Below are positions 1 through 64,000 of a stretch of DNA of 64,000 bases, one piece after another. The notes beneath the pieces are model-generated. The model was not told where the DNA came from, did not search any database, and was given only the letters and a program-made list of their open reading frames with translations. Source of the stretch: an uncultured Aliarcobacter sp. (GTDB lineage: Bacteria; Campylobacterota; Campylobacteria; Campylobacterales; Arcobacteraceae). The position numbers and the translations under genes are program-made. Location of the stretch: contig CAXXLV010000002.1 of the NCBI GenBank assembly GCA_963664305.2, positions 704,001-768,000 on the forward strand. Reading direction: 5' to 3'. The number at the start of each line of letters is the position of its first letter. Positions within the stretch are counted from its first letter, which is position 1.

Positions 1-915
1 TCCTACTATTGCTTTTGGTTTTACAGCAATTACTTCTTCTGGAAAAAGTTCAGGTGTTGGATTTGCTAAAGTAAATACAATTGGTTCTTCACTCATAAGT
101 TTTATATGTTCAACAGTAAATGTTCCTGGTCTTGATAAACCTAAAACCATATCTGCATCTTGAAATGCCTCTTCCATTGTAGTTATATCAGTTTGTGTAA
201 TAAAATCTTTTTTATATTTATTTAAATCAGTTCTTCCTTTGTGTATTACACCTTTTGAATCGCACATAATTAAATTTTTAACTCCAAGTTCTTTATACAT
301 AGTTGAACATGCAATTGCTGAGGCCCCTGCTCCCACAACAACTATTTTCATATCTTCAACATTTCTTCCCATCATAGAAGCTGCATTCATAAGTGCAGCA
401 CTTGTAATAATAGCAGTACCATGTTGGTCATCATGCATAACTGGAATATTTAACTCTTCAACTAATCTTCTTTCAATTTCAAAACATTCAGGTGCTTTTA
501 TATCTTCTAAATTAATTCCCCCAAATGTTGGTGCAATAGCTTTAACAACGTCACAAAATTTATCAATATCAGTTTCATCAACTTCTATATCAAAAGAATC
601 TACTGCAGCAAATTTTTTGAATAACACAGATTTACCTTCCATTACAGGTTTTGAAGCTAATGCTCCTATATCACCAAGTCCAAGAACTGCTGTTCCATTT
701 GAAATAACTGCAACAAGATTTCTCTTTGATGTATATTCAAAAGCTAATTCTGGATTTTTTTGTATCTCTTCACAAGGATATGCAACACCTGGTGAATATG
801 CTAGTGATAAATCTTTTTGAGTTTCTAATCTAGTTGTAGTTGATATTGCAACTTTCCCAGGATTTGGAACTCTATGATATTCTAATGCCTCTTCTTTTGT
901 AACTTTCGTACTCAT
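1..915 (-). CDS. maeB: NADP-dependent malic enzyme (5' part; runs off the window edge)
   Basis: Not in the ORF track. Read manually from ATG at 915: MSTKVTKEEALEYHRVPNPGKVAISTTTRLETQKDLSLAYSPGVAYPC..., later SNGTAVLGLG, KPVMEGK, NLEDI, HDDQHGTA, GAGASA. Confidence 0.92.
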   Translation of the reverse strand, partial: MSTKVTKEEALEYHRVPNPGKVAISTTTRLETQKDLSLAYSPGVAYPCEEIQKNPELAFEYTSKRNLVAVISNGTAVLGLGDIGALASKPVMEGKSVLFKKFAAVDSFDIEVDETDIDKFCDVVKAIAPTFGGINLEDIKAPECFEIERRLVEELNIPVMHDDQHGTAIITSAALMNAASMMGRNVEDMKIVVVGAGASAIACSTMYKELGVKNLIMCDSKGVIHKGRTDLNKYKKDFITQTDITTMEEAFQDADMVLGLSRPGTFTVEHIKLMSEEPIVFTLANPTPELFPEEVIAVKPKAIVG

Positions 916-1053
916 TTTGTTTCCCTTTTTATAAACTGATTCATTATTAAATCACAAAATAGTAACAAAATGAAACTTAAATAAGAAGATTTTTTATGAA
1001 TACAAATTCATTTAAGTTTATTTTAGAGAGTTATGTAAAAATTGTGTAAGTTT

Positions 1054-1731
1054 TTAGTTGTCATTTATACTTATTATTCCTGCAAATCTTCCTGTTTTTG
1101 GATTTTTTCGAAACGAAAAATATGGTTCATTTGAACACTTTGTACAAATATCTGAAATCTCTATATTTATTATTCCTAAATCTTCTAAAAGTTTTTTATT
1201 TATTCCTTGTAAATTTATATTTTTTCCTATACAAAACTCTTTTCCAAATGAAGTTTCTACTATTTTTAAAAGTTCATCATTTACTTCATAACAACATTTT
1301 TGAATAGATGGTCCCATTATCACTTTTATATCTTCTGGTTTACAAGAAAAATTTTCTATCATTTTTTTTGCTGTAATTTCTGCAATTCTTAAAAAAGTTG
1401 AATTTCTTCCGGCATGAACAGCTGCAATAACGTATTTTTTTTCATCATAAAATAAAATTGGAATACAATCAGCAACCATAACCATCAATGGAAGATTTTT
1501 TGTATTTGTGATTAAACCATCACAATTATCTATATATTTTGGTGAACTATCATCTACAATTTCTACATTATTTCCATGAACTTGATTCATATAAACTAAA
1601 TCTTCATTTTTAAACCCAAGCTTTAATGCTAGATTTTGTCTATTTTTATCCACATTTTCTTTTATATCACCAACATGATATGCTAAATTCCCATCATCTA
1701 TTGTTGTAAAGTTTATTAATACTTTGCTCAT
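1054..1731 (-). CDS. pgeF: Peptidoglycan editing factor PgeF / YfiH-family purine nucleoside phosphorylase
   Basis: Motifs QVHG, ADCIP, HAG, GPSI..CCYEV, CTKC, FSFR. Confidence 0.9.
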   Translation of the reverse strand: MSKVLINFTTIDDGNLAYHVGDIKENVDKNRQNLALKLGFKNEDLVYMNQVHGNNVEIVDDSSPKYIDNCDGLITNTKNLPLMVMVADCIPILFYDEKKYVIAAVHAGRNSTFLRIAEITAKKMIENFSCKPEDIKVIMGPSIQKCCYEVNDELLKIVETSFGKEFCIGKNINLQGINKKLLEDLGIINIEISDICTKCSNEPYFSFRKNPKTGRFAGIISINDN

Positions 1732-1791
1732 TTTTTCTTCTTTTTATTTGCTTTTGATATAATTTATCAAAAATTTGATTAAGGATAAGAT

Positions 1792-2400
1792 TTGAACAGA
1801 TTTGATGAAGCTGCAAAAACTTGGGATAACAAACAAACAAGTATAGATAGTTCAAATGCTTGTGTTGAAAATTTAAAAAAACATATAAAACTAAAAGATG
1901 ATTCAAATATCTTAGATTATGGTTGTGGAACTGGATTTATCGCATTTGCTTTAAGTAATGATACAAATAATATTTTAGGGATGGATAATTCTGCTGGAAT
2001 GGTTGATAGATTTAATGAAAAGGTAAAAGAATTAAATTTTTCAAATTTAAAAGCTGTAAAACATAATATAAATGAAGAAGATTTACCTAAAAATGAGTTT
2101 GATTTATTTATTACTTCAATGACAATGCACCATATAAAAGATACTAAAATGTTTGCAAAAAAAGCTTATGAAAGCTTAAAAGATGGTGGAATTGTTTGCA
2201 TAAATGATTTAGAAAAAGAAGATGGTACATTTCACGCAAAACATAACAATGATGGTGTAGAACACTTTGGATATGAAAAAGAAGAAGTATCTAAAATCTT
2301 TGAAGAAATTGGTTTTAAAATCATCTCATGTGATACAGTTTTTATACATGAAAGAAATGATAAAGAGTACCCTCTTTTTAACTTAATCGCACAAAAATAA
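1792..2400 (+). CDS. Class I SAM-dependent methyltransferase
   Basis: LDYGCGTG motif I; N-terminal FDEAAKTWD; MHH; TTG start after AAGGA. Confidence 0.88.
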   Translation: MNRFDEAAKTWDNKQTSIDSSNACVENLKKHIKLKDDSNILDYGCGTGFIAFALSNDTNNILGMDNSAGMVDRFNEKVKELNFSNLKAVKHNINEEDLPKNEFDLFITSMTMHHIKDTKMFAKKAYESLKDGGIVCINDLEKEDGTFHAKHNNDGVEHFGYEKEEVSKIFEEIGFKIISCDTVFIHERNDKEYPLFNLIAQK

Positions 2401-2408
2401 GGAAAATA

Positions 2409-3203
2409 ATGACAAAAAAATTTGTAATCTTTGGAAATCCAGTAGCTCACTCAAAATCTCCACAAATGCAAAATGCAGGATTAAAACATATAAATTTTGA
2501 TGGAGTTTATGAAAAACATCATTTAGAAGATGGAAGTACTATCAAAGAAGTATTTTTACAAAATGCCTATAGTGGTGCAAATATAACTGTACCTCACAAA
2601 GAGTTTGCATTTACAAACGCAGATGTTGTAAGAGGAATAGCAAAAGAGATTGAAGCTGTTAATACTTATGTTATCGAAGATGGAAAAGTTATAGCTTATA
2701 ACACTGATGCACCCGGATTTTTAAAAGCAATTGAGAGTTTTGGTGAAGTAAAAAATGTACTTTTATTAGGAGCAGGAGGAACTGCAAAAGCTATTAGTTT
2801 AGCTTTACAAGAAAAAGGTATAAAAGTAACTGTTTTAAATAGAAGTGAAGGGAAATTAGAGTTTTTTAAAAATCATCAAATTCCTTCTTTTTCTTGGGAA
2901 AATTTCAAACCTGAAACTTATGATTTAGTAGTTAATTCTACAAGTGCTGGACTAAAAGATGATTATTTACCTGCACCAAAAGAAATAATTGAACCTATAC
3001 TAAAAAATGCATCTTTTGCTTTTGATTGTGTTTATGGAAAAATCACACCATTTTTAGCTTTAGCAAAAGAAAATAGTTGTGAGATAAAAGATGGTGAAGA
3101 TATGCTTTTATACCAAGGTGTCTTAGCATTTGAATATTTCACTAATACAAAAGCTGATAATACATTAATTGAAGCAATGAGAAAAGGATTAAAAGGAGAA
3201 TAA
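2409..3203 (+). CDS. aroE: Shikimate dehydrogenase
   Basis: GNPVAHSKSP, NITVPHK, NTD, GAGG, NSTS, MLLYQG. Confidence 0.95.
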   Translation: MTKKFVIFGNPVAHSKSPQMQNAGLKHINFDGVYEKHHLEDGSTIKEVFLQNAYSGANITVPHKEFAFTNADVVRGIAKEIEAVNTYVIEDGKVIAYNTDAPGFLKAIESFGEVKNVLLLGAGGTAKAISLALQEKGIKVTVLNRSEGKLEFFKNHQIPSFSWENFKPETYDLVVNSTSAGLKDDYLPAPKEIIEPILKNASFAFDCVYGKITPFLALAKENSCEIKDGEDMLLYQGVLAFEYFTNTKADNTLIEAMRKGLKGE

Positions 3204-3214
3204 TTATTCTTCTT

Positions 3215-4009
3215 TTAATTGATTGTTATATAACCTTCTAAATATTTAACTGCTTTACCTAAAATTTTTACTTGTTCTTTTTCTACTTTACATTTTAAAA
3301 TACCACCACGAGTTGATGCTTGATATGCAATTAATTCATTTTTATTTAATCTTTCTGCCCATAAAGGTGCAGCTCCCGCATGCATAGAACCAGTTACAGG
3401 GTCTTCAACACCACCATTTGCAGGCCAAAAATATCTTGAAATAAAATCATATTTATTTGATTTAGAAGTTACAGTTACATCTAAAGGTCCTAATTTTTTT
3501 ATTTCATCTAAATTTACTTGTACATTATAAACATCTTCTTCGTTTTCATAAACTACAAAATATGTTTGTTGATTTACTAAAATATCATTAGATTTAATAG
3601 ATAAACCTTTTATTAGTTCTTCTGGAATATTATCAACCTTTTTAGGTTTTCTATTTGGAAATATCATTTCTATATTACTATCAGACAATTGACTAACTTT
3701 TAAACTTCCAACTGCATTTGCTAAAAAAGTAACTTCTTTTAAGAAATTATTTTCTTCAAATAAAACAAAAGCTGTTGCAAGAGTGGCATGTCCACAAAAA
3801 TCTATTTCAGTAATTGGAGAAAACCATCTTATTTCGTAAGTAAAATCATCACATTTTTTAGCAAATGCTGTTTCAGATAAATTATTTTCAATTGCTATTG
3901 ATTGCATTATATCTTCTGTTAACCATTCATCAAGAATTATAACTGCAGCAGGATTTCCTTTAAATTGTATTTCAGTAAATGCATCTATTTGATATATTTT
4001 TAATTGCAT
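3215..4009 (-). CDS. PhzF-family isomerase/epimerase
   Basis: DAF..GNPAAV, NLSETAF, CGHATLA, EDPVTGS. Confidence 0.92.
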   Translation of the reverse strand: MQLKIYQIDAFTEIQFKGNPAAVIILDEWLTEDIMQSIAIENNLSETAFAKKCDDFTYEIRWFSPITEIDFCGHATLATAFVLFEENNFLKEVTFLANAVGSLKVSQLSDSNIEMIFPNRKPKKVDNIPEELIKGLSIKSNDILVNQQTYFVVYENEEDVYNVQVNLDEIKKLGPLDVTVTSKSNKYDFISRYFWPANGGVEDPVTGSMHAGAAPLWAERLNKNELIAYQASTRGGILKCKVEKEQVKILGKAVKYLEGYITIN

Positions 4010-4162
4010 ATTTTTCCTTGATAATTATAAAAAAGTAAAATTAGGATATAAAAAAGATTCTAAAATATGAATAAATAATCATTTTTTTTTAATTTTGTAT
4101 TTAAAAATCATTAAATTTAAACTATAATTAGATTGCAACAAACATAAAAATAGAAGTTCAAA

Positions 4163-4336
4163 ATGAAAAAGATAACAAAGCTTTGTGGTACAAAGAAAAA
4201 TTATATCATCTTACCATTAGATGAAAAAATAAATTCAAATCAAATTTACTTTTGTAATAAATGTAAAAGGGAAACAAAAGAAAAAATTCTTTTATGTTAC
4301 CCAGAAATTAAAGAAGAAAAAGATTCAAATTCATAA
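4163..4336 (+). CDS. Small 57-aa Cys-containing protein (possible zinc ribbon)
   Basis: Manual translation MKKITKLCGTKKNYIILPLDEKINSNQIYFCNKCKRETKEKILLCYPEIKEEKDSNS; TATAAT near 4123; weak RBS; 3' end overlaps the convergent ORF. Confidence 0.5.
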   Translation: MKKITKLCGTKKNYIILPLDEKINSNQIYFCNKCKRETKEKILLCYPEIKEEKDSNS

Positions 4337-4743
4337 TTAAATTCTTCTTCAAAAATTTCATTCATACAAAATGTATATTTATATAAAGCATAAAACCAAG
4401 GTATAAATAAAATACCAAAGTATAAATAATCGCTATTTGAACTAAAAAAATAGTTTAGTTCAAAAAACAAATATCCTAAAGAATCAACCATTATTATTAA
4501 AAATAAAAAGACCCAAATATATTTAGAAAAATATCGTTTTTTATAAATATATCCTTTAATACTCAATATAGATATAAATGCTACAACTAAAAAGAAAAGA
4601 TCATAAATTCGTGAAAAAATATTTCCAAAAAAAAGTTTTTGCTCATTAACAAGTAAAAATCCTAATAAACATAATGAAGAAAATACTACAAACCAAAAAT
4701 AAATTTTCCAAAAAACAACTATTTTATTCATCAACTTTTCCAT
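4297..4743 (-). CDS. Hypothetical membrane protein (about 4 TM segments)
   Basis: Four hydrophobic stretches; preceded by a direct-repeat box and a TAGAAT -10. Start could be a few codons downstream. Confidence 0.65.
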   Translation of the reverse strand: MEKLMNKIVVFWKIYFWFVVFSSLCLLGFLLVNEQKLFFGNIFSRIYDLFFLVVAFISILSIKGYIYKKRYFSKYIWVFLFLIIMVDSLGYLFFELNYFFSSNSDYLYFGILFIPWFYALYKYTFCMNEIFEEEFNYEFESFSSLISG

Positions 4744-4763
4744 TCCTAATACTTAATTAAAAA

Positions 4764-4797
4764 ATTCTATCTAAAGCGCGTCACATATTCCGTCACA
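4764..4797 (-). promoter_or_regulatory. Direct-repeat operator TGTGACG-N5-TGTGACG, 9 nt spacer, -10 TAGAAT
   Basis: cgtcaca at 4779-4785 and 4791-4797; attcta at 4764-4769. Confidence 0.75.
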
Positions 4798-4806
4798 TTT
4801 TTTAAA

Positions 4807-5487
4807 TCAACAAATTCTACATCCAACATAAGGAATAGTTTCTATAAATTTATATTCTAATTTTGTTCTTAGTCTATAAATCAATGTTCTTAAAGTACTA
4901 TCTGAAATAATACTAGAGCCCCAAATTAAGCTTTCTAAATTATTAAAAGAGATAATTTGACCTTTTGATTCTAAAAGTATTTTTAAAAGTAATACTTCTT
5001 TTGAACCAAGATTTATTGGTAAAGATTTATAGTAAAGTTTATTTTCATCATTATTAAAATAATAATCTTCTCCAATATGAAGGAGATTATTATCATTAAA
5101 ATCTTCTTCAATATCTCTATTTTTATAAAGACCTAACATAATATTTGACTTTAATTCATCTCTTTTAAAAGGTTTTATCAAATAACTCACTGGTTTTGTT
5201 TGAATAGCTCTATTTATTGTCTCTTCATCAGAAAATGCAGTAAGAAAAATAATAGGAATATCATCAAAACTTTTTATTTTTTTTGCTGTTTCAATTCCAT
5301 CTTTACTTTTACCTAGATTTACATCCATTAAAATTAAATCAGGTTTATTCATCAATACACTATTAACTGCTCCTTGATAATCAAAAGCTGTATTAGTTAT
5401 CTCATAATCAAGTTTTTCTAATGTTCTTTTAATATCAAGAGCAACGATACTCTCATCTTCTACAATAAGTATTTTAGTTTTCTTCAT
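4807..5487 (-). CDS. OmpR-type response regulator (REC + winged helix), paralog 2
   Basis: LIVEDE, LMDVNL phospho-Asp, KPF, C-terminal STLRTLIYRLRTKL...G. Confidence 0.92.
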   Translation of the reverse strand: MKKTKILIVEDESIVALDIKRTLEKLDYEITNTAFDYQGAVNSVLMNKPDLILMDVNLGKSKDGIETAKKIKSFDDIPIIFLTAFSDEETINRAIQTKPVSYLIKPFKRDELKSNIMLGLYKNRDIEEDFNDNNLLHIGEDYYFNNDENKLYYKSLPINLGSKEVLLLKILLESKGQIISFNNLESLIWGSSIISDSTLRTLIYRLRTKLEYKFIETIPYVGCRIC

Positions 5488-5512
5488 AATTCCTACTTTT
5501 CATATTTAAAAA

Positions 5513-5546
5513 ATATTATCATTTTCATGTCACGATTCACGTCACA
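5513..5546 (-). promoter_or_regulatory. Direct-repeat operator TGTGACG-N5-CGTGACA, 9 nt spacer, -10 TAATAT
   Basis: tgtcacg at 5528-5534 and cgtcaca at 5540-5546; atatta at 5513-5518. Confidence 0.7.
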
Positions 5547-5549
5547 AAA

Positions 5550-6311
5550 TTATTCTTCTAAAAAAACTTTTTTAAAAAAATTTGATGCATTTGAAGGGTC
5601 ATAAGAAATTATTAGACAAGGTGTTTCTAAACTTCCATAAGATTCTAATTCTTTATATATTTCAACCCCACCTAGTTTTTTAAATAATTTCAAATGTTCT
5701 TGTCTTATTCCAGAAAGTGCAATATCAATATCATTATTCATAAATACGTTATATATCCCACACATTAAGTATTTAAACTCAAGATTTAGACCTTGACCTC
5801 TATTTTTTACAATATTTCTTGAGATTTCACCTATACAATTGTATTTATTTCTCATATCATCAAATGTAAATTTATTTTCAGAAGGAAGTTTGTTTTCTGA
5901 ATCAAAAATCAATCTTATTGTGGCTGACACTTCTTTATTATTTTTGTAATAAATAACTGCAGATGTTTTATCATAAATATCAAAATTTAATCCCTCTATC
6001 GTATCTGGAAATTCATCTTGATAATTAATTTCTGTAAAAACATCACTTCTTAGTTTAAAAACCTCTATTAACTCTTCTGCACTTTTTACTAAAGATAAAT
6101 TTTTATATTTATCTTCCCAAGATAATTTTCTATTAAAAGAAATTGTATCTTCTAAAATACTTTCTAAAAAAATCCTTTTTTGAAATATTTCTAAAGCATG
6201 TTTTTGTAATGAGATAAAAGAGTCAGGAAGATAAGCTTGTTTTGTTGAAATATCACTTTTGATAATTTCTTGAAGTTGATTTAGGGAAATGTTTTTATTT
6301 ATGTAAGCCAT
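5550..6311 (-). CDS. LuxI/FeeM-fold acyltransferase (N-acyl amino acid / autoinducer synthase-like)
   Basis: FKLRSDVF, FDIYD, ATIRL, GEISR match the conserved R/F, D/D, R and E-S-R pattern of acyl-ACP-dependent N-acyl synthases; about 70-aa N-terminal extension. Confidence 0.72.
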   Translation of the reverse strand: MAYINKNISLNQLQEIIKSDISTKQAYLPDSFISLQKHALEIFQKRIFLESILEDTISFNRKLSWEDKYKNLSLVKSAEELIEVFKLRSDVFTEINYQDEFPDTIEGLNFDIYDKTSAVIYYKNNKEVSATIRLIFDSENKLPSENKFTFDDMRNKYNCIGEISRNIVKNRGQGLNLEFKYLMCGIYNVFMNNDIDIALSGIRQEHLKLFKKLGGVEIYKELESYGSLETPCLIISYDPSNASNFFKKVFLEE

Positions 6312-6335
6312 TTGTTTGTCCTTTTTTTAGGACAA

Positions 6336-6369
6336 ACTTTATTAGAGAAACGTCACAGTTAGCGTCACA
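6336..6369 (-). promoter_or_regulatory. Direct-repeat operator TGTGACG-N5-TGTGACG, 9 nt spacer, -10 TAAAGT
   Basis: cgtcaca at 6351-6357 and 6363-6369; acttta at 6336-6341. Confidence 0.75.
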
Positions 6370-6380
6370 AAATGGGCTTT

Positions 6381-7073
6381 CTATGGACTTTTTGAGATTT
6401 TACATCCAATGCTTGAAATGGTTTCAATTATCTTATAATTTAGTTTTGTTCTTAGTCTATAAATTAAAGTTCGTAATGTACTATCACTAATTGGTGCATC
6501 TGGCCAGAGTATATATTCTAAATATTTAAAAGAGACTATATTACCTTTTGCCTCAACCAAAATAGTAAGCAATTTTTTCTCTTTTAGACTTAATTTTATA
6601 GGTTCAGATTTAAAAAAAAGAATTTCATTTTCTAAATCATAAAAATAATCAAAACCTAGTTTTTCATAAGAATTGTTATTATCAAAAGTTTGTGTTTTTA
6701 ATTTGTAAATACTTAATAGTAGTGTTGATTTAATATCTTCTTTTTTAAAAGGCTTTAAAATATAACCCAAAGGATTTGTTCTAATTGCTCGCTGAATAGT
6801 TTCTTCATCACTATATGCTGTTAGATAAACTACCGGTATAAACTTTTCTTTTTGTATCTCTTCAATAATATTTATTCCATCTTTTTCTTTTCCAAGGTTT
6901 ATATCTGAAAAAATAAGTTGAGGGGAATTATTTTTTACACTTTTTATTGCATCTTCAAAACTTGATACAATATCTACTACATCATGACCTAAATTATTAA
7001 TAATTCTTTTTATATCCAAAGCAACTATTGCTTCATCTTCAATTATTAAAATTTTTACATTATTCATCTTCAT
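6381..7073 (-). CDS. OmpR-type response regulator (REC + winged helix), paralog 1, coupled to the kinase
   Basis: LIIEDE, FSDINL, KPF, SDSTLRTLIYRLRTKL; overlaps the kinase stop codon. Confidence 0.92.
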   Translation of the reverse strand: MKMNNVKILIIEDEAIVALDIKRIINNLGHDVVDIVSSFEDAIKSVKNNSPQLIFSDINLGKEKDGINIIEEIQKEKFIPVVYLTAYSDEETIQRAIRTNPLGYILKPFKKEDIKSTLLLSIYKLKTQTFDNNNSYEKLGFDYFYDLENEILFFKSEPIKLSLKEKKLLTILVEAKGNIVSFKYLEYILWPDAPISDSTLRTLIYRLRTKLNYKIIETISSIGCKISKSP

Positions 7074-8901
7074 TCCACAAAATAGTCGTTGTTACACCAT
7101 TTTTAGAATTTATATCTATTTCACCTTTTAATTGACTAACTGCTAGAGTTTTTACCAAAGTAAAACCTAATGAAAAATTAACTTTTGATTCATCAAATCC
7201 TATTCCATCGTCTTTAATTGTTAATTTAATGTTTTCATTCTCTTTTTCTAAAGTTATAAAAATATTTCCTTTTTTATCTGGAAATGCATATTTAAATGAA
7301 TTTGTAATAAGTTCATTTATTATAAGTCCACAATAAATTGATTGTTCCATTTTTAGTTTTGTTTTTATATCCAAATGAATCTCTATAAAACTATCATAAC
7401 TTTCTCTTACTTCATCGATTAAAACTTCAAAATATTCATAAACATCAATATAATTTATATCATCTTGTTTATATAAAAGTTCGTGTAAATGACCCATTGC
7501 ACTAATTCGATTTTGAATAGTTAATAAAATATCTTTTAATTTTTCATTTTCTATTTCATCACTTTGAAGTCTAATCAAAGATACAATTGTTTGCATATTA
7601 TTTTTAACTCTATGATTTAACTCTTTTAGTAATAGTTCTTTTTCATCAAGTGCATTTTTTAAATCTTTTGTTCTTAAATTAACTTCATTTGATAGTCTTT
7701 TAGTTTCATTCTCTTTTTGAATAATCAATTTTTGATTAGCTTCATTTTTTTCTTTTTGAAGATTTGTTATTTTATTTGCTAAAGCTATTGAGAAAATTAT
7801 TGCTTCAATTACAAAAGATGCTTCAATTAAATAAGGAAAATATTTTTTTATATCAAATATTCCAGCACTTGATAAATACATCAAAAATCCAGAAGATAGG
7901 AAAATAATCCAAGCAAACAAAATAAAATATGCTTGTTTATTCTTTTTTAGAGTTGCATAAAGTGTAATTATCATTAAAAAAATCAAAAATAACATTGTAA
8001 AAGTATTTCTATATTTATCGTAATCATCAGTTACTAAAAAGAATATTATTGAAATTGGAATGAGAATTAAAAAACCATTTAAAACCATATTAAATTTTTT
8101 ATACTGTTTTGTTTGTAAAAAACTTTTTGTAAATAATCCTAAAGCATAAACAGGAATAGCAACTATAACAGAAGCAAAACTAACTATAGTAATTTTTTGT
8201 TCATAATTTAAAAAATAAACATTTGCAACACCTGTATACATCAAATGATGAATAATTAAACCTAGTATGTATATTACATAATATAAATAACTAATATCTC
8301 TTGTAAATAAGTAGATAAAAAAGTTATAAATCCCTAGAATAAACATTGCTCCAAAAAACAGAGAAAGAATTATTTGATGTTTTATCTCTTTTTTATAAAA
8401 ACTTTCTTCATCAAGAAGTTTTAAATCAATTATTAAAGTTGTTATAAATGATGATGCTTTTATAAAATAAGTATTTTCTTCATTTGGATTTAATTCAATA
8501 ACTAAAATTGGATTTATTACATAGTTATTAATATCTTCTGATAAAAGACCATCTTTTTGAGTGTAATTTTTATTTAAATCATAAAAATCTACATTTGTTG
8601 TAAGGGGATTGTTGTATTCAATTATTTTTTTTATGGCTTTGTTGGAATTATTCTTTAATTTAAATCTAATCCAAACATGAAAATTTGGAGAATAACCATA
8701 AGATAAAATATTTTTATCATTTTTTTCAAATTTTATATTTTGATTTTCTATATCTTTCAAAGTAAGATTTTTATTTTTATCTATATAAATTTCACTTTGA
8801 GAAAGGATATCTATTGTATTTGTATCTTCATTTATATTTATAACATTTGCAAAAATATTTGAAGACAAAAGCAATAAAAAGATTATTTTTAAATAGAACA
8901 T
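7060..8901 (-). CDS. 7TM-DISM sensor histidine kinase (HisKA_2 type)
   Basis: Signal peptide; extracellular DISMED2-like domain (YGYS..VWIRF); 7 TM; KELNHRVKNN H-box; NELITN; DDGIGF. Confidence 0.9.
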   Translation of the reverse strand: MFYLKIIFLLLLSSNIFANVININEDTNTIDILSQSEIYIDKNKNLTLKDIENQNIKFEKNDKNILSYGYSPNFHVWIRFKLKNNSNKAIKKIIEYNNPLTTNVDFYDLNKNYTQKDGLLSEDINNYVINPILVIELNPNEENTYFIKASSFITTLIIDLKLLDEESFYKKEIKHQIILSLFFGAMFILGIYNFFIYLFTRDISYLYYVIYILGLIIHHLMYTGVANVYFLNYEQKITIVSFASVIVAIPVYALGLFTKSFLQTKQYKKFNMVLNGFLILIPISIIFFLVTDDYDKYRNTFTMLFLIFLMIITLYATLKKNKQAYFILFAWIIFLSSGFLMYLSSAGIFDIKKYFPYLIEASFVIEAIIFSIALANKITNLQKEKNEANQKLIIQKENETKRLSNEVNLRTKDLKNALDEKELLLKELNHRVKNNMQTIVSLIRLQSDEIENEKLKDILLTIQNRISAMGHLHELLYKQDDINYIDVYEYFEVLIDEVRESYDSFIEIHLDIKTKLKMEQSIYCGLIINELITNSFKYAFPDKKGNIFITLEKENENIKLTIKDDGIGFDESKVNFSLGFTLVKTLAVSQLKGEIDINSKNGVTTTILWNEDE

Positions 8902-8949
8902 ATTAAATCCAGAATTTTAATCAGTTATTATACAAAATAACTACTCAAA

Positions 8950-10038
8950 TTAAAATTGCATAGACATATTCATCATAAAATTTGTCGAATCACCTTTTGT
9001 ATCTGAATAAATATAATAATCCTTATTTAAAATATTTTTAATACTTAAATCTACTTTTACATCTTCATCATTAATCTTAGTAAAGAAGATAGCTCCTAAA
9101 CTTCCAATAGCATAACTATTTAATTTATCGCTATTCAGATTATCACTATATCTACTTCCAACATAAGTAACTTTACTTATAAATTTTACATCTTTATATA
9201 AATATTCAGCTTTTAAATCCAACTCTTTTTGTGGAGAATATGTTGGAACATTTCCAATTAATTCTTGTAAATTACTATTTAAAACTTCAATATCTGAAAT
9301 TTTGGCAGTTGTTATAACTTTTAAATCTTTTGTTAAATCTTTTGTTAATGAAAATTCTAATCCTCTATATAACTCTTCTGAAGTTTGTAAATAATCTTCA
9401 CTTTCATCACTTTGCGATAAATAATGATTATCTTTTATTATTTGATAAAATGATGTATTAACTGTTGCAAAACCAAGTTCTGAAGTTACATTTAAACTAA
9501 GTTTTTTATTATTTGTATTTTTAAAACTTTGATTTACAAATTTATCATAATCTATACTATTGTTTAAATTTTCAAAACTTATGTTTGAAATGATTATTGA
9601 ATTTGGTTTAAAATATAACTTAACAGCTGATTCTTCTTTTACACTTTTCTTTTTATATGCAACTCCACCTGAAGTATCTATTGTACTTCTTATTGAATCT
9701 TTATAATTCATATTAAAATTCAACCACATATAATCATATAAATAAATGCTACTACTAAAAAGTAAATTATAAGAGTCTTCATTATAAATATCTTGGTTAT
9801 GATAATCTAAATAACTAGCATCTTCATAGCCTGCTTTACCCAATTTATATCTTAATGCATAATCAAATGTTTCTTGTTTTTTTCCCATTTTAAATTCAGC
9901 ATTTTCATCATCTAAATTTACTAATTTGAGATTATTAGTTATTAATTTACTATAAGTATTTATATAATTTATCTCTTTTGCTTGAAGATTTATAACAGTG
10001 AATGCCAATATAATAAAGTAAAAATATATTCTTAACAT
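8950..10038 (-). CDS. Short TonB-dependent receptor-like outer-membrane barrel protein
   Basis: Signal peptide; RGLEFSL, YVGSRYSD, KNILNKDY and terminal Phe, typical of TBDR C-termini; only 362 aa with no clear plug. Confidence 0.6.
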   Translation of the reverse strand: MLRIYFYFIILAFTVINLQAKEINYINTYSKLITNNLKLVNLDDENAEFKMGKKQETFDYALRYKLGKAGYEDASYLDYHNQDIYNEDSYNLLFSSSIYLYDYMWLNFNMNYKDSIRSTIDTSGGVAYKKKSVKEESAVKLYFKPNSIIISNISFENLNNSIDYDKFVNQSFKNTNNKKLSLNVTSELGFATVNTSFYQIIKDNHYLSQSDESEDYLQTSEELYRGLEFSLTKDLTKDLKVITTAKISDIEVLNSNLQELIGNVPTYSPQKELDLKAEYLYKDVKFISKVTYVGSRYSDNLNSDKLNSYAIGSLGAIFFTKINDEDVKVDLSIKNILNKDYYIYSDTKGDSTNFMMNMSMQF

Positions 10039-10203
10039 TCTTCTATTGTACTTAAATTAATATTAATACATAATTTAATTTTAAGGTTTTAAATAAATTT
10101 TGATAACTATTATTAATTTATAGTTAATGATAAAATTTTATTTAATAAACAGCAAATTTTTATGTTATGATATTACAAGAGATAGTCATAAAAAGGAGTA
10201 TTT

Positions 10204-12111
10204 ATGAAAATATTACTTATTCTATTTGTACTTATTACTTCTTTATTTTCAAATGAAAAAAGAAATCTTACTTTACAACTAAATTGGTTAAATCAATTTC
10301 AATTTGCAGGTTATTATGTAGCAAAAGAAAAAGGTTTTTACAGAGATGTTGGATTAAATGTAACAATAAACGAGCTAAAAAATAAAACTGAATTAGTTGA
10401 AATGATAAAAGAAGAAAAAGCTGATTTTGCAATTGGGCGTTCATCTTTACTTCTAAATAAAATAAATGGTTATGATATTGTGGCTTTAGGAGCAATTTTT
10501 CAACACTCACCTTTGATGTTACTTACTACAAATGAAGAGATAAAAACTATATCAGATTTTAAAAATAAAAAAATCATGATTACACCTGATGCTGAATTTA
10601 CAGCTTCAATAATGGCAATGTTAAACTCAAATGGTATTTACAAAGAAAATGTAAATTTTATTACTCACTCTTTTAATCTTGATGATTTAATAAATAAAAA
10701 AACTGATTTAATGGCTTCTTATGTTTCAAATGAACCTATAAGACTTCAAGAAAAAGGCATAAAATATAAAATCTTTCATCCAAAAGATTATGGATTTGAT
10801 TTTTATAGTGATATTTTATTTACTTCATCAAAATTTATAAAAGAAAATCCAACAACTACTAAAAACTTTTATGAAGCAAGTTTAAAAGGTTGGGAATATG
10901 CTCTAAAAAATAAAGCAGAAACTGCAGAAATAATATATGAAAAATATAATTCTCAAAATAAATCTTTAATAAATATAATTAAAGAAGCTGAAGTTTTAGA
11001 AAAATTTATCATAAATGAAAATGACAATAAAATTGGTTGTTTAGATAGAACAAAACTAGAAAAAACTTTAGATGTATTTAAGGTGCTAGGACTTACAAGA
11101 GATAAACTAGATTTAGATTCTTTTATTTATGAAAATAATCATCATAAAAAAATCGTTTATGAATTAGATTATCAACAAAGAAATCTACTAATAATGTTAA
11201 TTATTTTTATGACTATTATTTTTATTTTGATTATTTATTTTTTAAAAAGAATTCATAATAAAAAAAATTTACTTAATGCTGTTATTAATACAAGTGATGA
11301 TTTAATTTATTATAAAAATCAAAATTTAAAATATATAGGTTGTAATGATGCATTTAAAAAACTTGCTAATAAAACTGAAAATGAAATTATAGGAAAAGAT
11401 GATTTTGAGATTTTTGATAAAAAATATGCACAGGTATTTAGAGAAAATGATTTAAAAGTTCTAAAATCAAAAGAGTTAATAATCCAAGAAGAGTGGTTTG
11501 AGATTGATAATAAAATGTTACTTTTTCAATCTAAAAAAAGACCTTTGAAATGTATGGGTGCACAAATAGGAATTTTAGGAGTTAGTAGAGATATCACAAG
11601 TTTATATGAAACTCAAAAAAAACTAGAAGAACAAGCAACAATGGATGAACTTACAAAAGTTTATAATAGAAAATCTTTTAATGAAAGATTAAAAGAAAAA
11701 GTTGAATTGTTCAAAAGATATGAAAGTTATTTTTGTATTGCATTATTTGATATTGATGATTTTAAATATGTAAATGATAATTATGGACATGATGTTGGAG
11801 ATAAAGTTTTAATAGAAGTTTGTGAAATAGCTAAACAACATATAAGAAATACTGATTTACTTTTTAGAGTTGGTGGAGAAGAGTTTATTATTTTATATCC
11901 AAAAACTTTAATAGATGAAGCCTATTTATCTATTGATAAAATTAGAAATTTAATAAAATGTACAACCATAATAGAAAATCATCCTATTACAGTTAGTGTA
12001 GGTTTAACTCAAATACATAAAAATGATGATGAAGAATCTATATTTAAAAGAATTGATGATTTAATGTATCAATCTAAAAGAACAGGAAAAGATAAAATTA
12101 CGATTGATTAA
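10204..12111 (+). CDS. Diguanylate cyclase with NMT1/THI5-like periplasmic domain and PAS domain
   Basis: LQLNWLNQFQFAGYY; one TM; PAS; DIDDFK..ND.YGH..GD; GGEEF. Confidence 0.9.
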   Translation: MKILLILFVLITSLFSNEKRNLTLQLNWLNQFQFAGYYVAKEKGFYRDVGLNVTINELKNKTELVEMIKEEKADFAIGRSSLLLNKINGYDIVALGAIFQHSPLMLLTTNEEIKTISDFKNKKIMITPDAEFTASIMAMLNSNGIYKENVNFITHSFNLDDLINKKTDLMASYVSNEPIRLQEKGIKYKIFHPKDYGFDFYSDILFTSSKFIKENPTTTKNFYEASLKGWEYALKNKAETAEIIYEKYNSQNKSLINIIKEAEVLEKFIINENDNKIGCLDRTKLEKTLDVFKVLGLTRDKLDLDSFIYENNHHKKIVYELDYQQRNLLIMLIIFMTIIFILIIYFLKRIHNKKNLLNAVINTSDDLIYYKNQNLKYIGCNDAFKKLANKTENEIIGKDDFEIFDKKYAQVFRENDLKVLKSKELIIQEEWFEIDNKMLLFQSKKRPLKCMGAQIGILGVSRDITSLYETQKKLEEQATMDELTKVYNRKSFNERLKEKVELFKRYESYFCIALFDIDDFKYVNDNYGHDVGDKVLIEVCEIAKQHIRNTDLLFRVGGEEFIILYPKTLIDEAYLSIDKIRNLIKCTTIIENHPITVSVGLTQIHKNDDEESIFKRIDDLMYQSKRTGKDKITID

Positions 12112-12157
12112 CCAAACTTGGGTAAAATAATGCAAAAAAGATAAAAGGATTTTAATT

Positions 12158-12811
12158 TTGAAGAAAAAAAATCATATTAAAAAAATATCTGATTATGCAA
12201 TAGTTGGTGGTTTAGGCGCAATTTTAGTTATTGGACTTACAGGTTGTGATGACAAAGGAAGTAATAACCAAAATCAAAACCAAGGACAAAACAGTGCTTT
12301 TACAGATGCTAGCCAAAAACAAGGAGCATTTGTAATTATAGAAGAATCTGCTGATGGAAAATATAAAATTGCAGATGAGTTCCCTGCTTCAAAAACTACA
12401 ATTGTATTAAGAAAACCAGATGGAACTGAGAGAATTTTAACTCAAGAAGAAATTGATAAACTTGTACGTGAAGAAGAAGCAAAAATCGATGCTGGAACTT
12501 CTGCACTTACAAATCCAAATGCACAATTAACTGATGGTGGAATGGGTCTTGGAGGAGTATTATTATCTTCAATTGCAGGAGCTATGATTGGTTCTTGGTT
12601 AGGAAATAAACTATTTAATAATCAAAATTACCAAAACCAAAGAGCTGCTCAATATAAATCTCCTCAAACATATAGTAAATCACAAAGTTCATTTACAAAA
12701 AGTCCAACAACTTCAACAAATACAAATACATCTACTAAAAAAACAGGATTTTTTGGAAATACTTCAACAAGTAAAACAACATCTTCTGGTACATCACTAT
12801 TTGGAGGTTGA
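12158..12811 (+). CDS. UPF0323-family lipoprotein
   Basis: Lipobox LTGC; Gly-rich hydrophobic segment; Ser/Thr-rich tail; sits upstream of a Gsp-synthase gene as in epsilonproteobacteria. Confidence 0.8.
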   Translation: MKKKNHIKKISDYAIVGGLGAILVIGLTGCDDKGSNNQNQNQGQNSAFTDASQKQGAFVIIEESADGKYKIADEFPASKTTIVLRKPDGTERILTQEEIDKLVREEEAKIDAGTSALTNPNAQLTDGGMGLGGVLLSSIAGAMIGSWLGNKLFNNQNYQNQRAAQYKSPQTYSKSQSSFTKSPTTSTNTNTSTKKTGFFGNTSTSKTTSSGTSLFGG

Positions 12812-12814
12812 TTT

Positions 12815-13993
12815 ATGAAATTAGAAAAATTAACTCCACTTACTGATGAGTATTTAGAATCAATCGGATTTGTATGGCACACAGATAGTGATAATTCATC
12901 TTATGTAAGTGATGAAATTGTTGTTATTAATGAAGATGAAGCAAATGCTTATTATGAAGCAACAAATGAACTATATGATATGTTTATTGAAGCTGGGAAA
13001 TATGTAATTGAGAATAATCTATTTCATGAATTAAATATACCTTTTAATTTAGTTGAAGTTATAAAAGAATCATGGGAAAATGAAGTTCACTGGCATCTAT
13101 ATTCAAGATTTGATTTAGCTGGTGGAATAGATGGACAACCAATAAAACTGATTGAATTTAATGCAGATACACCTACTTCACTTTTTGAAACTGCAATTAT
13201 TCAATGGGCAATGTTAAAGAAAAATGGATTAGATGAAGCTAGTCAATTTAATAGTTTATATGAAGCTTTAAAAGACAATTTTAAAAGAATTATAACTTTA
13301 GATACTGATATTGAAAAATTTGAAGAGTTTTATTCTGCTCTTGGATGGAAAATTTTATTTTCTTCAATTTCAAGTTCATCAGAAGATATAAATACTACAA
13401 AACTTTTACAACATATTGCAAGTGAAGCTGGTTTTAATACAGATTTTGAATTTATTGAAAATGTTCAATTTAGTGATGATGGAATATTTAAAGATGATGA
13501 ACTTTTTGAATTTTGGTTTAAACTAATTCCTTGGGAAAATATAGGAATTGAAGAGAGCGAATTAGCCCTACTTTTAACTGAAATCATAAAAGAGAAAAAA
13601 GCAATTATTTTTAATCCAGCTTATACATTGATGTTTCAATCAAAAGGATTTATGAAAATTTTATGGGATTTATATCCAAATCATCCACTTTTACTTGAAA
13701 CTTCTTTTGAACCATTAGTTGGTAAAAAACAAGTGGAAAAAAGATGTTTTGGAAGAGAAGGTGCAAATACTAAAATCATAAATATTGATGGAACTATTGA
13801 TGAACAAACAAGCGGTGAATATGAAGGTCATAAAGCTATTTATCAAGAGTTTGTAGAGTTTCCAAAAGATGAAAAAGGGAATTTATATCAAGCTGGAGTA
13901 TTTTTTGCTTATGAAGCTTGTGGATTAGGATTTAGACGTGGTGGAAAAATTTTAAATAATATGTCTAAATTTGTAGGTCATATTATTAGATAA
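12815..13993 (+). CDS. Glutathionylspermidine synthase-family ATP-grasp protein
   Basis: RFD, EFNADTPT, KLIPWE, GREGAN. Confidence 0.92.
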   Translation: MKLEKLTPLTDEYLESIGFVWHTDSDNSSYVSDEIVVINEDEANAYYEATNELYDMFIEAGKYVIENNLFHELNIPFNLVEVIKESWENEVHWHLYSRFDLAGGIDGQPIKLIEFNADTPTSLFETAIIQWAMLKKNGLDEASQFNSLYEALKDNFKRIITLDTDIEKFEEFYSALGWKILFSSISSSSEDINTTKLLQHIASEAGFNTDFEFIENVQFSDDGIFKDDELFEFWFKLIPWENIGIEESELALLLTEIIKEKKAIIFNPAYTLMFQSKGFMKILWDLYPNHPLLLETSFEPLVGKKQVEKRCFGREGANTKIINIDGTIDEQTSGEYEGHKAIYQEFVEFPKDEKGNLYQAGVFFAYEACGLGFRRGGKILNNMSKFVGHIIR

Positions 13994-13994
13994 T

Positions 13995-14034
13995 AAAAAG
14001 ATTGGGGAAAGAATAAAAACCCCAATCTTTTTTT
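13995..14034. terminator. Probable bidirectional intrinsic terminator
   Basis: aaaaagattgggg...ccccaatcttttttt between convergent genes. Confidence 0.8.
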
Positions 14035-14043
14035 ATCATCTTA

Positions 14044-15813
14044 TTAATTCTTCATACTATTTAATTGGGCAAACAGTTCATCCAAAATATCTTCAATCTC
14101 GTTTGAATACATTAAAATTACTTTTTCATCCTTTTGTTTTATTGAAATTCCATATAATTCTAACTTTTTATCAAGTTGATAAGTTTTTTCTTTAATATTA
14201 ACTATCATAGAATGTTTATCGTATTTAGCGATAAATTGTTCAATATTTTTTCTATTTTCAACATCAATATTTATTGTTTTACTATTATTGTTTACTTGGT
14301 TCAAAATAGCTTGTTTATATTTTGCATAATCAATTTTTATATTATTTATCTCTTGAACTAAATCAAAATTAGAGATTCGTTTTTCAACACTTTTATCATA
14401 TTTATTTAAAGAAGCAGCTTTTATCATATTTAGTGCAACTTCGTTTGTTTCTATAGCTAAATCTTTTGTTTTAGTTGCCATATTTGCATTTTCTTGTGTA
14501 ATATAATCAAGTCTATTCATAGTCTCACTAATTTGTGCTAGGTTTCTCATTTGAACATCATTTGCTCTTGCCACATCATCAATTATTACTGTATTTTCTT
14601 CAATCATAGAAGCTAGTTTTTCAAAACTATTTTTCATATTTAAAGAATAATTTTTACCATCAACTGATTTTTGACTTGCAACTTCAACTAAATTTTTAAT
14701 CTGTTTTGCAGCTTCGGCACTTCGAGAAGCTAAGTTTCGCACTTCAGCAGCAACAACAGCGAATCCCTTTCCAGCTTCACCAGCAGTTGCAGCTTCAACT
14801 GCTGCATTAAGAGATAAAATATTTGTTTGAAATGCAATTTGGTCAATAATCGTAATAGCTTCAGAAATCGCATTTGTTGAATCATTTATTTCAAGCATTG
14901 ATTTTTCTGTATTTTCTACAAGTTTAATTCCTTCATTTGCATAATTCTTAGTTTCTGTTGCGATTTCAAGCATATTTCTTGCTTTTTGAGAAGTTGTTGT
15001 GATATTTACAGTGATTTCTTGAACAGCTGCACTCGTTTGCTCTAATGAGGCTGCTTGACTTATAGTTGCATTATGTAATGAATTAACCAATGATAAAAGT
15101 TGATTTGACTTTTCATCTAACACATAACCATTTTTATTTATCATCGCTAAAAATTCTGATACGTTTGTTCCAATCATATTTAAACATCTTAAAAGTGTAT
15201 TTACAATCGCTCCAATATCACTTTTATCTGCTTTTATTTCAAAATTTCCATTTGCATAACTAAGTGATGTTTGAAAAGAGTTAACAACATTTTCTCTTAA
15301 ACTATCAATCATATGATTGAAATTATCTTTTAATTCATTTATATAAACATTATTTGCTTGGCCATTTATCCGATAAACTAAGAAACCTTTTCCAATCATT
15401 TTTGAAACAAATTTTGCTTCATCAATAACAGCATTATCAATAGCTAATCCATCTTTAATTTTTTTGATATTTTCATTTAACTCTTTTGCCATATCACCAA
15501 ATTCATCTTTAGTATGTAAATCAATAATATCAAGATTTTTTTCTGTTGAAGTCAGATAATTGAAAAATCTACTAAGTCCTGATTTTATAGTAATCATTGA
15601 ATGATTAATATTATTTGAAATTAATAAAAAAAATACAACTGTAGCAACTAATATTAAACATATAAAAATTATAGAAAAAGTCAAACCTTCTTGAGTTTTA
15701 CTCTCTAATATATGATTTATATATAATCCTGAAACAAATAAAAAACCAAAAAATGGAAATATAATCATAAAAATTAGTTTACTTTTTAAACTAACATTGT
15801 CTAAAAATTTCAT
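14044..15813 (-). CDS. Methyl-accepting chemotaxis protein
   Basis: [34 protein letters not shown]; 2 TM and HAMP. Start moved to 15813 (AAGGA RBS). Confidence 0.93.
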
Positions 15814-15823
15814 TTTAATTCCT

Positions 15824-15870
15824 TTTAATAAATAATCAAACATAAAATATATGTTTGATTATTTATTAAA
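15824..15870. repeat. Perfect 21-bp AT-rich inverted repeat
   Basis: tttaataaataatcaaacata-aaata-tatgtttgattatttattaaa. Confidence 0.85.
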
Positions 15871-15872
15871 TT

Positions 15873-15901
15873 AAAAAGAATTAGGGCTTAAAGCCCTAAT
15901 T
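15873..15901 (-). terminator. Intrinsic terminator after the nrt operon
   Basis: aattagggctt/aagccctaatt stem followed by a T-run on the minus strand. Confidence 0.7.
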
Positions 15902-15949
15902 GACAGAATGATAGATTAAAATAAATCTCAAATAGCCTATTTTTTCTTT

Positions 15950-16747
15950 TTAATCATCATGTTTTGCAAATTTTTTATATAAAAAGTCTAAGATAGCTTC
16001 TCTACATCTAATATATTCAGGGTCACTTTGAAGAGCCACTCTATCTCTTGGTCTTGGAAGATTTACTTCTAAAATCTCTCCAATTGTTGCTTCTGGTCCA
16101 TTTGTCATCATAATTACTCTATCACTTAATAGCACTGCTTCATCAATATCATGAGTGATGATAATTACAGTATTTTGCACACTTTGTTGTATTCTCATTA
16201 AATGTTCTTGTAAATTTGCTCTTGTTAAACTATCAAGTGCTCCAAAAGGTTCATCCATTAGTAATACTTCTGGTTTTATTGAAAGTGCTCTTGCAATTCC
16301 TACTCTTTGTTTCATTCCACCACTAATTTCACCAGGAAATTTATCTTTTGCATGGTCAAGATTTACCATAGAAACAAAATGTAAAACTCTCTCTTTTAAC
16401 TCAGGAGATGTTAAATTTGGCATAACTTTTTTTACTGCCATTTCAATATTTTGATAAACTGAAAGCCAAGGTAAAAGTGAATGATTTTGAAATACCACAG
16501 CCCTTTCAGGTCCAGGTCCAGTTATCTCTTTATTATTTAAAATAATATTTCCTTTTGTTTGGGCATCAAGTCCAGCAATCATATTTAAAAGAGTTGATTT
16601 ACCACAACCACTATGTCCAATAATTGAAATAATTTCATTTTTTCTAATATTAAGATTTACATCAACTACAGCTTTGTACTCTTTTCCACCTGGAAGTGCA
16701 AATGTTTTATCTATATTACTTAGTTGTAAAAATTTGTCATTATTCAT
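15950..16747 (-). CDS. nrtD: Nitrate ABC transporter ATP-binding protein (NrtC/D family)
   Basis: GHSGCGKST, VFQNHSLLPW, ISGGMKQR, DEPFGALD, MMTNGP. Confidence 0.88.
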   Translation of the reverse strand: MNNDKFLQLSNIDKTFALPGGKEYKAVVDVNLNIRKNEIISIIGHSGCGKSTLLNMIAGLDAQTKGNIILNNKEITGPGPERAVVFQNHSLLPWLSVYQNIEMAVKKVMPNLTSPELKERVLHFVSMVNLDHAKDKFPGEISGGMKQRVGIARALSIKPEVLLMDEPFGALDSLTRANLQEHLMRIQQSVQNTVIIITHDIDEAVLLSDRVIMMTNGPEATIGEILEVNLPRPRDRVALQSDPEYIRCREAILDFLYKKFAKHDD

Positions 16748-16758
16748 CTTTTAACCTT

Positions 16759-17574
16759 TTACATTTTTTTTCTATAATCAAAATAATCAGCAATTTTTCC
16801 CATGAATAAATCAAGAATAAATCCAATTACACCAACAACAATAATTCCAATGATAATATTATGATAAGCAAGATTGTTATACTCATCCCAAATCCAGAAC
16901 CCAATACCAATACCACCTGTTAGCATTTCAGCTGCAACAATTACAAGCCAAGCAATACCTAAAGATAGTCTCATTCCTGTAAAAATATAAGGAACTGCAA
17001 CTGGTAAAATAATTTGGAAAACTTTTTCTAATGGAGAAAATCTTAAAACTTTTGCAACATTTAAATAGTCTTCACTAACACTTTTTACACCTAAAGATGT
17101 ATTAATTATAATTGGCCAAATTGAAGTAATAAAAATAGTTGACATAGCTGTATTATCAATATCTTTAAATGCAAACAATAATAATGGCAACCAAGCTAGT
17201 GGAGAAACTGGTTTAAAAATTTGAATAAATGGATCTAGTGCATATTGAATATTTTTACTCATTCCAACCATCAAACCAACAGGTACTCCAACTAAAACAG
17301 CCAATGCAAATCCACCGAATACTCTTTTTAAAGATTCTAAAACTTGCCAAAAAATTCCTTTTACATCTTGATTCTCAACATAAAAAGGGTCACTTAAAAC
17401 TCCTTTTAATGTTTCTCCATCACTTGTAGTTCCTCCAAAAGCATAAACATAAGTATCACTTGGAGTTGGAAAACCTGGAATCATTGAAGCAACAACTGAC
17501 CAAACTTGTATAATAACTACAAGTACAACAAGAGGTAAAATTACCTTTTTTAATCTATCTTTATTCAAAATCAA
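16759..17574 (-). CDS. nrtB: Nitrate ABC transporter permease
   Basis: PVSPLAWLP, WLVIVAAEML, GFWIWDEYN. Confidence 0.9.
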   Translation of the reverse strand: MILNKDRLKKVILPLVVLVVIIQVWSVVASMIPGFPTPSDTYVYAFGGTTSDGETLKGVLSDPFYVENQDVKGIFWQVLESLKRVFGGFALAVLVGVPVGLMVGMSKNIQYALDPFIQIFKPVSPLAWLPLLLFAFKDIDNTAMSTIFITSIWPIIINTSLGVKSVSEDYLNVAKVLRFSPLEKVFQIILPVAVPYIFTGMRLSLGIAWLVIVAAEMLTGGIGIGFWIWDEYNNLAYHNIIIGIIVVGVIGFILDLFMGKIADYFDYRKKM

Positions 17575-17660
17575 TCCTTTTTATAAATTTGCCCTTTTTA
17601 ATATATAAATTTTTATATACGAAAAGGGCAAAGCTCAGTTTGAGCTTTTTCCTTTTTTAA

Positions 17661-19040
17661 CTATTTTTTAGTAACAAATTTTGGATCTGCACAACCAGCT
17701 GGTCCATAAGGACAAACATATGAAGGTTGTTTTGTATCAACTTTCCAGTTATTTACTTTCATTAAATCTTCTTTTGAAACTACTGGACTTGTTACATCAA
17801 AACTATAGATATAATCAACAGCTTTGTTTGGGTCCCATACTTTTCCATCTAAGAATTTGTTATATTCATCAACACCATCTTTTTTCCATGCACTTGGTGG
17901 TAACTCATACCCTACTTCTTTTGCAACTGTTTCAAATAAATCTGGTCTATAAACTTTTTCAATTGTAGCTTTCATATCAACAGGAGATGTTAATTGTCCC
18001 CATCTATACATTTGTGTTATAAACCACATACCATGAGAATAAAATGGATATGCTGCATAATAGTTAGCAAATACGTTAAACATTGGGTTTTTAGAATCAG
18101 TTCCAGGATTATAAAGGAATGTTCCACTCATTGATTTTCTTAATACATCAACTGGAGCTTTTACATAGTTATCTTGAGCTAAAAATTTAATAGCCTCTTC
18201 TCTGTGTTCCCAAGACTCATCTAACCACATTTGAGCTTTTAAGATTGCTCTCATAACTGCTTTTGTAGTTTCAGGATTTTTTTCTATAAAATCTGCACGT
18301 GCTTGTAAAACTTTTTCTGGATTATTGTTCCAAATATCATAGTTTGTTACAAGTGCACTTCCTGCATTTTTTTCAACAATTCTTGTATTCCAAGGCTCAC
18401 CAACACAATATCCATCAATATTTCCAGCTATTAAGTTTTGTGGCATTGTTGGTGGTGGGAAAGGTTTGATTGTAGTATCTTCATCTGGTTTTATTCCACT
18501 TGCAGCCATCCAATATCTTAACTCATAATTATGAGTAGAAACTGGGTGAACCATTCCAAAATTTAAAGGTTGATATTTATTTCCTTCAACTTTATGTTTT
18601 TCATCAATATATTTTTTTAAACTTTCAGCAGTAACTGGTCTTTCTTCTTTTTTAAGACCATATTTTTCCATTTCACCAATGATTTTATTTCCAAATGTAA
18701 TTGCATTTCCATTGAAATCAAGAGATAATAAAGCTTGTAAATTTGCATTACCATTTATTCCTAATGTAGCTGCAATTGGCATACCTGCAAGTGCATGAGA
18801 AAAATCATATTCACCTGAAATTACTTTTTGTTGAATTCCAGGCCATCCACCACCCTCTTTTGCAACATCAACATCTAAACCTTCTTCTTTAAAGAAACCT
18901 TTTTCTTTTGCTATTACTATTGGAGCACAATCAGTTAAAGCAATGAAACCAATTTTCAATTTTGTTTTTTCAGGAGCAGCTATTAATGAGCTTGCAACAA
19001 CAGACAATCCTAGACCTAAAGTTAAAAATTTACCCAACAT
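17661..19040 (-). CDS. nrtA: Nitrate ABC transporter substrate-binding protein (NrtA/CmpA family)
   Basis: [33 protein letters not shown]. Confidence 0.9.
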
Positions 19041-19105
19041 TTTTTCTCCTATGTTTTTGATTAGAAAATAGTAACATTAATTTTTTATGATTTATATAGC
19101 TTTAT

Positions 19106-19122
19106 TGTTTATTTTTTATACA
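19106..19122. promoter_or_regulatory. Palindromic box TGTTT-N7-ATACA upstream of nrtA
   Basis: 32 nt from an extended -10 (TGtTACTAT, minus strand, 19068-19073). Confidence 0.6.
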
Positions 19123-19386
19123 TTTTATACTTAATAATTCATAAATTCAATTTTTATTAATAAATTTTACTTAATTTATAATGTATATATTATATTTTTA
19201 ACTTAATTTATCATTAATTTAAAAGTAGTTAACTATATTGATTTATTTTTTGTTTTTTTATTGAGTTTATTTTTTTATTTATAAACTTAAATTATCATTA
19301 ATATATATAGATAATTACTCATTAAATAGTTTTATTCTAAAAATTTAACTTATTTTTACATTAAAATATTTATTTTAAATTGCTTT

Positions 19387-19403
19387 TGTTTAATTTTTAT
19401 ACA
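19387..19403. promoter_or_regulatory. Palindromic box TGTTT-N7-ATACA upstream of the nitrate MFS gene
   Basis: 31 nt before TATAAT at 19435. Confidence 0.65.
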
Positions 19404-19467
19404 GCATTTATCACTTTTTTTGATTTTATTAATTTATAATTTCATTAAATATAAATAGGAGACAAAA

Positions 19468-20748
19468 ATGTCATTAAAAGAATTAAAAGGACAAGGACAC
19501 TGGCCAACAGTTTTAGCAGCCTTTCTTTACTTTGATTTTAGTTTTATGGTTTGGACAATGTTAGGCCCATTAGCTACAGAAATTAGCGAATCATTAAAAA
19601 TTACTCAAAACTTTGTAATGAATGCTGACCAAAAAGCTACACTTTTAGCAATTCCTGTATTAGGTGGAGCAATTTTAAGAGTACTTCTAGGATTTTTAGT
19701 TGATAAAATCGGTGCTAAAAAAACAGCTTTAATGTCACAATTTGTTGTTGTTTGTGGTCTTTTCTATGCTTATTATAGAGGTGAACATATAACTTATGAT
19801 GAATTATTAATAGTTGCATTTGTTTTAGGTTTTGCAGGTGGTTCTTTTGCTGTGGCGCTTCCACAAGCTGGACAATGGTATCCTCCAAAACTTCAAGGTG
19901 TTGTTCTTGGACTTGCAGGTGCTGGAAACATTGGTGTTGTTATTGACTTTATTTTTGCTCCTAAAATCGCAGAAATTTGGGGTTGGCAATCAGTATTTTT
20001 AGTAGGTGCTGTATTATCAACATTTATCTTCTTTGTTTATTTATTTATGGCAAAAGATGCACCTGAAACTGTTTATAAAGCTAATCCTAAAAAATTAAAA
20101 GATTATGGAAAACTATTAAAAGATAAAGATACTTGGTGGTTTTGTCTATTTTATGCGGTAAGTTTTGGTGGTTTCGTTGGTTTTGCAAACTATATGAAAG
20201 TATATTTATTAAATACATATAAACCTGAAATGACTCAATTTGGTTTAGGTTTCTTAAGTGAAGCAAATGTATTAGTTGTTGCTGGTTATTTTGGTGCATT
20301 ATGTATTTTTGCAGGTGCAGTTTTAAGACCAGTTGGTGGAGCAATTGCTGATAAATTAGGTGGAGTAAAATCTTTATACTTCTTCTATGGAATAGTTTCT
20401 TTACTTGCAATTATTAATGCAACATTTAATTTACCTTTTGGTTTAGCTATATTAGTATTATTCTTAATCATGGCTAATCTTGGTATGGCAAATGGTGCAG
20501 TATTCCAATTAGTACCTCAAAGATTTGGTAAAGATATTGGTATTATGACTGGAATTGTTGGATGTGCTGGTGGTCTTGGAGGAACGGCTTTAATTAAAAC
20601 TTTAGGATGGTCTCAAAGTACATTTGAAGGTTATACAGCTGGATTCTTTATCTTTGCGACTGTAGTTTTAGTTGCTATTTCTGGAATTTCTTTAGTAAAA
20701 ACAAGATGGAGAACAACTTGGGGAGCAAGTTCTGGAGGAAGAATATAA
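19468..20748 (+). CDS. narK: NarK/NasA-family nitrate/nitrite MFS transporter
   Basis: GAILR, FAGGSFA, AGAGNIG, FGGFVG, LRPVGG..AD, GMANGAVFQLVP. Confidence 0.9.
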   Translation: MSLKELKGQGHWPTVLAAFLYFDFSFMVWTMLGPLATEISESLKITQNFVMNADQKATLLAIPVLGGAILRVLLGFLVDKIGAKKTALMSQFVVVCGLFYAYYRGEHITYDELLIVAFVLGFAGGSFAVALPQAGQWYPPKLQGVVLGLAGAGNIGVVIDFIFAPKIAEIWGWQSVFLVGAVLSTFIFFVYLFMAKDAPETVYKANPKKLKDYGKLLKDKDTWWFCLFYAVSFGGFVGFANYMKVYLLNTYKPEMTQFGLGFLSEANVLVVAGYFGALCIFAGAVLRPVGGAIADKLGGVKSLYFFYGIVSLLAIINATFNLPFGLAILVLFLIMANLGMANGAVFQLVPQRFGKDIGIMTGIVGCAGGLGGTALIKTLGWSQSTFEGYTAGFFIFATVVLVAISGISLVKTRWRTTWGASSGGRI

Positions 20749-20768
20749 AAAGAGGAAATCCTCTTTTT
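20747..20768 (+). terminator. Intrinsic terminator-like hairpin
   Basis: aaaaagagga-aa-tcctcttttt. Confidence 0.65.
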
Positions 20769-20825
20769 ATATTTAATTTAGGATTTTGATAAAATTTTAA
20801 ATTAAATATATCAAAGGTAATTTTA

Positions 20826-22457
20826 ATGAGTAAAGAAAACATCAAATCTTCAGGTTTTTCACTTGCTAAAGGTAAAGAGTTAACTGGTGATGACTTTTAT
20901 GAGATTAAACAATTTGAAGATTTTACTATTGCTGTACTTTGTGATGGAGTTGGAAGTGCAGTTGAAGGTGCAAATGCAGCTAAAAAAGTTACTCATCATA
21001 TTATCAATAATTTTAAAAACCTACCAAGTGTTTGGAGTTTTGAAAAAGCTATAAAAGAATTTTTAACTTCGATTAACTCTATTCTTTACGCAAAATCTAT
21101 TCAAGAATATGAAAGACCTGAATATCTAACAACGGTAACTGTTGTTGTAATCAAAGGAAATAGACTTTATGGTGCAAATGTTGGAGATAGTAGAATTTAT
21201 CTTTTAAGAGATAATAAACTATCTCAACTATCAATTGACCATAACGAAGAGGGAATGGATAATGTTTTATCAAATGCAATTGGTATTGATAAAAATGTAG
21301 ATATTTACTATTTTGAAAATAACATCCAAAAAGATGACAAAATTTTAATGTGTAGTGATGGTTTATATACTTTAATGAGTAGTGATACTCTTAGTAAACA
21401 TCTAGTAAATGGAGCTTATCATATCGTTAAAAAGGCTAGTTCTTTAGTTGAAGATAATCTTCCTGATGATACAACTGCTATTGTCTTAGAAATTTTAGAT
21501 GATGATTATAGAGAAATATTAAAAAACTTAGATTTAAAAATTCCAGAAAAATTAAATAAAGGTGATATTATCGATGGTTATGAATTAGTTCAATCATTGA
21601 TTAGAAATGATAGAACTTGGATTTGTAAAAAGAATGAGCAAGAATATGTAATCAAATTTGCTCCACTTGAAGCAATAGATAATGAAACAATTTTAGATTT
21701 ATATGTAAAAGAGGCTTGGAATGCAAAGAGATTAAAAGCTGGTTTTTTTCCAAAATCATTTATTCCAAAATATAGAACAGCTAGATATTATCTTATGACT
21801 AAACTTGATGGAGTAAATCTAAAACAATATCTAAAAAAAAGACAACTTACTATTGATGATGCAATAAATCTTACAAAAACACTGATAACTATGGAAGAGT
21901 ATTTATTAAAATACAATTTAGTTCATGGAGATGTAAAACCTGAAAATATTATTGTAATTCAAAGGGATAATAAAAGAATATTTAAAATCATAGATTTTGG
22001 CTCAATTACTGAAATTTTTTCTATTACAAGTAAAGCTGGAACGCCTTCATATCTTGCTCCTGAAAGATTTAAGGAAAGTACGATAAATGAAAAAACAGAA
22101 ATTTTTTCTATAGGAGTTACAATTTATCAAGCCTTAACAGGTAGTTATCCTTATGGAGAAATTGAACCTTTTCAAAATCCATCATTTTCAAAGCCAAAAA
22201 ATCCAAAATCTTTAAACTCAAAAATTCCAGATTGGCTAAATAGTATAATATTAAGAGCGATTAGTGTTGATGAAAATAGAAGATATGAGAACTATTCATA
22301 TGTGAAATATGAACTTGAAAATCCAACAAAAGTAAAACCTTTTTTTGATAAAAAGGCTCCTTTTCTTGAAAAATCACCTGAAAAGTTCTATAAAATTGGA
22401 TTTTATTTACTTTTGATTTTAAATTTCATTTTATTTTTACAAATATCTTCAAATTAA
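20826..22457 (+). CDS. PP2C phosphatase-Ser/Thr kinase fusion protein
   Basis: CDGVG, NVGDSR, CSDGL, DDTT (PP2C); HGDVKPEN, DFG, GTPSYLAPE (kinase); C-terminal TM. Confidence 0.92.
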   Translation: MSKENIKSSGFSLAKGKELTGDDFYEIKQFEDFTIAVLCDGVGSAVEGANAAKKVTHHIINNFKNLPSVWSFEKAIKEFLTSINSILYAKSIQEYERPEYLTTVTVVVIKGNRLYGANVGDSRIYLLRDNKLSQLSIDHNEEGMDNVLSNAIGIDKNVDIYYFENNIQKDDKILMCSDGLYTLMSSDTLSKHLVNGAYHIVKKASSLVEDNLPDDTTAIVLEILDDDYREILKNLDLKIPEKLNKGDIIDGYELVQSLIRNDRTWICKKNEQEYVIKFAPLEAIDNETILDLYVKEAWNAKRLKAGFFPKSFIPKYRTARYYLMTKLDGVNLKQYLKKRQLTIDDAINLTKTLITMEEYLLKYNLVHGDVKPENIIVIQRDNKRIFKIIDFGSITEIFSITSKAGTPSYLAPERFKESTINEKTEIFSIGVTIYQALTGSYPYGEIEPFQNPSFSKPKNPKSLNSKIPDWLNSIILRAISVDENRRYENYSYVKYELENPTKVKPFFDKKAPFLEKSPEKFYKIGFYLLLILNFILFLQISSN

Positions 22458-24424
22458 AAATTCATATTCTCAGGTTTTCCAAAATAGTAACCTTGAGAAT
22501 AATCAACACCTAATTCATCTAGAATATTAAAAATCTCTTCATTTTCTACAAATTCAGCAATAGTGATAATATTTTGTTTTTTTGTAAATGTAACTATTGT
22601 TTCAACTATATTTCGACTGTAATTATCATTTGCTATATTTTTTATCAACTTCCCATCTATTTTTAAAATATCAGGATTAAACTCTAATAATCTTTCAAAA
22701 TTTGAATATCCTGCTCCAAAATCATCGATTGCAATTTTTACACCCATATTTTTAACTTTTTTGATAAAAGCTTTGATAACTTTAAAATCTTTAACATTTT
22801 CATCTTCAAGTAGTTCAAAAATAACTCTATGTCTATCACTTTCATACTCTTCAAGTAATTCAAAAAGTTTATTTCTTGTCTCTTCTTTTTCTATATCTAA
22901 AGAAGAAAGATTTATAGAGATTTTTGTTGTAACTTGTTTTAAAATTTTAAATGAATTTTCTAAAACTCTGTGGGTAATTTTATTGTAATAATTCCCTTTT
23001 TTTGAAATATCTAAAAAGGCATGAGGAGATAAAATATTTCCTTCTTCATCAACTATTCTAACTAAAGACTCATACTTTTCTATCTTTTTAGTTTTATTAT
23101 TTATAATTGGTTGGAAATAAGAAATTACATTGTAATTTTCAAGGGCAATTTTTACCATCTTGATTACTTCCATATTTCTTTTTGCTTCAATTTGTTCTTT
23201 TATTGAAGAATCATTTGAATATTTTACAATTTCACTTTTTTTAATTGCTTCATCTAAACCACATTTTGAATCTTCATATAAATGCTCTCTTCCAAAAGAA
23301 TAACTAACAATTACATTCAAATCATATTCAATTTCATCAACTATTAAACGAGACTCTTTTACATTTTTTACGAAACTATTTAAATAATCGTTTATATTTG
23401 TATGAGTTGATAAGAAATCGAAAAAATCTGTCAATAATGCAAATTGACCATTTCCTAAATAATAAATCGTATCAAAAATATAAGAATTTGGTAAATATGT
23501 TAATAAATTAAAACCAAATATTTTTTCGATTTTATCAACAATCAACATATTATAAAACTTATCAAGGATATCAAAATCCTCTATTTGTATAAGAATTAAA
23601 AGGTGTAAACCTTTTTCATTTATTTTTTCAATTAACTGTTTTTTATCACTCATTACAGTATTTACATTACTTCTTATACTTACATATTCAACTATTTCAC
23701 CATTTAAATCAAATACAGGTTTTATTGTTGTTTTTATGAAGTAAGGTTTCCCACTTTTAGAAAGATTTTTTAGAACTCCAGTCCATGGTTCTTTTTTAAA
23801 TTTAATCGTATTCCATAAATCTTTGAATAACTCTTTTGGATTTTCAGGATGTCGTACAATGTTGTGGCTTTTTCCTATTAATTCAGCACTTGTATATTCT
23901 GATGATTTACAAAAATTTTCATTTGCATAGGTAATAACCCCATGTTTATCTGTTTTAGAAACAATTGTATTTTCGTCAACAATTGCATCATATTGTTTTT
24001 TTAAAAAGAATTTATCTACTTTAATTTGCTCAGTTTCTATAAACTTACTTAAAATAGCTAAAAATTGATTTTCATCTAATGGTTTTGAAAGATATCCATT
24101 TATTCCTGCAGAGATAGCTTTTAAAAAGATTGTTTTATCATCATTATATGAGTAAATTATGGTGATGATTTTGGGATTAATCTTTTTTATCTTAGTAATT
24201 AATGAAAATATATCAAGATCTGGGATTTCAGTGTCAGTGATTAATACAGATATTTCATATTCATTAAATTTTTTAAATATATCAATTTCATTGTTTGAAT
24301 AAATTATTTTCTTAAACATACTTTTAAAATAATTTATTGCATTATCATTTTTATCTGTAGCTAAATATAATAAAGTCAAATCTTTAGTAAACCTAAATAT
24401 TCTATCTCTGTCGTGAATATCCAT
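22454..24424 (-). CDS. REC-PAS-degenerate GGDEF-EAL c-di-GMP phosphodiesterase
   Basis: FQPI, YESLVR, DDFGAGYS, KIDG, AEFVE, QGYY; PAS HNIVRHP. Start moved to MDIHD (AAGGA RBS). Confidence 0.88.
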   Translation of the reverse strand: MDIHDRDRIFRFTKDLTLLYLATDKNDNAINYFKSMFKKIIYSNNEIDIFKKFNEYEISVLITDTEIPDLDIFSLITKIKKINPKIITIIYSYNDDKTIFLKAISAGINGYLSKPLDENQFLAILSKFIETEQIKVDKFFLKKQYDAIVDENTIVSKTDKHGVITYANENFCKSSEYTSAELIGKSHNIVRHPENPKELFKDLWNTIKFKKEPWTGVLKNLSKSGKPYFIKTTIKPVFDLNGEIVEYVSIRSNVNTVMSDKKQLIEKINEKGLHLLILIQIEDFDILDKFYNMLIVDKIEKIFGFNLLTYLPNSYIFDTIYYLGNGQFALLTDFFDFLSTHTNINDYLNSFVKNVKESRLIVDEIEYDLNVIVSYSFGREHLYEDSKCGLDEAIKKSEIVKYSNDSSIKEQIEAKRNMEVIKMVKIALENYNVISYFQPIINNKTKKIEKYESLVRIVDEEGNILSPHAFLDISKKGNYYNKITHRVLENSFKILKQVTTKISINLSSLDIEKEETRNKLFELLEEYESDRHRVIFELLEDENVKDFKVIKAFIKKVKNMGVKIAIDDFGAGYSNFERLLEFNPDILKIDGKLIKNIANDNYSRNIVETIVTFTKKQNIITIAEFVENEEIFNILDELGVDYSQGYYFGKPENMNF

Positions 24425-24529
24425 AAATTTCCTTAAATAAAAAAACGTAAATTTATAACACAAAAAAATAAAAACCAAACTTATATTATAAAGAAAATAA
24501 TTTTTGACATTTAATTTTCTTACTAATTT

Positions 24530-24546
24530 TGTATATTTTTTAAACA
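24530..24546. promoter_or_regulatory. Palindromic box TGTAT-N7-AAACA upstream of nitrate reductase 1
   Basis: 30 nt before TATAAT at 24577. Confidence 0.65.
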
Positions 24547-24628
24547 TAATTTTCTTAAATTTACATTAATATTATGTATAATATTAACTATTAAAATGTA
24601 TAAATTGATAAAATAAGGATTATTTACA

Positions 24629-26617
24629 ATGATAAAGTCAGTTTGTGGATATTGTGGTGTTGGATGTGGATTAGAATTTGAAGAGAATAAATTAGTTGGT
24701 GATGTAGTTTATCCAACAAATGAAGGTAAGCTTTGTTCAAAAGGTGTTTCTGAACTTATTAGTATTCAAACTCCAACAAGACTTTTAAGACCAATTTCTA
24801 GAGAAAATTTAGATGAAGATTTTAAAACTATTTCTTGGGAAAGTGCTATAAATCAAGTTGCCACAAGAATTGCTATTTCAAACAAAGACAAAGTTGGATT
24901 TTATCTTTCAGGTCAACTTTTAACAGAAGATTATTACATTGCAAATAAACTTATGAAAGGTTTTATTGGTTCTAATAATGTTGATACAAATAGTAGAACT
25001 TGTATGTCAAGTGCAGTTGTTGCATATAAAAAAGCTTTAGGAATTGATTATGTTCCAGTAAGAATGAATGACGTTCATGATGCAAACTTACTTATTTTAG
25101 TTGGTGCCAATACAGCAGAAGCTCATGTTGTATTTCATAATAGAATAAAAAGTGCAAAAAAAGATGGCTTAAAAATCATTGTAATTGACCCACGATTTAC
25201 TGATACTGCAAAATATGCTGATTTATATTTACCAATTAAACCAGGAAGTGATATTGACTTTTTCAATCTTGTATCAAAAAGAATTATTGATGAAGATTTA
25301 ATAGACAAAGAGTTTGTTGAAAATCATATAAATAACTTCACCCTACTTCAAAATAAGTTCAAAAGATTACCATCAACAAAACTTTTAAAAAGAACAGGTC
25401 TTACAAAAGAACAATTTGAAGATTTTTGGCAAATGTATAAATCAAATGAAAATATCATAACAGCATGGACGATGGGAATAAATCAATCAGTTCAAGGTGT
25501 AGATAAAAATTTAGCAATAATAAATACACATTTACTAACTGGGAAAATCTTCAAAAAAGGAAATGGTCCATTTTCACTAACTGGACAACCAAATGCAATG
25601 GGAGGAAGAGAAGTTGGAGGACTTTCAACTATGCTTGCAGTTCATTTAGGATTTGATAGTGAATCAATCAAAAAAGTAAACCAATTTTGGGGAACAAAAA
25701 AAGTTTCAAATAAACCAGGACTTACAGCAACTCAAATGCTTGAAGCAAATCTTGATGTGTTAGTTATTTGTCATACTGACCCAATTTATCATCTTCCAAA
25801 TAGAAATAAAATGGAAGAGTTAATCAAAAAAATTCCACTTGTAGTTGAAATAAATGCCTATGAAAACTCTGAAACTGCAAAATTTGCACATATTAGATTA
25901 CCTGCTGCTCCTTGGGGAGAAAAAGAAGGAACTCAAACAAATCTTGATAGAACAATTACGAAACAAGAAAAACTAACTCGTGTTTCAATTGATTGTAAAC
26001 CTGATTGGGAAATTTTCCAATTAATTGCTCAAAAACTTGGATACTTAAAAGAGTTTTGTTTTACATCTTCACAAGAGATATTTGAAGAGTATCAAGAGAT
26101 GACAAAATTAAATCCCCACTTAAATATTTATGAAACGTCTTATGAAGAATTAAAAAATAAACCTTTTGTTTGGGGAGAAAAGATTAGAGAAGATAGAGAA
26201 TTTTTTACACCTGATAAAAAAGGAAATCTATTTTTTGTAGAAAACAAAGTTTTAAGTGAAAAAACTTCTTTGGAGTATCCATTTACTTTATTAACTGGAC
26301 GAACACGTGACCAATGGCATAGTGGCACAAAAACAAATCTTCCTAGAACTCTTTTAAAACACAAACCTTTAAACTTTTGTGAAATCAACACTAAAAATGC
26401 AAAAGATTTAGGAATAAAAGATGGAGATAATATAAGAATTATTTCAAAACGTGGACAAATTGAATCAGTGGCACATGTTACTGATGATATAAAACTTGAT
26501 ACTATTTTTGTTCCTGTTAGTAATAGAAAAATAAACTACTTAACTAACGATTTATATGATAAAGAATCTTTACAACCTGACTATAATCAAAGTGCAGTTA
26601 AAATAATCAAACTTTAA
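24629..26617 (+). CDS. Assimilatory nitrate reductase catalytic subunit (Mo-bisPGD, NasA/NarB-like)
   Basis: CGYCGVGC...C 4Fe-4S motif; NSRTCMSSA; GQPNAMGGRE; TGRTRDQWH; no Tat signal. Confidence 0.85.
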   Translation: MIKSVCGYCGVGCGLEFEENKLVGDVVYPTNEGKLCSKGVSELISIQTPTRLLRPISRENLDEDFKTISWESAINQVATRIAISNKDKVGFYLSGQLLTEDYYIANKLMKGFIGSNNVDTNSRTCMSSAVVAYKKALGIDYVPVRMNDVHDANLLILVGANTAEAHVVFHNRIKSAKKDGLKIIVIDPRFTDTAKYADLYLPIKPGSDIDFFNLVSKRIIDEDLIDKEFVENHINNFTLLQNKFKRLPSTKLLKRTGLTKEQFEDFWQMYKSNENIITAWTMGINQSVQGVDKNLAIINTHLLTGKIFKKGNGPFSLTGQPNAMGGREVGGLSTMLAVHLGFDSESIKKVNQFWGTKKVSNKPGLTATQMLEANLDVLVICHTDPIYHLPNRNKMEELIKKIPLVVEINAYENSETAKFAHIRLPAAPWGEKEGTQTNLDRTITKQEKLTRVSIDCKPDWEIFQLIAQKLGYLKEFCFTSSQEIFEEYQEMTKLNPHLNIYETSYEELKNKPFVWGEKIREDREFFTPDKKGNLFFVENKVLSEKTSLEYPFTLLTGRTRDQWHSGTKTNLPRTLLKHKPLNFCEINTKNAKDLGIKDGDNIRIISKRGQIESVAHVTDDIKLDTIFVPVSNRKINYLTNDLYDKESLQPDYNQSAVKIIKL

Positions 26618-26630
26618 AACTTAATTTTAC

Positions 26631-26669
26631 ATTAATTATTTATATCTTATCTAGATATAAATAATTAAT
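26631..26669. repeat. Perfect 17-bp AT-rich inverted repeat
   Basis: attaattatttatatct-tatct-agatataaataattaat. Confidence 0.8.
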
Positions 26670-26686
26670 TGTCTATTTTATATGCA
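26670..26686. promoter_or_regulatory. Palindromic box TGTCT-N7-ATGCA upstream of nirA
   Basis: 31 nt before TATAAT at 26718. Confidence 0.55.
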
Positions 26687-26752
26687 TTTTATTTTAATTT
26701 TACATTAAATTTAAAGTTATAATTCATTATATGTTTAAATATGGAGTGTAAA

Positions 26753-28345
26753 ATGAGTGCTTTACAAGATGCCTATGAAAAAAGAAACAAAAAATCAAAT
26801 AAAATTGAAGATTTAAAAAAAGAACAAAGTGCTATTGAGTTTATCAATAATTTTGAAAATATCACAAAAAATGGATATGAAAATCTAACTGAAGCTCAAT
26901 CAAAACATCTTTTAAAATGTTATGGTATTTATGACAAAGGGAATAAAGATGAATTTGTTATCAGAATTAGAATTCCTTTAGGTCAATTAACACTAACTCA
27001 GGCAAAAATGTTTGCAAAAACTGCAAGTGATTTTGGAAGAAGTAGAATTGATTTAACAACAAGAAGCCAAGTAGAGTTTAGACATCTAAAATTTGAAGAA
27101 TTACCAACTGTTTTAGCAAACTTACAAAGTGTTGGAATTACTACTTATCAAACAGCAGGTGATAATTTAAGAGGGATTATTACTTCTCCATTTGATGGTT
27201 ATTCAAAAACTTCATTAATTAATTGTAAAGATTTAGTTGAAGATTTACATGATGTATTTTTGAAAAATCCTGATTTTATAGGAACACTGCCAAGAAAATT
27301 TAACACTGGAATTTTAGGTGATATCACAAATGATTGTAATATTTATGGTCACGATTGTGCTTTTGTTCTTGCTAAAAAAAATAATGAGATTGGATTTAAT
27401 CTATATCTTGGGGGAAAAGTTGGAGTTCAAGCAAGACCAATAAATATTTTTGTAAAACAAAATCAAGTTAAAGAGGTTTTTAAAACAATACTTGACATAT
27501 TTAAAGAGTTCGGATTTAGAGATAATAGAAATAAAAATAGATTAACTTACTTTTTGGATGAAGTTACTATTGAAGAGTTTACAAAAGCACTTATTGAATC
27601 TTCAAAATTAGAACTTCAAAGCTCTGGTGAAACTCTTGTAAAAGAAGAGTATAAAATAGATGAAAATTCAACTATAAAACTAAAAGATGCAAAAACAGCA
27701 ATCTATTTCCCAATTCCTGCAGGTCTTTTTAATAGTAAAGATTTAGAAGAAGTTTCTACTTTGATGGAAGAAACAGATTCAATTTTAAGATTTACTCATG
27801 AACAAAGTTTCTTTTTAATAAGTGATGAAAAAAATCTTGAAACTATTAAGAACTCTGAAATATTCAAAAAATATGACGCTTATAATACTCTATTTTTTAG
27901 AAATCAAATCGCATGTGCTGGGACAAATGATTGCTCTTTTGGAGTAATTCCAAATAAAGCTGATGCAATTGAGATGGCAAACTATTTAAACAAAGAAATT
28001 CCTATGAAAAAAGGAAAAGTAAGAATGTATTGGTCAGCTTGTCCAAAAGGTTGTGGAGTTCATGGAGTTGCTGATATTGGATTTGAAGGAGCAAAAGCTA
28101 AAGATGAAGAAGGAAATTTTTGTGATGGAGTAAAAATCTTTATTGGTGGAAAAGCAACTAAACAAATAGAAGAAGCTAGACAATTAAGCAAAGCAATTCC
28201 TATAAAAAAAGCTCAAGAAGTTGTAAAAGAGTTATTAACAATCTATAAAAATGAGATGATAGATGATGAATCTTTTGAAAGTTTTGATTCAAGAGTTTTA
28301 TCAAAATTAGCTATTGAAGAAATTCAAGCAAAAGTTGGATTATAA
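26753..28345 (+). CDS. nirA: Ferredoxin-type nitrite (or sulfite) reductase
   Basis: TTRSQ, DNLR, LPRKFN; siroheme/4Fe-4S cysteines ACAGTNDC and SACPKGC. Start moved to the ATG after GGAG. Confidence 0.82.
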   Translation: MSALQDAYEKRNKKSNKIEDLKKEQSAIEFINNFENITKNGYENLTEAQSKHLLKCYGIYDKGNKDEFVIRIRIPLGQLTLTQAKMFAKTASDFGRSRIDLTTRSQVEFRHLKFEELPTVLANLQSVGITTYQTAGDNLRGIITSPFDGYSKTSLINCKDLVEDLHDVFLKNPDFIGTLPRKFNTGILGDITNDCNIYGHDCAFVLAKKNNEIGFNLYLGGKVGVQARPINIFVKQNQVKEVFKTILDIFKEFGFRDNRNKNRLTYFLDEVTIEEFTKALIESSKLELQSSGETLVKEEYKIDENSTIKLKDAKTAIYFPIPAGLFNSKDLEEVSTLMEETDSILRFTHEQSFFLISDEKNLETIKNSEIFKKYDAYNTLFFRNQIACAGTNDCSFGVIPNKADAIEMANYLNKEIPMKKGKVRMYWSACPKGCGVHGVADIGFEGAKAKDEEGNFCDGVKIFIGGKATKQIEEARQLSKAIPIKKAQEVVKELLTIYKNEMIDDESFESFDSRVLSKLAIEEIQAKVGL

Positions 28346-28346
28346 G

Positions 28347-29936
28347 ATGAGTTCAAACGAAAAAACTCCATTGGAAAGCTTTATAGCTCATAAGACTGAT
28401 ACAAATATGCAATGTGGAAACTACTCTATTGATATTGCAAAACCAAAAGCTGGAGAGCAATATAGATTTCACTTTGATGCAACAGCTTGTATTGGATGTC
28501 ACTGTTGTGAAGTTGCTTGTAATGAGCAAAATAACAATAGTGCAGATGTAAAATGGAGAAGAGTTGGAGAAACTCAAAGTGGAATTTTCCCAAATGTAAA
28601 AAATCACTTTAATTCAATGTCATGTAATCATTGTATTGACCCAGAGTGTCTAAAAGGTTGCCCCACAAATTCATATATAAAATTCGATAATGGAATAGTT
28701 TTTCATGATGATGATACTTGTATTGGTTGTCAATACTGTACTTGGAATTGTCCTTATGAAGTTCCAGTTTTTAATAAAGATAGAGGAATAGTAACAAAAT
28801 GTCATATGTGTCATGAAAAGCTAGAAGTTGGACAAACTCCAGCTTGTGTTCAAGCTTGTCCATCAGGTGCAATTGCAATAGAAATTGTAAATGTAAAAGA
28901 GTGGCTTGATAAAGATATGAAAGAACAAGGAGTTGCTCCAAATCTTCCTGATATAAATATCACAAAACCAACAACAAGATATACTATTGATGACATAGCA
29001 GATATGACACCAGCTGATGCTCATATAATTAAACCAAATCATAGTGAATGGCCATTAGTTTTTATGACTGTTTTAACACAAATCTCTTATGGAGGTTTTA
29101 TTGCTTTAGTTTTAGGTGAAATGACAAATCTTTTTGGATTTAATCTTCCAACACCAAATCTTTGGATGATGATTGCTATATTTTTACCTGCAGCTATTGG
29201 ACTTCCACTTTCTGCTCTTCATCTTGGACGTCCAGGACTTGCCATGACTGCTATGAAAAATATAAAAACATCTTGGCTTTCACGTGAAGCTTTAGGTTTG
29301 GCTTTATATACAGCAGGTTTGGTTTTAGTTATAGCATTATTCTTTTTTGAATCAAATCAAAAATTTAGATTCATTATTGAACTATTGGTTTTAGGAATTG
29401 GAACTTATGGAATATACGCACAATCTATGATTTATAGGATAAAAGCACGTCCATCTTGGAATAAAAAAGAGACAACAAATATATTTTTTAATGTTGGATA
29501 TATCGGTTTTTTCATTATTACATTTATATTGATGTTAAATGAAAGCTATTCATCTGCATCTGTTTTATTACCTTTTGGTATTTTTGTAGGATTCTTACAA
29601 TATAAAGAATTCTCAAAAGAAGTAGATTTTTACAAATTTTTAACTAGTGAACAAACTAATTACTATCAACTAAATAAAACAAAAATTTTATATGAAACAA
29701 ATTTCATAAAATTAAGAGATTTTAGAAGAAATTCTATCTTCATTGGTACATTTATTTTACCAATACTTTGTATGTTATTTATAGCTAGTCAAAACTATAC
29801 ATCTGCAATACTATTTTTAGTTTTATCAATAGTTATATCTTTTTCAAGTGAGATAGTTTCAAGATTACTATTTTATAAAACAGCTGTTGCCCAAGGCTTA
29901 GCTGGAAATTTCTTTATGGGAAATCAAAGAGGATAA
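28347..29936 (+). CDS. Fused DmsB-like 4x[4Fe-4S] ferredoxin + DmsC-like membrane anchor
   Basis: CIGCHCCEVAC, CNHC...C...CP, CIGCQYCTWNCP, KCHMC; HSEWPLVFMTVL, HLGRP, SWLSRE. Confidence 0.88.
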   Translation: MSSNEKTPLESFIAHKTDTNMQCGNYSIDIAKPKAGEQYRFHFDATACIGCHCCEVACNEQNNNSADVKWRRVGETQSGIFPNVKNHFNSMSCNHCIDPECLKGCPTNSYIKFDNGIVFHDDDTCIGCQYCTWNCPYEVPVFNKDRGIVTKCHMCHEKLEVGQTPACVQACPSGAIAIEIVNVKEWLDKDMKEQGVAPNLPDINITKPTTRYTIDDIADMTPADAHIIKPNHSEWPLVFMTVLTQISYGGFIALVLGEMTNLFGFNLPTPNLWMMIAIFLPAAIGLPLSALHLGRPGLAMTAMKNIKTSWLSREALGLALYTAGLVLVIALFFFESNQKFRFIIELLVLGIGTYGIYAQSMIYRIKARPSWNKKETTNIFFNVGYIGFFIITFILMLNESYSSASVLLPFGIFVGFLQYKEFSKEVDFYKFLTSEQTNYYQLNKTKILYETNFIKLRDFRRNSIFIGTFILPILCMLFIASQNYTSAILFLVLSIVISFSSEIVSRLLFYKTAVAQGLAGNFFMGNQRG

Positions 29937-29940
29937 TAAG

Positions 29941-32253
29941 ATGATAAATAAAATAAAAAACTTTTTAAACTTAGATATAAAAAATGAAAAATATGCTCTA
30001 ACAAATGATGAAAAATTTGGGAAAGTTGCACTTGAAAAAGCCCCTACTTCTTGGGTTCGTTCAACTTGTGGTTATTGTGGAGTTGGTTGTGGACTTTATA
30101 TTGGAGTTAAGGATGGAAAGCCAGTCTATACAAAAGGTGACCCAAAACATCCAGTAAATCAAGGAACACTTTGTCCAAAAGGTTTAAGTGAACATCTTAT
30201 GGTACAAAGTTCAAATAGGTTTACAACTCCAATGATTAAAAAAAATGGAGTGTTAGGATCAACTTCATGGGATGAAGTATTTAAAACTACAAGTGATAAG
30301 TTCAAAGAAATTCAAGAAAAATATGGAAATACAGCTATTGGAGTTGTATCAACTGGACAACTTCTAACAGAAGAGTTTTATAGTTTAGGAAAATTTGTAC
30401 AACTTGGACTAAAAACAAATAACTATTGTGGAAATACAACACTTTGTATGGCAAGTGCTGTTATGGGATATAAACAAACTTTTGGAAGTGATGGACCTAT
30501 TGGTGCTTACGAAGATTTTTCCCATGCTGATGTTATTATGTTAATTGGAGCAAATATAGCAGATAATCACCCTATTTTGAAACTTCATATAGCAAAAAAC
30601 CAAAAAATAACGGGGAAAAAACCAACAATTATTGTAGTTGATCCAAGATTTTCAAAAACTGCAAATATGGCAGATATATATGTTCCAATTCAACCAAGAA
30701 GTGACCTTGCACTTATGAATGGACTTTGTTACATTATCTTAGAGCAAGGTTGGGAAAACGAAAAATTTATAAATGAAAAAACATCTGGTTATAAAGAGTT
30801 TAAAAAACATATTTTTGAAAACTATAAACCACAAGATGTTTCAAATATCACGGGAATAAATGTAAAAGATTTATATGAACTAGCTCGCGTTTATGCAAAA
30901 GCCAACAAAGCTATGAGTGCTTGGACAATGGGAGTAAATCAAAGCTCAATTGGGACTGATACAGTAAGTGCTATTTGTAATCTTGCTCTTATTACTGGAA
31001 ATGTAGGACGACAAGGAGCAACTGCATTATCAATTACTGGACAATGTAACGCTATGGGGACAAGAGAGACTGGATTTACCTCTTCACTTCCTGGATACAG
31101 AAACTTTGCAAGTTCTTATGATAGAGAAGAGTATGCAACACTTGTAAATGTTCCTGTAGAAGATGTTCCAACAAAAAGAGGTTATTCTTATCCACAAATT
31201 ATAGATGCTATTGATAGAGGTGAGATAAAAGCTTTATGGTTAGTTGCAACAAATCCTTTGATTTCATATCCAGACCAAAACAAACTAAGAAGTGCTTTAG
31301 CAAAACTAGAGTTTTTAGTTGTTCAAGATGCTTTTAAAAGTGAAACTTCACTCATAGCTGATATTGTATTTAGTGCTGCAACTTGGAGTGAAAAAGAAGG
31401 CGTTTATACAAATAGTGAAAGAAGATGTAACTATGCGAAAAAAGCTGTTGAACCTTTGGGTGAAACAAAAAGTGATTTAAATATTGTTTTAGAATTTTCA
31501 AAATATTTTGAAGGCTTAAATGAAAAATTATTCCCTTCTTGGAGCGAACCAAAAGATGCCTTTAATGAATGGAAAAAAGTGAGTGCAGGAAGATTATGTG
31601 ATTATTCAGGAATGAGTTATGAACTCATTGAAGAACTTGGTGGAATCCAATGGCCTTGCAATGAAAAATATCCAAAAGGAAAAGCTAGACTTTATGATGA
31701 AGAGATGCCTTGTCCAACAGAAGATGGAAAAGCAAAACTTTTATGCCTTGATTGGAAACCTTTAGTTGAAACTTCTAGCTGTGATTTCCCATTTATTTTA
31801 AATACTGGAAGAACTGTTGAACAATGGCATACAAGAACAAAAACAAAAACTATCTCTATTTTAAATGATTTAGCCCCAGAAGCTTGGATTGAAATAAATC
31901 CAACTGATGCAAAAAAACTTGAAGTAAAAAGTGGTGATAGACTTGATATTAGTTCAAGCAGAGGAAGAATAAATAATATCATAGTAAAAGAGACACAAAA
32001 TATTAGAGTTGGAACTGTTTTTGTACCATTTCATTTTAATGAACAGCTAATAAACACTATAACGATTGCTGATTTTGACCCAAAATCTTTTGAGCCAAAT
32101 TTCAAACAGTGTGCAGTCCAACTTCATAGCTCTAAAGTTCCCCAAGGTTTAAAAGTAAAAAAAGAGGAAATAGTTGCTCAAATTGAACATATAGTTATAA
32201 AAGAAGAAACTATCTCTTTAAATGATTTAGAGAAATCATCAATTATAAAATAG
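29941..32253 (+). CDS. Second nitrate reductase-family Mo-bisPGD oxidoreductase
   Basis: CGYCGVGCG...LCPKG; NTTLCMASA; GQCNAMGTRE; TGRTVEQWH; EPNFK; no Tat signal. Confidence 0.85.
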   Translation: MINKIKNFLNLDIKNEKYALTNDEKFGKVALEKAPTSWVRSTCGYCGVGCGLYIGVKDGKPVYTKGDPKHPVNQGTLCPKGLSEHLMVQSSNRFTTPMIKKNGVLGSTSWDEVFKTTSDKFKEIQEKYGNTAIGVVSTGQLLTEEFYSLGKFVQLGLKTNNYCGNTTLCMASAVMGYKQTFGSDGPIGAYEDFSHADVIMLIGANIADNHPILKLHIAKNQKITGKKPTIIVVDPRFSKTANMADIYVPIQPRSDLALMNGLCYIILEQGWENEKFINEKTSGYKEFKKHIFENYKPQDVSNITGINVKDLYELARVYAKANKAMSAWTMGVNQSSIGTDTVSAICNLALITGNVGRQGATALSITGQCNAMGTRETGFTSSLPGYRNFASSYDREEYATLVNVPVEDVPTKRGYSYPQIIDAIDRGEIKALWLVATNPLISYPDQNKLRSALAKLEFLVVQDAFKSETSLIADIVFSAATWSEKEGVYTNSERRCNYAKKAVEPLGETKSDLNIVLEFSKYFEGLNEKLFPSWSEPKDAFNEWKKVSAGRLCDYSGMSYELIEELGGIQWPCNEKYPKGKARLYDEEMPCPTEDGKAKLLCLDWKPLVETSSCDFPFILNTGRTVEQWHTRTKTKTISILNDLAPEAWIEINPTDAKKLEVKSGDRLDISSSRGRINNIIVKETQNIRVGTVFVPFHFNEQLINTITIADFDPKSFEPNFKQCAVQLHSSKVPQGLKVKKEEIVAQIEHIVIKEETISLNDLEKSSIIK

Positions 32254-32355
32254 ATTAATTCATTTCTATATTTTAATGTAAAAATAAGTTTAAAATAAAA
32301 TATATACATTTTTATTTTACTTATTTTTATTTATTTAATTTAAAATTAAGATTAA

Positions 32356-32372
32356 TGAATAAATTATATACA
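32356..32372. promoter_or_regulatory. Palindromic box TGAAT-N7-ATACA upstream of nirB
   Basis: 31 nt before AATAAT at 32404. Confidence 0.55.
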
Positions 32373-32438
32373 ATTTTCAAAACACAAATTTTTTTCTTTA
32401 TGTAATAATTCAATTATAAGAAACTAAAGGAAAGAAAA

Positions 32439-34901
32439 GTGAAAAAGAAATTAGTTGTAATTGGAAACGGAATGAGTGGTTTACGAACCATTGAGGATTT
32501 ACTTGAACTTACAAATGACAAGTACGATATAACTATTTATGGTGATGAACCTTATGTTAACTATAATAGAATCATGCTTTCATATATACTTTCAAGTGAA
32601 AAAACTTTTGAAGATACTATCATAAATCACCAAACTTGGTATGAACAAAACAATATTACTTTAAATAAAGGCGATAAAGTAATATCTATCAATAAAAATG
32701 AAAAAACTATTACTAGCCAAAGTGGAAAAGTTGAATCATATGACAAACTTCTAATTGCTACTGGTTCACTTCCATTTATTCCTAAAACTACTGGAAGTGA
32801 TTTAAAAAATGTAATTGCATTTAGAACAAAAGCTGATGTAGATACTATTTTAGCAACTATAGATAAATCAAAAACAGCTGTTGTTGTTGGTGGTGGTTTA
32901 CTTGGACTTGAAGCTGCTTATGGTATTGCTATGCATGGAATTAAAACTATTTTAGTTCATAGAAGTAGCTCAATTCTATCTCAACAATTAGATTCTACTG
33001 GTGGAAAACTTTTACAAAAAAATCTTGAATCTTATGGAATTGAGTTTAAACTAAACACTACTGTAACACAAATAGATGGTGTAAATGAAGTAGAAATTGT
33101 TAAATTTAGTGATGGAGATGTAGTTGAGTCAAATCTTGTGATTTTTGCAACAGGAATTATTCCAAATAAAGAGTTAGCAATAGATGCAACATTGGAATGT
33201 AACAAAGGTATTGTTGTAAATGATTTTTTACAAACAAGTGATGAAAATATTTTTGCTATTGGTGAATGTGTTGAACACTCTGGAAATACTTATGGTTTAG
33301 TTGCCCCTTTATATGAACAAGCAAAAGTTTTAGCTAAATATTTAGCTGAAGTTAAAACAGAAGGATACAATGGCTCAACTCTTTCAACAAGACTTAAAAT
33401 CTCAGGTGTTGATTTATTTAGTGCAGGTGATTATCTTGGAGATGAAACAACTGAAGATTTAATTTTATTAGATGAAAAAGTTGGTATTTATAAAAAATTA
33501 GTAATTTATAATGACAAAATCATTGGTATGGTTTTATATGGTGATACAGCTGATGCTTCATGGTATTTAAAACTATTAAAAGAAGAGACAGATATAAGTG
33601 ATTTAAGAACTAAAATCCTTTTTGGTAAATCAGCACTTTCAGGAGATAGTGGTCATGGTGGAAATGATGTAAATGCTATGAGTGATGATGAAGAGGTTTG
33701 TGGATGTAATGGAGTTTGTAAAGGTGATATAGTTAGAGCCATCAAAGAAAAAGATTTAAAATCTCTTAGTGATGTAAAATCTTGCACAAAAGCAGGAGCT
33801 TCTTGTGGAAGTTGTAGTGGTTTAGTTGAACAAATTTTAGTAAATACTTTAGGTGATGAGTATAATGCAGTAGAAGAAGGAATTTGTTCTTGTACAACTT
33901 TAGGTCATAAAGAGATTAAACTAGCTATTGATAATGGTGAATTTGAAACTGTTTATGATGTATTTAATAAACTTTCATGGAAAACAACTGATGGTTGTGC
34001 AAAATGCCGACCAGCTATCAACTATTACTTACTTGTAAAATACAATGATGATAAATATAAAAATGATAAAAGAAGTGCTTTAGTAAATGATAGAATGTTT
34101 GCAAATATCCAAAAAGATGGAACTTATTCAGTGGTTCCTAGAATTTGGGGTGGGCTTACATCTCCACAAGAACTTAAAGATATTGCAGATATTGCTGTGA
34201 AATATGATGTTCCAACAGTTAAATTTACTGGTGGTCAACGACTTGATATGCTTGGAGTTAAAAAAGAGCAATTAGAGCCTATGTGGAAAGATTTAAATGA
34301 TTGTGGTTTTGTTTCAGGTCAAGCTTATGCAAAAGGTTTAAGAACTGTTAAAACTTGTGTTGGAAATACATATTGTAGATTTGGAACTCAAGATTCTATG
34401 AATATGGGAGTTCTTTTAGAAAAAATCACTTGGGGAAGTTGGACACCACATAAATATAAACTAGCAGTTTCAGGATGTCCAAGAAACTGTGCGGAAGCAA
34501 CTATCAAAGATTTTGGTGTTGTTGGAGTTGATTCTGGATGGGAAATTCATATAGCTGGAAATGGTGGTATAAAAGTGCGAGTTACAGACCTACTTTGTAA
34601 AGTAGAAACTGATGAAGAGTTAATCGAATATACAAAAGCATTTATGCAGTTTTATAGAGAAGATGCCTACTATTTAGAAAGAACTGCTCACTGGGTTGAG
34701 CGAGTTGGACTTCAATATGTAAAAGATGTAATTTTAGATAAAGAAAAAAGAGCCTTTTATGCTCTAAGATTTGAAGAATCTCAAAAATCGGCACAAGTTG
34801 ACCCTTGGGCAAAAGCAATAGAAGATGGATTTACAAAAGAGTTTTCTACAATTGTAATAAATCCAGAAGAATCACATAGTTTTGAAGCAAAGGAGTTTTA
34901 A
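32439..34901 (+). CDS. nirB: NAD(P)H-dependent nitrite reductase large subunit
   Basis: IGNGM, GGGLLGLEAA, CGCNGVCKG, ANIQKDGTYSVVPR, KTCVG...C, SGCPRNC. Confidence 0.95.
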   Translation: MKKKLVVIGNGMSGLRTIEDLLELTNDKYDITIYGDEPYVNYNRIMLSYILSSEKTFEDTIINHQTWYEQNNITLNKGDKVISINKNEKTITSQSGKVESYDKLLIATGSLPFIPKTTGSDLKNVIAFRTKADVDTILATIDKSKTAVVVGGGLLGLEAAYGIAMHGIKTILVHRSSSILSQQLDSTGGKLLQKNLESYGIEFKLNTTVTQIDGVNEVEIVKFSDGDVVESNLVIFATGIIPNKELAIDATLECNKGIVVNDFLQTSDENIFAIGECVEHSGNTYGLVAPLYEQAKVLAKYLAEVKTEGYNGSTLSTRLKISGVDLFSAGDYLGDETTEDLILLDEKVGIYKKLVIYNDKIIGMVLYGDTADASWYLKLLKEETDISDLRTKILFGKSALSGDSGHGGNDVNAMSDDEEVCGCNGVCKGDIVRAIKEKDLKSLSDVKSCTKAGASCGSCSGLVEQILVNTLGDEYNAVEEGICSCTTLGHKEIKLAIDNGEFETVYDVFNKLSWKTTDGCAKCRPAINYYLLVKYNDDKYKNDKRSALVNDRMFANIQKDGTYSVVPRIWGGLTSPQELKDIADIAVKYDVPTVKFTGGQRLDMLGVKKEQLEPMWKDLNDCGFVSGQAYAKGLRTVKTCVGNTYCRFGTQDSMNMGVLLEKITWGSWTPHKYKLAVSGCPRNCAEATIKDFGVVGVDSGWEIHIAGNGGIKVRVTDLLCKVETDEELIEYTKAFMQFYREDAYYLERTAHWVERVGLQYVKDVILDKEKRAFYALRFEESQKSAQVDPWAKAIEDGFTKEFSTIVINPEESHSFEAKEF

Positions 34902-34902
34902 G

Positions 34903-35211
34903 ATGAAAAAATGGTACAAAATTGTAAGTATAGAAGAAATTCCTTTTATGGGTTCAAGAGTGATAGAAATTGGTGATTTACAAATTGCAATCTTTAAAAC
35001 TAAAGATGATTCAATCTTTGCAGTAAACAATACTTGTCCTCATAAAAAAGGAAAATTAAGTGAAGGATTAGTTCATGAACATATTGTTACTTGCCCACTT
35101 CATAACTGGAATATTGATTTAAAAAGTGGTGAAGCTTTAGGAAATGACCATGGTTGTACAAATGTGTATGAAACAAAAATTGTTGAAAACATAATTTATT
35201 TAGGAATTTAA
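34903..35211 (+). CDS. nirD: Nitrite reductase small subunit (Rieske-type)
   Basis: CPH and CPLH motifs; ATG at 34903 after AAGGAG. Confidence 0.92.
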   Translation: MKKWYKIVSIEEIPFMGSRVIEIGDLQIAIFKTKDDSIFAVNNTCPHKKGKLSEGLVHEHIVTCPLHNWNIDLKSGEALGNDHGCTNVYETKIVENIIYLGI

Positions 35212-35212
35212 A

Positions 35213-35953
35213 ATGGAAAATAGAGTTTATCTAACAGGTGCTGGTCCTGGAGATATTGAATTACTTACTTTAAAAGCAGCTAGGGTAATAAGTGAAGCTG
35301 ATGTAATAATCTATGATAAATTAGCAAATCCAGAGATTTTAGAAATGGCAAAAAAAGATTGTCAATTTATTTTTGTAGGAAAAGAGAGTGGAAATCACTC
35401 TGTTCCTCAAGAAGAGATAAATGAAATAATTTATCAAAGTGCTTTAAAATACAGTAATAAAGTTGTTGTAAGATTAAAAGGTGGAGATCCATTTGTTTTT
35501 GGGCGTGGTGGAGAAGAAGCTATTTATCTACATCAAAGAGGAATAAAATTTGAAATTATTCCAGGAATTAGCTCAAGTGTAGCAGTCCCAGCTTATGCTG
35601 GAATTCCAGTAACTCATAGGGGAATAACAACTTCATTTAGAGTTGTAACTGGTCATGAAACACCAAATAAAAAAATATCTCAAATCGAATGGCAAACTTT
35701 TTTAAATGATGAAACAATAGTATTTTTGATGGGATTACATAATATTGGATTAATTACTTCAAAATTAATGAGTCTAGGAAAAAGAAAAGATTATCCTTGT
35801 GCAGTTGTTTCAAAAGGAACAACAAAAGACCAAAAAGTAGTTATTGGAACATTAGAAGATATTACGCAAAAAGCAAAAGATTTACCAACACCAGCCATTA
35901 TAATCGTAGGAGAAGTTGTAAATTTAAGAGAGCAAGTTAAATGGTTTGATTAA
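35213..35953 (+). CDS. cobA: Uroporphyrinogen-III C-methyltransferase
   Basis: GAGPGD, RLKGGDPFVFGRGGEE, GIPVTHR. Confidence 0.95.
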   Translation: MENRVYLTGAGPGDIELLTLKAARVISEADVIIYDKLANPEILEMAKKDCQFIFVGKESGNHSVPQEEINEIIYQSALKYSNKVVVRLKGGDPFVFGRGGEEAIYLHQRGIKFEIIPGISSSVAVPAYAGIPVTHRGITTSFRVVTGHETPNKKISQIEWQTFLNDETIVFLMGLHNIGLITSKLMSLGKRKDYPCAVVSKGTTKDQKVVIGTLEDITQKAKDLPTPAIIIVGEVVNLREQVKWFD

Positions 35954-38519
35954 CTTTATTTTCGAAAACAATAGAAAAACAAGCACCTTTATATTGTTTT
36001 TGATTATAGGTAAACTCTTCGTTATAAATGTCTATTATACCATTGTGTCTTTCTCTTACAATTTTATCAACAATTGCAAGACCAAGACCAGTTCCTTGTG
36101 ATTTATGTTTTGTTGTAAAATATGGTTCTAAAACTTTAGAGATAATTGACTCTTCAATTCCACCACCACTATCTAAAAAGTTTATTTCTAATCTATTTTT
36201 ATCAAGTTGTTTTGTTTTTATAAAAATAAATCTATCATCTTCATCTTTATCTTTTAATACATCTTTACTATTTGAAATGATATTTAAAAAAGCTTCTGTT
36301 AATTCATTTTTATTACCATAAATTTCTAAATCAGCATCAATATCCAAAACTAAATTTATAAAGTTATTATGTAAAGAAGCATGTATAAGATTTAATGTAT
36401 TTTCTAAAATCTCTTTTATACTAATCTCTTTATTTGATTTATCTTCTTTAATAAAATCTCTAAAATTATCAATTGTATTTGATAAATATTCTGTTTGTTT
36501 CACAATAGATTTAGATGTCTCTTCAATATCCTCTTTATTTAACATATTAAATTCAGATTTTACTTTTAAAGCACTTGCACTTGTACTAATAAAACTTAAA
36601 GGTTGTCGCCATTGATGAGCAATATTTCCTATCATTTCTCCCAATGATGCCAATTTTGCTTGTTCTTGCATAATTTTTAATGAACTAACATCTTTAATAA
36701 GTAGTAAAAGTCTCTTTTTATCAGGAAGCAATGATAAGTTCAAATTAACAGAAACTCTTTTTTCTCCAAATAAAAATACATTTTCATAATTACTAATAAA
36801 TCCATCTGAGATTACTTTATCTAAAATCTTTTTATTGTTTTCAATATCTGGAGATATACAAAAATCAAATAACCTTTTTTCTTCTAAAACCTCTTTTGGT
36901 TCTTTTATCATTTCAATCAAAGAATCATTAAATTTAATAAATTTTGTATCTAAATCAAGTATTGCTATACCATCTTTAGAATAATTAAAAATCAATTCAA
37001 ACTCTTGTTTTTGTTCTAATATCTGTTTTTGATTAAATTCTTTTTCCGAAATATCAATTCCAATAGTTGCTAAATAATCCATAGAATCATCTTCTTTTTG
37101 AACAAGCATACTTGACCATTCAAAAACTCTCTCTTCACCACTTCTTGAAATCCAAGAGTTTTTAAAATTCTTAATAATATTTCCTTTTTTTGCTTCATCT
37201 ATAATATTAATTACTTTATCTCTTATATTCTCATTTAAAAATCTTGACCAAAAAAATGGAACACTTGATATCTCTTCTTGCGTATATCCAACAAATTCTT
37301 GTGCATATTTATTTACTTTAAACATAACACCATCACTATTAATTACAGCAATAATTGCATTTGAGTTATCTATAATTGTAGAAATAAAATCCCTATCTTT
37401 TATTATTTGTTTTTCTAAATTTTTTCGCACTGTCAAATCACTGTGAGTTCCAAGCATTCTAATAGGCTTATTATTTTTATCAAGAATAACTTTTCCACGA
37501 GTCAAAATCCAAACATAATTTCCAGATTTATTTCTCATTCTTATTTCTAAAAAATATTTGTTATCAATTGGATTTTCAAAATAGTTTTTTAGACTATCTT
37601 TTACTATTTTTTTATCATCAGGATGAACTAGATTGAAAAAAGAATCAGCATTATTTTCTATTTCATCATCTTCAAAATCTAATAATTTTTTCCATTTAGC
37701 AGAAAAATAAGTTTCATTTGTTATTAAATCCCAATCCCAAATACCTTCATTTATACTCTCAATTACTAACTCAAATCTATTATTAATTTCATCAATTTTA
37801 AATCTAGAATTTTTAATAGTTGATATCATAGTGTTCATTTTAGAAATTAATTCATTTAACTCTTTTGTATTATGTAAAGGAATTGCATTTTTAGGTAAAC
37901 CATCTTCAGAATCATTTTGAATTACATCTATGATATTGTAAATTGGTCTTAAAACAAAGGTTTTAATCATAAAAAATAAAAGAGTAATAATGATTAAAGA
38001 AGAGATTAAAATTTCATATAAACTTCTTTGAACGATTATATTTAACTCTTCTTCTAAATGTTTATTTGTAGAATATATCATTATTTTTGCGATTTCAATA
38101 TCTGAATTTTTAAGAGTTAATTCTTTAACTGAAAAATTATTTTTGATTATTATTTGCTGTTTTAAATCATTTTCTTTAAAACTTACAATCTTATCATCTA
38201 TTTTTAATTTTCCACTTTCTACATAATCTTTACTAAAAATTTTTCCATAATTATAATCTTTGATTGTAATAGCTAATATATTTTTATTTTTTAGTTGATT
38301 TTCTATTAGTTTTTCATATTCATTAATTGCATATGAATTAATAAAATAAGGAAGCATATCTTTTAACTGTAAAGATACAGATTCAACATCTAAAGTTATT
38401 TCATTGATTAATCGTTTTTTTGTTTCAAAATAGTTATAACTTGTATAAAGAGACATAATTACTATTACGAAAAATAATAAGGGAAAAAGAAAAGAGACTA
38501 TTAAAGAGTTATTTCTCAT
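35937..38519 (-). CDS. Membrane PAS-domain sensor histidine kinase
   Basis: 2 TM; three PAS-like domains; [10 protein letters not shown]-box; DSGGGI; GTGLGL. Confidence 0.92.
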
Positions 38520-38522
38520 AAA

Positions 38523-39476
38523 TTATTTTATACCTAATACATTTAATTTTATTTTAGGTAAATTTTCTTGAATATTATCTTTTGAAATAGCTAAAATTGG
38601 AAGTTTATACTCTTTTTTCACTTCTTTTTTATTTAAATAATCATCTAAAACTTCTACTGCTTTACTTCCCATAAGATATGGTTGTTGCATTGCTGAACCA
38701 ACTAATATCTCTTTTGGTATTAAATCTAAAAATTCAGGTTCAGCATCAAAACAAATAAGAAGAATTTTTCCTTCTTTATTGGAATCTTTAATAGCATCAA
38801 GAGCACCTTTATATTTATCAGAACCTTGTAACCAAATAGCTTTTAAATCTGAAAATTGATTTATCAATTTTATTGAATAATCATAAGTTTCTTTATATGA
38901 AAAATCTACTTGTTGATAAATTCCTGTAGTTTTTATATTTGATTCATTTAAAGCTTTCAAAAATCCATTTGTTCTATCTTTTCCATTTGTTCTTTTTTGA
39001 GGAATAGCAATAATTCCTACAGTTCCATCTTTATCCCAATTTAAATCTATCAATTTTTTTGATAAAATTTTTCCAAGTTCATATGCTCCTGTTACATTAT
39101 CAGAAGAGATAAAAGAGACATAATCTCCACTATCAGCACCAATATCAGATATAACAACTGGTAAATTTGCTTTTTTTGCTAAATCTAATATTGTGACTGC
39201 TGTTGAAGAATTTATAGGAGAGATTATTAATCCATCTACTTTAGAATTTAAAACTGTAACAATATTCTCAAGTTCAATTTTTTTTAAATTATTTGAACTA
39301 TAAAAGTCTATTTGATAACCCAATTCAGAAGCTTTTGATTTAATACCTTTTGACATAATTTGCCAAAAAGGAATACTCATATCAGATACTATGTAAGCTA
39401 ATTTTTTATTTGGTTCCATTGCATTTACGCCAATTGAAATCATGATAAATAAAATAATAATTTTAATTTTTACCAT
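38523..39476 (-). CDS. Periplasmic sugar-binding-fold protein (RbsB/LacI family)
   Basis: Signal peptide; PFWQ, DGLIISP, SDNVTGA, R..GF, FD, QQPY.MG. Confidence 0.85.
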   Translation of the reverse strand: MVKIKIIILFIMISIGVNAMEPNKKLAYIVSDMSIPFWQIMSKGIKSKASELGYQIDFYSSNNLKKIELENIVTVLNSKVDGLIISPINSSTAVTILDLAKKANLPVVISDIGADSGDYVSFISSDNVTGAYELGKILSKKLIDLNWDKDGTVGIIAIPQKRTNGKDRTNGFLKALNESNIKTTGIYQQVDFSYKETYDYSIKLINQFSDLKAIWLQGSDKYKGALDAIKDSNKEGKILLICFDAEPEFLDLIPKEILVGSAMQQPYLMGSKAVEVLDDYLNKKEVKKEYKLPILAISKDNIQENLPKIKLNVLGIK

Positions 39477-39745
39477 CTATAAATACTTAACTCCATAATT
39501 TTATAATAAAATAATATCTAAGTATACATAATTTTTTTGAATTTGCATAAATAATTGTAGTTATTTTATCAGATTTTTTAATAAAAGTTAAATGTTAGAT
39601 ATATTTGAGTAAAAAAATTATTAATTGTGTGAGATTGATAAATTGTCGATAAGTAGCTATTTATTAAAATTAATATTGTTTGTAATATGTTTGATTTAAT
39701 GTTTTTAAATTTCTTTTCTAAATTAAGGCTATTCGAACTTTAACA

Positions 39746-39770
39746 AACAAGAAGAGAATAACTTCTTGTT
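39746..39770 (-). terminator. Hairpin after the TpsB gene
   Basis: aacaagaag...cttcttgtt. Confidence 0.55.
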
Positions 39771-39787
39771 CATTCTTTTATTTTAAA

Positions 39788-41476
39788 TTAAAAAGTTAAT
39801 CCACCTTGAAATAACACTCTGCTATTTCTCTCTGGTTCACTTGTTACTTCTTTACTATTTGCATTCCATGCTACTTGTACTTGTCCAAAAAATCTATCAT
39901 ATGATGCATAGTATCCAACTCCTACATCTTGTAATGATTTACTTTCAAAGTCTACACTATTATTTGCCATATAAGCTTTTCCTCTATCATAAAATATTCC
40001 AACGGTGTTAGATAGATTATTTAAATTAGGCAATTTATATTTTAATTCTGTATTAAATGTATAACCATTTTCTGCACTTAATTCACCATCTGGGTATAAT
40101 TTAACTCCATATGCGCCACCAATTGAAAAATCTTCACTACCATCTAGATTTTTATTTCCTAATGCATATTGCATTTGTAAAGAAGTATCTAAAGAAAGAG
40201 CTGATGTAAATTCAATTGTATTTGACAATTCTACATTTACTTTTGAGTAATTACCGTTTGTATCCGCACCTGCTTCATCTGTTGTTCTATCAGCAACATC
40301 ATCAAAGCTTAGTTTTCCATATGTAAAATACACATTTGCTATTGATTTTGAGTTTTTATTAAAGGCCATATAATTTTTATCATATTCAAGAGCTAGTTTT
40401 ACAGATGTTGAATCTTTTTTTGTAATATCACTTGTTGACTCTACTTCATCTTTTAAATCTTTTGAAGCAATTGAAATTAAGCTATTTAAGTTTTCTGCTC
40501 TTGTTCTAATAATTGGGTAAGATATCTTTCCTTCAACTGTTTTAGAAGTTCCAAATGCATCTAAACTTTTATAACTATCAGATAAAGAGTAATTTGTTTG
40601 AGTATAAGATACTTCCCCTACTAAACCATTTGGAGCCAAAGGTGCTTGGTATGCAACTCTTCCATTTTTTAGATTTTGTCCATTTGAAACAAGACCAAAC
40701 AATGATATCTTATCACCGATTTCAAATGGAGAGTTTATATTAACTCCTGCCATCAATCTATATTTACCAGTATATCTACTTCCATAGTTATCAGAAACAA
40801 CATATCCATCTACTCTTTGAGATGCTTCTGTTGTAACTATAAAATCTGAAGTTCCTACTTGTTCTCCTGGCATTACATCTGCTTGAGTTACTATTGTACC
40901 TGGAGTATCATTGATAATAAGCATTGATCGTTCTAATGTATTTGTTGAAATTACATTATCTTTTTCTTTTGCATTATTAAGCATTCCTTGAACTACACTA
41001 TCTTTTACTAAAGAGTTGTTTTTTAACTTAAATTCACCATAAGTTCCTTCAATTACAGCTATTTCTAATACACCGTTATTTTCATTTATATTTTGTGCTG
41101 GAATATAAGCTCTTGCAACAAAGTATCCTTTTTCTCTATAAAATTTAGTTATTTCAACAATAATTTCTTGTAATTGATTAAAAGTTAATTCTTTACCTTT
41201 TGATTCTACAAAGAATTTTTCCAATTCATTTAAAGAGATATGTTCATTACCTGTGATTTTAAAATCATTTATTAAGATTTTTTTACCACTATCTACCATT
41301 GGTGCTTTATACTCTTTTTGTTTTATTTCTGGTAATGGAGGTTGTTCTTTTTTTATTTCTGGTGCTTTTATCTCTTTTTCTACATTCCCTATATTTGGTG
41401 TTGCTCCAAGAAGAAAAGTTGATGTTAGAGTTGAAAGTACGATTGTTTTTATTGTTATATTTTTCATTTGTTTCAT
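39788..41476 (-). CDS. ShlB/FhaC/HecB-family TpsB transporter
   Basis: POTRA domains (YREKGY..ARAYIPAQ; IEG); DNYG; FSIGGAYGVKLY; terminal Phe. Confidence 0.92.
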   Translation of the reverse strand: MKQMKNITIKTIVLSTLTSTFLLGATPNIGNVEKEIKAPEIKKEQPPLPEIKQKEYKAPMVDSGKKILINDFKITGNEHISLNELEKFFVESKGKELTFNQLQEIIVEITKFYREKGYFVARAYIPAQNINENNGVLEIAVIEGTYGEFKLKNNSLVKDSVVQGMLNNAKEKDNVISTNTLERSMLIINDTPGTIVTQADVMPGEQVGTSDFIVTTEASQRVDGYVVSDNYGSRYTGKYRLMAGVNINSPFEIGDKISLFGLVSNGQNLKNGRVAYQAPLAPNGLVGEVSYTQTNYSLSDSYKSLDAFGTSKTVEGKISYPIIRTRAENLNSLISIASKDLKDEVESTSDITKKDSTSVKLALEYDKNYMAFNKNSKSIANVYFTYGKLSFDDVADRTTDEAGADTNGNYSKVNVELSNTIEFTSALSLDTSLQMQYALGNKNLDGSEDFSIGGAYGVKLYPDGELSAENGYTFNTELKYKLPNLNNLSNTVGIFYDRGKAYMANNSVDFESKSLQDVGVGYYASYDRFFGQVQVAWNANSKEVTSEPERNSRVLFQGGLTF

Positions 41477-41494
41477 TTCTATTTTTCCTTCTTC

Positions 41495-44080
41495 TTATAT
41501 TTCACTATTATTATTTGAATTCTCTACTATGAAGAATTGTTGATGTAAGCCATTTGGAAGTAAAATACCTCCATTTACTAAATCAATTATTGAATTATCT
41601 CCTATTGGTACTCTTATTTCCTGATTTCCACTTGGATTATTTGTATCTTGATTTAATCTTAACTCTTCCATACTTATTATTCTTGTTGGTTGAGCTTCTA
41701 ATGGTTGTGACAATACATTTACTCTATTTCCATTTATTGTATTAACTGGATTTTGAGGTTGAATTACTGGTAATGTGACTTTTGGTACTTCATATCTTAT
41801 TGCATTAGTATTTACTATTGAAGTTATTACTTTAGTTATATTTTCATTATTATTTGTTGGTGTTGTTGGTGTTGGTGTTGGTGTTGTTACACCATTCTTT
41901 ATATTTAATTCAGCAATAATAGTCGAAATATCTCTATTATCTAAAGACGTAAAATATGAAATTGCACTTGAAGATGAATTTGCAGCTAATGTACCAATAT
42001 TAAATTTTATAGCCATTGCCTTATCTCCAGTAATTGAATAACCTTTTACAAAAAGTGGGTCACCATAAGTTGTAACATTAGTACAACAACCTGAACCTAC
42101 AGCTAATTCAGTACGTGTATCTGCTGAATAAAATAAAATATTAGATTGTGAACCAGCCAAAACATCATAAGCATCTCCATCAAAACCTTGTCCACTTAAT
42201 ACGGCAACTTTATCAGAAGATATAGTAGATTGAATTGTTTGTATTGTTTGTGAAGAACCACCTACATCTCTATTATTGTCCGGATCAAATTCTCTTGCAA
42301 ATGCAACATTTGTCATATCTGTACTACCTGTATTAGTTAAAACTACACTATTGTTAAAATATTTATCTTCTGTTTTAAAAGTAATATCTTGAACAACTTT
42401 TAAATCACCCTCCATCGATGTAACTCTTGCTGTTAAAGTATTATCAGCTCCTAAAGATAATAGTTCAACTGTTACATTATCGAATTCACTCGTATATCCA
42501 GCTACACTAGAACTATTAAAAAATGCTCTATAATTTTCATAATCTGATCCAGGAAGGAAATAATCAATTCTTAAATCTGTTCCTGTTCCAAAACCATCTG
42601 CATCACCTATCATACCAATTCTTGTATTAGATCCTTGTCTTCCAAAAAATAAACTAGGGATGGCTGTTCCTGACGATCCAAAAACTCCTTTTGTTCCATT
42701 GATTCCTAATTCAATATATTTTCCACCTAAAAAAACATTTCCATCCATAATTGCATATCTAGTACTTGCTAAATCATTTCCTTTTCTCCATTGAATAGAA
42801 GGAGATGTTACTGTTTTACCTGAAGCAACACTATATGTACTTGTTCCTCCATCTGCTGTTCCTTGACCATATAAAAATATTATTCCTCCAACTGAAGTTC
42901 CAGTATGAGTAATATTTTCATTTACATAAATATTATTATATGCAGAAAGTGTTAATGTATTATTTGCACTCCAAGATATTGCACTATCAACATTAATATT
43001 TCCTTCACTACCACTTTCTCCAGAGCTTGTATCAGGAGTATTACTTCCATCAGTTGAAATTGTTACATTTCCACTTCCAAGTGCTGTTTCAATTGCCGAA
43101 GCTAAAGTAGAATCTATAGTAATATTAACAGGGTCAATTAACCATTCTGCTGCTTCTATTTTTGCACTATTAAATTTAAAATCTTTCCCTGAAGTCTCAA
43201 CAAATCCATCTTTAGCTTCAATTATTCCACCAACTTGAACTTCTCCACCATGAGCAAACAATTCAACTTTACCAGTTATCCCATCTAAAGAGTTAGCTTC
43301 AATAATTCCAGTATTATTTACTACACCTTTTAATAACTCATTTACTGCATTTGTTGTTAAATATATCTCTCCACCATCTGCTATAATATTTCCTGAGTTT
43401 TTAACTAATGCATCTAATATACCTTTATCTACTGTTAAATTAACTAATGAGTTTCCATTTAGATTAATTGAATAAGAATCAGCTCCAACTAAATGAATGT
43501 TTCCTTTAACTGCTTTAATTGTTCCCTCATTAGCAACTTCATTTGAAGCAAGAACTACAGAACCATTATTTACAACTTCTATTGTTCCTTGATTAATGAT
43601 TGAATTTGCTGTTGCATTTTTAAAGTTATAATTTCCAGCATTAAAATCATTATCCGATAGTTCAGCTGTTGTTGCTAATAATCCTGAAGTATTAATTGAT
43701 GCATTTTTTCCAAATAAAACACCATTTGAATTTAATATCCAAACTTGTCCATTTGCGTTTAATGCTCCATTTATTACTGATTTTTCAGTTCCTATTACTC
43801 TATTTAAAGTAATTGAAGAAGAGTTTGGTTGATTGAAATTTACTGTTTCATTTGAAGAAATAGAAAAGTTTTGCCAATTAATTGAGGCTTTTTGAGTGCT
43901 TTGGTTGATATTTGTTACCGTTCCACTTTGATTTATTGTTGCACTTCCTGATGTTACAGTTCCCCCTGTAGGTGCAGCAAATGTTAATGTTGTAGAACTA
44001 AGTATAGCACTAACTAGTAAACTAATTTTTCCACCTTTTAGTATTCTAAACCGTGAATGAAAATCGAATGTTTTTTCCAT
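41495..44080 (-). CDS. TpsA secreted protein with filamentous haemagglutinin N-terminal domain
   Basis: PTGGTV..G, INWQNFSI, NGALNANGQVWILNSNGV, WLIDP; Pro/Thr linker. Confidence 0.92.
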   Translation of the reverse strand: MEKTFDFHSRFRILKGGKISLLVSAILSSTTLTFAAPTGGTVTSGSATINQSGTVTNINQSTQKASINWQNFSISSNETVNFNQPNSSSITLNRVIGTEKSVINGALNANGQVWILNSNGVLFGKNASINTSGLLATTAELSDNDFNAGNYNFKNATANSIINQGTIEVVNNGSVVLASNEVANEGTIKAVKGNIHLVGADSYSINLNGNSLVNLTVDKGILDALVKNSGNIIADGGEIYLTTNAVNELLKGVVNNTGIIEANSLDGITGKVELFAHGGEVQVGGIIEAKDGFVETSGKDFKFNSAKIEAAEWLIDPVNITIDSTLASAIETALGSGNVTISTDGSNTPDTSSGESGSEGNINVDSAISWSANNTLTLSAYNNIYVNENITHTGTSVGGIIFLYGQGTADGGTSTYSVASGKTVTSPSIQWRKGNDLASTRYAIMDGNVFLGGKYIELGINGTKGVFGSSGTAIPSLFFGRQGSNTRIGMIGDADGFGTGTDLRIDYFLPGSDYENYRAFFNSSSVAGYTSEFDNVTVELLSLGADNTLTARVTSMEGDLKVVQDITFKTEDKYFNNSVVLTNTGSTDMTNVAFAREFDPDNNRDVGGSSQTIQTIQSTISSDKVAVLSGQGFDGDAYDVLAGSQSNILFYSADTRTELAVGSGCCTNVTTYGDPLFVKGYSITGDKAMAIKFNIGTLAANSSSSAISYFTSLDNRDISTIIAELNIKNGVTTPTPTPTTPTNNNENITKVITSIVNTNAIRYEVPKVTLPVIQPQNPVNTINGNRVNVLSQPLEAQPTRIISMEELRLNQDTNNPSGNQEIRVPIGDNSIIDLVNGGILLPNGLHQQFFIVENSNNNSEI
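41856..41888 (-). repeat. Pro/Thr codon repeat (TTPTPTPTTPT linker)
   Basis: tgttgg tandem repeats on the + strand. Confidence 0.75.
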
Positions 44081-44112
44081 TGTTGTCCCTTTTATAAATA
44101 ATAAATTATTAA

Positions 44113-44145
44113 ATTGTATCTAAAAATTGTCGGAAATCTGACGGA
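44113..44145 (-). promoter_or_regulatory. Direct-repeat operator TCCGTCA-N4-TCCGACA, 9 nt spacer, -10 TACAAT upstream of tpsA
   Basis: tgtcgga at 44128-44134, tgacgga at 44139-44145, attgta at 44113-44118. Confidence 0.7.
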
Positions 44146-44177
44146 AAAAAGAAGTTCTATTATGGTAGAATTCTGGG

Positions 44178-46052
44178 ATGTTTAAAGGCTCATGTTTAAA
44201 ATATATAACAATCTTTCATATCTTTTTAATTGTATTATTAGGAAATAATTTTTCTGATAAGATTATAAATATCCAAAACACAATTACTGATAATTTTCAA
44301 TTTCAATATTTAAAAAGTAAAGAAATATTGACCATTCAGGAAGTTAAAGATATTGACTTCACTGAAACATCTTCTAATAATTTTTCATTAGGATATACAA
44401 ATTCACAACTTTGGATAAAATTAAATCTAAAAAATAATAATTCTAAATCAGAATTTGTATTAACAGTTAATGAACATTTTTACGAGATTTTTAATCTTTA
44501 TTATTTTGATGAAATTAATAATAAATGGATAAAAAAAGAAAATGGACTATTCATTCCTATTGAAAATAGAGAAATAAAAACAAATAAATTAGCAACAAAG
44601 ATAATTTTACAACCAGATGAAACAAAAACTTTTTATATAGAATTAAAAGGTAAATATTCTTATTTTGGAAAACTTCTAATCTATGATAGTGATAGTTTTT
44701 ATCTTAATAAACAAATTACTGTTAATATTTTTTATACCTTTATTTTTAGTATTTTTACAGTTATTCTACTATTTACGCTTTTCTTATCTATTAAAATAAA
44801 AGAGAAACTATATTTTTACTATTTAGGATATAGTTTTTTTTATCTGATTTATACAATAAATATTAGTGGAATGTTAGCTTACTTTGATTTACATCATTAT
44901 GTTTATAAACTTCATTCAGCAGGAGCTTTTACAACTGCGTTTTTTGCACTTTTTTCTATAGAATATTTAAATATAAAAAAGCACGCCAGATATTTCAATT
45001 ATTTACTATTATTCATTTCATTTTTATTATTCATCTTAGGTTTTTTATTAATTTATGAATATACGCCATGGAACAAAGTTATAAATAATACAGTTGCCAT
45101 AGTAAACATTGCATTAATAATTGCTTCAATAATTAGTTATTTAAAAGGTCATCAATTTGCTAAATATTACACATTAATATTAGTCTTCTTTTTTATTTTT
45201 ATTCTAATATTTACTACAATGGTAGGAGGAGTGACAGAATATAATATTTTGACTAGATATGGATATATTGCAGCTTCTGCAGTAGAACTGATTGGATTTA
45301 CACTTCTTTTAGTTAATGAATATTCTGTTTCTAGAAATAAACAAATTGAATATCAAGAACAATTAATAACAATAAAAACAAAACAAGAAGAACTATTAAA
45401 AAAAGAAGTAGAAAAAAGAACTCAAGAGCTTGAAGAATCAAATCAAAAGTTATCTTTACTAGTTAAAGAAAGAGAACTTTTATTAAAAGAGATATTTCAT
45501 AGAGTAAAAAATAATTTTCATATGATATTAGGTATGCTTTGGTTTGAATCCCAAAAACATGAAAATAAAGAAATCTTTACAGAATTGACTAATAGAATTA
45601 AATCTATGTCAAAACTACATGAACAATTACTTTATAGTTCAAAAGATTTAATTCAAATAAATATAAATGAATATTTGAAAAATATTATAGAAAATATAAC
45701 TTTTTCATATGCAAATAAAAATTTTTATATAGATTACCATATTGAAAACATCTATTTAAGTTTTGAAGAAGCTCTAAATTTAGGTGTTATTGTCAATGAA
45801 ATTCTTACAAATAGTATAAAACATAATCAAAATATAAAAGAAAATTATATAAATATATTTTTAAAAACAATAGATGAAAAAATTGAATTAAGAATTGAAG
45901 ACAATAGTAAAGAATTTTCTATAGAAAATAGTAGAGGTTTAGGTTTAAATCTAATCAAAGAATTTTCAAAAAAACTCTCTGATTCTCAATATACATATAC
46001 TTTTGATAAAACTGCATGTTTTACTTTAACATTTAGGAAAAATAAAAATTGA
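44178..46052 (+). CDS. 7TM-DISM sensor histidine kinase (HisKA_2 type)
   Basis: SLGY...WIKL extracellular domain; 7 TM; KEIFHRVKNN; NEILTN. Confidence 0.9.
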   Translation: MFKGSCLKYITIFHIFLIVLLGNNFSDKIINIQNTITDNFQFQYLKSKEILTIQEVKDIDFTETSSNNFSLGYTNSQLWIKLNLKNNNSKSEFVLTVNEHFYEIFNLYYFDEINNKWIKKENGLFIPIENREIKTNKLATKIILQPDETKTFYIELKGKYSYFGKLLIYDSDSFYLNKQITVNIFYTFIFSIFTVILLFTLFLSIKIKEKLYFYYLGYSFFYLIYTINISGMLAYFDLHHYVYKLHSAGAFTTAFFALFSIEYLNIKKHARYFNYLLLFISFLLFILGFLLIYEYTPWNKVINNTVAIVNIALIIASIISYLKGHQFAKYYTLILVFFFIFILIFTTMVGGVTEYNILTRYGYIAASAVELIGFTLLLVNEYSVSRNKQIEYQEQLITIKTKQEELLKKEVEKRTQELEESNQKLSLLVKERELLLKEIFHRVKNNFHMILGMLWFESQKHENKEIFTELTNRIKSMSKLHEQLLYSSKDLIQININEYLKNIIENITFSYANKNFYIDYHIENIYLSFEEALNLGVIVNEILTNSIKHNQNIKENYINIFLKTIDEKIELRIEDNSKEFSIENSRGLGLNLIKEFSKKLSDSQYTYTFDKTACFTLTFRKNKN

Positions 46053-46738
46053 TACAAAATAACTTAAATATTTTAATAGTAGAAGATGAATTTTTAGCAG
46101 TATCTTATTTAAAAAATATACTTCAGAAAATTGGTTTCGAAAAATTTTTTATAGCTAATAATGCAGAACTAGCTAAAAAAATCACTTTAGACAATAATAT
46201 AGAGTTAATTTTTATGGATATTAATATCAATGGAAATATTGATGGAATTAATTGTGCAAAAATCATTGATAGTAAAATTCCAATTATATACACAACAGCA
46301 TTTACAGATTTAGATACAATAAATGAAACTGAACAAACAAATGTATATGGATATATTATTAAACCATTTACCTATGAAGATGTTTATTCAACACTAATTG
46401 TAGCATTAAGATTAATGTATAAAGAGTTATTAAATAATCGGTTTAGTGATAATGATTATGCTATTAAACTTGGTGATTATGTTTACCATAAAAAAAGTAA
46501 AACATTAAAATATAATGGAAATATAATTGACTTAACAAAAAAAGAGATAGAAGTTTTAAATCAACTATGTTTGAATATTAATCAGCAAATCTCTTATTCT
46601 TTTCTAATAGATAAAGTTTGGTATGATAAAGATGTTTCACTTTCAACAATAAGAGATACTTTATCAAGATTAAAAAAGAAAGTACCAAATCTTGATATAC
46701 AAAACATACAAAATTATGGATATATTTTAAAAATATAA
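46049..46738 (+). CDS. OmpR-type response regulator
   Basis: LIVEDE, FMDINI, KPF, STIRDTLSRLKKK...GY; TTG start overlapping the kinase stop. Confidence 0.92.
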   Translation: MIQNNLNILIVEDEFLAVSYLKNILQKIGFEKFFIANNAELAKKITLDNNIELIFMDININGNIDGINCAKIIDSKIPIIYTTAFTDLDTINETEQTNVYGYIIKPFTYEDVYSTLIVALRLMYKELLNNRFSDNDYAIKLGDYVYHKKSKTLKYNGNIIDLTKKEIEVLNQLCLNINQQISYSFLIDKVWYDKDVSLSTIRDTLSRLKKKVPNLDIQNIQNYGYILKI

Positions 46739-46812
46739 TATTATTCTATCAAAAATTTATAATAAATTTAAAAGAAAATATAAGATTATTATTTTGTAAG
46801 TGTTTATAAAAT

Positions 46813-47132
46813 AGGTAAACCAATAAGCCGCGTTTTGTTTTTAAGACAATAATTTATCTAGTTGTTAAATTACTTTAACAATCTTGCGAAGACCAAAAAA
46901 GTGTGAAGGAATTACCTAGTCTTCTTGCTGCAGGTTGGGTTTACAAAGCCATTAAGATTACTCAAAATGCTGGTAGGCTCTTACTCTACCGTTTCACCAT
47001 CACCAAAAAATCGGCTGTCTACTTTCTGTTGCACTGTCCCTTAGGTTACCCTAGCCATTATTTAAATGGAACCATTCTTCACAGCAGCCCGGACTTTCCT
47101 CTTGAATACTCAAGCTATTGTCTGGTTTACCT
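46813..47132 (-). ncRNA. rnpB: RNase P RNA (class A)
   Basis: Minus strand has GAGGAAAGTCCGGGC, AGTGCAACAGAAA and ACAAAACGCGGCTTA; complementary P1 ends AGGTAAACCA/TGGTTTACCT. Confidence 0.96.
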
Positions 47133-47161
47133 GTGAAATTATAGCTTTTAATTCTTAAAAT

Positions 47162-47689
47162 CTATTTTTTTATAATATCGTAAGAGTCTGGTACTTCAAA
47201 CTTAAATATCTCATCAGAGATATCGCTATTTTGTACCACATTTGAAAATTTAATATCAACACTATTTTCTAATTTATCTTTATATGTTATTTCTTGAATT
47301 TTATCATTTGAAGTTTTAATTGAATAATCAACATCATCTATGTTTGTTGTATAACTATTTTCAGCACTTTTTTTAGAACTATTTAAAAGTTTGATAATAT
47401 TTATTTCACTATCCAATTGAGTAAAAATAGCTTGTTCTAACTCTGGTTCATCTACTATTGCAAAATCGTTATTTATATAAACATTTTTAACAACAGGTGT
47501 CTCATATTTCCATAAGATTTTTCCACTTTTTTTGATAAAAACCTCACCTTTATATTCAATTATATTTTTTGAACTTGAAGTAATAACTTGTGTAAAACTA
47601 GCTTTAAAAGAATCTAAATTTCTAATATCACTTGAAGCTATACAACTAATACTGAACAATGCTAAAAAAATTAGCGATTTATAAAACAT
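47162..47689 (-). CDS. lolA: LolA-like lipoprotein chaperone
   Basis: SFKASFTQ, G....K..GK..W.Y.TP, EPELEQA, IFKFEVP; divergent from secA. Confidence 0.88.
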   Translation of the reverse strand: MFYKSLIFLALFSISCIASSDIRNLDSFKASFTQVITSSSKNIIEYKGEVFIKKSGKILWKYETPVVKNVYINNDFAIVDEPELEQAIFTQLDSEINIIKLLNSSKKSAENSYTTNIDDVDYSIKTSNDKIQEITYKDKLENSVDIKFSNVVQNSDISDEIFKFEVPDSYDIIKK

Positions 47690-47745
47690 ACTTTAACCTT
47701 TTTTTTTATATAATCTTGCGATTATAACGAAAAGGAACTAATTTT

Positions 47746-50364
47746 ATGTTAAATGTTTTTTCAAAAATTTTTGGTACAAGAAATGATAGAGAAGTAAAAA
47801 ATTATAGAAAGAAAGCAGAAGCTATAACTGCTTTAGAAAGCAAGTATAAAAACTTAAGTGATGAAGAATTAAAAAATGAATTTAATAAGCTTAAAGAGCT
47901 TGTACAAAAAGAAGAAAAATCATTAAATGATGTATTATTTGAATCTTTTGCAATTACTAGAGAAGCAAGTAGCAGAACTCTTGGAATGAGACCTTATGAT
48001 GTACAATTAATAGGTGCTATGGTTTTACATGATGGAAGAATTGCAGAGATGAAAACAGGAGAAGGAAAAACTCTTGTTGGTTCTTTAGCTGTTGCATTAA
48101 ATGCACTTACAGGAAAAGGTGTACATGTTGTAACTGTAAATGATTACCTTGCAAGTAGAGATGCAAATGAACTAACACCTTTATACAACTTTTTAGGATA
48201 CAGTGTTGGAGCAATCGTTGGTGGTTTAAGAAATGACCAAGAAAGAAGAGAACAATATGCTTGTGATATCACTTATGGAACAAATAATGAATTTGGATTT
48301 GATTATTTAAGAGACAATATGAACTATGATATTAACGAAAAAGTTCAAAGAGGACATAACTTTGTAATTGTAGATGAAGTTGACTCGATTTTAATTGATG
48401 AAGCTAGAACTCCACTTATTATTTCTGGACCAACAAATCACAAAAATTCAAATTATGTAAAAGCAAATGAAATTGCTTTAAAATTAGAAAAAGGTGAATT
48501 AATTCAACCAAAAAGTGCAGCTGAAAAACCAACAACAACTGGTGATTTTATAGTTGATGAAAAAAATAGATCTGTTATGTTAACAGAACAAGGGCATGAA
48601 AATGCAGAAAAACTTTTTGGAGTTGAAAACTTATACTCTTTAGAAAATGCAATGCTTTCTCACTCACTTGACCAAGCTTTAAAAGCTAACTATATCTTTG
48701 AAAAAGATGTTGATTATGTTGTAAAAGACAATCAAATTATCATTGTTGATGAATTTACAGGAAGATTAAGTGAAGGAAGAAGATTTAGTGAAGGATTACA
48801 CCAAGCTTTAGAAGCAAAAGAAGGTGTTTCAATCCAAGATGAATCACAAACTTTAGCAGATATTACTTTCCAAAATTATTTTAGAATGTATAAAAAATTA
48901 GCGGGTATGACAGGAACTGCTCAAACAGAAGCAACTGAGTTTGCTGAGATTTATAATCTTGATGTTGTTTCAATTCCTACAAACATTCCAGTTAAAAGAA
49001 TCGATAAAAACGACTTAATTTACAAAAGTGAAAGAGAAAAATTTGAAGCTGTTTGTAATAGAATTAAAGAATTACATGAAAAAGGACAACCAGTTCTTGT
49101 TGGAACTGCTTCAATTGAAAAATCAGAAAAATTACATAAAATTTTAGTTGATAAAAAAATTCCTCATACAGTTTTAAATGCAAAACAACACGAAAAAGAA
49201 GGGAAAATTATCGCTGACGCTGGTCAAAAAGGTGCAGTTACAATTGCTACAAATATGGCTGGAAGGGGAGTTGATATTAAACTTACTAAAGAGATTTTAG
49301 ACTTAGGTGGTTTAGCAATCATTGGAACTGAAAGACATGAGTCTAGAAGAATTGATAATCAGTTAAGAGGAAGATCTGGACGTCAAGGAGATGTTGGAGA
49401 ATCTCAATTTTATCTATCTTTAGAAGATAATCTTTTAAGAATCTTTGGAAGTGATAAAATCAAAGGAATTATGGAAAGACTTGGGATTGAAGAAGGTGAG
49501 CATATTGAATCAAGAATGGTTACACGTGCTGTTGAAAATGCTCAGAAAAAAGTTGAACAAATGCACTTTGAAAGTAGAAAACACCTACTTGAATATGATG
49601 ATGTTGCAAATGAGCAAAGAAAAGTTATCTATACATTTAGAAATGACTTATTAAGACCTGATTACAATATCGAAGCAAAACTTGATGAAAATAGACTTGA
49701 ATATGTTCAAAATTTATTAAATGAAGCAAATATTATTCCAGGTATGCCAGAAGAAGATTTTGATTATGAATTTATAAAAACAAAATTACAAGAAGAGTTA
49801 CACTTAGTTGTAAATGAAGAAGCTATAAAAAGTGACTCTTACGAAGATTTTGAAACAAAATTAACTTCAATATTAAAAGAAGTTTATACTAAAAAAATGT
49901 CAATGGCTGCACCTGAGCAAAAAAGTGAAATTGAAAGAATTTTATATTTACAAATTTTAGATAATGCTTGGAGAGAACATTTATATGCGATGGATACTTT
50001 AAAAGCAGGTATTGGACTTAGAGGTTATAATCAAAAAGATCCACTTGTTGAGTATAAAAAAGAGTCTTATAATATGTTTATAGAATTAATTTCAAATATT
50101 AAACATGAAATTATTAAAATTTTATTTACTATTCAACTTCAATCAAATGAAGATAGACAAAAAGAACAAGAAGCAATTGCAAGAATGAAAGAGCAAATGG
50201 AAGAAGCAACAGAACATATAACTACAAATGTTGCTCAAGAAGCTGTAAAAAATAGTGATAAAAAAATTGCAAGAAATGAAACTTGTCCTTGTGGAAGTGG
50301 ATTAAAATATAAACAATGTTGTGGTAAAAGTGGACCAAAAATTGGTTTAGCAGCGGGAAAATAA
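47746..50364 (+). CDS. secA: Preprotein translocase ATPase SecA
   Basis: [42 protein letters not shown] motif CPCGSG..YK.CC. Confidence 0.98.
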
Positions 50365-50365
50365 T

Positions 50366-51571
50366 TTGAATAAAAAATTAGTTAATTTTATTGTTAAAAA
50401 GTATCTAAGATTTGATAAAAAAAATCCTTTTATATCTATAAGTGCTATTTTAGCATTTATAGGAGTTTCTATAGGTGTAATGGTTTTAATTCTTTCTATG
50501 GCTATTATGAATGGAACAGCAAAAGAGTTTGAAAAAAAACTATTTACAATGAATTATCCATTAACTATCTATCCAAAAGTTGAAGATTCTGTAAATGAAC
50601 AATTACTTGAAAGACTTCAAAAAGAATATCCTTATTTAAAATTTTCTCCTTTTGTTTCTTCACAAGCCATTATCCAAAATGGTGACATTATGAGTGGAGG
50701 AATGATTTTTGGTGTAATTCCACAAAAAGAAGCAGAAATAAATCCTATTTATAAAGAAGCAATAGGTGATTTACTAATAAATAAATTTGATGTAATAACT
50801 GGTTCTGGAATAAGTGATAAATTATATTTAAATGATGGAACAAAAACTACTCTTTATTTTACGGAATTAAATCCTACTGGTTTTTCAATGATGCCTAAAA
50901 TGAAAAGATTTAATTATATCGGTTCATTTACATCTGGATTAAATGCTTATGACAAAGCTTATATGTATACGACTTTAGAGTCTTTACAAACACTATTAAA
51001 AAAAGAAGCAAATGTTTATGATGGAATTCATATTTATTCAGAAGATGCATTTGCTGATATTGAAAAACTAAAGATTTCTTTACAAGGAACTGATACAGGA
51101 ATTGTTGGTTGGTGGCAACAAAATGGTAATTTCTTCGCCGCAATGAAAATGGAAAAAACTGCTTTATTTATTGTTTTAATGCTAATTATTTTAGTTGCTT
51201 CATTAAATATTATCTCTTCACTTCTAATGACTGTAATGAGTAGAAGAAAAGAAATCGCCCTACTTTTATCAATGGGTGCAAGTTCAAAAGAGATTAAAAC
51301 AATATTTTTAAGAGTTGGTACAATCATTGGATTTTCTGGAATTTTAACAGGAATTGCTTTAGGATTTATTGGTTATTGGCTTCTTGATAATTTTGATATT
51401 GTTACTCTTCCAGCAGACGTTTATGGAAGTGCTAAATTACCTCTTAATCTAGCAATGACTGATTTTGTTTCTATTATTATTGGTGCAGTTATAATAGTTT
51501 TACTTTCTTCTTATTATCCTGCTTCAAAAGCTACACATATTGATGTAATTGATGTTTTAAGAAATGAATAA
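50366..51571 (+). CDS. Lipoprotein-releasing ABC transporter permease (LolC/E family)
   Basis: MAIMNG, EK..LF, VASLNIIS, EIALL.SMGA, YPA.KA. Confidence 0.9.
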   Translation: MNKKLVNFIVKKYLRFDKKNPFISISAILAFIGVSIGVMVLILSMAIMNGTAKEFEKKLFTMNYPLTIYPKVEDSVNEQLLERLQKEYPYLKFSPFVSSQAIIQNGDIMSGGMIFGVIPQKEAEINPIYKEAIGDLLINKFDVITGSGISDKLYLNDGTKTTLYFTELNPTGFSMMPKMKRFNYIGSFTSGLNAYDKAYMYTTLESLQTLLKKEANVYDGIHIYSEDAFADIEKLKISLQGTDTGIVGWWQQNGNFFAAMKMEKTALFIVLMLIILVASLNIISSLLMTVMSRRKEIALLLSMGASSKEIKTIFLRVGTIIGFSGILTGIALGFIGYWLLDNFDIVTLPADVYGSAKLPLNLAMTDFVSIIIGAVIIVLLSSYYPASKATHIDVIDVLRNE

Positions 51572-51575
51572 GCCT

Positions 51576-54521
51576 CTATTTTAAAGGCTTATTTATTGGT
51601 TCTTCTTTTTTCTTCTCTTCTTCTAAACTACTTTTTCCACTTATAAAATCTAAAAGTAATGATGGTGAAGTTAATATTCTTTTTGTAATATTCATAGGAA
51701 TACTAAAAGTTTCTTTTGTAAGATTTGTTGAAATACTTGGATTTGATAAATCCCCAAAAATATTTACTTGTGTTTCAACTCTATTATTATCGCCTAATAA
51801 CACATAATTAACTACAGGAATTGCTCCAACTATTTTTGAATAATCTTTTAAAAATATCAATTTAATTTCAGAATCTAAAGTCAAATCATTCAAATTTACT
51901 TTTCCTTTTCCTTCAAAATCAATACCATTTCCAACAGTTACAAGTTTTTTTACATCAAGTAACTCTTTTTCTTTACTATAATTAAACTCCATTACACCAT
52001 TTACTATTTTATATGCTGTTAGATTAAATCCTTGATTTGTTGCCATTCCAACAACAGAAGGAACTGCTAAAAGTGGATTTACAAGCGCAGGAGAAGTATG
52101 TATAAAAATCAAAAGATTATTTAAAATTGCTAAATCTTCAATATTACTATTTTCAATAATTAATTTTCCATTTAAATTATCTATATTTCCACTTGCAAGA
52201 AATACGATTTTTCCCCCTTTAAAAATATTTTTATCGAAAATTGCATTTACAAACTCATCATTAATTTCATTTGTAAAAATATCTATCTTTTTATCTTTTG
52301 AGATTTTTAGTGTTATATCTGTCTTTTTATATTGCAAATGAACATACTTTTCTTCATCTCTCACTCTTACTTCAAAGTTATCTGCTAAAAATTTATACTT
52401 ATCATTTATATAAATATTTGAATTATTTCCTATAATATTAATATTTTTATAACTATTGTTATCTTCTTTATCTTCAGTTTTATATACAACATCATAACCA
52501 TTAACATTTAAAGATAAATTTCCATTTTTCTGCTCTAAAATTAAATCATTATTTTTTGTATATAATTTTGTATAGTTATTTTTATTTACCCCTAAAAGCG
52601 TTAATTCATCTATCTTTTTTCCATCTTTTTTTAATGGAATATCTAAATCTTTTAAAGTAGCCTCAAATGTAATTTCTTCTTTTTTCAGAAGTATATTTGC
52701 ATTTTTTATTTTATAAGTAGTTCCATCTAAATTCAATTCACTATTTGTAAGATATACATTCATATTTTGATTTAGATTACTTGTATCTTGTTTTTTTGTA
52801 TCTAAAATGATATTTAGATTTTTTAAATATATTTTTAAATCATCTCTTACTTCAAGTTTTATATTTTCATCAGCAGAATTTATATCAATATTTTTACCAT
52901 TGATTGTTCCTAAAACATCAAGACTTTCGACATTTTGCCCATCTTTTTGAATAGGTAAATTTAAACCTTTTATTAAAGCTTTGAAGTTGATATTGTTATC
53001 ATTTTTAATATCTAAAGTTATATTTCCATCTTTTATTGATATGTCTTTTAAAAGTTTTGAATAGGGATAGATTTTTGATAAATTATTAATATTTACAGAA
53101 ACTACATCAGCAACTTTTACAGTTGTTTCTAAATCCTTTAGATTGATAATTGTTTCTTTATTAAAATCCATTTCAATAGGTGTTTTTTTATCTTTTATAT
53201 CAACAATTTTTTCACCACTATCTTTTTTAATTACCAATGAATTAATTGTTGTTTCACCTGAAGATTTTAGAGTTTTAGTATCTATATTTATATTTACAAG
53301 AGCATTTATCATATCTTTGTATTTAAAATCTGCATCTTTTACTAAAACATTACTTCCATCTAAAATTACTGTTGCATTTTTACTATTAAAAGAAAAATTA
53401 CCTATTGAAATCAAAGCATCTTTTACTAAAAATTCACCTTTTGTTGTCATTGGTTTTTCTAACTCATATGGAAACACTAAAGTTAAAGAAGCATCAGTGT
53501 TTCCACTCTTTTGAACTAATGGAAGATTGATTTTATAAGCTTTTAAAATATCTAAAATATCTTTATCCAATTTACTATTTGCTTCTATATGTACTTCAAC
53601 TTCACCATTTTGTGCACTTGTAAGATTATGAATAGTTACAAAACTTCCATCTAAACTTTTACCTCTAAAAGTTGGTTCAATTAAATCAAAATGAAGATTA
53701 TCATCTTTAAATGTAATATCTAAATTTTTTGTTTGTATAGCATCTACATCTTTGTGAAATCTAATTTTTGCTTCTTTTATTTGTGCTTTTCCATTTAAAG
53801 ATTTTTCAACTAGCTGATTGTTTTTTAAATCATATTCAGCATATAAGCCCTCAAGTTTTATATCTCCAGCAACATTATCATACATCCATTCTTCAGCTTC
53901 TTTTGGTAAATCTAAAAATTGTTTTATAAATTTTAAACTTTTAAAAGGAGAACTAACTATATAAAATTTTGCTAAATCTTTTGTCATATCAACATTTAAA
54001 TTTGCTTCTAAGTCTTGATAATAAAAGTTTCCAAAATAGTTTAATTTGTCATTAAAATAATCAATTTTTATTTTTCCATTAAATAATATTTCATAATCTT
54101 TTAAATATAAAGAATACATATCAAATAAAATTTGATTTCCACTTATGTCTACTTTTGAGGCAATATTCACAAATTTATTATCAAGATATAAATCTTGCTC
54201 ATCTAAAATAATTTTAAATTCATTATCATCAATTTTTAAACTCTGAATATTAATACTTTGAAATAGTTTTAGAACTTTTGGTAATAGTTCAATATCTTTT
54301 TTTAAGTCTTCAAAAGAACTTTTCGTTTCAATCTTTTTTGATTTATATTCGATATTATCAATATTCAAAATAAGTTTTTTATCCAATTTAATATAGAATT
54401 GCGAAACTGAAAAATTTGAAAAAGAGAAAGAGTCTATTTTTATGCCCGAATACAGATACGAAAGAAATGATATGATGATTAAAAAGAGGAGGACAAGTAA
54501 AAGTTTAATACTCTTCAACAT
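51576..54521 (-). CDS. AsmA/YhdP-like intermembrane protein
   Basis: N-terminal TM; long beta-rich body; C-terminal AIPVVNYVLLG...GDLSNP; next to mltG. Confidence 0.78.
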   Translation of the reverse strand: MLKSIKLLLVLLFLIIISFLSYLYSGIKIDSFSFSNFSVSQFYIKLDKKLILNIDNIEYKSKKIETKSSFEDLKKDIELLPKVLKLFQSINIQSLKIDDNEFKIILDEQDLYLDNKFVNIASKVDISGNQILFDMYSLYLKDYEILFNGKIKIDYFNDKLNYFGNFYYQDLEANLNVDMTKDLAKFYIVSSPFKSLKFIKQFLDLPKEAEEWMYDNVAGDIKLEGLYAEYDLKNNQLVEKSLNGKAQIKEAKIRFHKDVDAIQTKNLDITFKDDNLHFDLIEPTFRGKSLDGSFVTIHNLTSAQNGEVEVHIEANSKLDKDILDILKAYKINLPLVQKSGNTDASLTLVFPYELEKPMTTKGEFLVKDALISIGNFSFNSKNATVILDGSNVLVKDADFKYKDMINALVNINIDTKTLKSSGETTINSLVIKKDSGEKIVDIKDKKTPIEMDFNKETIINLKDLETTVKVADVVSVNINNLSKIYPYSKLLKDISIKDGNITLDIKNDNNINFKALIKGLNLPIQKDGQNVESLDVLGTINGKNIDINSADENIKLEVRDDLKIYLKNLNIILDTKKQDTSNLNQNMNVYLTNSELNLDGTTYKIKNANILLKKEEITFEATLKDLDIPLKKDGKKIDELTLLGVNKNNYTKLYTKNNDLILEQKNGNLSLNVNGYDVVYKTEDKEDNNSYKNINIIGNNSNIYINDKYKFLADNFEVRVRDEEKYVHLQYKKTDITLKISKDKKIDIFTNEINDEFVNAIFDKNIFKGGKIVFLASGNIDNLNGKLIIENSNIEDLAILNNLLIFIHTSPALVNPLLAVPSVVGMATNQGFNLTAYKIVNGVMEFNYSKEKELLDVKKLVTVGNGIDFEGKGKVNLNDLTLDSEIKLIFLKDYSKIVGAIPVVNYVLLGDNNRVETQVNIFGDLSNPSISTNLTKETFSIPMNITKRILTSPSLLLDFISGKSSLEEEKKKEEPINKPLK

Positions 54522-55563
54522 TATTGATTTTATCCTTGTAAGCTTTATTGTGATTTTATTTTATGTAACAATGCCAGTAACTTCTACAAAAGTGTTGTTT
54601 ATTCCTAAAGGCAGTACAGCCAATATTATATCATACTTAAATAAAAGTGGATATGAGATGAATGGTCTTGATGCTGTAATTATCAAAACAATGGGTTATG
54701 TTCAAAGTGGTTGGATAGATATAAATCAAAATAGATTAACAAAAATGGATTTTATTTATAAACTAATAACTTCAAAAGCAGCATTAAAAGATATTACATT
54801 AATTCCTGGTGAAACATCGTATGTTTTCTTAAAAAAGTTAGCTGCTGAATTTAATTTATCTGAAGAAAAATTAACACAAATTTATGATCAATATGCATTT
54901 AAAGCTGATGGAAACATCTTAGCTGACACATATTCATTACCTTTAGGGATGAAAGAAGATTATATGATTTTTTATCTATTTTCTCAAACAAATAAAAAAT
55001 ATGAAGAGTTTTCAAAAAAGATTTTTGGAATTTATGATAGAAATAAATGGTACAACTACTTAATTTTAGCTTCAGTGATACAAAAAGAAGCAGCAACAAT
55101 AAATGAAATGCCAATTATTGCAAGTGTAATTCATAATAGACTAAAAAAAGGAATGAAACTTCAAATGGATGGAACATTAAATTATGGTAAATATTCAAAT
55201 GAAGTAGTAACTGCTGATAGAATCAGAGATGATGAAAGTTCATATAATACATATAAATTTGCAGGCCTTCCAAAGGATCCTGTTTGTGCAGTTGGTTTAG
55301 ATGCGATAAAAGCTGCAATGTTCCCTGTAAAAAGTAATTACATCTATTTTGTAAGAGATAATAGAAATGGTTTACATAAATTTGCAAGTACTTTTGAAGA
55401 ACATCAAGCAAATATCAGAGCAAATGTAGGTGTTGAAAAAACATATACAAAAGTAAAAGAAGTTGAAACAAAAATTGATGAAGAAGCAGAAACAATTATG
55501 AAAACTGATGTTACAAAACAGAAACCAACTTCAATTAAAGATTTATTTAACAATATAAATTAG
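54442..55563 (+). CDS. mltG: Endolytic transglycosylase MltG
   Basis: ASVIQKEA, NRLKKGMKLQMD, YNTY..GLP; start uncertain. Confidence 0.92.
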   Translation: MPEYRYERNDMMIKKRRTSKSLILFNIIDFILVSFIVILFYVTMPVTSTKVLFIPKGSTANIISYLNKSGYEMNGLDAVIIKTMGYVQSGWIDINQNRLTKMDFIYKLITSKAALKDITLIPGETSYVFLKKLAAEFNLSEEKLTQIYDQYAFKADGNILADTYSLPLGMKEDYMIFYLFSQTNKKYEEFSKKIFGIYDRNKWYNYLILASVIQKEAATINEMPIIASVIHNRLKKGMKLQMDGTLNYGKYSNEVVTADRIRDDESSYNTYKFAGLPKDPVCAVGLDAIKAAMFPVKSNYIYFVRDNRNGLHKFASTFEEHQANIRANVGVEKTYTKVKEVETKIDEEAETIMKTDVTKQKPTSIKDLFNNIN

Positions 55564-55570
55564 TCTAACT

Positions 55571-55601
55571 TGTGAAAATTTGAAACAATCAAATTTTCAC
55601 A
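55571..55601 (+). terminator. 13-bp inverted repeat after mltG (terminator, or operator for icd)
   Basis: tgtgaaaatttga-aacaa-tcaaattttcaca. Confidence 0.5.
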
Positions 55602-55667
55602 CCTTTAAATATTCAAAACTTTAAATTACCCTAAAATCAAATCTAGATAATATATCTCCAACATTAA

Positions 55668-57881
<2,214 letters not shown>

Positions 57882-57899
57882 TTTATCCTTTAATATTTC

Positions 57900-57930
57900 A
57901 AAAGGCAAGGCTTCGGCTTTGCCTTTTTTT
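57900..57930 (+). terminator. Intrinsic terminator after icd
   Basis: aaaaggcaaggc-ttcg-gctttgccttttttt. Confidence 0.85.
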
Positions 57931-57979
57931 ATGCCCAAAAAGATATAATTTCTCCCAAAGAAATTTTAAAGGCTCTATT

Positions 57980-58927
57980 TTGAATACAAAAACTATTGGA
58001 ATTGTTGGAGTTGGAAATGTAGGTTCAACTTTAGCTTTTACACTTGCAACAAAAAACATATGCAATACCCTACTTTTAAAAGATGTAAGAGAAAATATTG
58101 TACAAGCAATGGCACTTGATATTTCTCAAGCTACAAATGCAGCACGTAGTAAAACTTATGTAAAAGCATGTTTGAATAACGATGATTTCAAAGATTGCGA
58201 TATTATTGTAATTACTGCTGGAATTGCAAGAAAGCCTGGAATGAGTAGAGATGATTTACTAATAACTAATGCAAAAATCATGACTTCTGTAATAAATGAT
58301 GTTTTACCAAATAATAAAAATGCAATCTTTATCATCGTTTCAAATCCTCTTGATGCTATGGTTTACACTGCACTTAAAGCTTCTAATCTTCCTAGAAATA
58401 AAGTACTTGGAATGGCAGGAATTTTAGATAGTGCAAGAATGAGTCATTTTATCTTTGAAAAACTAGGATACGGACAAGGACAAATTGAAGCTTCAGTTAT
58501 GGGTGGACACGGTGATACTATGGTTCCACTAGCTGATTTTTCTACAGTTGCTGGAGTAAAACTTGAAGAACTTTTATCAAAAGAAGATATAGAAGACATC
58601 ATAAATAAAACAAAAAATGGTGGAGCTCAAATAGTAAAACTTCTTGAAACAGGTTCAGCATATTATGCACCTGCATATTCAACTTCACTTATGATTGAAG
58701 CAATAATAGAAGATAAAAAGAAAATTTATCCATGTGCTATTATGCTTGAAGGTGAATATGGATATGAAAATATAGTTTCAGGAGTTCCAGTTATGTTAGG
58801 TTCTAATGGAGTTGAAAAAGTTATTGAATTAAATTTAAAAGAAAAACAAAAAATAGAATTTTCTAAATCTGTCTCTTCGGTTCAAGAATTAGTTGATATT
58901 TTAGAAGAAAAATTTTTTAATAATTAA
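57980..58927 (+). CDS. mdh: Malate dehydrogenase (LDH-like)
   Basis: GVGNVG, ARKPGMSRDDL, SNPLD, LDSAR, GGHGD. Confidence 0.95.
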   Translation: MNTKTIGIVGVGNVGSTLAFTLATKNICNTLLLKDVRENIVQAMALDISQATNAARSKTYVKACLNNDDFKDCDIIVITAGIARKPGMSRDDLLITNAKIMTSVINDVLPNNKNAIFIIVSNPLDAMVYTALKASNLPRNKVLGMAGILDSARMSHFIFEKLGYGQGQIEASVMGGHGDTMVPLADFSTVAGVKLEELLSKEDIEDIINKTKNGGAQIVKLLETGSAYYAPAYSTSLMIEAIIEDKKKIYPCAIMLEGEYGYENIVSGVPVMLGSNGVEKVIELNLKEKQKIEFSKSVSSVQELVDILEEKFFNN

Positions 58928-58938
58928 AAGGAAATATT

Positions 58939-59229
58939 ATGAAACAAACATTTGAAGTTTTAAATGTAAAATGTGGTGGTTGTGCAAATACATTAATCAA
59001 ATCTTTAAAAGATGAATTTGGTGATATTGAAGTTAATTTAGATGTAACTCCAAGACAAATTACTCTTGATATAGAAGATGCTAAAAAAGAGGCTTTAAAA
59101 CAAAAACTTAGAAGTTTAGGTTATCCTTTAACTACTGATGAATTAAGTGGATTTGAGAAAGCAACAACAACTGCAAAAAGTTTTGTTTCTTGTGCAATTG
59201 GAAAATTTGACGTCGCAACAAAAAAATAG
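58939..59229 (+). CDS. Heavy-metal-associated domain protein
   Basis: NVKCGGC; LGY; C-terminal SCAIG. Confidence 0.85.
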   Translation: MKQTFEVLNVKCGGCANTLIKSLKDEFGDIEVNLDVTPRQITLDIEDAKKEALKQKLRSLGYPLTTDELSGFEKATTTAKSFVSCAIGKFDVATKK

Positions 59230-59320
59230 ACTAGTTTTTCATAATAACTAAAGGATTTATAACACTTCTTTAGATAAAATTACGCCCTTTGTAAAAGATA
59301 AAAGTATTTAGGTAGAAAAC

Positions 59321-59728
59321 ATGAAAGTAGTTATTGGAGTAGTAGGTAATGATATTCACGTAGTTGCAAATCGACTAATTGATATATCACTACAAGCAAG
59401 AGGTTTTGAAGTTTTTAATCTTGGTGTTAATACATACCTTGAAGAGTTTATTGATGCAGTTATTGAAACAAATGCTGATGTTTTATTAATCTCTTCATTA
59501 AATGGTGAAGCAGAAGGTTGGTGTAGAGACCTTCCTATTTTAAAATCAAAATATAAAAATCTAAAAGATGTTGTATTTATGTTAGGTGGAAACCTTGCCG
59601 TTGGTGAAGGTGATGCTAGTGTTATCGTTCCTAAATTTAAAAACTATGGTTTTGATTTAGTATTTCACCAAGTTGATTTAAATACAGGTCTTGATGAATT
59701 AGAAAGATATTTAAAGGAGAGAAATTGA
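59321..59728 (+). CDS. glmS: Glutamate (methylaspartate) mutase S subunit, B12-binding
   Basis: GVVGNDIHVVAN, NLGV, SSLNG, GGNL. Confidence 0.9.
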   Translation: MKVVIGVVGNDIHVVANRLIDISLQARGFEVFNLGVNTYLEEFIDAVIETNADVLLISSLNGEAEGWCRDLPILKSKYKNLKDVVFMLGGNLAVGEGDASVIVPKFKNYGFDLVFHQVDLNTGLDELERYLKERN

Positions 59729-61089
59729 GTTTACTGCAAGAAGAAAGAAATATAATTGTACAAAATAAATATGCAGATAATTTTGACTTTGCAGAAATTG
59801 AAGAGTTTATAAAAAACGCTTCAAAAAATTTATTTATTTCTCACCACTTTAAAAATTCTAATAAAATGTTAGTTCAACCAAGAGGTGGATTTCCAACTTA
59901 TAAAAAAATGTTCTCATTATATGAATATTTTGTTGGTGCAAATGTAGATGTACTTCCATGTACAATTGACTCAAATACAAGATTAAATGACTATGCAACA
60001 AGTGCTAAGATGTTAAAACTTTCAGAAGAGAATGAAGTTGATATGTTAAATGGTTATCCACTTGTAAATCATGGGTATAGAACAACTAGAAAAATGATGA
60101 CTCATTTTGATAAACCTATTTCTCTAAGACATGGAACACCAGATGCTAGACTTTTAATCGAAACTGCCTTAGGTTCTGGTATTTTTGAAATTGAAGGTGG
60201 ACCAATTACTTATCTTTTACCATATTCAAAAAACTTTCCACTTGATAAAGCGTTTATGTATTGGAAATATGTAGAAAAAATTTGTGCAAATTATTCAAAA
60301 TTAAATGAACCAATCAATAGAGAATCATTTGGACCTTTAACAGCAACATTAGTTCCACCTTGTATTACAATAGTTATTCAACTTTGTGAAATGCTTTTAT
60401 CACTTGAAGAGGGAGTAAAATCTTTCTCTGTATCATTCTCACAAACTGGTTCAATGATTCAAGATATTGTAACAGCTAATGTTTTAAGAAAAATGGCAAA
60501 ACATTATGCAGAACAAATTGGATGTGGAGATGCTAGAATAAATCTAGTATATCACCAATGGATGGGTGCTTTCCCTTCAAATAAAGATTATTCAGAATCA
60601 TTAATTAATACTTCAACGGTAATTGCTATGATGGTAAAAGCTGATAAAATTATTACAAAAACAAGAGATGAGTCTTTTGGTATTCCAACACGAGAATCAA
60701 ATGCAAAAACAGTTGCAAATACTCAATATACTTTAGGAATGTTACATGGAATTCCTACAATCACTGATGAGATGGAAGAAGAAATCCTAACAGAAGAAGT
60801 AAAAAGTATCATGGAAGCTGTATTCAATGATAAAGCTGACACTTTATGGAGAAAAGTATTTAACTCTATAAAAGCTGGAATTATTGATGTTCCATACTCT
60901 CCACATATTATAAATCATAATGAAGTTGTAACAGTAAGAGATAAAAATAAAAATATTAGAATCATAAAAAGAGGAAATCTTCCAATAAGTGATAGATGTT
61001 TTGAATATGAAAAATCAAAATGTGACTTAAACAAAGATGCCTCTTCAATCGTAAATGATATTATTCATGATATAGGAATTATGCAATGA
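59725..61089 (+). CDS. glmE: Glutamate (methylaspartate) mutase E subunit
   Basis: QPRGG, TIDSNTRLN, NGYPLVNHG, RHGTPD, EGGPI, RESFGPLT, HQWMG. Confidence 0.92.
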   Translation: MSLLQEERNIIVQNKYADNFDFAEIEEFIKNASKNLFISHHFKNSNKMLVQPRGGFPTYKKMFSLYEYFVGANVDVLPCTIDSNTRLNDYATSAKMLKLSEENEVDMLNGYPLVNHGYRTTRKMMTHFDKPISLRHGTPDARLLIETALGSGIFEIEGGPITYLLPYSKNFPLDKAFMYWKYVEKICANYSKLNEPINRESFGPLTATLVPPCITIVIQLCEMLLSLEEGVKSFSVSFSQTGSMIQDIVTANVLRKMAKHYAEQIGCGDARINLVYHQWMGAFPSNKDYSESLINTSTVIAMMVKADKIITKTRDESFGIPTRESNAKTVANTQYTLGMLHGIPTITDEMEEEILTEEVKSIMEAVFNDKADTLWRKVFNSIKAGIIDVPYSPHIINHNEVVTVRDKNKNIRIIKRGNLPISDRCFEYEKSKCDLNKDASSIVNDIIHDIGIMQ

Positions 61090-62270
61090 GCCAAAATAAA
61101 TTATTAGTAGATGTTGGAAGTACATACTTTAAAGTTAGTGCAAATGGAAATATAAATCAATATTTTAGAGATTTTAACAAAGACATTTTTGATGATTTAA
61201 CTTCTAAATGTGGTGATATTATCTCTAAATTTAAAAAAGATGAAGTATTTATTTGTTCTTCTGCAAATGGTGGATTAACTACATTAATTATTGGAATTAC
61301 TAACTCTTTTTCTTTAAAATTTGCTACAAATATTGCATATAATTCAGGTATTAATATTATTAATACAGTTTTATACCAAGATATAGATACAACTTCAATT
61401 CCAAGTGATTTAATTGATGTTGTTATTCTTGTTGGAGGAATTGATTCTATTTCAAATGTTTTTGATGAAAAATTATTTAATTTCTTAGAGAATCTAAATT
61501 ATTCAAATGTTGTATTTGCTGGAACAACACAAGATGAAAAATATTTAAAAGAAAAAATTAAAAATTTAGTTGTTGTTGATAATATCATAAACAACAAACT
61601 ACATGTTGTTGAAGAGCCTTTAAAACAATATTTAACGAACCTTTATCAAGCTGATATTGAAGGAAAAGAAGATATAAAACATTTATATGATTTAACTTCA
61701 AATCAAATTTACTCTACTCCATATATTGTAAATAAAACTCTTCCTTTAATTGATACTAAATTTGCAGCTGTAAATCCATTTATTTTAATTGATATTGGTG
61801 GAGCAACAACAGATATTCACTATTCAAAAGATTTATCTATGGATAATATGGTAACTGAAAATGAATATGATAGACTTGTATTTAAAAAACTAGGTGTTTA
61901 TAAATCAAAAGAGTCTTTAATTTTTGCAGCTAAAAACAATGAATTTGTTTATGAATTATTAGCACATTTAAAAGTTACAGAAAATATTTTCAATGAAGAT
62001 TCTCCAAAAGCACTAAGAGTTTTAATGCAATTAGCAATTTTCCTAGTTTTATATAAAGTAAGTGATGCTCATCCTTTATATATAAAATTAAAGTTAAATT
62101 TACTAAAATCAATTGTATTAACAGGTGGAATTACTAAAGTTTTAACTTTTGATGAAGCAACAGATATTATCTCTTTCTTCTACAAAAAGATTTTAAATTC
62201 AGATATTTATCCTTCTATTATCATGGACTATGACTATGATATTTGGACTTTGGGTATTACACAACAATAA
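61086..62270 (+). CDS. glmL: Glutamate mutase accessory ATPase (GlmL/MutL-type, actin-like)
   Basis: DVGSTYFK, CSSANGGL, VGGID, DIGGATTDIH. Confidence 0.88.
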   Translation: MSQNKLLVDVGSTYFKVSANGNINQYFRDFNKDIFDDLTSKCGDIISKFKKDEVFICSSANGGLTTLIIGITNSFSLKFATNIAYNSGINIINTVLYQDIDTTSIPSDLIDVVILVGGIDSISNVFDEKLFNFLENLNYSNVVFAGTTQDEKYLKEKIKNLVVVDNIINNKLHVVEEPLKQYLTNLYQADIEGKEDIKHLYDLTSNQIYSTPYIVNKTLPLIDTKFAAVNPFILIDIGGATTDIHYSKDLSMDNMVTENEYDRLVFKKLGVYKSKESLIFAAKNNEFVYELLAHLKVTENIFNEDSPKALRVLMQLAIFLVLYKVSDAHPLYIKLKLNLLKSIVLTGGITKVLTFDEATDIISFFYKKILNSDIYPSIIMDYDYDIWTLGITQQ

Positions 62271-62282
62271 AAAGGGGCAATT

Positions 62283-63854
62283 ATGTCAATAAATTGTATT
62301 AGAACATTAATTGAAGATGCAAATATTTCTCATCCACAAAAAGTTGCATTAGTATATGGAAATGAAAAATTAACTTATGGTGAATTATTTACAAAAGTTA
62401 ATCAAATAGCCCTTTATTTATCAGAATTAGATTTACCAAAAGGTAGTAGAATTGGAATTTATTCAAATAAAGGAATAGACCAAGTAATTGCTATATTAGC
62501 TACATTATCTACTAATTATGTTTTGGTTCCTTTAACAAAGTTTTTAAAACCAGAGCAAGTTGAATATATTATTAGTGATTGTGATATTAAATGTATTATT
62601 ACAGATAGAGTTAAAATAGAGTCAATTGAAGAGATTAAATTTAATGGAAAAATAATCTCTTATGAAACTACAAATAAAGATTTACCTTCATTTGAAGAGA
62701 TTTATAAATATTATAATAAACCTTATAATTGTAATGTAAATGGTCATGATAATGCAATTATTACTTACTCTTTTGGTCTTAGTGGTCAACCAAAAGGAAT
62801 TGTAATTTCTCATAGAAATTTAATTGATAGTGCAAGAGTTGTATCTTCTTATTTACAATTAAAAGAGGATGATGTAATTTCTGGATTATTATATTTTAAT
62901 TTAGACTATGGATTAAATCAAATTTTCTGTTCTTTATATAAAAGAGCAACTTTAGCGTTACATAGATTTGTTTTACCAACAGATTTCTTTAACCATTTAA
63001 TAAATGATAAAGTATCTGTAATCTCTTTAATGCCTATAAATATTACTGAAATGTTTGATGAAGAAGAGTATAAACTTCCAAATCCATCTTTACTTGAAAA
63101 TATAAGAATTATTGCATCTTCAGGTGGTAATGTAACTGCAAAAATGATAAAAGATATTGAAAAATATTTTGTAAAAGCAAAATTCTATTCAATGCATGGA
63201 TTAACAGAAGCATTTAGATCAACTTATTTAGACCCAAGTCAGTTAAAAATAAGACCAGATTCTATTGGAAAAGCTATTCCTGATGTTGAATTATATGTAA
63301 TAGATGAAAATGGAAATGAATGTCCACCAAGAGTTGTTGGTGAATTAATTCATAGAGGTGGATATATCTACAAAGGTTATTGGAATGCACCAAAAGAGAC
63401 TAAAGAAAGATTCAAATCTATTCAAATTCTTAAAAATGTAATTAATCTTGAAGGGCAATTAACAGATGAAATAGTTGTTCAAACAGGAGATTATGTTTAT
63501 AAAGATGAAGAAGGATACTTCTACTTTGTTTCAAGACATGATGACATGATTAAAACAAGAGGATATAGAGTAAATCCTTATGAAATTGAATCTGTTGTTA
63601 AAAGAGAATTACAAGATATCGAAAAATGTGCAGTATTCTCAATAGAAAATGAAGAAATAGAAGAAGAAATTGTTTTAGTTTATAGTGCTAAAAATGAATT
63701 AAGTTCTAGTGAAATTTTATTTGAACTAAAAAAACATTTAGCATCATATATGATTCCATCTAAAATAATTTATAAAAAATCATTACCTCTTGTTCCTTCT
63801 GATAAAAATAAAATCAATAAAGAAGAGCTAAAAAGAGAGCTTATTTCAAAATAA
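62283..63854 (+). CDS. AMP-forming acyl/aminoacyl ligase (ANL family)
   Basis: PKG..ISH.N, FNLDYGLNQ, GLTEAFRS, TGD, R.DDMIKT.GYRV; resembles exosortase-associated acyl-CoA ligases. Confidence 0.85.
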   Translation: MSINCIRTLIEDANISHPQKVALVYGNEKLTYGELFTKVNQIALYLSELDLPKGSRIGIYSNKGIDQVIAILATLSTNYVLVPLTKFLKPEQVEYIISDCDIKCIITDRVKIESIEEIKFNGKIISYETTNKDLPSFEEIYKYYNKPYNCNVNGHDNAIITYSFGLSGQPKGIVISHRNLIDSARVVSSYLQLKEDDVISGLLYFNLDYGLNQIFCSLYKRATLALHRFVLPTDFFNHLINDKVSVISLMPINITEMFDEEEYKLPNPSLLENIRIIASSGGNVTAKMIKDIEKYFVKAKFYSMHGLTEAFRSTYLDPSQLKIRPDSIGKAIPDVELYVIDENGNECPPRVVGELIHRGGYIYKGYWNAPKETKERFKSIQILKNVINLEGQLTDEIVVQTGDYVYKDEEGYFYFVSRHDDMIKTRGYRVNPYEIESVVKRELQDIEKCAVFSIENEEIEEEIVLVYSAKNELSSSEILFELKKHLASYMIPSKIIYKKSLPLVPSDKNKINKEELKRELISK

Positions 63855-63881
63855 AAAGAATAATTTTTAATTATTCTTTTT
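63853..63881 (+). terminator. AT-rich hairpin after the ligase gene
   Basis: aaaaagaataatt-ttt-aattattcttttt. Confidence 0.55.
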
Positions 63882-63967
63882 AAAATCTTTAAAATACTTG
63901 ATTGAAGTCAATAAACTCTAAATAATATTTTTATATAATCCTTTTATCTTATATAAAAGGATTATTC

Positions 63968-64000
63968 ATGAAAAAAATAATTATCGCTACAACTTTATTA
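63968..64000 (+). CDS. Start of an exported protein (truncated by the window edge)
   Basis: AAGGA RBS; MKKIIIATTLL signal-peptide-like start; TATAAT upstream. Confidence 0.65.
   Translation, partial: MKKIIIATTLL

Follow-up and report, generated by a model that had tools for sequence, protein, structure and literature searches.

A conserved kinase, regulator and FeeM/LuxI-clade synthase cluster in Arcobacteraceae, a candidate for a new cell-to-cell signalling system

Does this Aliarcobacter locus encode a system that both produces an acyl signal and senses it? Within the 64-kb window (the whole stretch of DNA analysed, 64,000 nucleotides), a sequence-only reading had proposed a six-gene autoinduction circuit comprising a LuxI/FeeM-like synthase, a 7TM-DISM kinase and two OmpR regulators, without LuxR. 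The six co-oriented genes that it described were all recovered as minus-strand open reading frames, in the same places, spanning 4297-10038. The features of the locus, with the evidence for each, are as follows:

8950..10038, minus strand: plug-less TonB-dependent-receptor-like outer-membrane barrel, 362 aa (open reading frame, sub-threshold receptor matches, atlas look-alikes)
8927..8934, minus strand: extended -10-like TGTATAAT, 25 nt upstream of the kinase ATG (read from the sequence)
7060..8901, minus strand: 7TMR-DISM/HisKA_2 sensor histidine kinase, 613 aa (Pfam)
6381..7073, minus strand: RR1, OmpR/PhoB-type response regulator (Response_reg and Trans_reg_C)
6351..6368, minus strand: operator 1, GTGACG-N6-GTGACG, 39 nt upstream of the synthase ATG (pattern search)
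6314..6337, minus strand: leader stem-loop pairing with the synthase Shine-Dalgarno sequence (folding, covariation)
5550..6311, minus strand: FeeM/LuxI-clade GNAT acyl synthase, 253 aa (PF21926, profile, fold)
5528..5545, minus strand: operator 2, GTGACG-N6-GTGACA, upstream of RR2 and followed by extended -10 TGATAATAT (pattern search)
4807..5487, minus strand: RR2, operator-preceded paralogue of RR1 (Response_reg and Trans_reg_C)
4779..4796, minus strand: operator 3, GTGACG-N6-GTGACG, upstream of the 4-TM gene (pattern search)
4297..4743, minus strand: 4-TM membrane protein, 148 aa (open reading frame, hydrophobic stretches)

Membership of the synthase in the FeeM/LuxI clade is supported by both sequence and fold, in keeping with its initial identification. 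The protein matched the Pfam family PF21926 (FeeM) at 72.4 bits against a cut-off of 27, and its profile retrieved FeeM (1.4e-10) and LasI (8.6e-8) from the PDB; an AF2 model (pLDDT 91.3) returned FeeM, LasI, RpaI and BjaI as top Foldseek ranks. The four LuxI/FeeM-pattern motifs picked out previously are all present (LRSDVF 87-92, DIYD 111-114, IRL 132-134, EISR 162-165) and align with those of LasI in a profile alignment, with R88, D111, D114, R133, E162 and R165 falling on invariant or near-invariant columns of a 55-sequence alignment. E162, the catalytic-Glu equivalent, is invariant across all 55 and aligns with the FeeM Glu, which the available portion of PMC4897644 describes as essential by mutagenesis of a homologue. 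The N-terminus of the model carries a family-specific two-helix extension of ~65 aa.

Upstream lies a kinase with periplasmic 7TMR-DISMED2, 7TMR-DISM_7TM (7TM bundle), HisKA_2 and HATPase_c domains, all over Pfam cut-offs, and an H-box, HRVKNN, visible in the translation; we know of no lipid among the ligands reported for 7TMR-DISMED2 sensors, a point against sensing of an acyl product. The RR1 gene overlaps the kinase stop by 14 nt and its product has D57. RR1 and RR2 are 50% identical, with an identical recognition-helix stretch, and the REC domains of both best match the PhyR-type REC (NF006623), a type that partners with HisKA_2/HWE kinases. The PF03472 profile (Autoind_bind, LuxR-type receptor) found no match in the 99.96%-complete genome, with an E. 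coli control matching, bearing out the proposed absence of LuxR.

The linkage of the synthase to two-component genes, on which the sequence-only reading had staked its proposal, recurs in other genomes. The synthase was found in 66 of 184 Arcobacteraceae genomes (12 of 22 genera), and in every one of the 66 the sensor half of the kinase has a match of orthologue grade (E <= 1.6e-69). Of 45 loci, 43 have the kinase no more than 3 kb from the synthase and 44 have a regulator that close, with at least two regulators in 25 of 45 and RR2 in about half. The genes also sit together in a second family (4 of 5 loci) and at both MAG loci of ~40% identity (Nitratifractor and a 'Campylobacteraceae' bin), and two genomes (G090 and G129) have a second synthase at a different position, on another contig, with a second kinase beside it. 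Because the family genomes are related to one another, these counts overstate independence.

The conserved unit is smaller than first described: it consists of kinase, regulator and synthase (three genes, or four with RR2), and 'six-gene circuit' overstates it. Of 20 wider loci, just 2 have the barrel protein encoded next to the kinase and just 3, in close relatives, have the 4-TM gene adjacent, so both are peripheral rather than core parts. The former has a signal-peptide-like N-terminus and a C-terminal Phe; Pfam searches gave no match, sub-threshold matches fell on the C-terminal barrel of TonB-dependent receptors, and its atlas look-alikes are TonB_dep_Rec_b-barrel proteins of ~380-400 aa (score 0.95, 10 of the 10 best matches agreeing). 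The latter shows four hydrophobic stretches and drew no match in family searches; it is a member of the regulon, and in G042 its homologue sits elsewhere in the genome behind its own operator.

That regulon is defined by the direct repeat GTGACR-N6-GTGACR. Three copies occur in the window, all on the minus strand, against 0.10 expected from shuffles (none of 100 shuffled windows contained three), and they sit in the promoters of the synthase, RR2 and 4-TM genes, confirming the shared operator noted before the last three genes. Between the repeat and the downstream -10 are 6-8 nt, which places the repeat where a -35 element would be. Genome-wide there are six operators, against none for a reversed control, and all six precede a same-strand start codon, five of them at 35-46 nt and the sixth at 41 nt, provided that translation of its gene begins at the second in-frame ATG. 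Of the 45 loci, 31 have a strict match 36-48 nt ahead of the synthase start, whereas such a match occurs in 1.7% of 130-nt windows drawn at random from these loci; 36 have an operator upstream of the synthase when up to one mismatch is allowed. Within the genus, 15 of 20 kinase-positive genomes have operators (100 sites) versus 3 of 24 kinase-negative genomes (5 sites), while the reversed pattern gave 2 sites in all 44. The operator is real, conserved at the synthase promoter in many genera and dependent in its occurrence on the presence of the kinase, and there is good support for the two-component system controlling the synthase. The pattern had no match in the kinase promoter region, where TGTATAAT probably acts as an operator-independent promoter for kinase and RR1. 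The leader stem-loop is unusually stable (-13.2 kcal/mol, z = -5.38; none of 200 shuffles as stable), with at least one compensatory change in each of its five consensus pairs and variants visible in the arms.

We tentatively favour a self-contained module of production and sensing, in which the product of the synthase is sensed by the kinase and feeds back positively on its own production. An operator-less promoter would supply kinase and RR1; phosphorylated RR1, presumably the regulator in question, would bind the repeat and turn on the synthase, RR2 and a small set of envelope proteins, and RR2, with the same DNA-recognition helix, could amplify the response. The synthase would most likely take a fatty acyl chain from acyl-ACP or acyl-CoA and attach it to an amino acid, yielding a diffusible N-acyl amide; an AHL-like product is less probable. 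The stem-loop over the Shine-Dalgarno sequence may curb leaky translation. Once released, the acyl product would enter the membrane or periplasm and be detected by the kinase, closing the loop. Autoinduction requires this last step, which above all the others is one that we purely infer.

A close rival, itself a real possibility if a slightly more doubtful one, is that the loop is open: the kinase would respond to something outside the cell or in its envelope, such as a carbohydrate, an ion or membrane stress, and the synthase would be an output, via the operator, whose product is not sensed. That N-acyl product might be a membrane aminolipid, a surfactant or an antimicrobial which, alongside the membrane proteins under the same control, would reshape or shield the envelope. 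The rivalry is close because 14 genomes keep the kinase without the synthase and because the regulon is mostly envelope proteins. These 14, out of 80 genomes with an orthologue-grade kinase, count against autoinduction and imply that the two-component system is not strictly dependent on its own synthase: G014 and G013 retain kinase, regulator and operator intact, with the operator in G014 preceding a lipoprotein/Sel1 operon in place of the synthase, and G042 has stop codons in the synthase yet keeps nine operators. Outside the locus, most regulon products are membrane proteins, lipoproteins or SPFH proteins, with a Band_7/SPFH operon present in two genomes; 21 of 26 scanned proteins had no Pfam match at E <= 0.01. 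Envelope remodelling accounts for this content no less well than group behaviour does. At E <= 1, 49 of 55 synthase homologues also match PF13444 (Acetyltransf_5), to which the aminolipid N-acyltransferases OlsB and GlsB belong, and operons joining a two-component system to a lipid-modifying enzyme exist, such as pmrCAB. Those NAS products that have been characterised serve as surfactants or antibiotics, as far as the available parts of PMC4897644 and PMC13635244 describe them. Against an open loop, the synthase is the sole always-adjacent conserved target, never occurs without the kinase and keeps the LuxI-type residue set; the two complete kinase-synthase pairs in G090 and G129 are easier to understand as orthogonal signal channels; and 12 window-derived queries revealed no second conserved acyltransferase or exporter among the flanking ORFs of other loci.

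Two further readings concern what the enzyme acylates. The same circuit could run on an acyl-homoserine lactone or related lactone made by a SAM-using, LuxI-like enzyme and sensed by the membrane kinase in the manner of LuxM/LuxN. The conserved LuxI signature positions (R88, F92, D111, D114, R133 and E162-x-S-R165) point that way, as do a LasI alignment spanning the N-terminal motif region (profile positions 70-198, where that of FeeM begins only at 113), weak PF00765 matches in 12 of 55 homologues (best E 1.8e-4) and the source label 'AHL synthetase' on one distant homologue. We nevertheless think it improbable, given that the synthase itself had no PF00765 match at E <= 1, that FeeM ranks above LasI by profile and fold, and that a Tyr occupies the LuxI Trp position in the LasI profile alignment. 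More improbable still is that no free small molecule is made and a protein or other envelope substrate from the regulon is acylated: secreted proteins and lipoproteins without assigned function are abundant there and the two-helix extension is family-specific, but among regulon proteins the synthase alone is conserved across genera, and the FeeM/LuxI-clade enzymes characterised in the available parts of PMC4897644 and PMC12856293 all acylate small amines.

Set against known systems, the synthase is closest in profile and fold to FeeM, from the eDNA fee cluster, with the catalytic Glu kept in both. FeeM is likewise a single-domain GNAT needing no other biosynthetic gene, according to the part of PMC4897644 available. 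Unlike FeeM, the Arcobacter enzyme has the N-terminal extension, conserves LuxI-type N-terminal residues and has a kinase, a regulator and an operator of its own. LuxI-type enzymes (LasI, PDB 1RO5) are second-best on both counts and share the R/F/D/D/R/E-x-S-R signature, and a regulator site at the synthase promoter would permit positive feedback as in LuxI/LuxR; in contrast, the synthase fails PF00765, the genome lacks Autoind_bind and the candidate receptor is a histidine kinase. In LuxM/LuxN, AinS/AinR, CqsA/CqsS and LqsA/LqsS, a synthase gene likewise neighbours that of a polytopic membrane kinase, which detects a lipophilic signal without LuxR; these use other synthase families and another kinase sensor domain, and their kinases feed phosphorelays, whereas in Arcobacter a defined operator would be the direct target of the OmpR-type regulators. 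The PEP-CTERM/exosortase-associated NAS (TIGR03694), reportedly described by Craig et al. in 2011 (a reference given in PMC4897644 and PMC11072679), is similarly a FeeM-family enzyme tied genetically to a regulatory/envelope system; our synthase scores only 25.2 bits against that model's cut-off of 111.95, and exosortase searches of the genome, with a matching control, found none. Amino acid N-acylation is also the first step towards the oxazolone lipids of OxzA, TyzA and TrzA, for which the authors suggest a signalling role, although these pathways need a ThiF-like cyclase/oxidase partner (PMC12856293, in the part available). No such partner was found among the eight window proteins scanned, nor did one recur in the wider loci with the queries used.

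The DISMED2 and 7TM sensor architecture of the kinase is shared with RetS, LadS and NicD of Pseudomonas, which are 7TMR-DISM sensors; the Arcobacter output differs in being a HisKA_2 kinase with OmpR-type partners. A NicD-type role is listed in a table of PMC6690266, in the part of that paper available. For this sensor class, a lipid ligand supplied by a neighbouring gene would be new. A literature search found no publication on such a system, in line with the sequence-only reading, which knew of none in Campylobacterota, and we regard the Arcobacter cluster as a strong candidate, still unproven, for a new system of signalling between cells.

The locus lies in a 2.78-Mb genome (99.96% complete) and comprises six ORFs between 4297 and 10038, which the sequence-only reading had described as co-oriented and which are indeed all on the minus strand.

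Genes of the locus in order of transcription (window coordinates)
8950-10038, minus strand: barrel gene; without a Pfam family, sub-threshold likeness to the barrel half of TonB-dependent receptors
7060-8901, minus strand: kinase; 7TMR-DISMED2, 7TMR-DISM_7TM, HisKA_2 and HATPase_c (Pfam)
6381-7073, minus strand: first response regulator (RR1); Response_reg and Trans_reg_C (Pfam)
5550-6311, minus strand: synthase; PF21926 (FeeM), 72.4 bits against a curated cut-off of 27
4807-5487, minus strand: second response regulator (RR2); Response_reg and Trans_reg_C (Pfam)
4297-4743, minus strand: gene for a protein with four transmembrane segments (4-TM); without family

The kinase and RR1 genes overlap by 14 nt. 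All Pfam domains of the kinase score above cut-off and its H-box, read in translation, is HRVKNN; both regulators carry a winged-helix domain and an acceptor aspartate (D57 in RR1, D55 in RR2), and the best match of both REC domains is the PhyR-type REC, which pairs with HisKA_2 kinases. By these features, kinase and regulators make up a HisKA_2/OmpR-type two-component system. The barrel product has short, plug-less TBDR-like barrels as its look-alikes in an atlas search, in which the 4-TM protein had no match at 0.9 or above. Divergent from the barrel gene lies a 635-aa ORF (10204-12111, plus strand) that combines a periplasmic NMT1/THI5-like binding domain with PAS and GGDEF domains; the closest relative is the only other genome to keep it there.

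The synthase matches PF21926 with E = 4.7e-20, and this model is matched by 54 of the 55 sequences in our homologue alignment (Acetyltransf_5 by 49). The LuxI model PF00765 gives weak matches in 12 of the 55 and none to the window's synthase at E <= 1; on these matches together with alignment and fold (below), we filed the enzyme as a FeeM-family N-acyl synthase. The family is narrow: a search of 1.84 billion proteins yields 125 representative clusters at E <= 1e-3. The window's member is 87% identical to Abu_1165 of A. butzleri RM4018 and to an A. defluvii protein, and its genome falls in Arcobacter/Aliarcobacter by the names of close homologues. A profile of 43 distant homologues retrieved 26 proteins, three of them with source labels, one of the labels reading AHL synthetase. 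LuxI enzymes share a conserved set of Arg, Phe, Trp, Asp, Asp, Arg and Glu-x-Ser-Arg. The motifs singled out from sequence alone (LRSDVF, DIYD, IRL, EISR) correspond to positions R88, D111, D114, R133, E162 and R165 and withstood alignment: R88 and E162 are invariant across the 55 sequences, and D111, D114, S117, R133 and R165 are conserved in at least 90%. In alignment with LasI they pair with KLRAQVF, IDGYD, WRI and ELSRF, so that R88, F92, D111, D114, R133 and E162-I-S-R165 all find a counterpart, with Tyr97 at the position of the LuxI Trp; as residues of this type also occur in FeeM-family relatives, they do not discriminate between the two families. E162 also aligns with the catalytic glutamate of FeeM (Glu95 equivalent), and the equivalent residue is described as essential in the homologue Nas354 (PMC4897644).

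Among solved structures, a profile of the alignment found FeeM (2g0b, 1.4e-10) and then LasI (1ro5, 8.6e-8), and a single-sequence phmmer search of the PDB returned no match. An AlphaFold (AF2) model of the synthase (pLDDT 91.3, pTM 0.85) gave the same two structures as top Foldseek matches (2g0b 7.8e-10, 1ro5 2.5e-8), and the best folds, FeeM, LasI, RpaI, BjaI, TofI, MesI and EsaI, ranked ahead of or among generic GNATs; the modelled enzyme is thus predicted to adopt the GNAT fold of FeeM/AHL-synthase type. Residues 6-62 of the model form two long helices absent from FeeM and LuxI. This N-terminal extension (residues 1-65; lower model confidence over the first ~40) is conserved in kinase-linked orthologues and is missing from FeeM, LuxI and short homologues. 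Most likely, the acyl acceptor is an amino acid and, with fair confidence, we predict a free N-acyl amide as the product; a SAM-derived lactone is a possible alternative.

We rejected a LuxI/LuxR pair, given the unmatched LuxI model and the lack of an Autoind_bind receptor: PF03472 was not found in the 99.96%-complete genome, in agreement with the initial claim that there is no LuxR, and a control search matched E. coli. The PEP-CTERM/exosortase-linked NAS family (TIGR03694) was likewise rejected, at 25.2 bits against a cut-off of 111.95, and exosortase (PF09721) was not found in the genome by a search whose control matched. An oxazolone pathway was dismissed, no partner enzyme being seen at the locus or in wider loci, where flanking ORFs are partly annotated. 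The layout works like the LuxM/LuxN and CqsA/CqsS quorum systems, which combine a synthase with a membrane kinase, but differs from them in its FeeM-family synthase, 7TMR-DISM/HisKA_2 sensor and direct OmpR-type output.

The direct repeat GTGACR-N6-GTGACR, proposed earlier as one operator before the last three genes, occurs three times in the 64-kb window against 0.10 expected, and only at the synthase, RR2 and 4-TM promoters, which upholds the proposal. The recognition-helix stretches of RR1 and RR2 are identical, and the operator is therefore possibly bound by either or both. Across 45 genomes, one locus each and the window included, a strict operator lies upstream of the synthase start in 31 loci, and in 36 with one mismatch or fewer, against 1.7% of 130-nt stretches drawn at random from these loci for the strict form. 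The distance to the ATG could be measured in 30 loci and is 36-48 nt in 29; in divergent clades the operator takes TTGAC-type or 11-bp-period forms. Between its end and an extended -10, e.g. TGATAATAT or TGTTAAAAT, there are 6-8 nt, which puts the operator where a -35 element would stand. In PhoB-like regulators such geometry points to activation, and by analogy the operator position suggests activation here. A generic sigma-70 scan in this AT-rich DNA was uninformative (42 sites, 56.8 expected).

Within the 5' leader of the synthase, a conserved hairpin (6314-6337, minus strand; -13.2 kcal/mol, z = -5.4) pairs with the Shine-Dalgarno sequence and shows compensatory changes at all five consensus pairs. 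From genus to genus its two arms vary in concert (GTCC/GGAC, ATCC/GGAT, CTCC/GGAG), and its opposite strand scores as terminator-like. The stem-loop may gate translation or serve as a palindromic site for a protein.

Genome-wide, the window's genome holds six operator sites and the reversed-motif control none, each of the six in the right orientation ahead of a start codon. Five lie 35-46 nt from it; the sixth (in fetched locus L002) lies at 41 nt only if the second in-frame ATG starts the gene, the first possible ATG being 5 nt away. Three sites are off-locus, one before an 86-aa secreted-looking protein with two lipoprotein paralogues, the others before proteins of ~120 aa and 236 aa, the latter a membrane protein, and no Pfam family was found for the products after any of these three. 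Just upstream of the small secreted-protein/lipoprotein cluster is an Imm70 immunity gene (PF15601, 88.6 bits; L001:1884-2318, minus strand, near 91 kb of contig C2). The off-locus targets found in genome G014 and in three more genomes that are complete are for the most part genes of uncharacterised membrane proteins, secreted proteins or lipoproteins; 21 of 26 regulon proteins scanned had no Pfam match at E <= 0.01, and recurrent members include a Band_7/SPFH operon (two genomes), ~230-aa and ~335-aa membrane proteins and homologues of the 4-TM protein. A gene for a GmrSD-type restriction endonuclease (PF03235, 116.9 bits; L090:545-2467, minus strand, genome G042) is the first ORF past an operator and -10, its distance of 134 nt exceeding that of other targets.

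Within the genus, the motif was present in 15 of 20 kinase-positive genomes (100 sites) and in 3 of 24 kinase-negative ones (5 sites), a contrast that covers related genomes and is not a statistical test; the reversed motif gave two sites in all 44. Four of the five kinase-positive genomes lacking the motif carry a divergent kinase clade (48% identity) and the fifth a frameshifted-looking kinase and regulator, and the three kinase-negative genomes with the motif are all incomplete assemblies (65%, 74% and 95%). This cross-tabulation supports a predicted tie between operator and two-component system, and very probably the synthase, RR2 and a small envelope regulon are under the control of this system, exerted through the direct repeat.

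The synthase occurs in 66 of 184 Arcobacteraceae genomes and 12 of 22 genera, and all 66 encode an orthologue-grade kinase sensor half (E <= 1.6e-69, as against E >= 1e-47 for paralogous 7TMR-DISM kinases). Linkage of synthase and two-component genes in other genomes, the test by which the sequence-only reading had proposed to be judged, held: within 3 kb of the synthase lay the kinase in 43 of 45 loci (the exceptions being genome G388 and a locus truncated where its contig ends), at least one regulator in 44 and at least two in 25. As a six-gene circuit the proposal stood in part: the linkage of kinase, regulator and synthase is conserved, but the barrel accompanied them in only 2, and the 4-TM gene in only 3, of 20 loci with ~8-kb flanks, close relatives in each case. 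In a phylum sample of 401 genomes, strong synthase orthologues were confined to Arcobacteraceae and one second family (f11; 5 of 19 genomes), and the two largest families in the sample had none (0 of 118, 0 of 158). Four of the five loci from the second family retain kinase, regulator and synthase together, and in two MAG loci (Nitratifractor sp. and 'Campylobacteraceae bacterium') a regulator and a 7TMR-DISM kinase adjoin a synthase ~41-42% identical to the window's. Genomes G090 and G129 each hold two synthase copies on different contigs and at different positions, each with its own adjacent kinase; G066 has two weaker synthase matches. In G022 the whole kinase-regulator-synthase locus and surrounding operators appear twice (contigs C8 and C11) with identical scores and spacing. 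This repetition, a large duplication event of recent date or else a duplicate arising in assembly, inflates that genome's operator count to 21.

Four other Campylobacterota families encode weaker ~200-aa FeeM-like proteins lacking the N-terminal extension. These we rejected as members of the system, since tblastn found no kinase or regulator within ~7 kb at any of nine loci from three families. A GGDEF-like match lies in the flanks of eight of these nine loci (L062-L070), ~3.5-4 kb from the GNAT where both were mapped, and the short GNATs may belong to a different module tied to c-di-GMP.

Conversely, 14 genomes carry an orthologue-grade kinase and no synthase match. Of eleven such loci inspected, which come from ten genomes, eight look intact. 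The other three look broken: HSPs are split in L073 and L077, and the regulator match is truncated in L079. At the synthase-promoter position an operator is kept in G014 and G013, and in G014 its targets are genes for a lipoprotein, a membrane protein and a Sel1-repeat protein. Stop codons or a split interrupt the synthase of G042, G089 and G163, and G042 keeps nine operators despite its broken synthase. The broken synthases and loci suggest that some lineages are losing the module piecemeal.

The operator at the synthase promoter gives the circuit the potential for feedback. If the kinase senses the synthase product, the loop is closed and the system autoinduces; if it senses another cue, the synthase is merely one output of an open-loop envelope or effector programme. 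We slightly favour the closed loop, while giving it somewhat less than an even chance, because the synthase, unlike any other target, is always adjacent, because it never occurs without the kinase, because duplicated systems come as matched pairs, because the sensor's 7-TM bundle suits an amphiphile and because the enzyme belongs to an autoinducer-synthase clade. A self-activating circuit would also need a brake, and a hairpin over the Shine-Dalgarno sequence would gate translation of the synthase. Kinases without a synthase fit receptor-only 'eavesdroppers' under the closed loop, and equally a kinase that senses something else, as the open loop would have it; we consider the open loop a close second. 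The closed loop in its fullest form, to which we also give somewhat less than an even chance, would be an undescribed class of quorum sensing, in which an N-acyl amino acid made by a FeeM-type synthase is the autoinducer and a 7TMR-DISM kinase its sensor, two paralogous OmpR regulators sharing one operator provide feed-forward amplification, and synthase-less 'solo' receptor strains eavesdrop.

What is new is the conserved wiring. As the sequence-only reading had supposed, a full-text literature search found no paper on a system of this layout in Campylobacterota, and no description of a dedicated cell-to-cell signalling system in Arcobacteraceae. To our knowledge, 7TMR-DISM receptors mostly lack known ligands; here, one is joined to a FeeM-family synthase, a defined operator and a small regulon in a module that at least 12 genera of one family share with a second family and with two Campylobacterota MAGs further removed, making the hypothesis of an N-acyl amide as a signal with its own receptor directly testable. 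An open loop would provide a clean model for kinase-controlled production of an aminolipid or surfactant. A closed loop would constitute a dedicated cell-to-cell signalling system in Arcobacteraceae and, should the full quorum-sensing scheme prove true, would provide both orphan families with their first physiological ligand-receptor pair, in a group that includes the emerging pathogen A. butzleri with its homologue Abu_1165.
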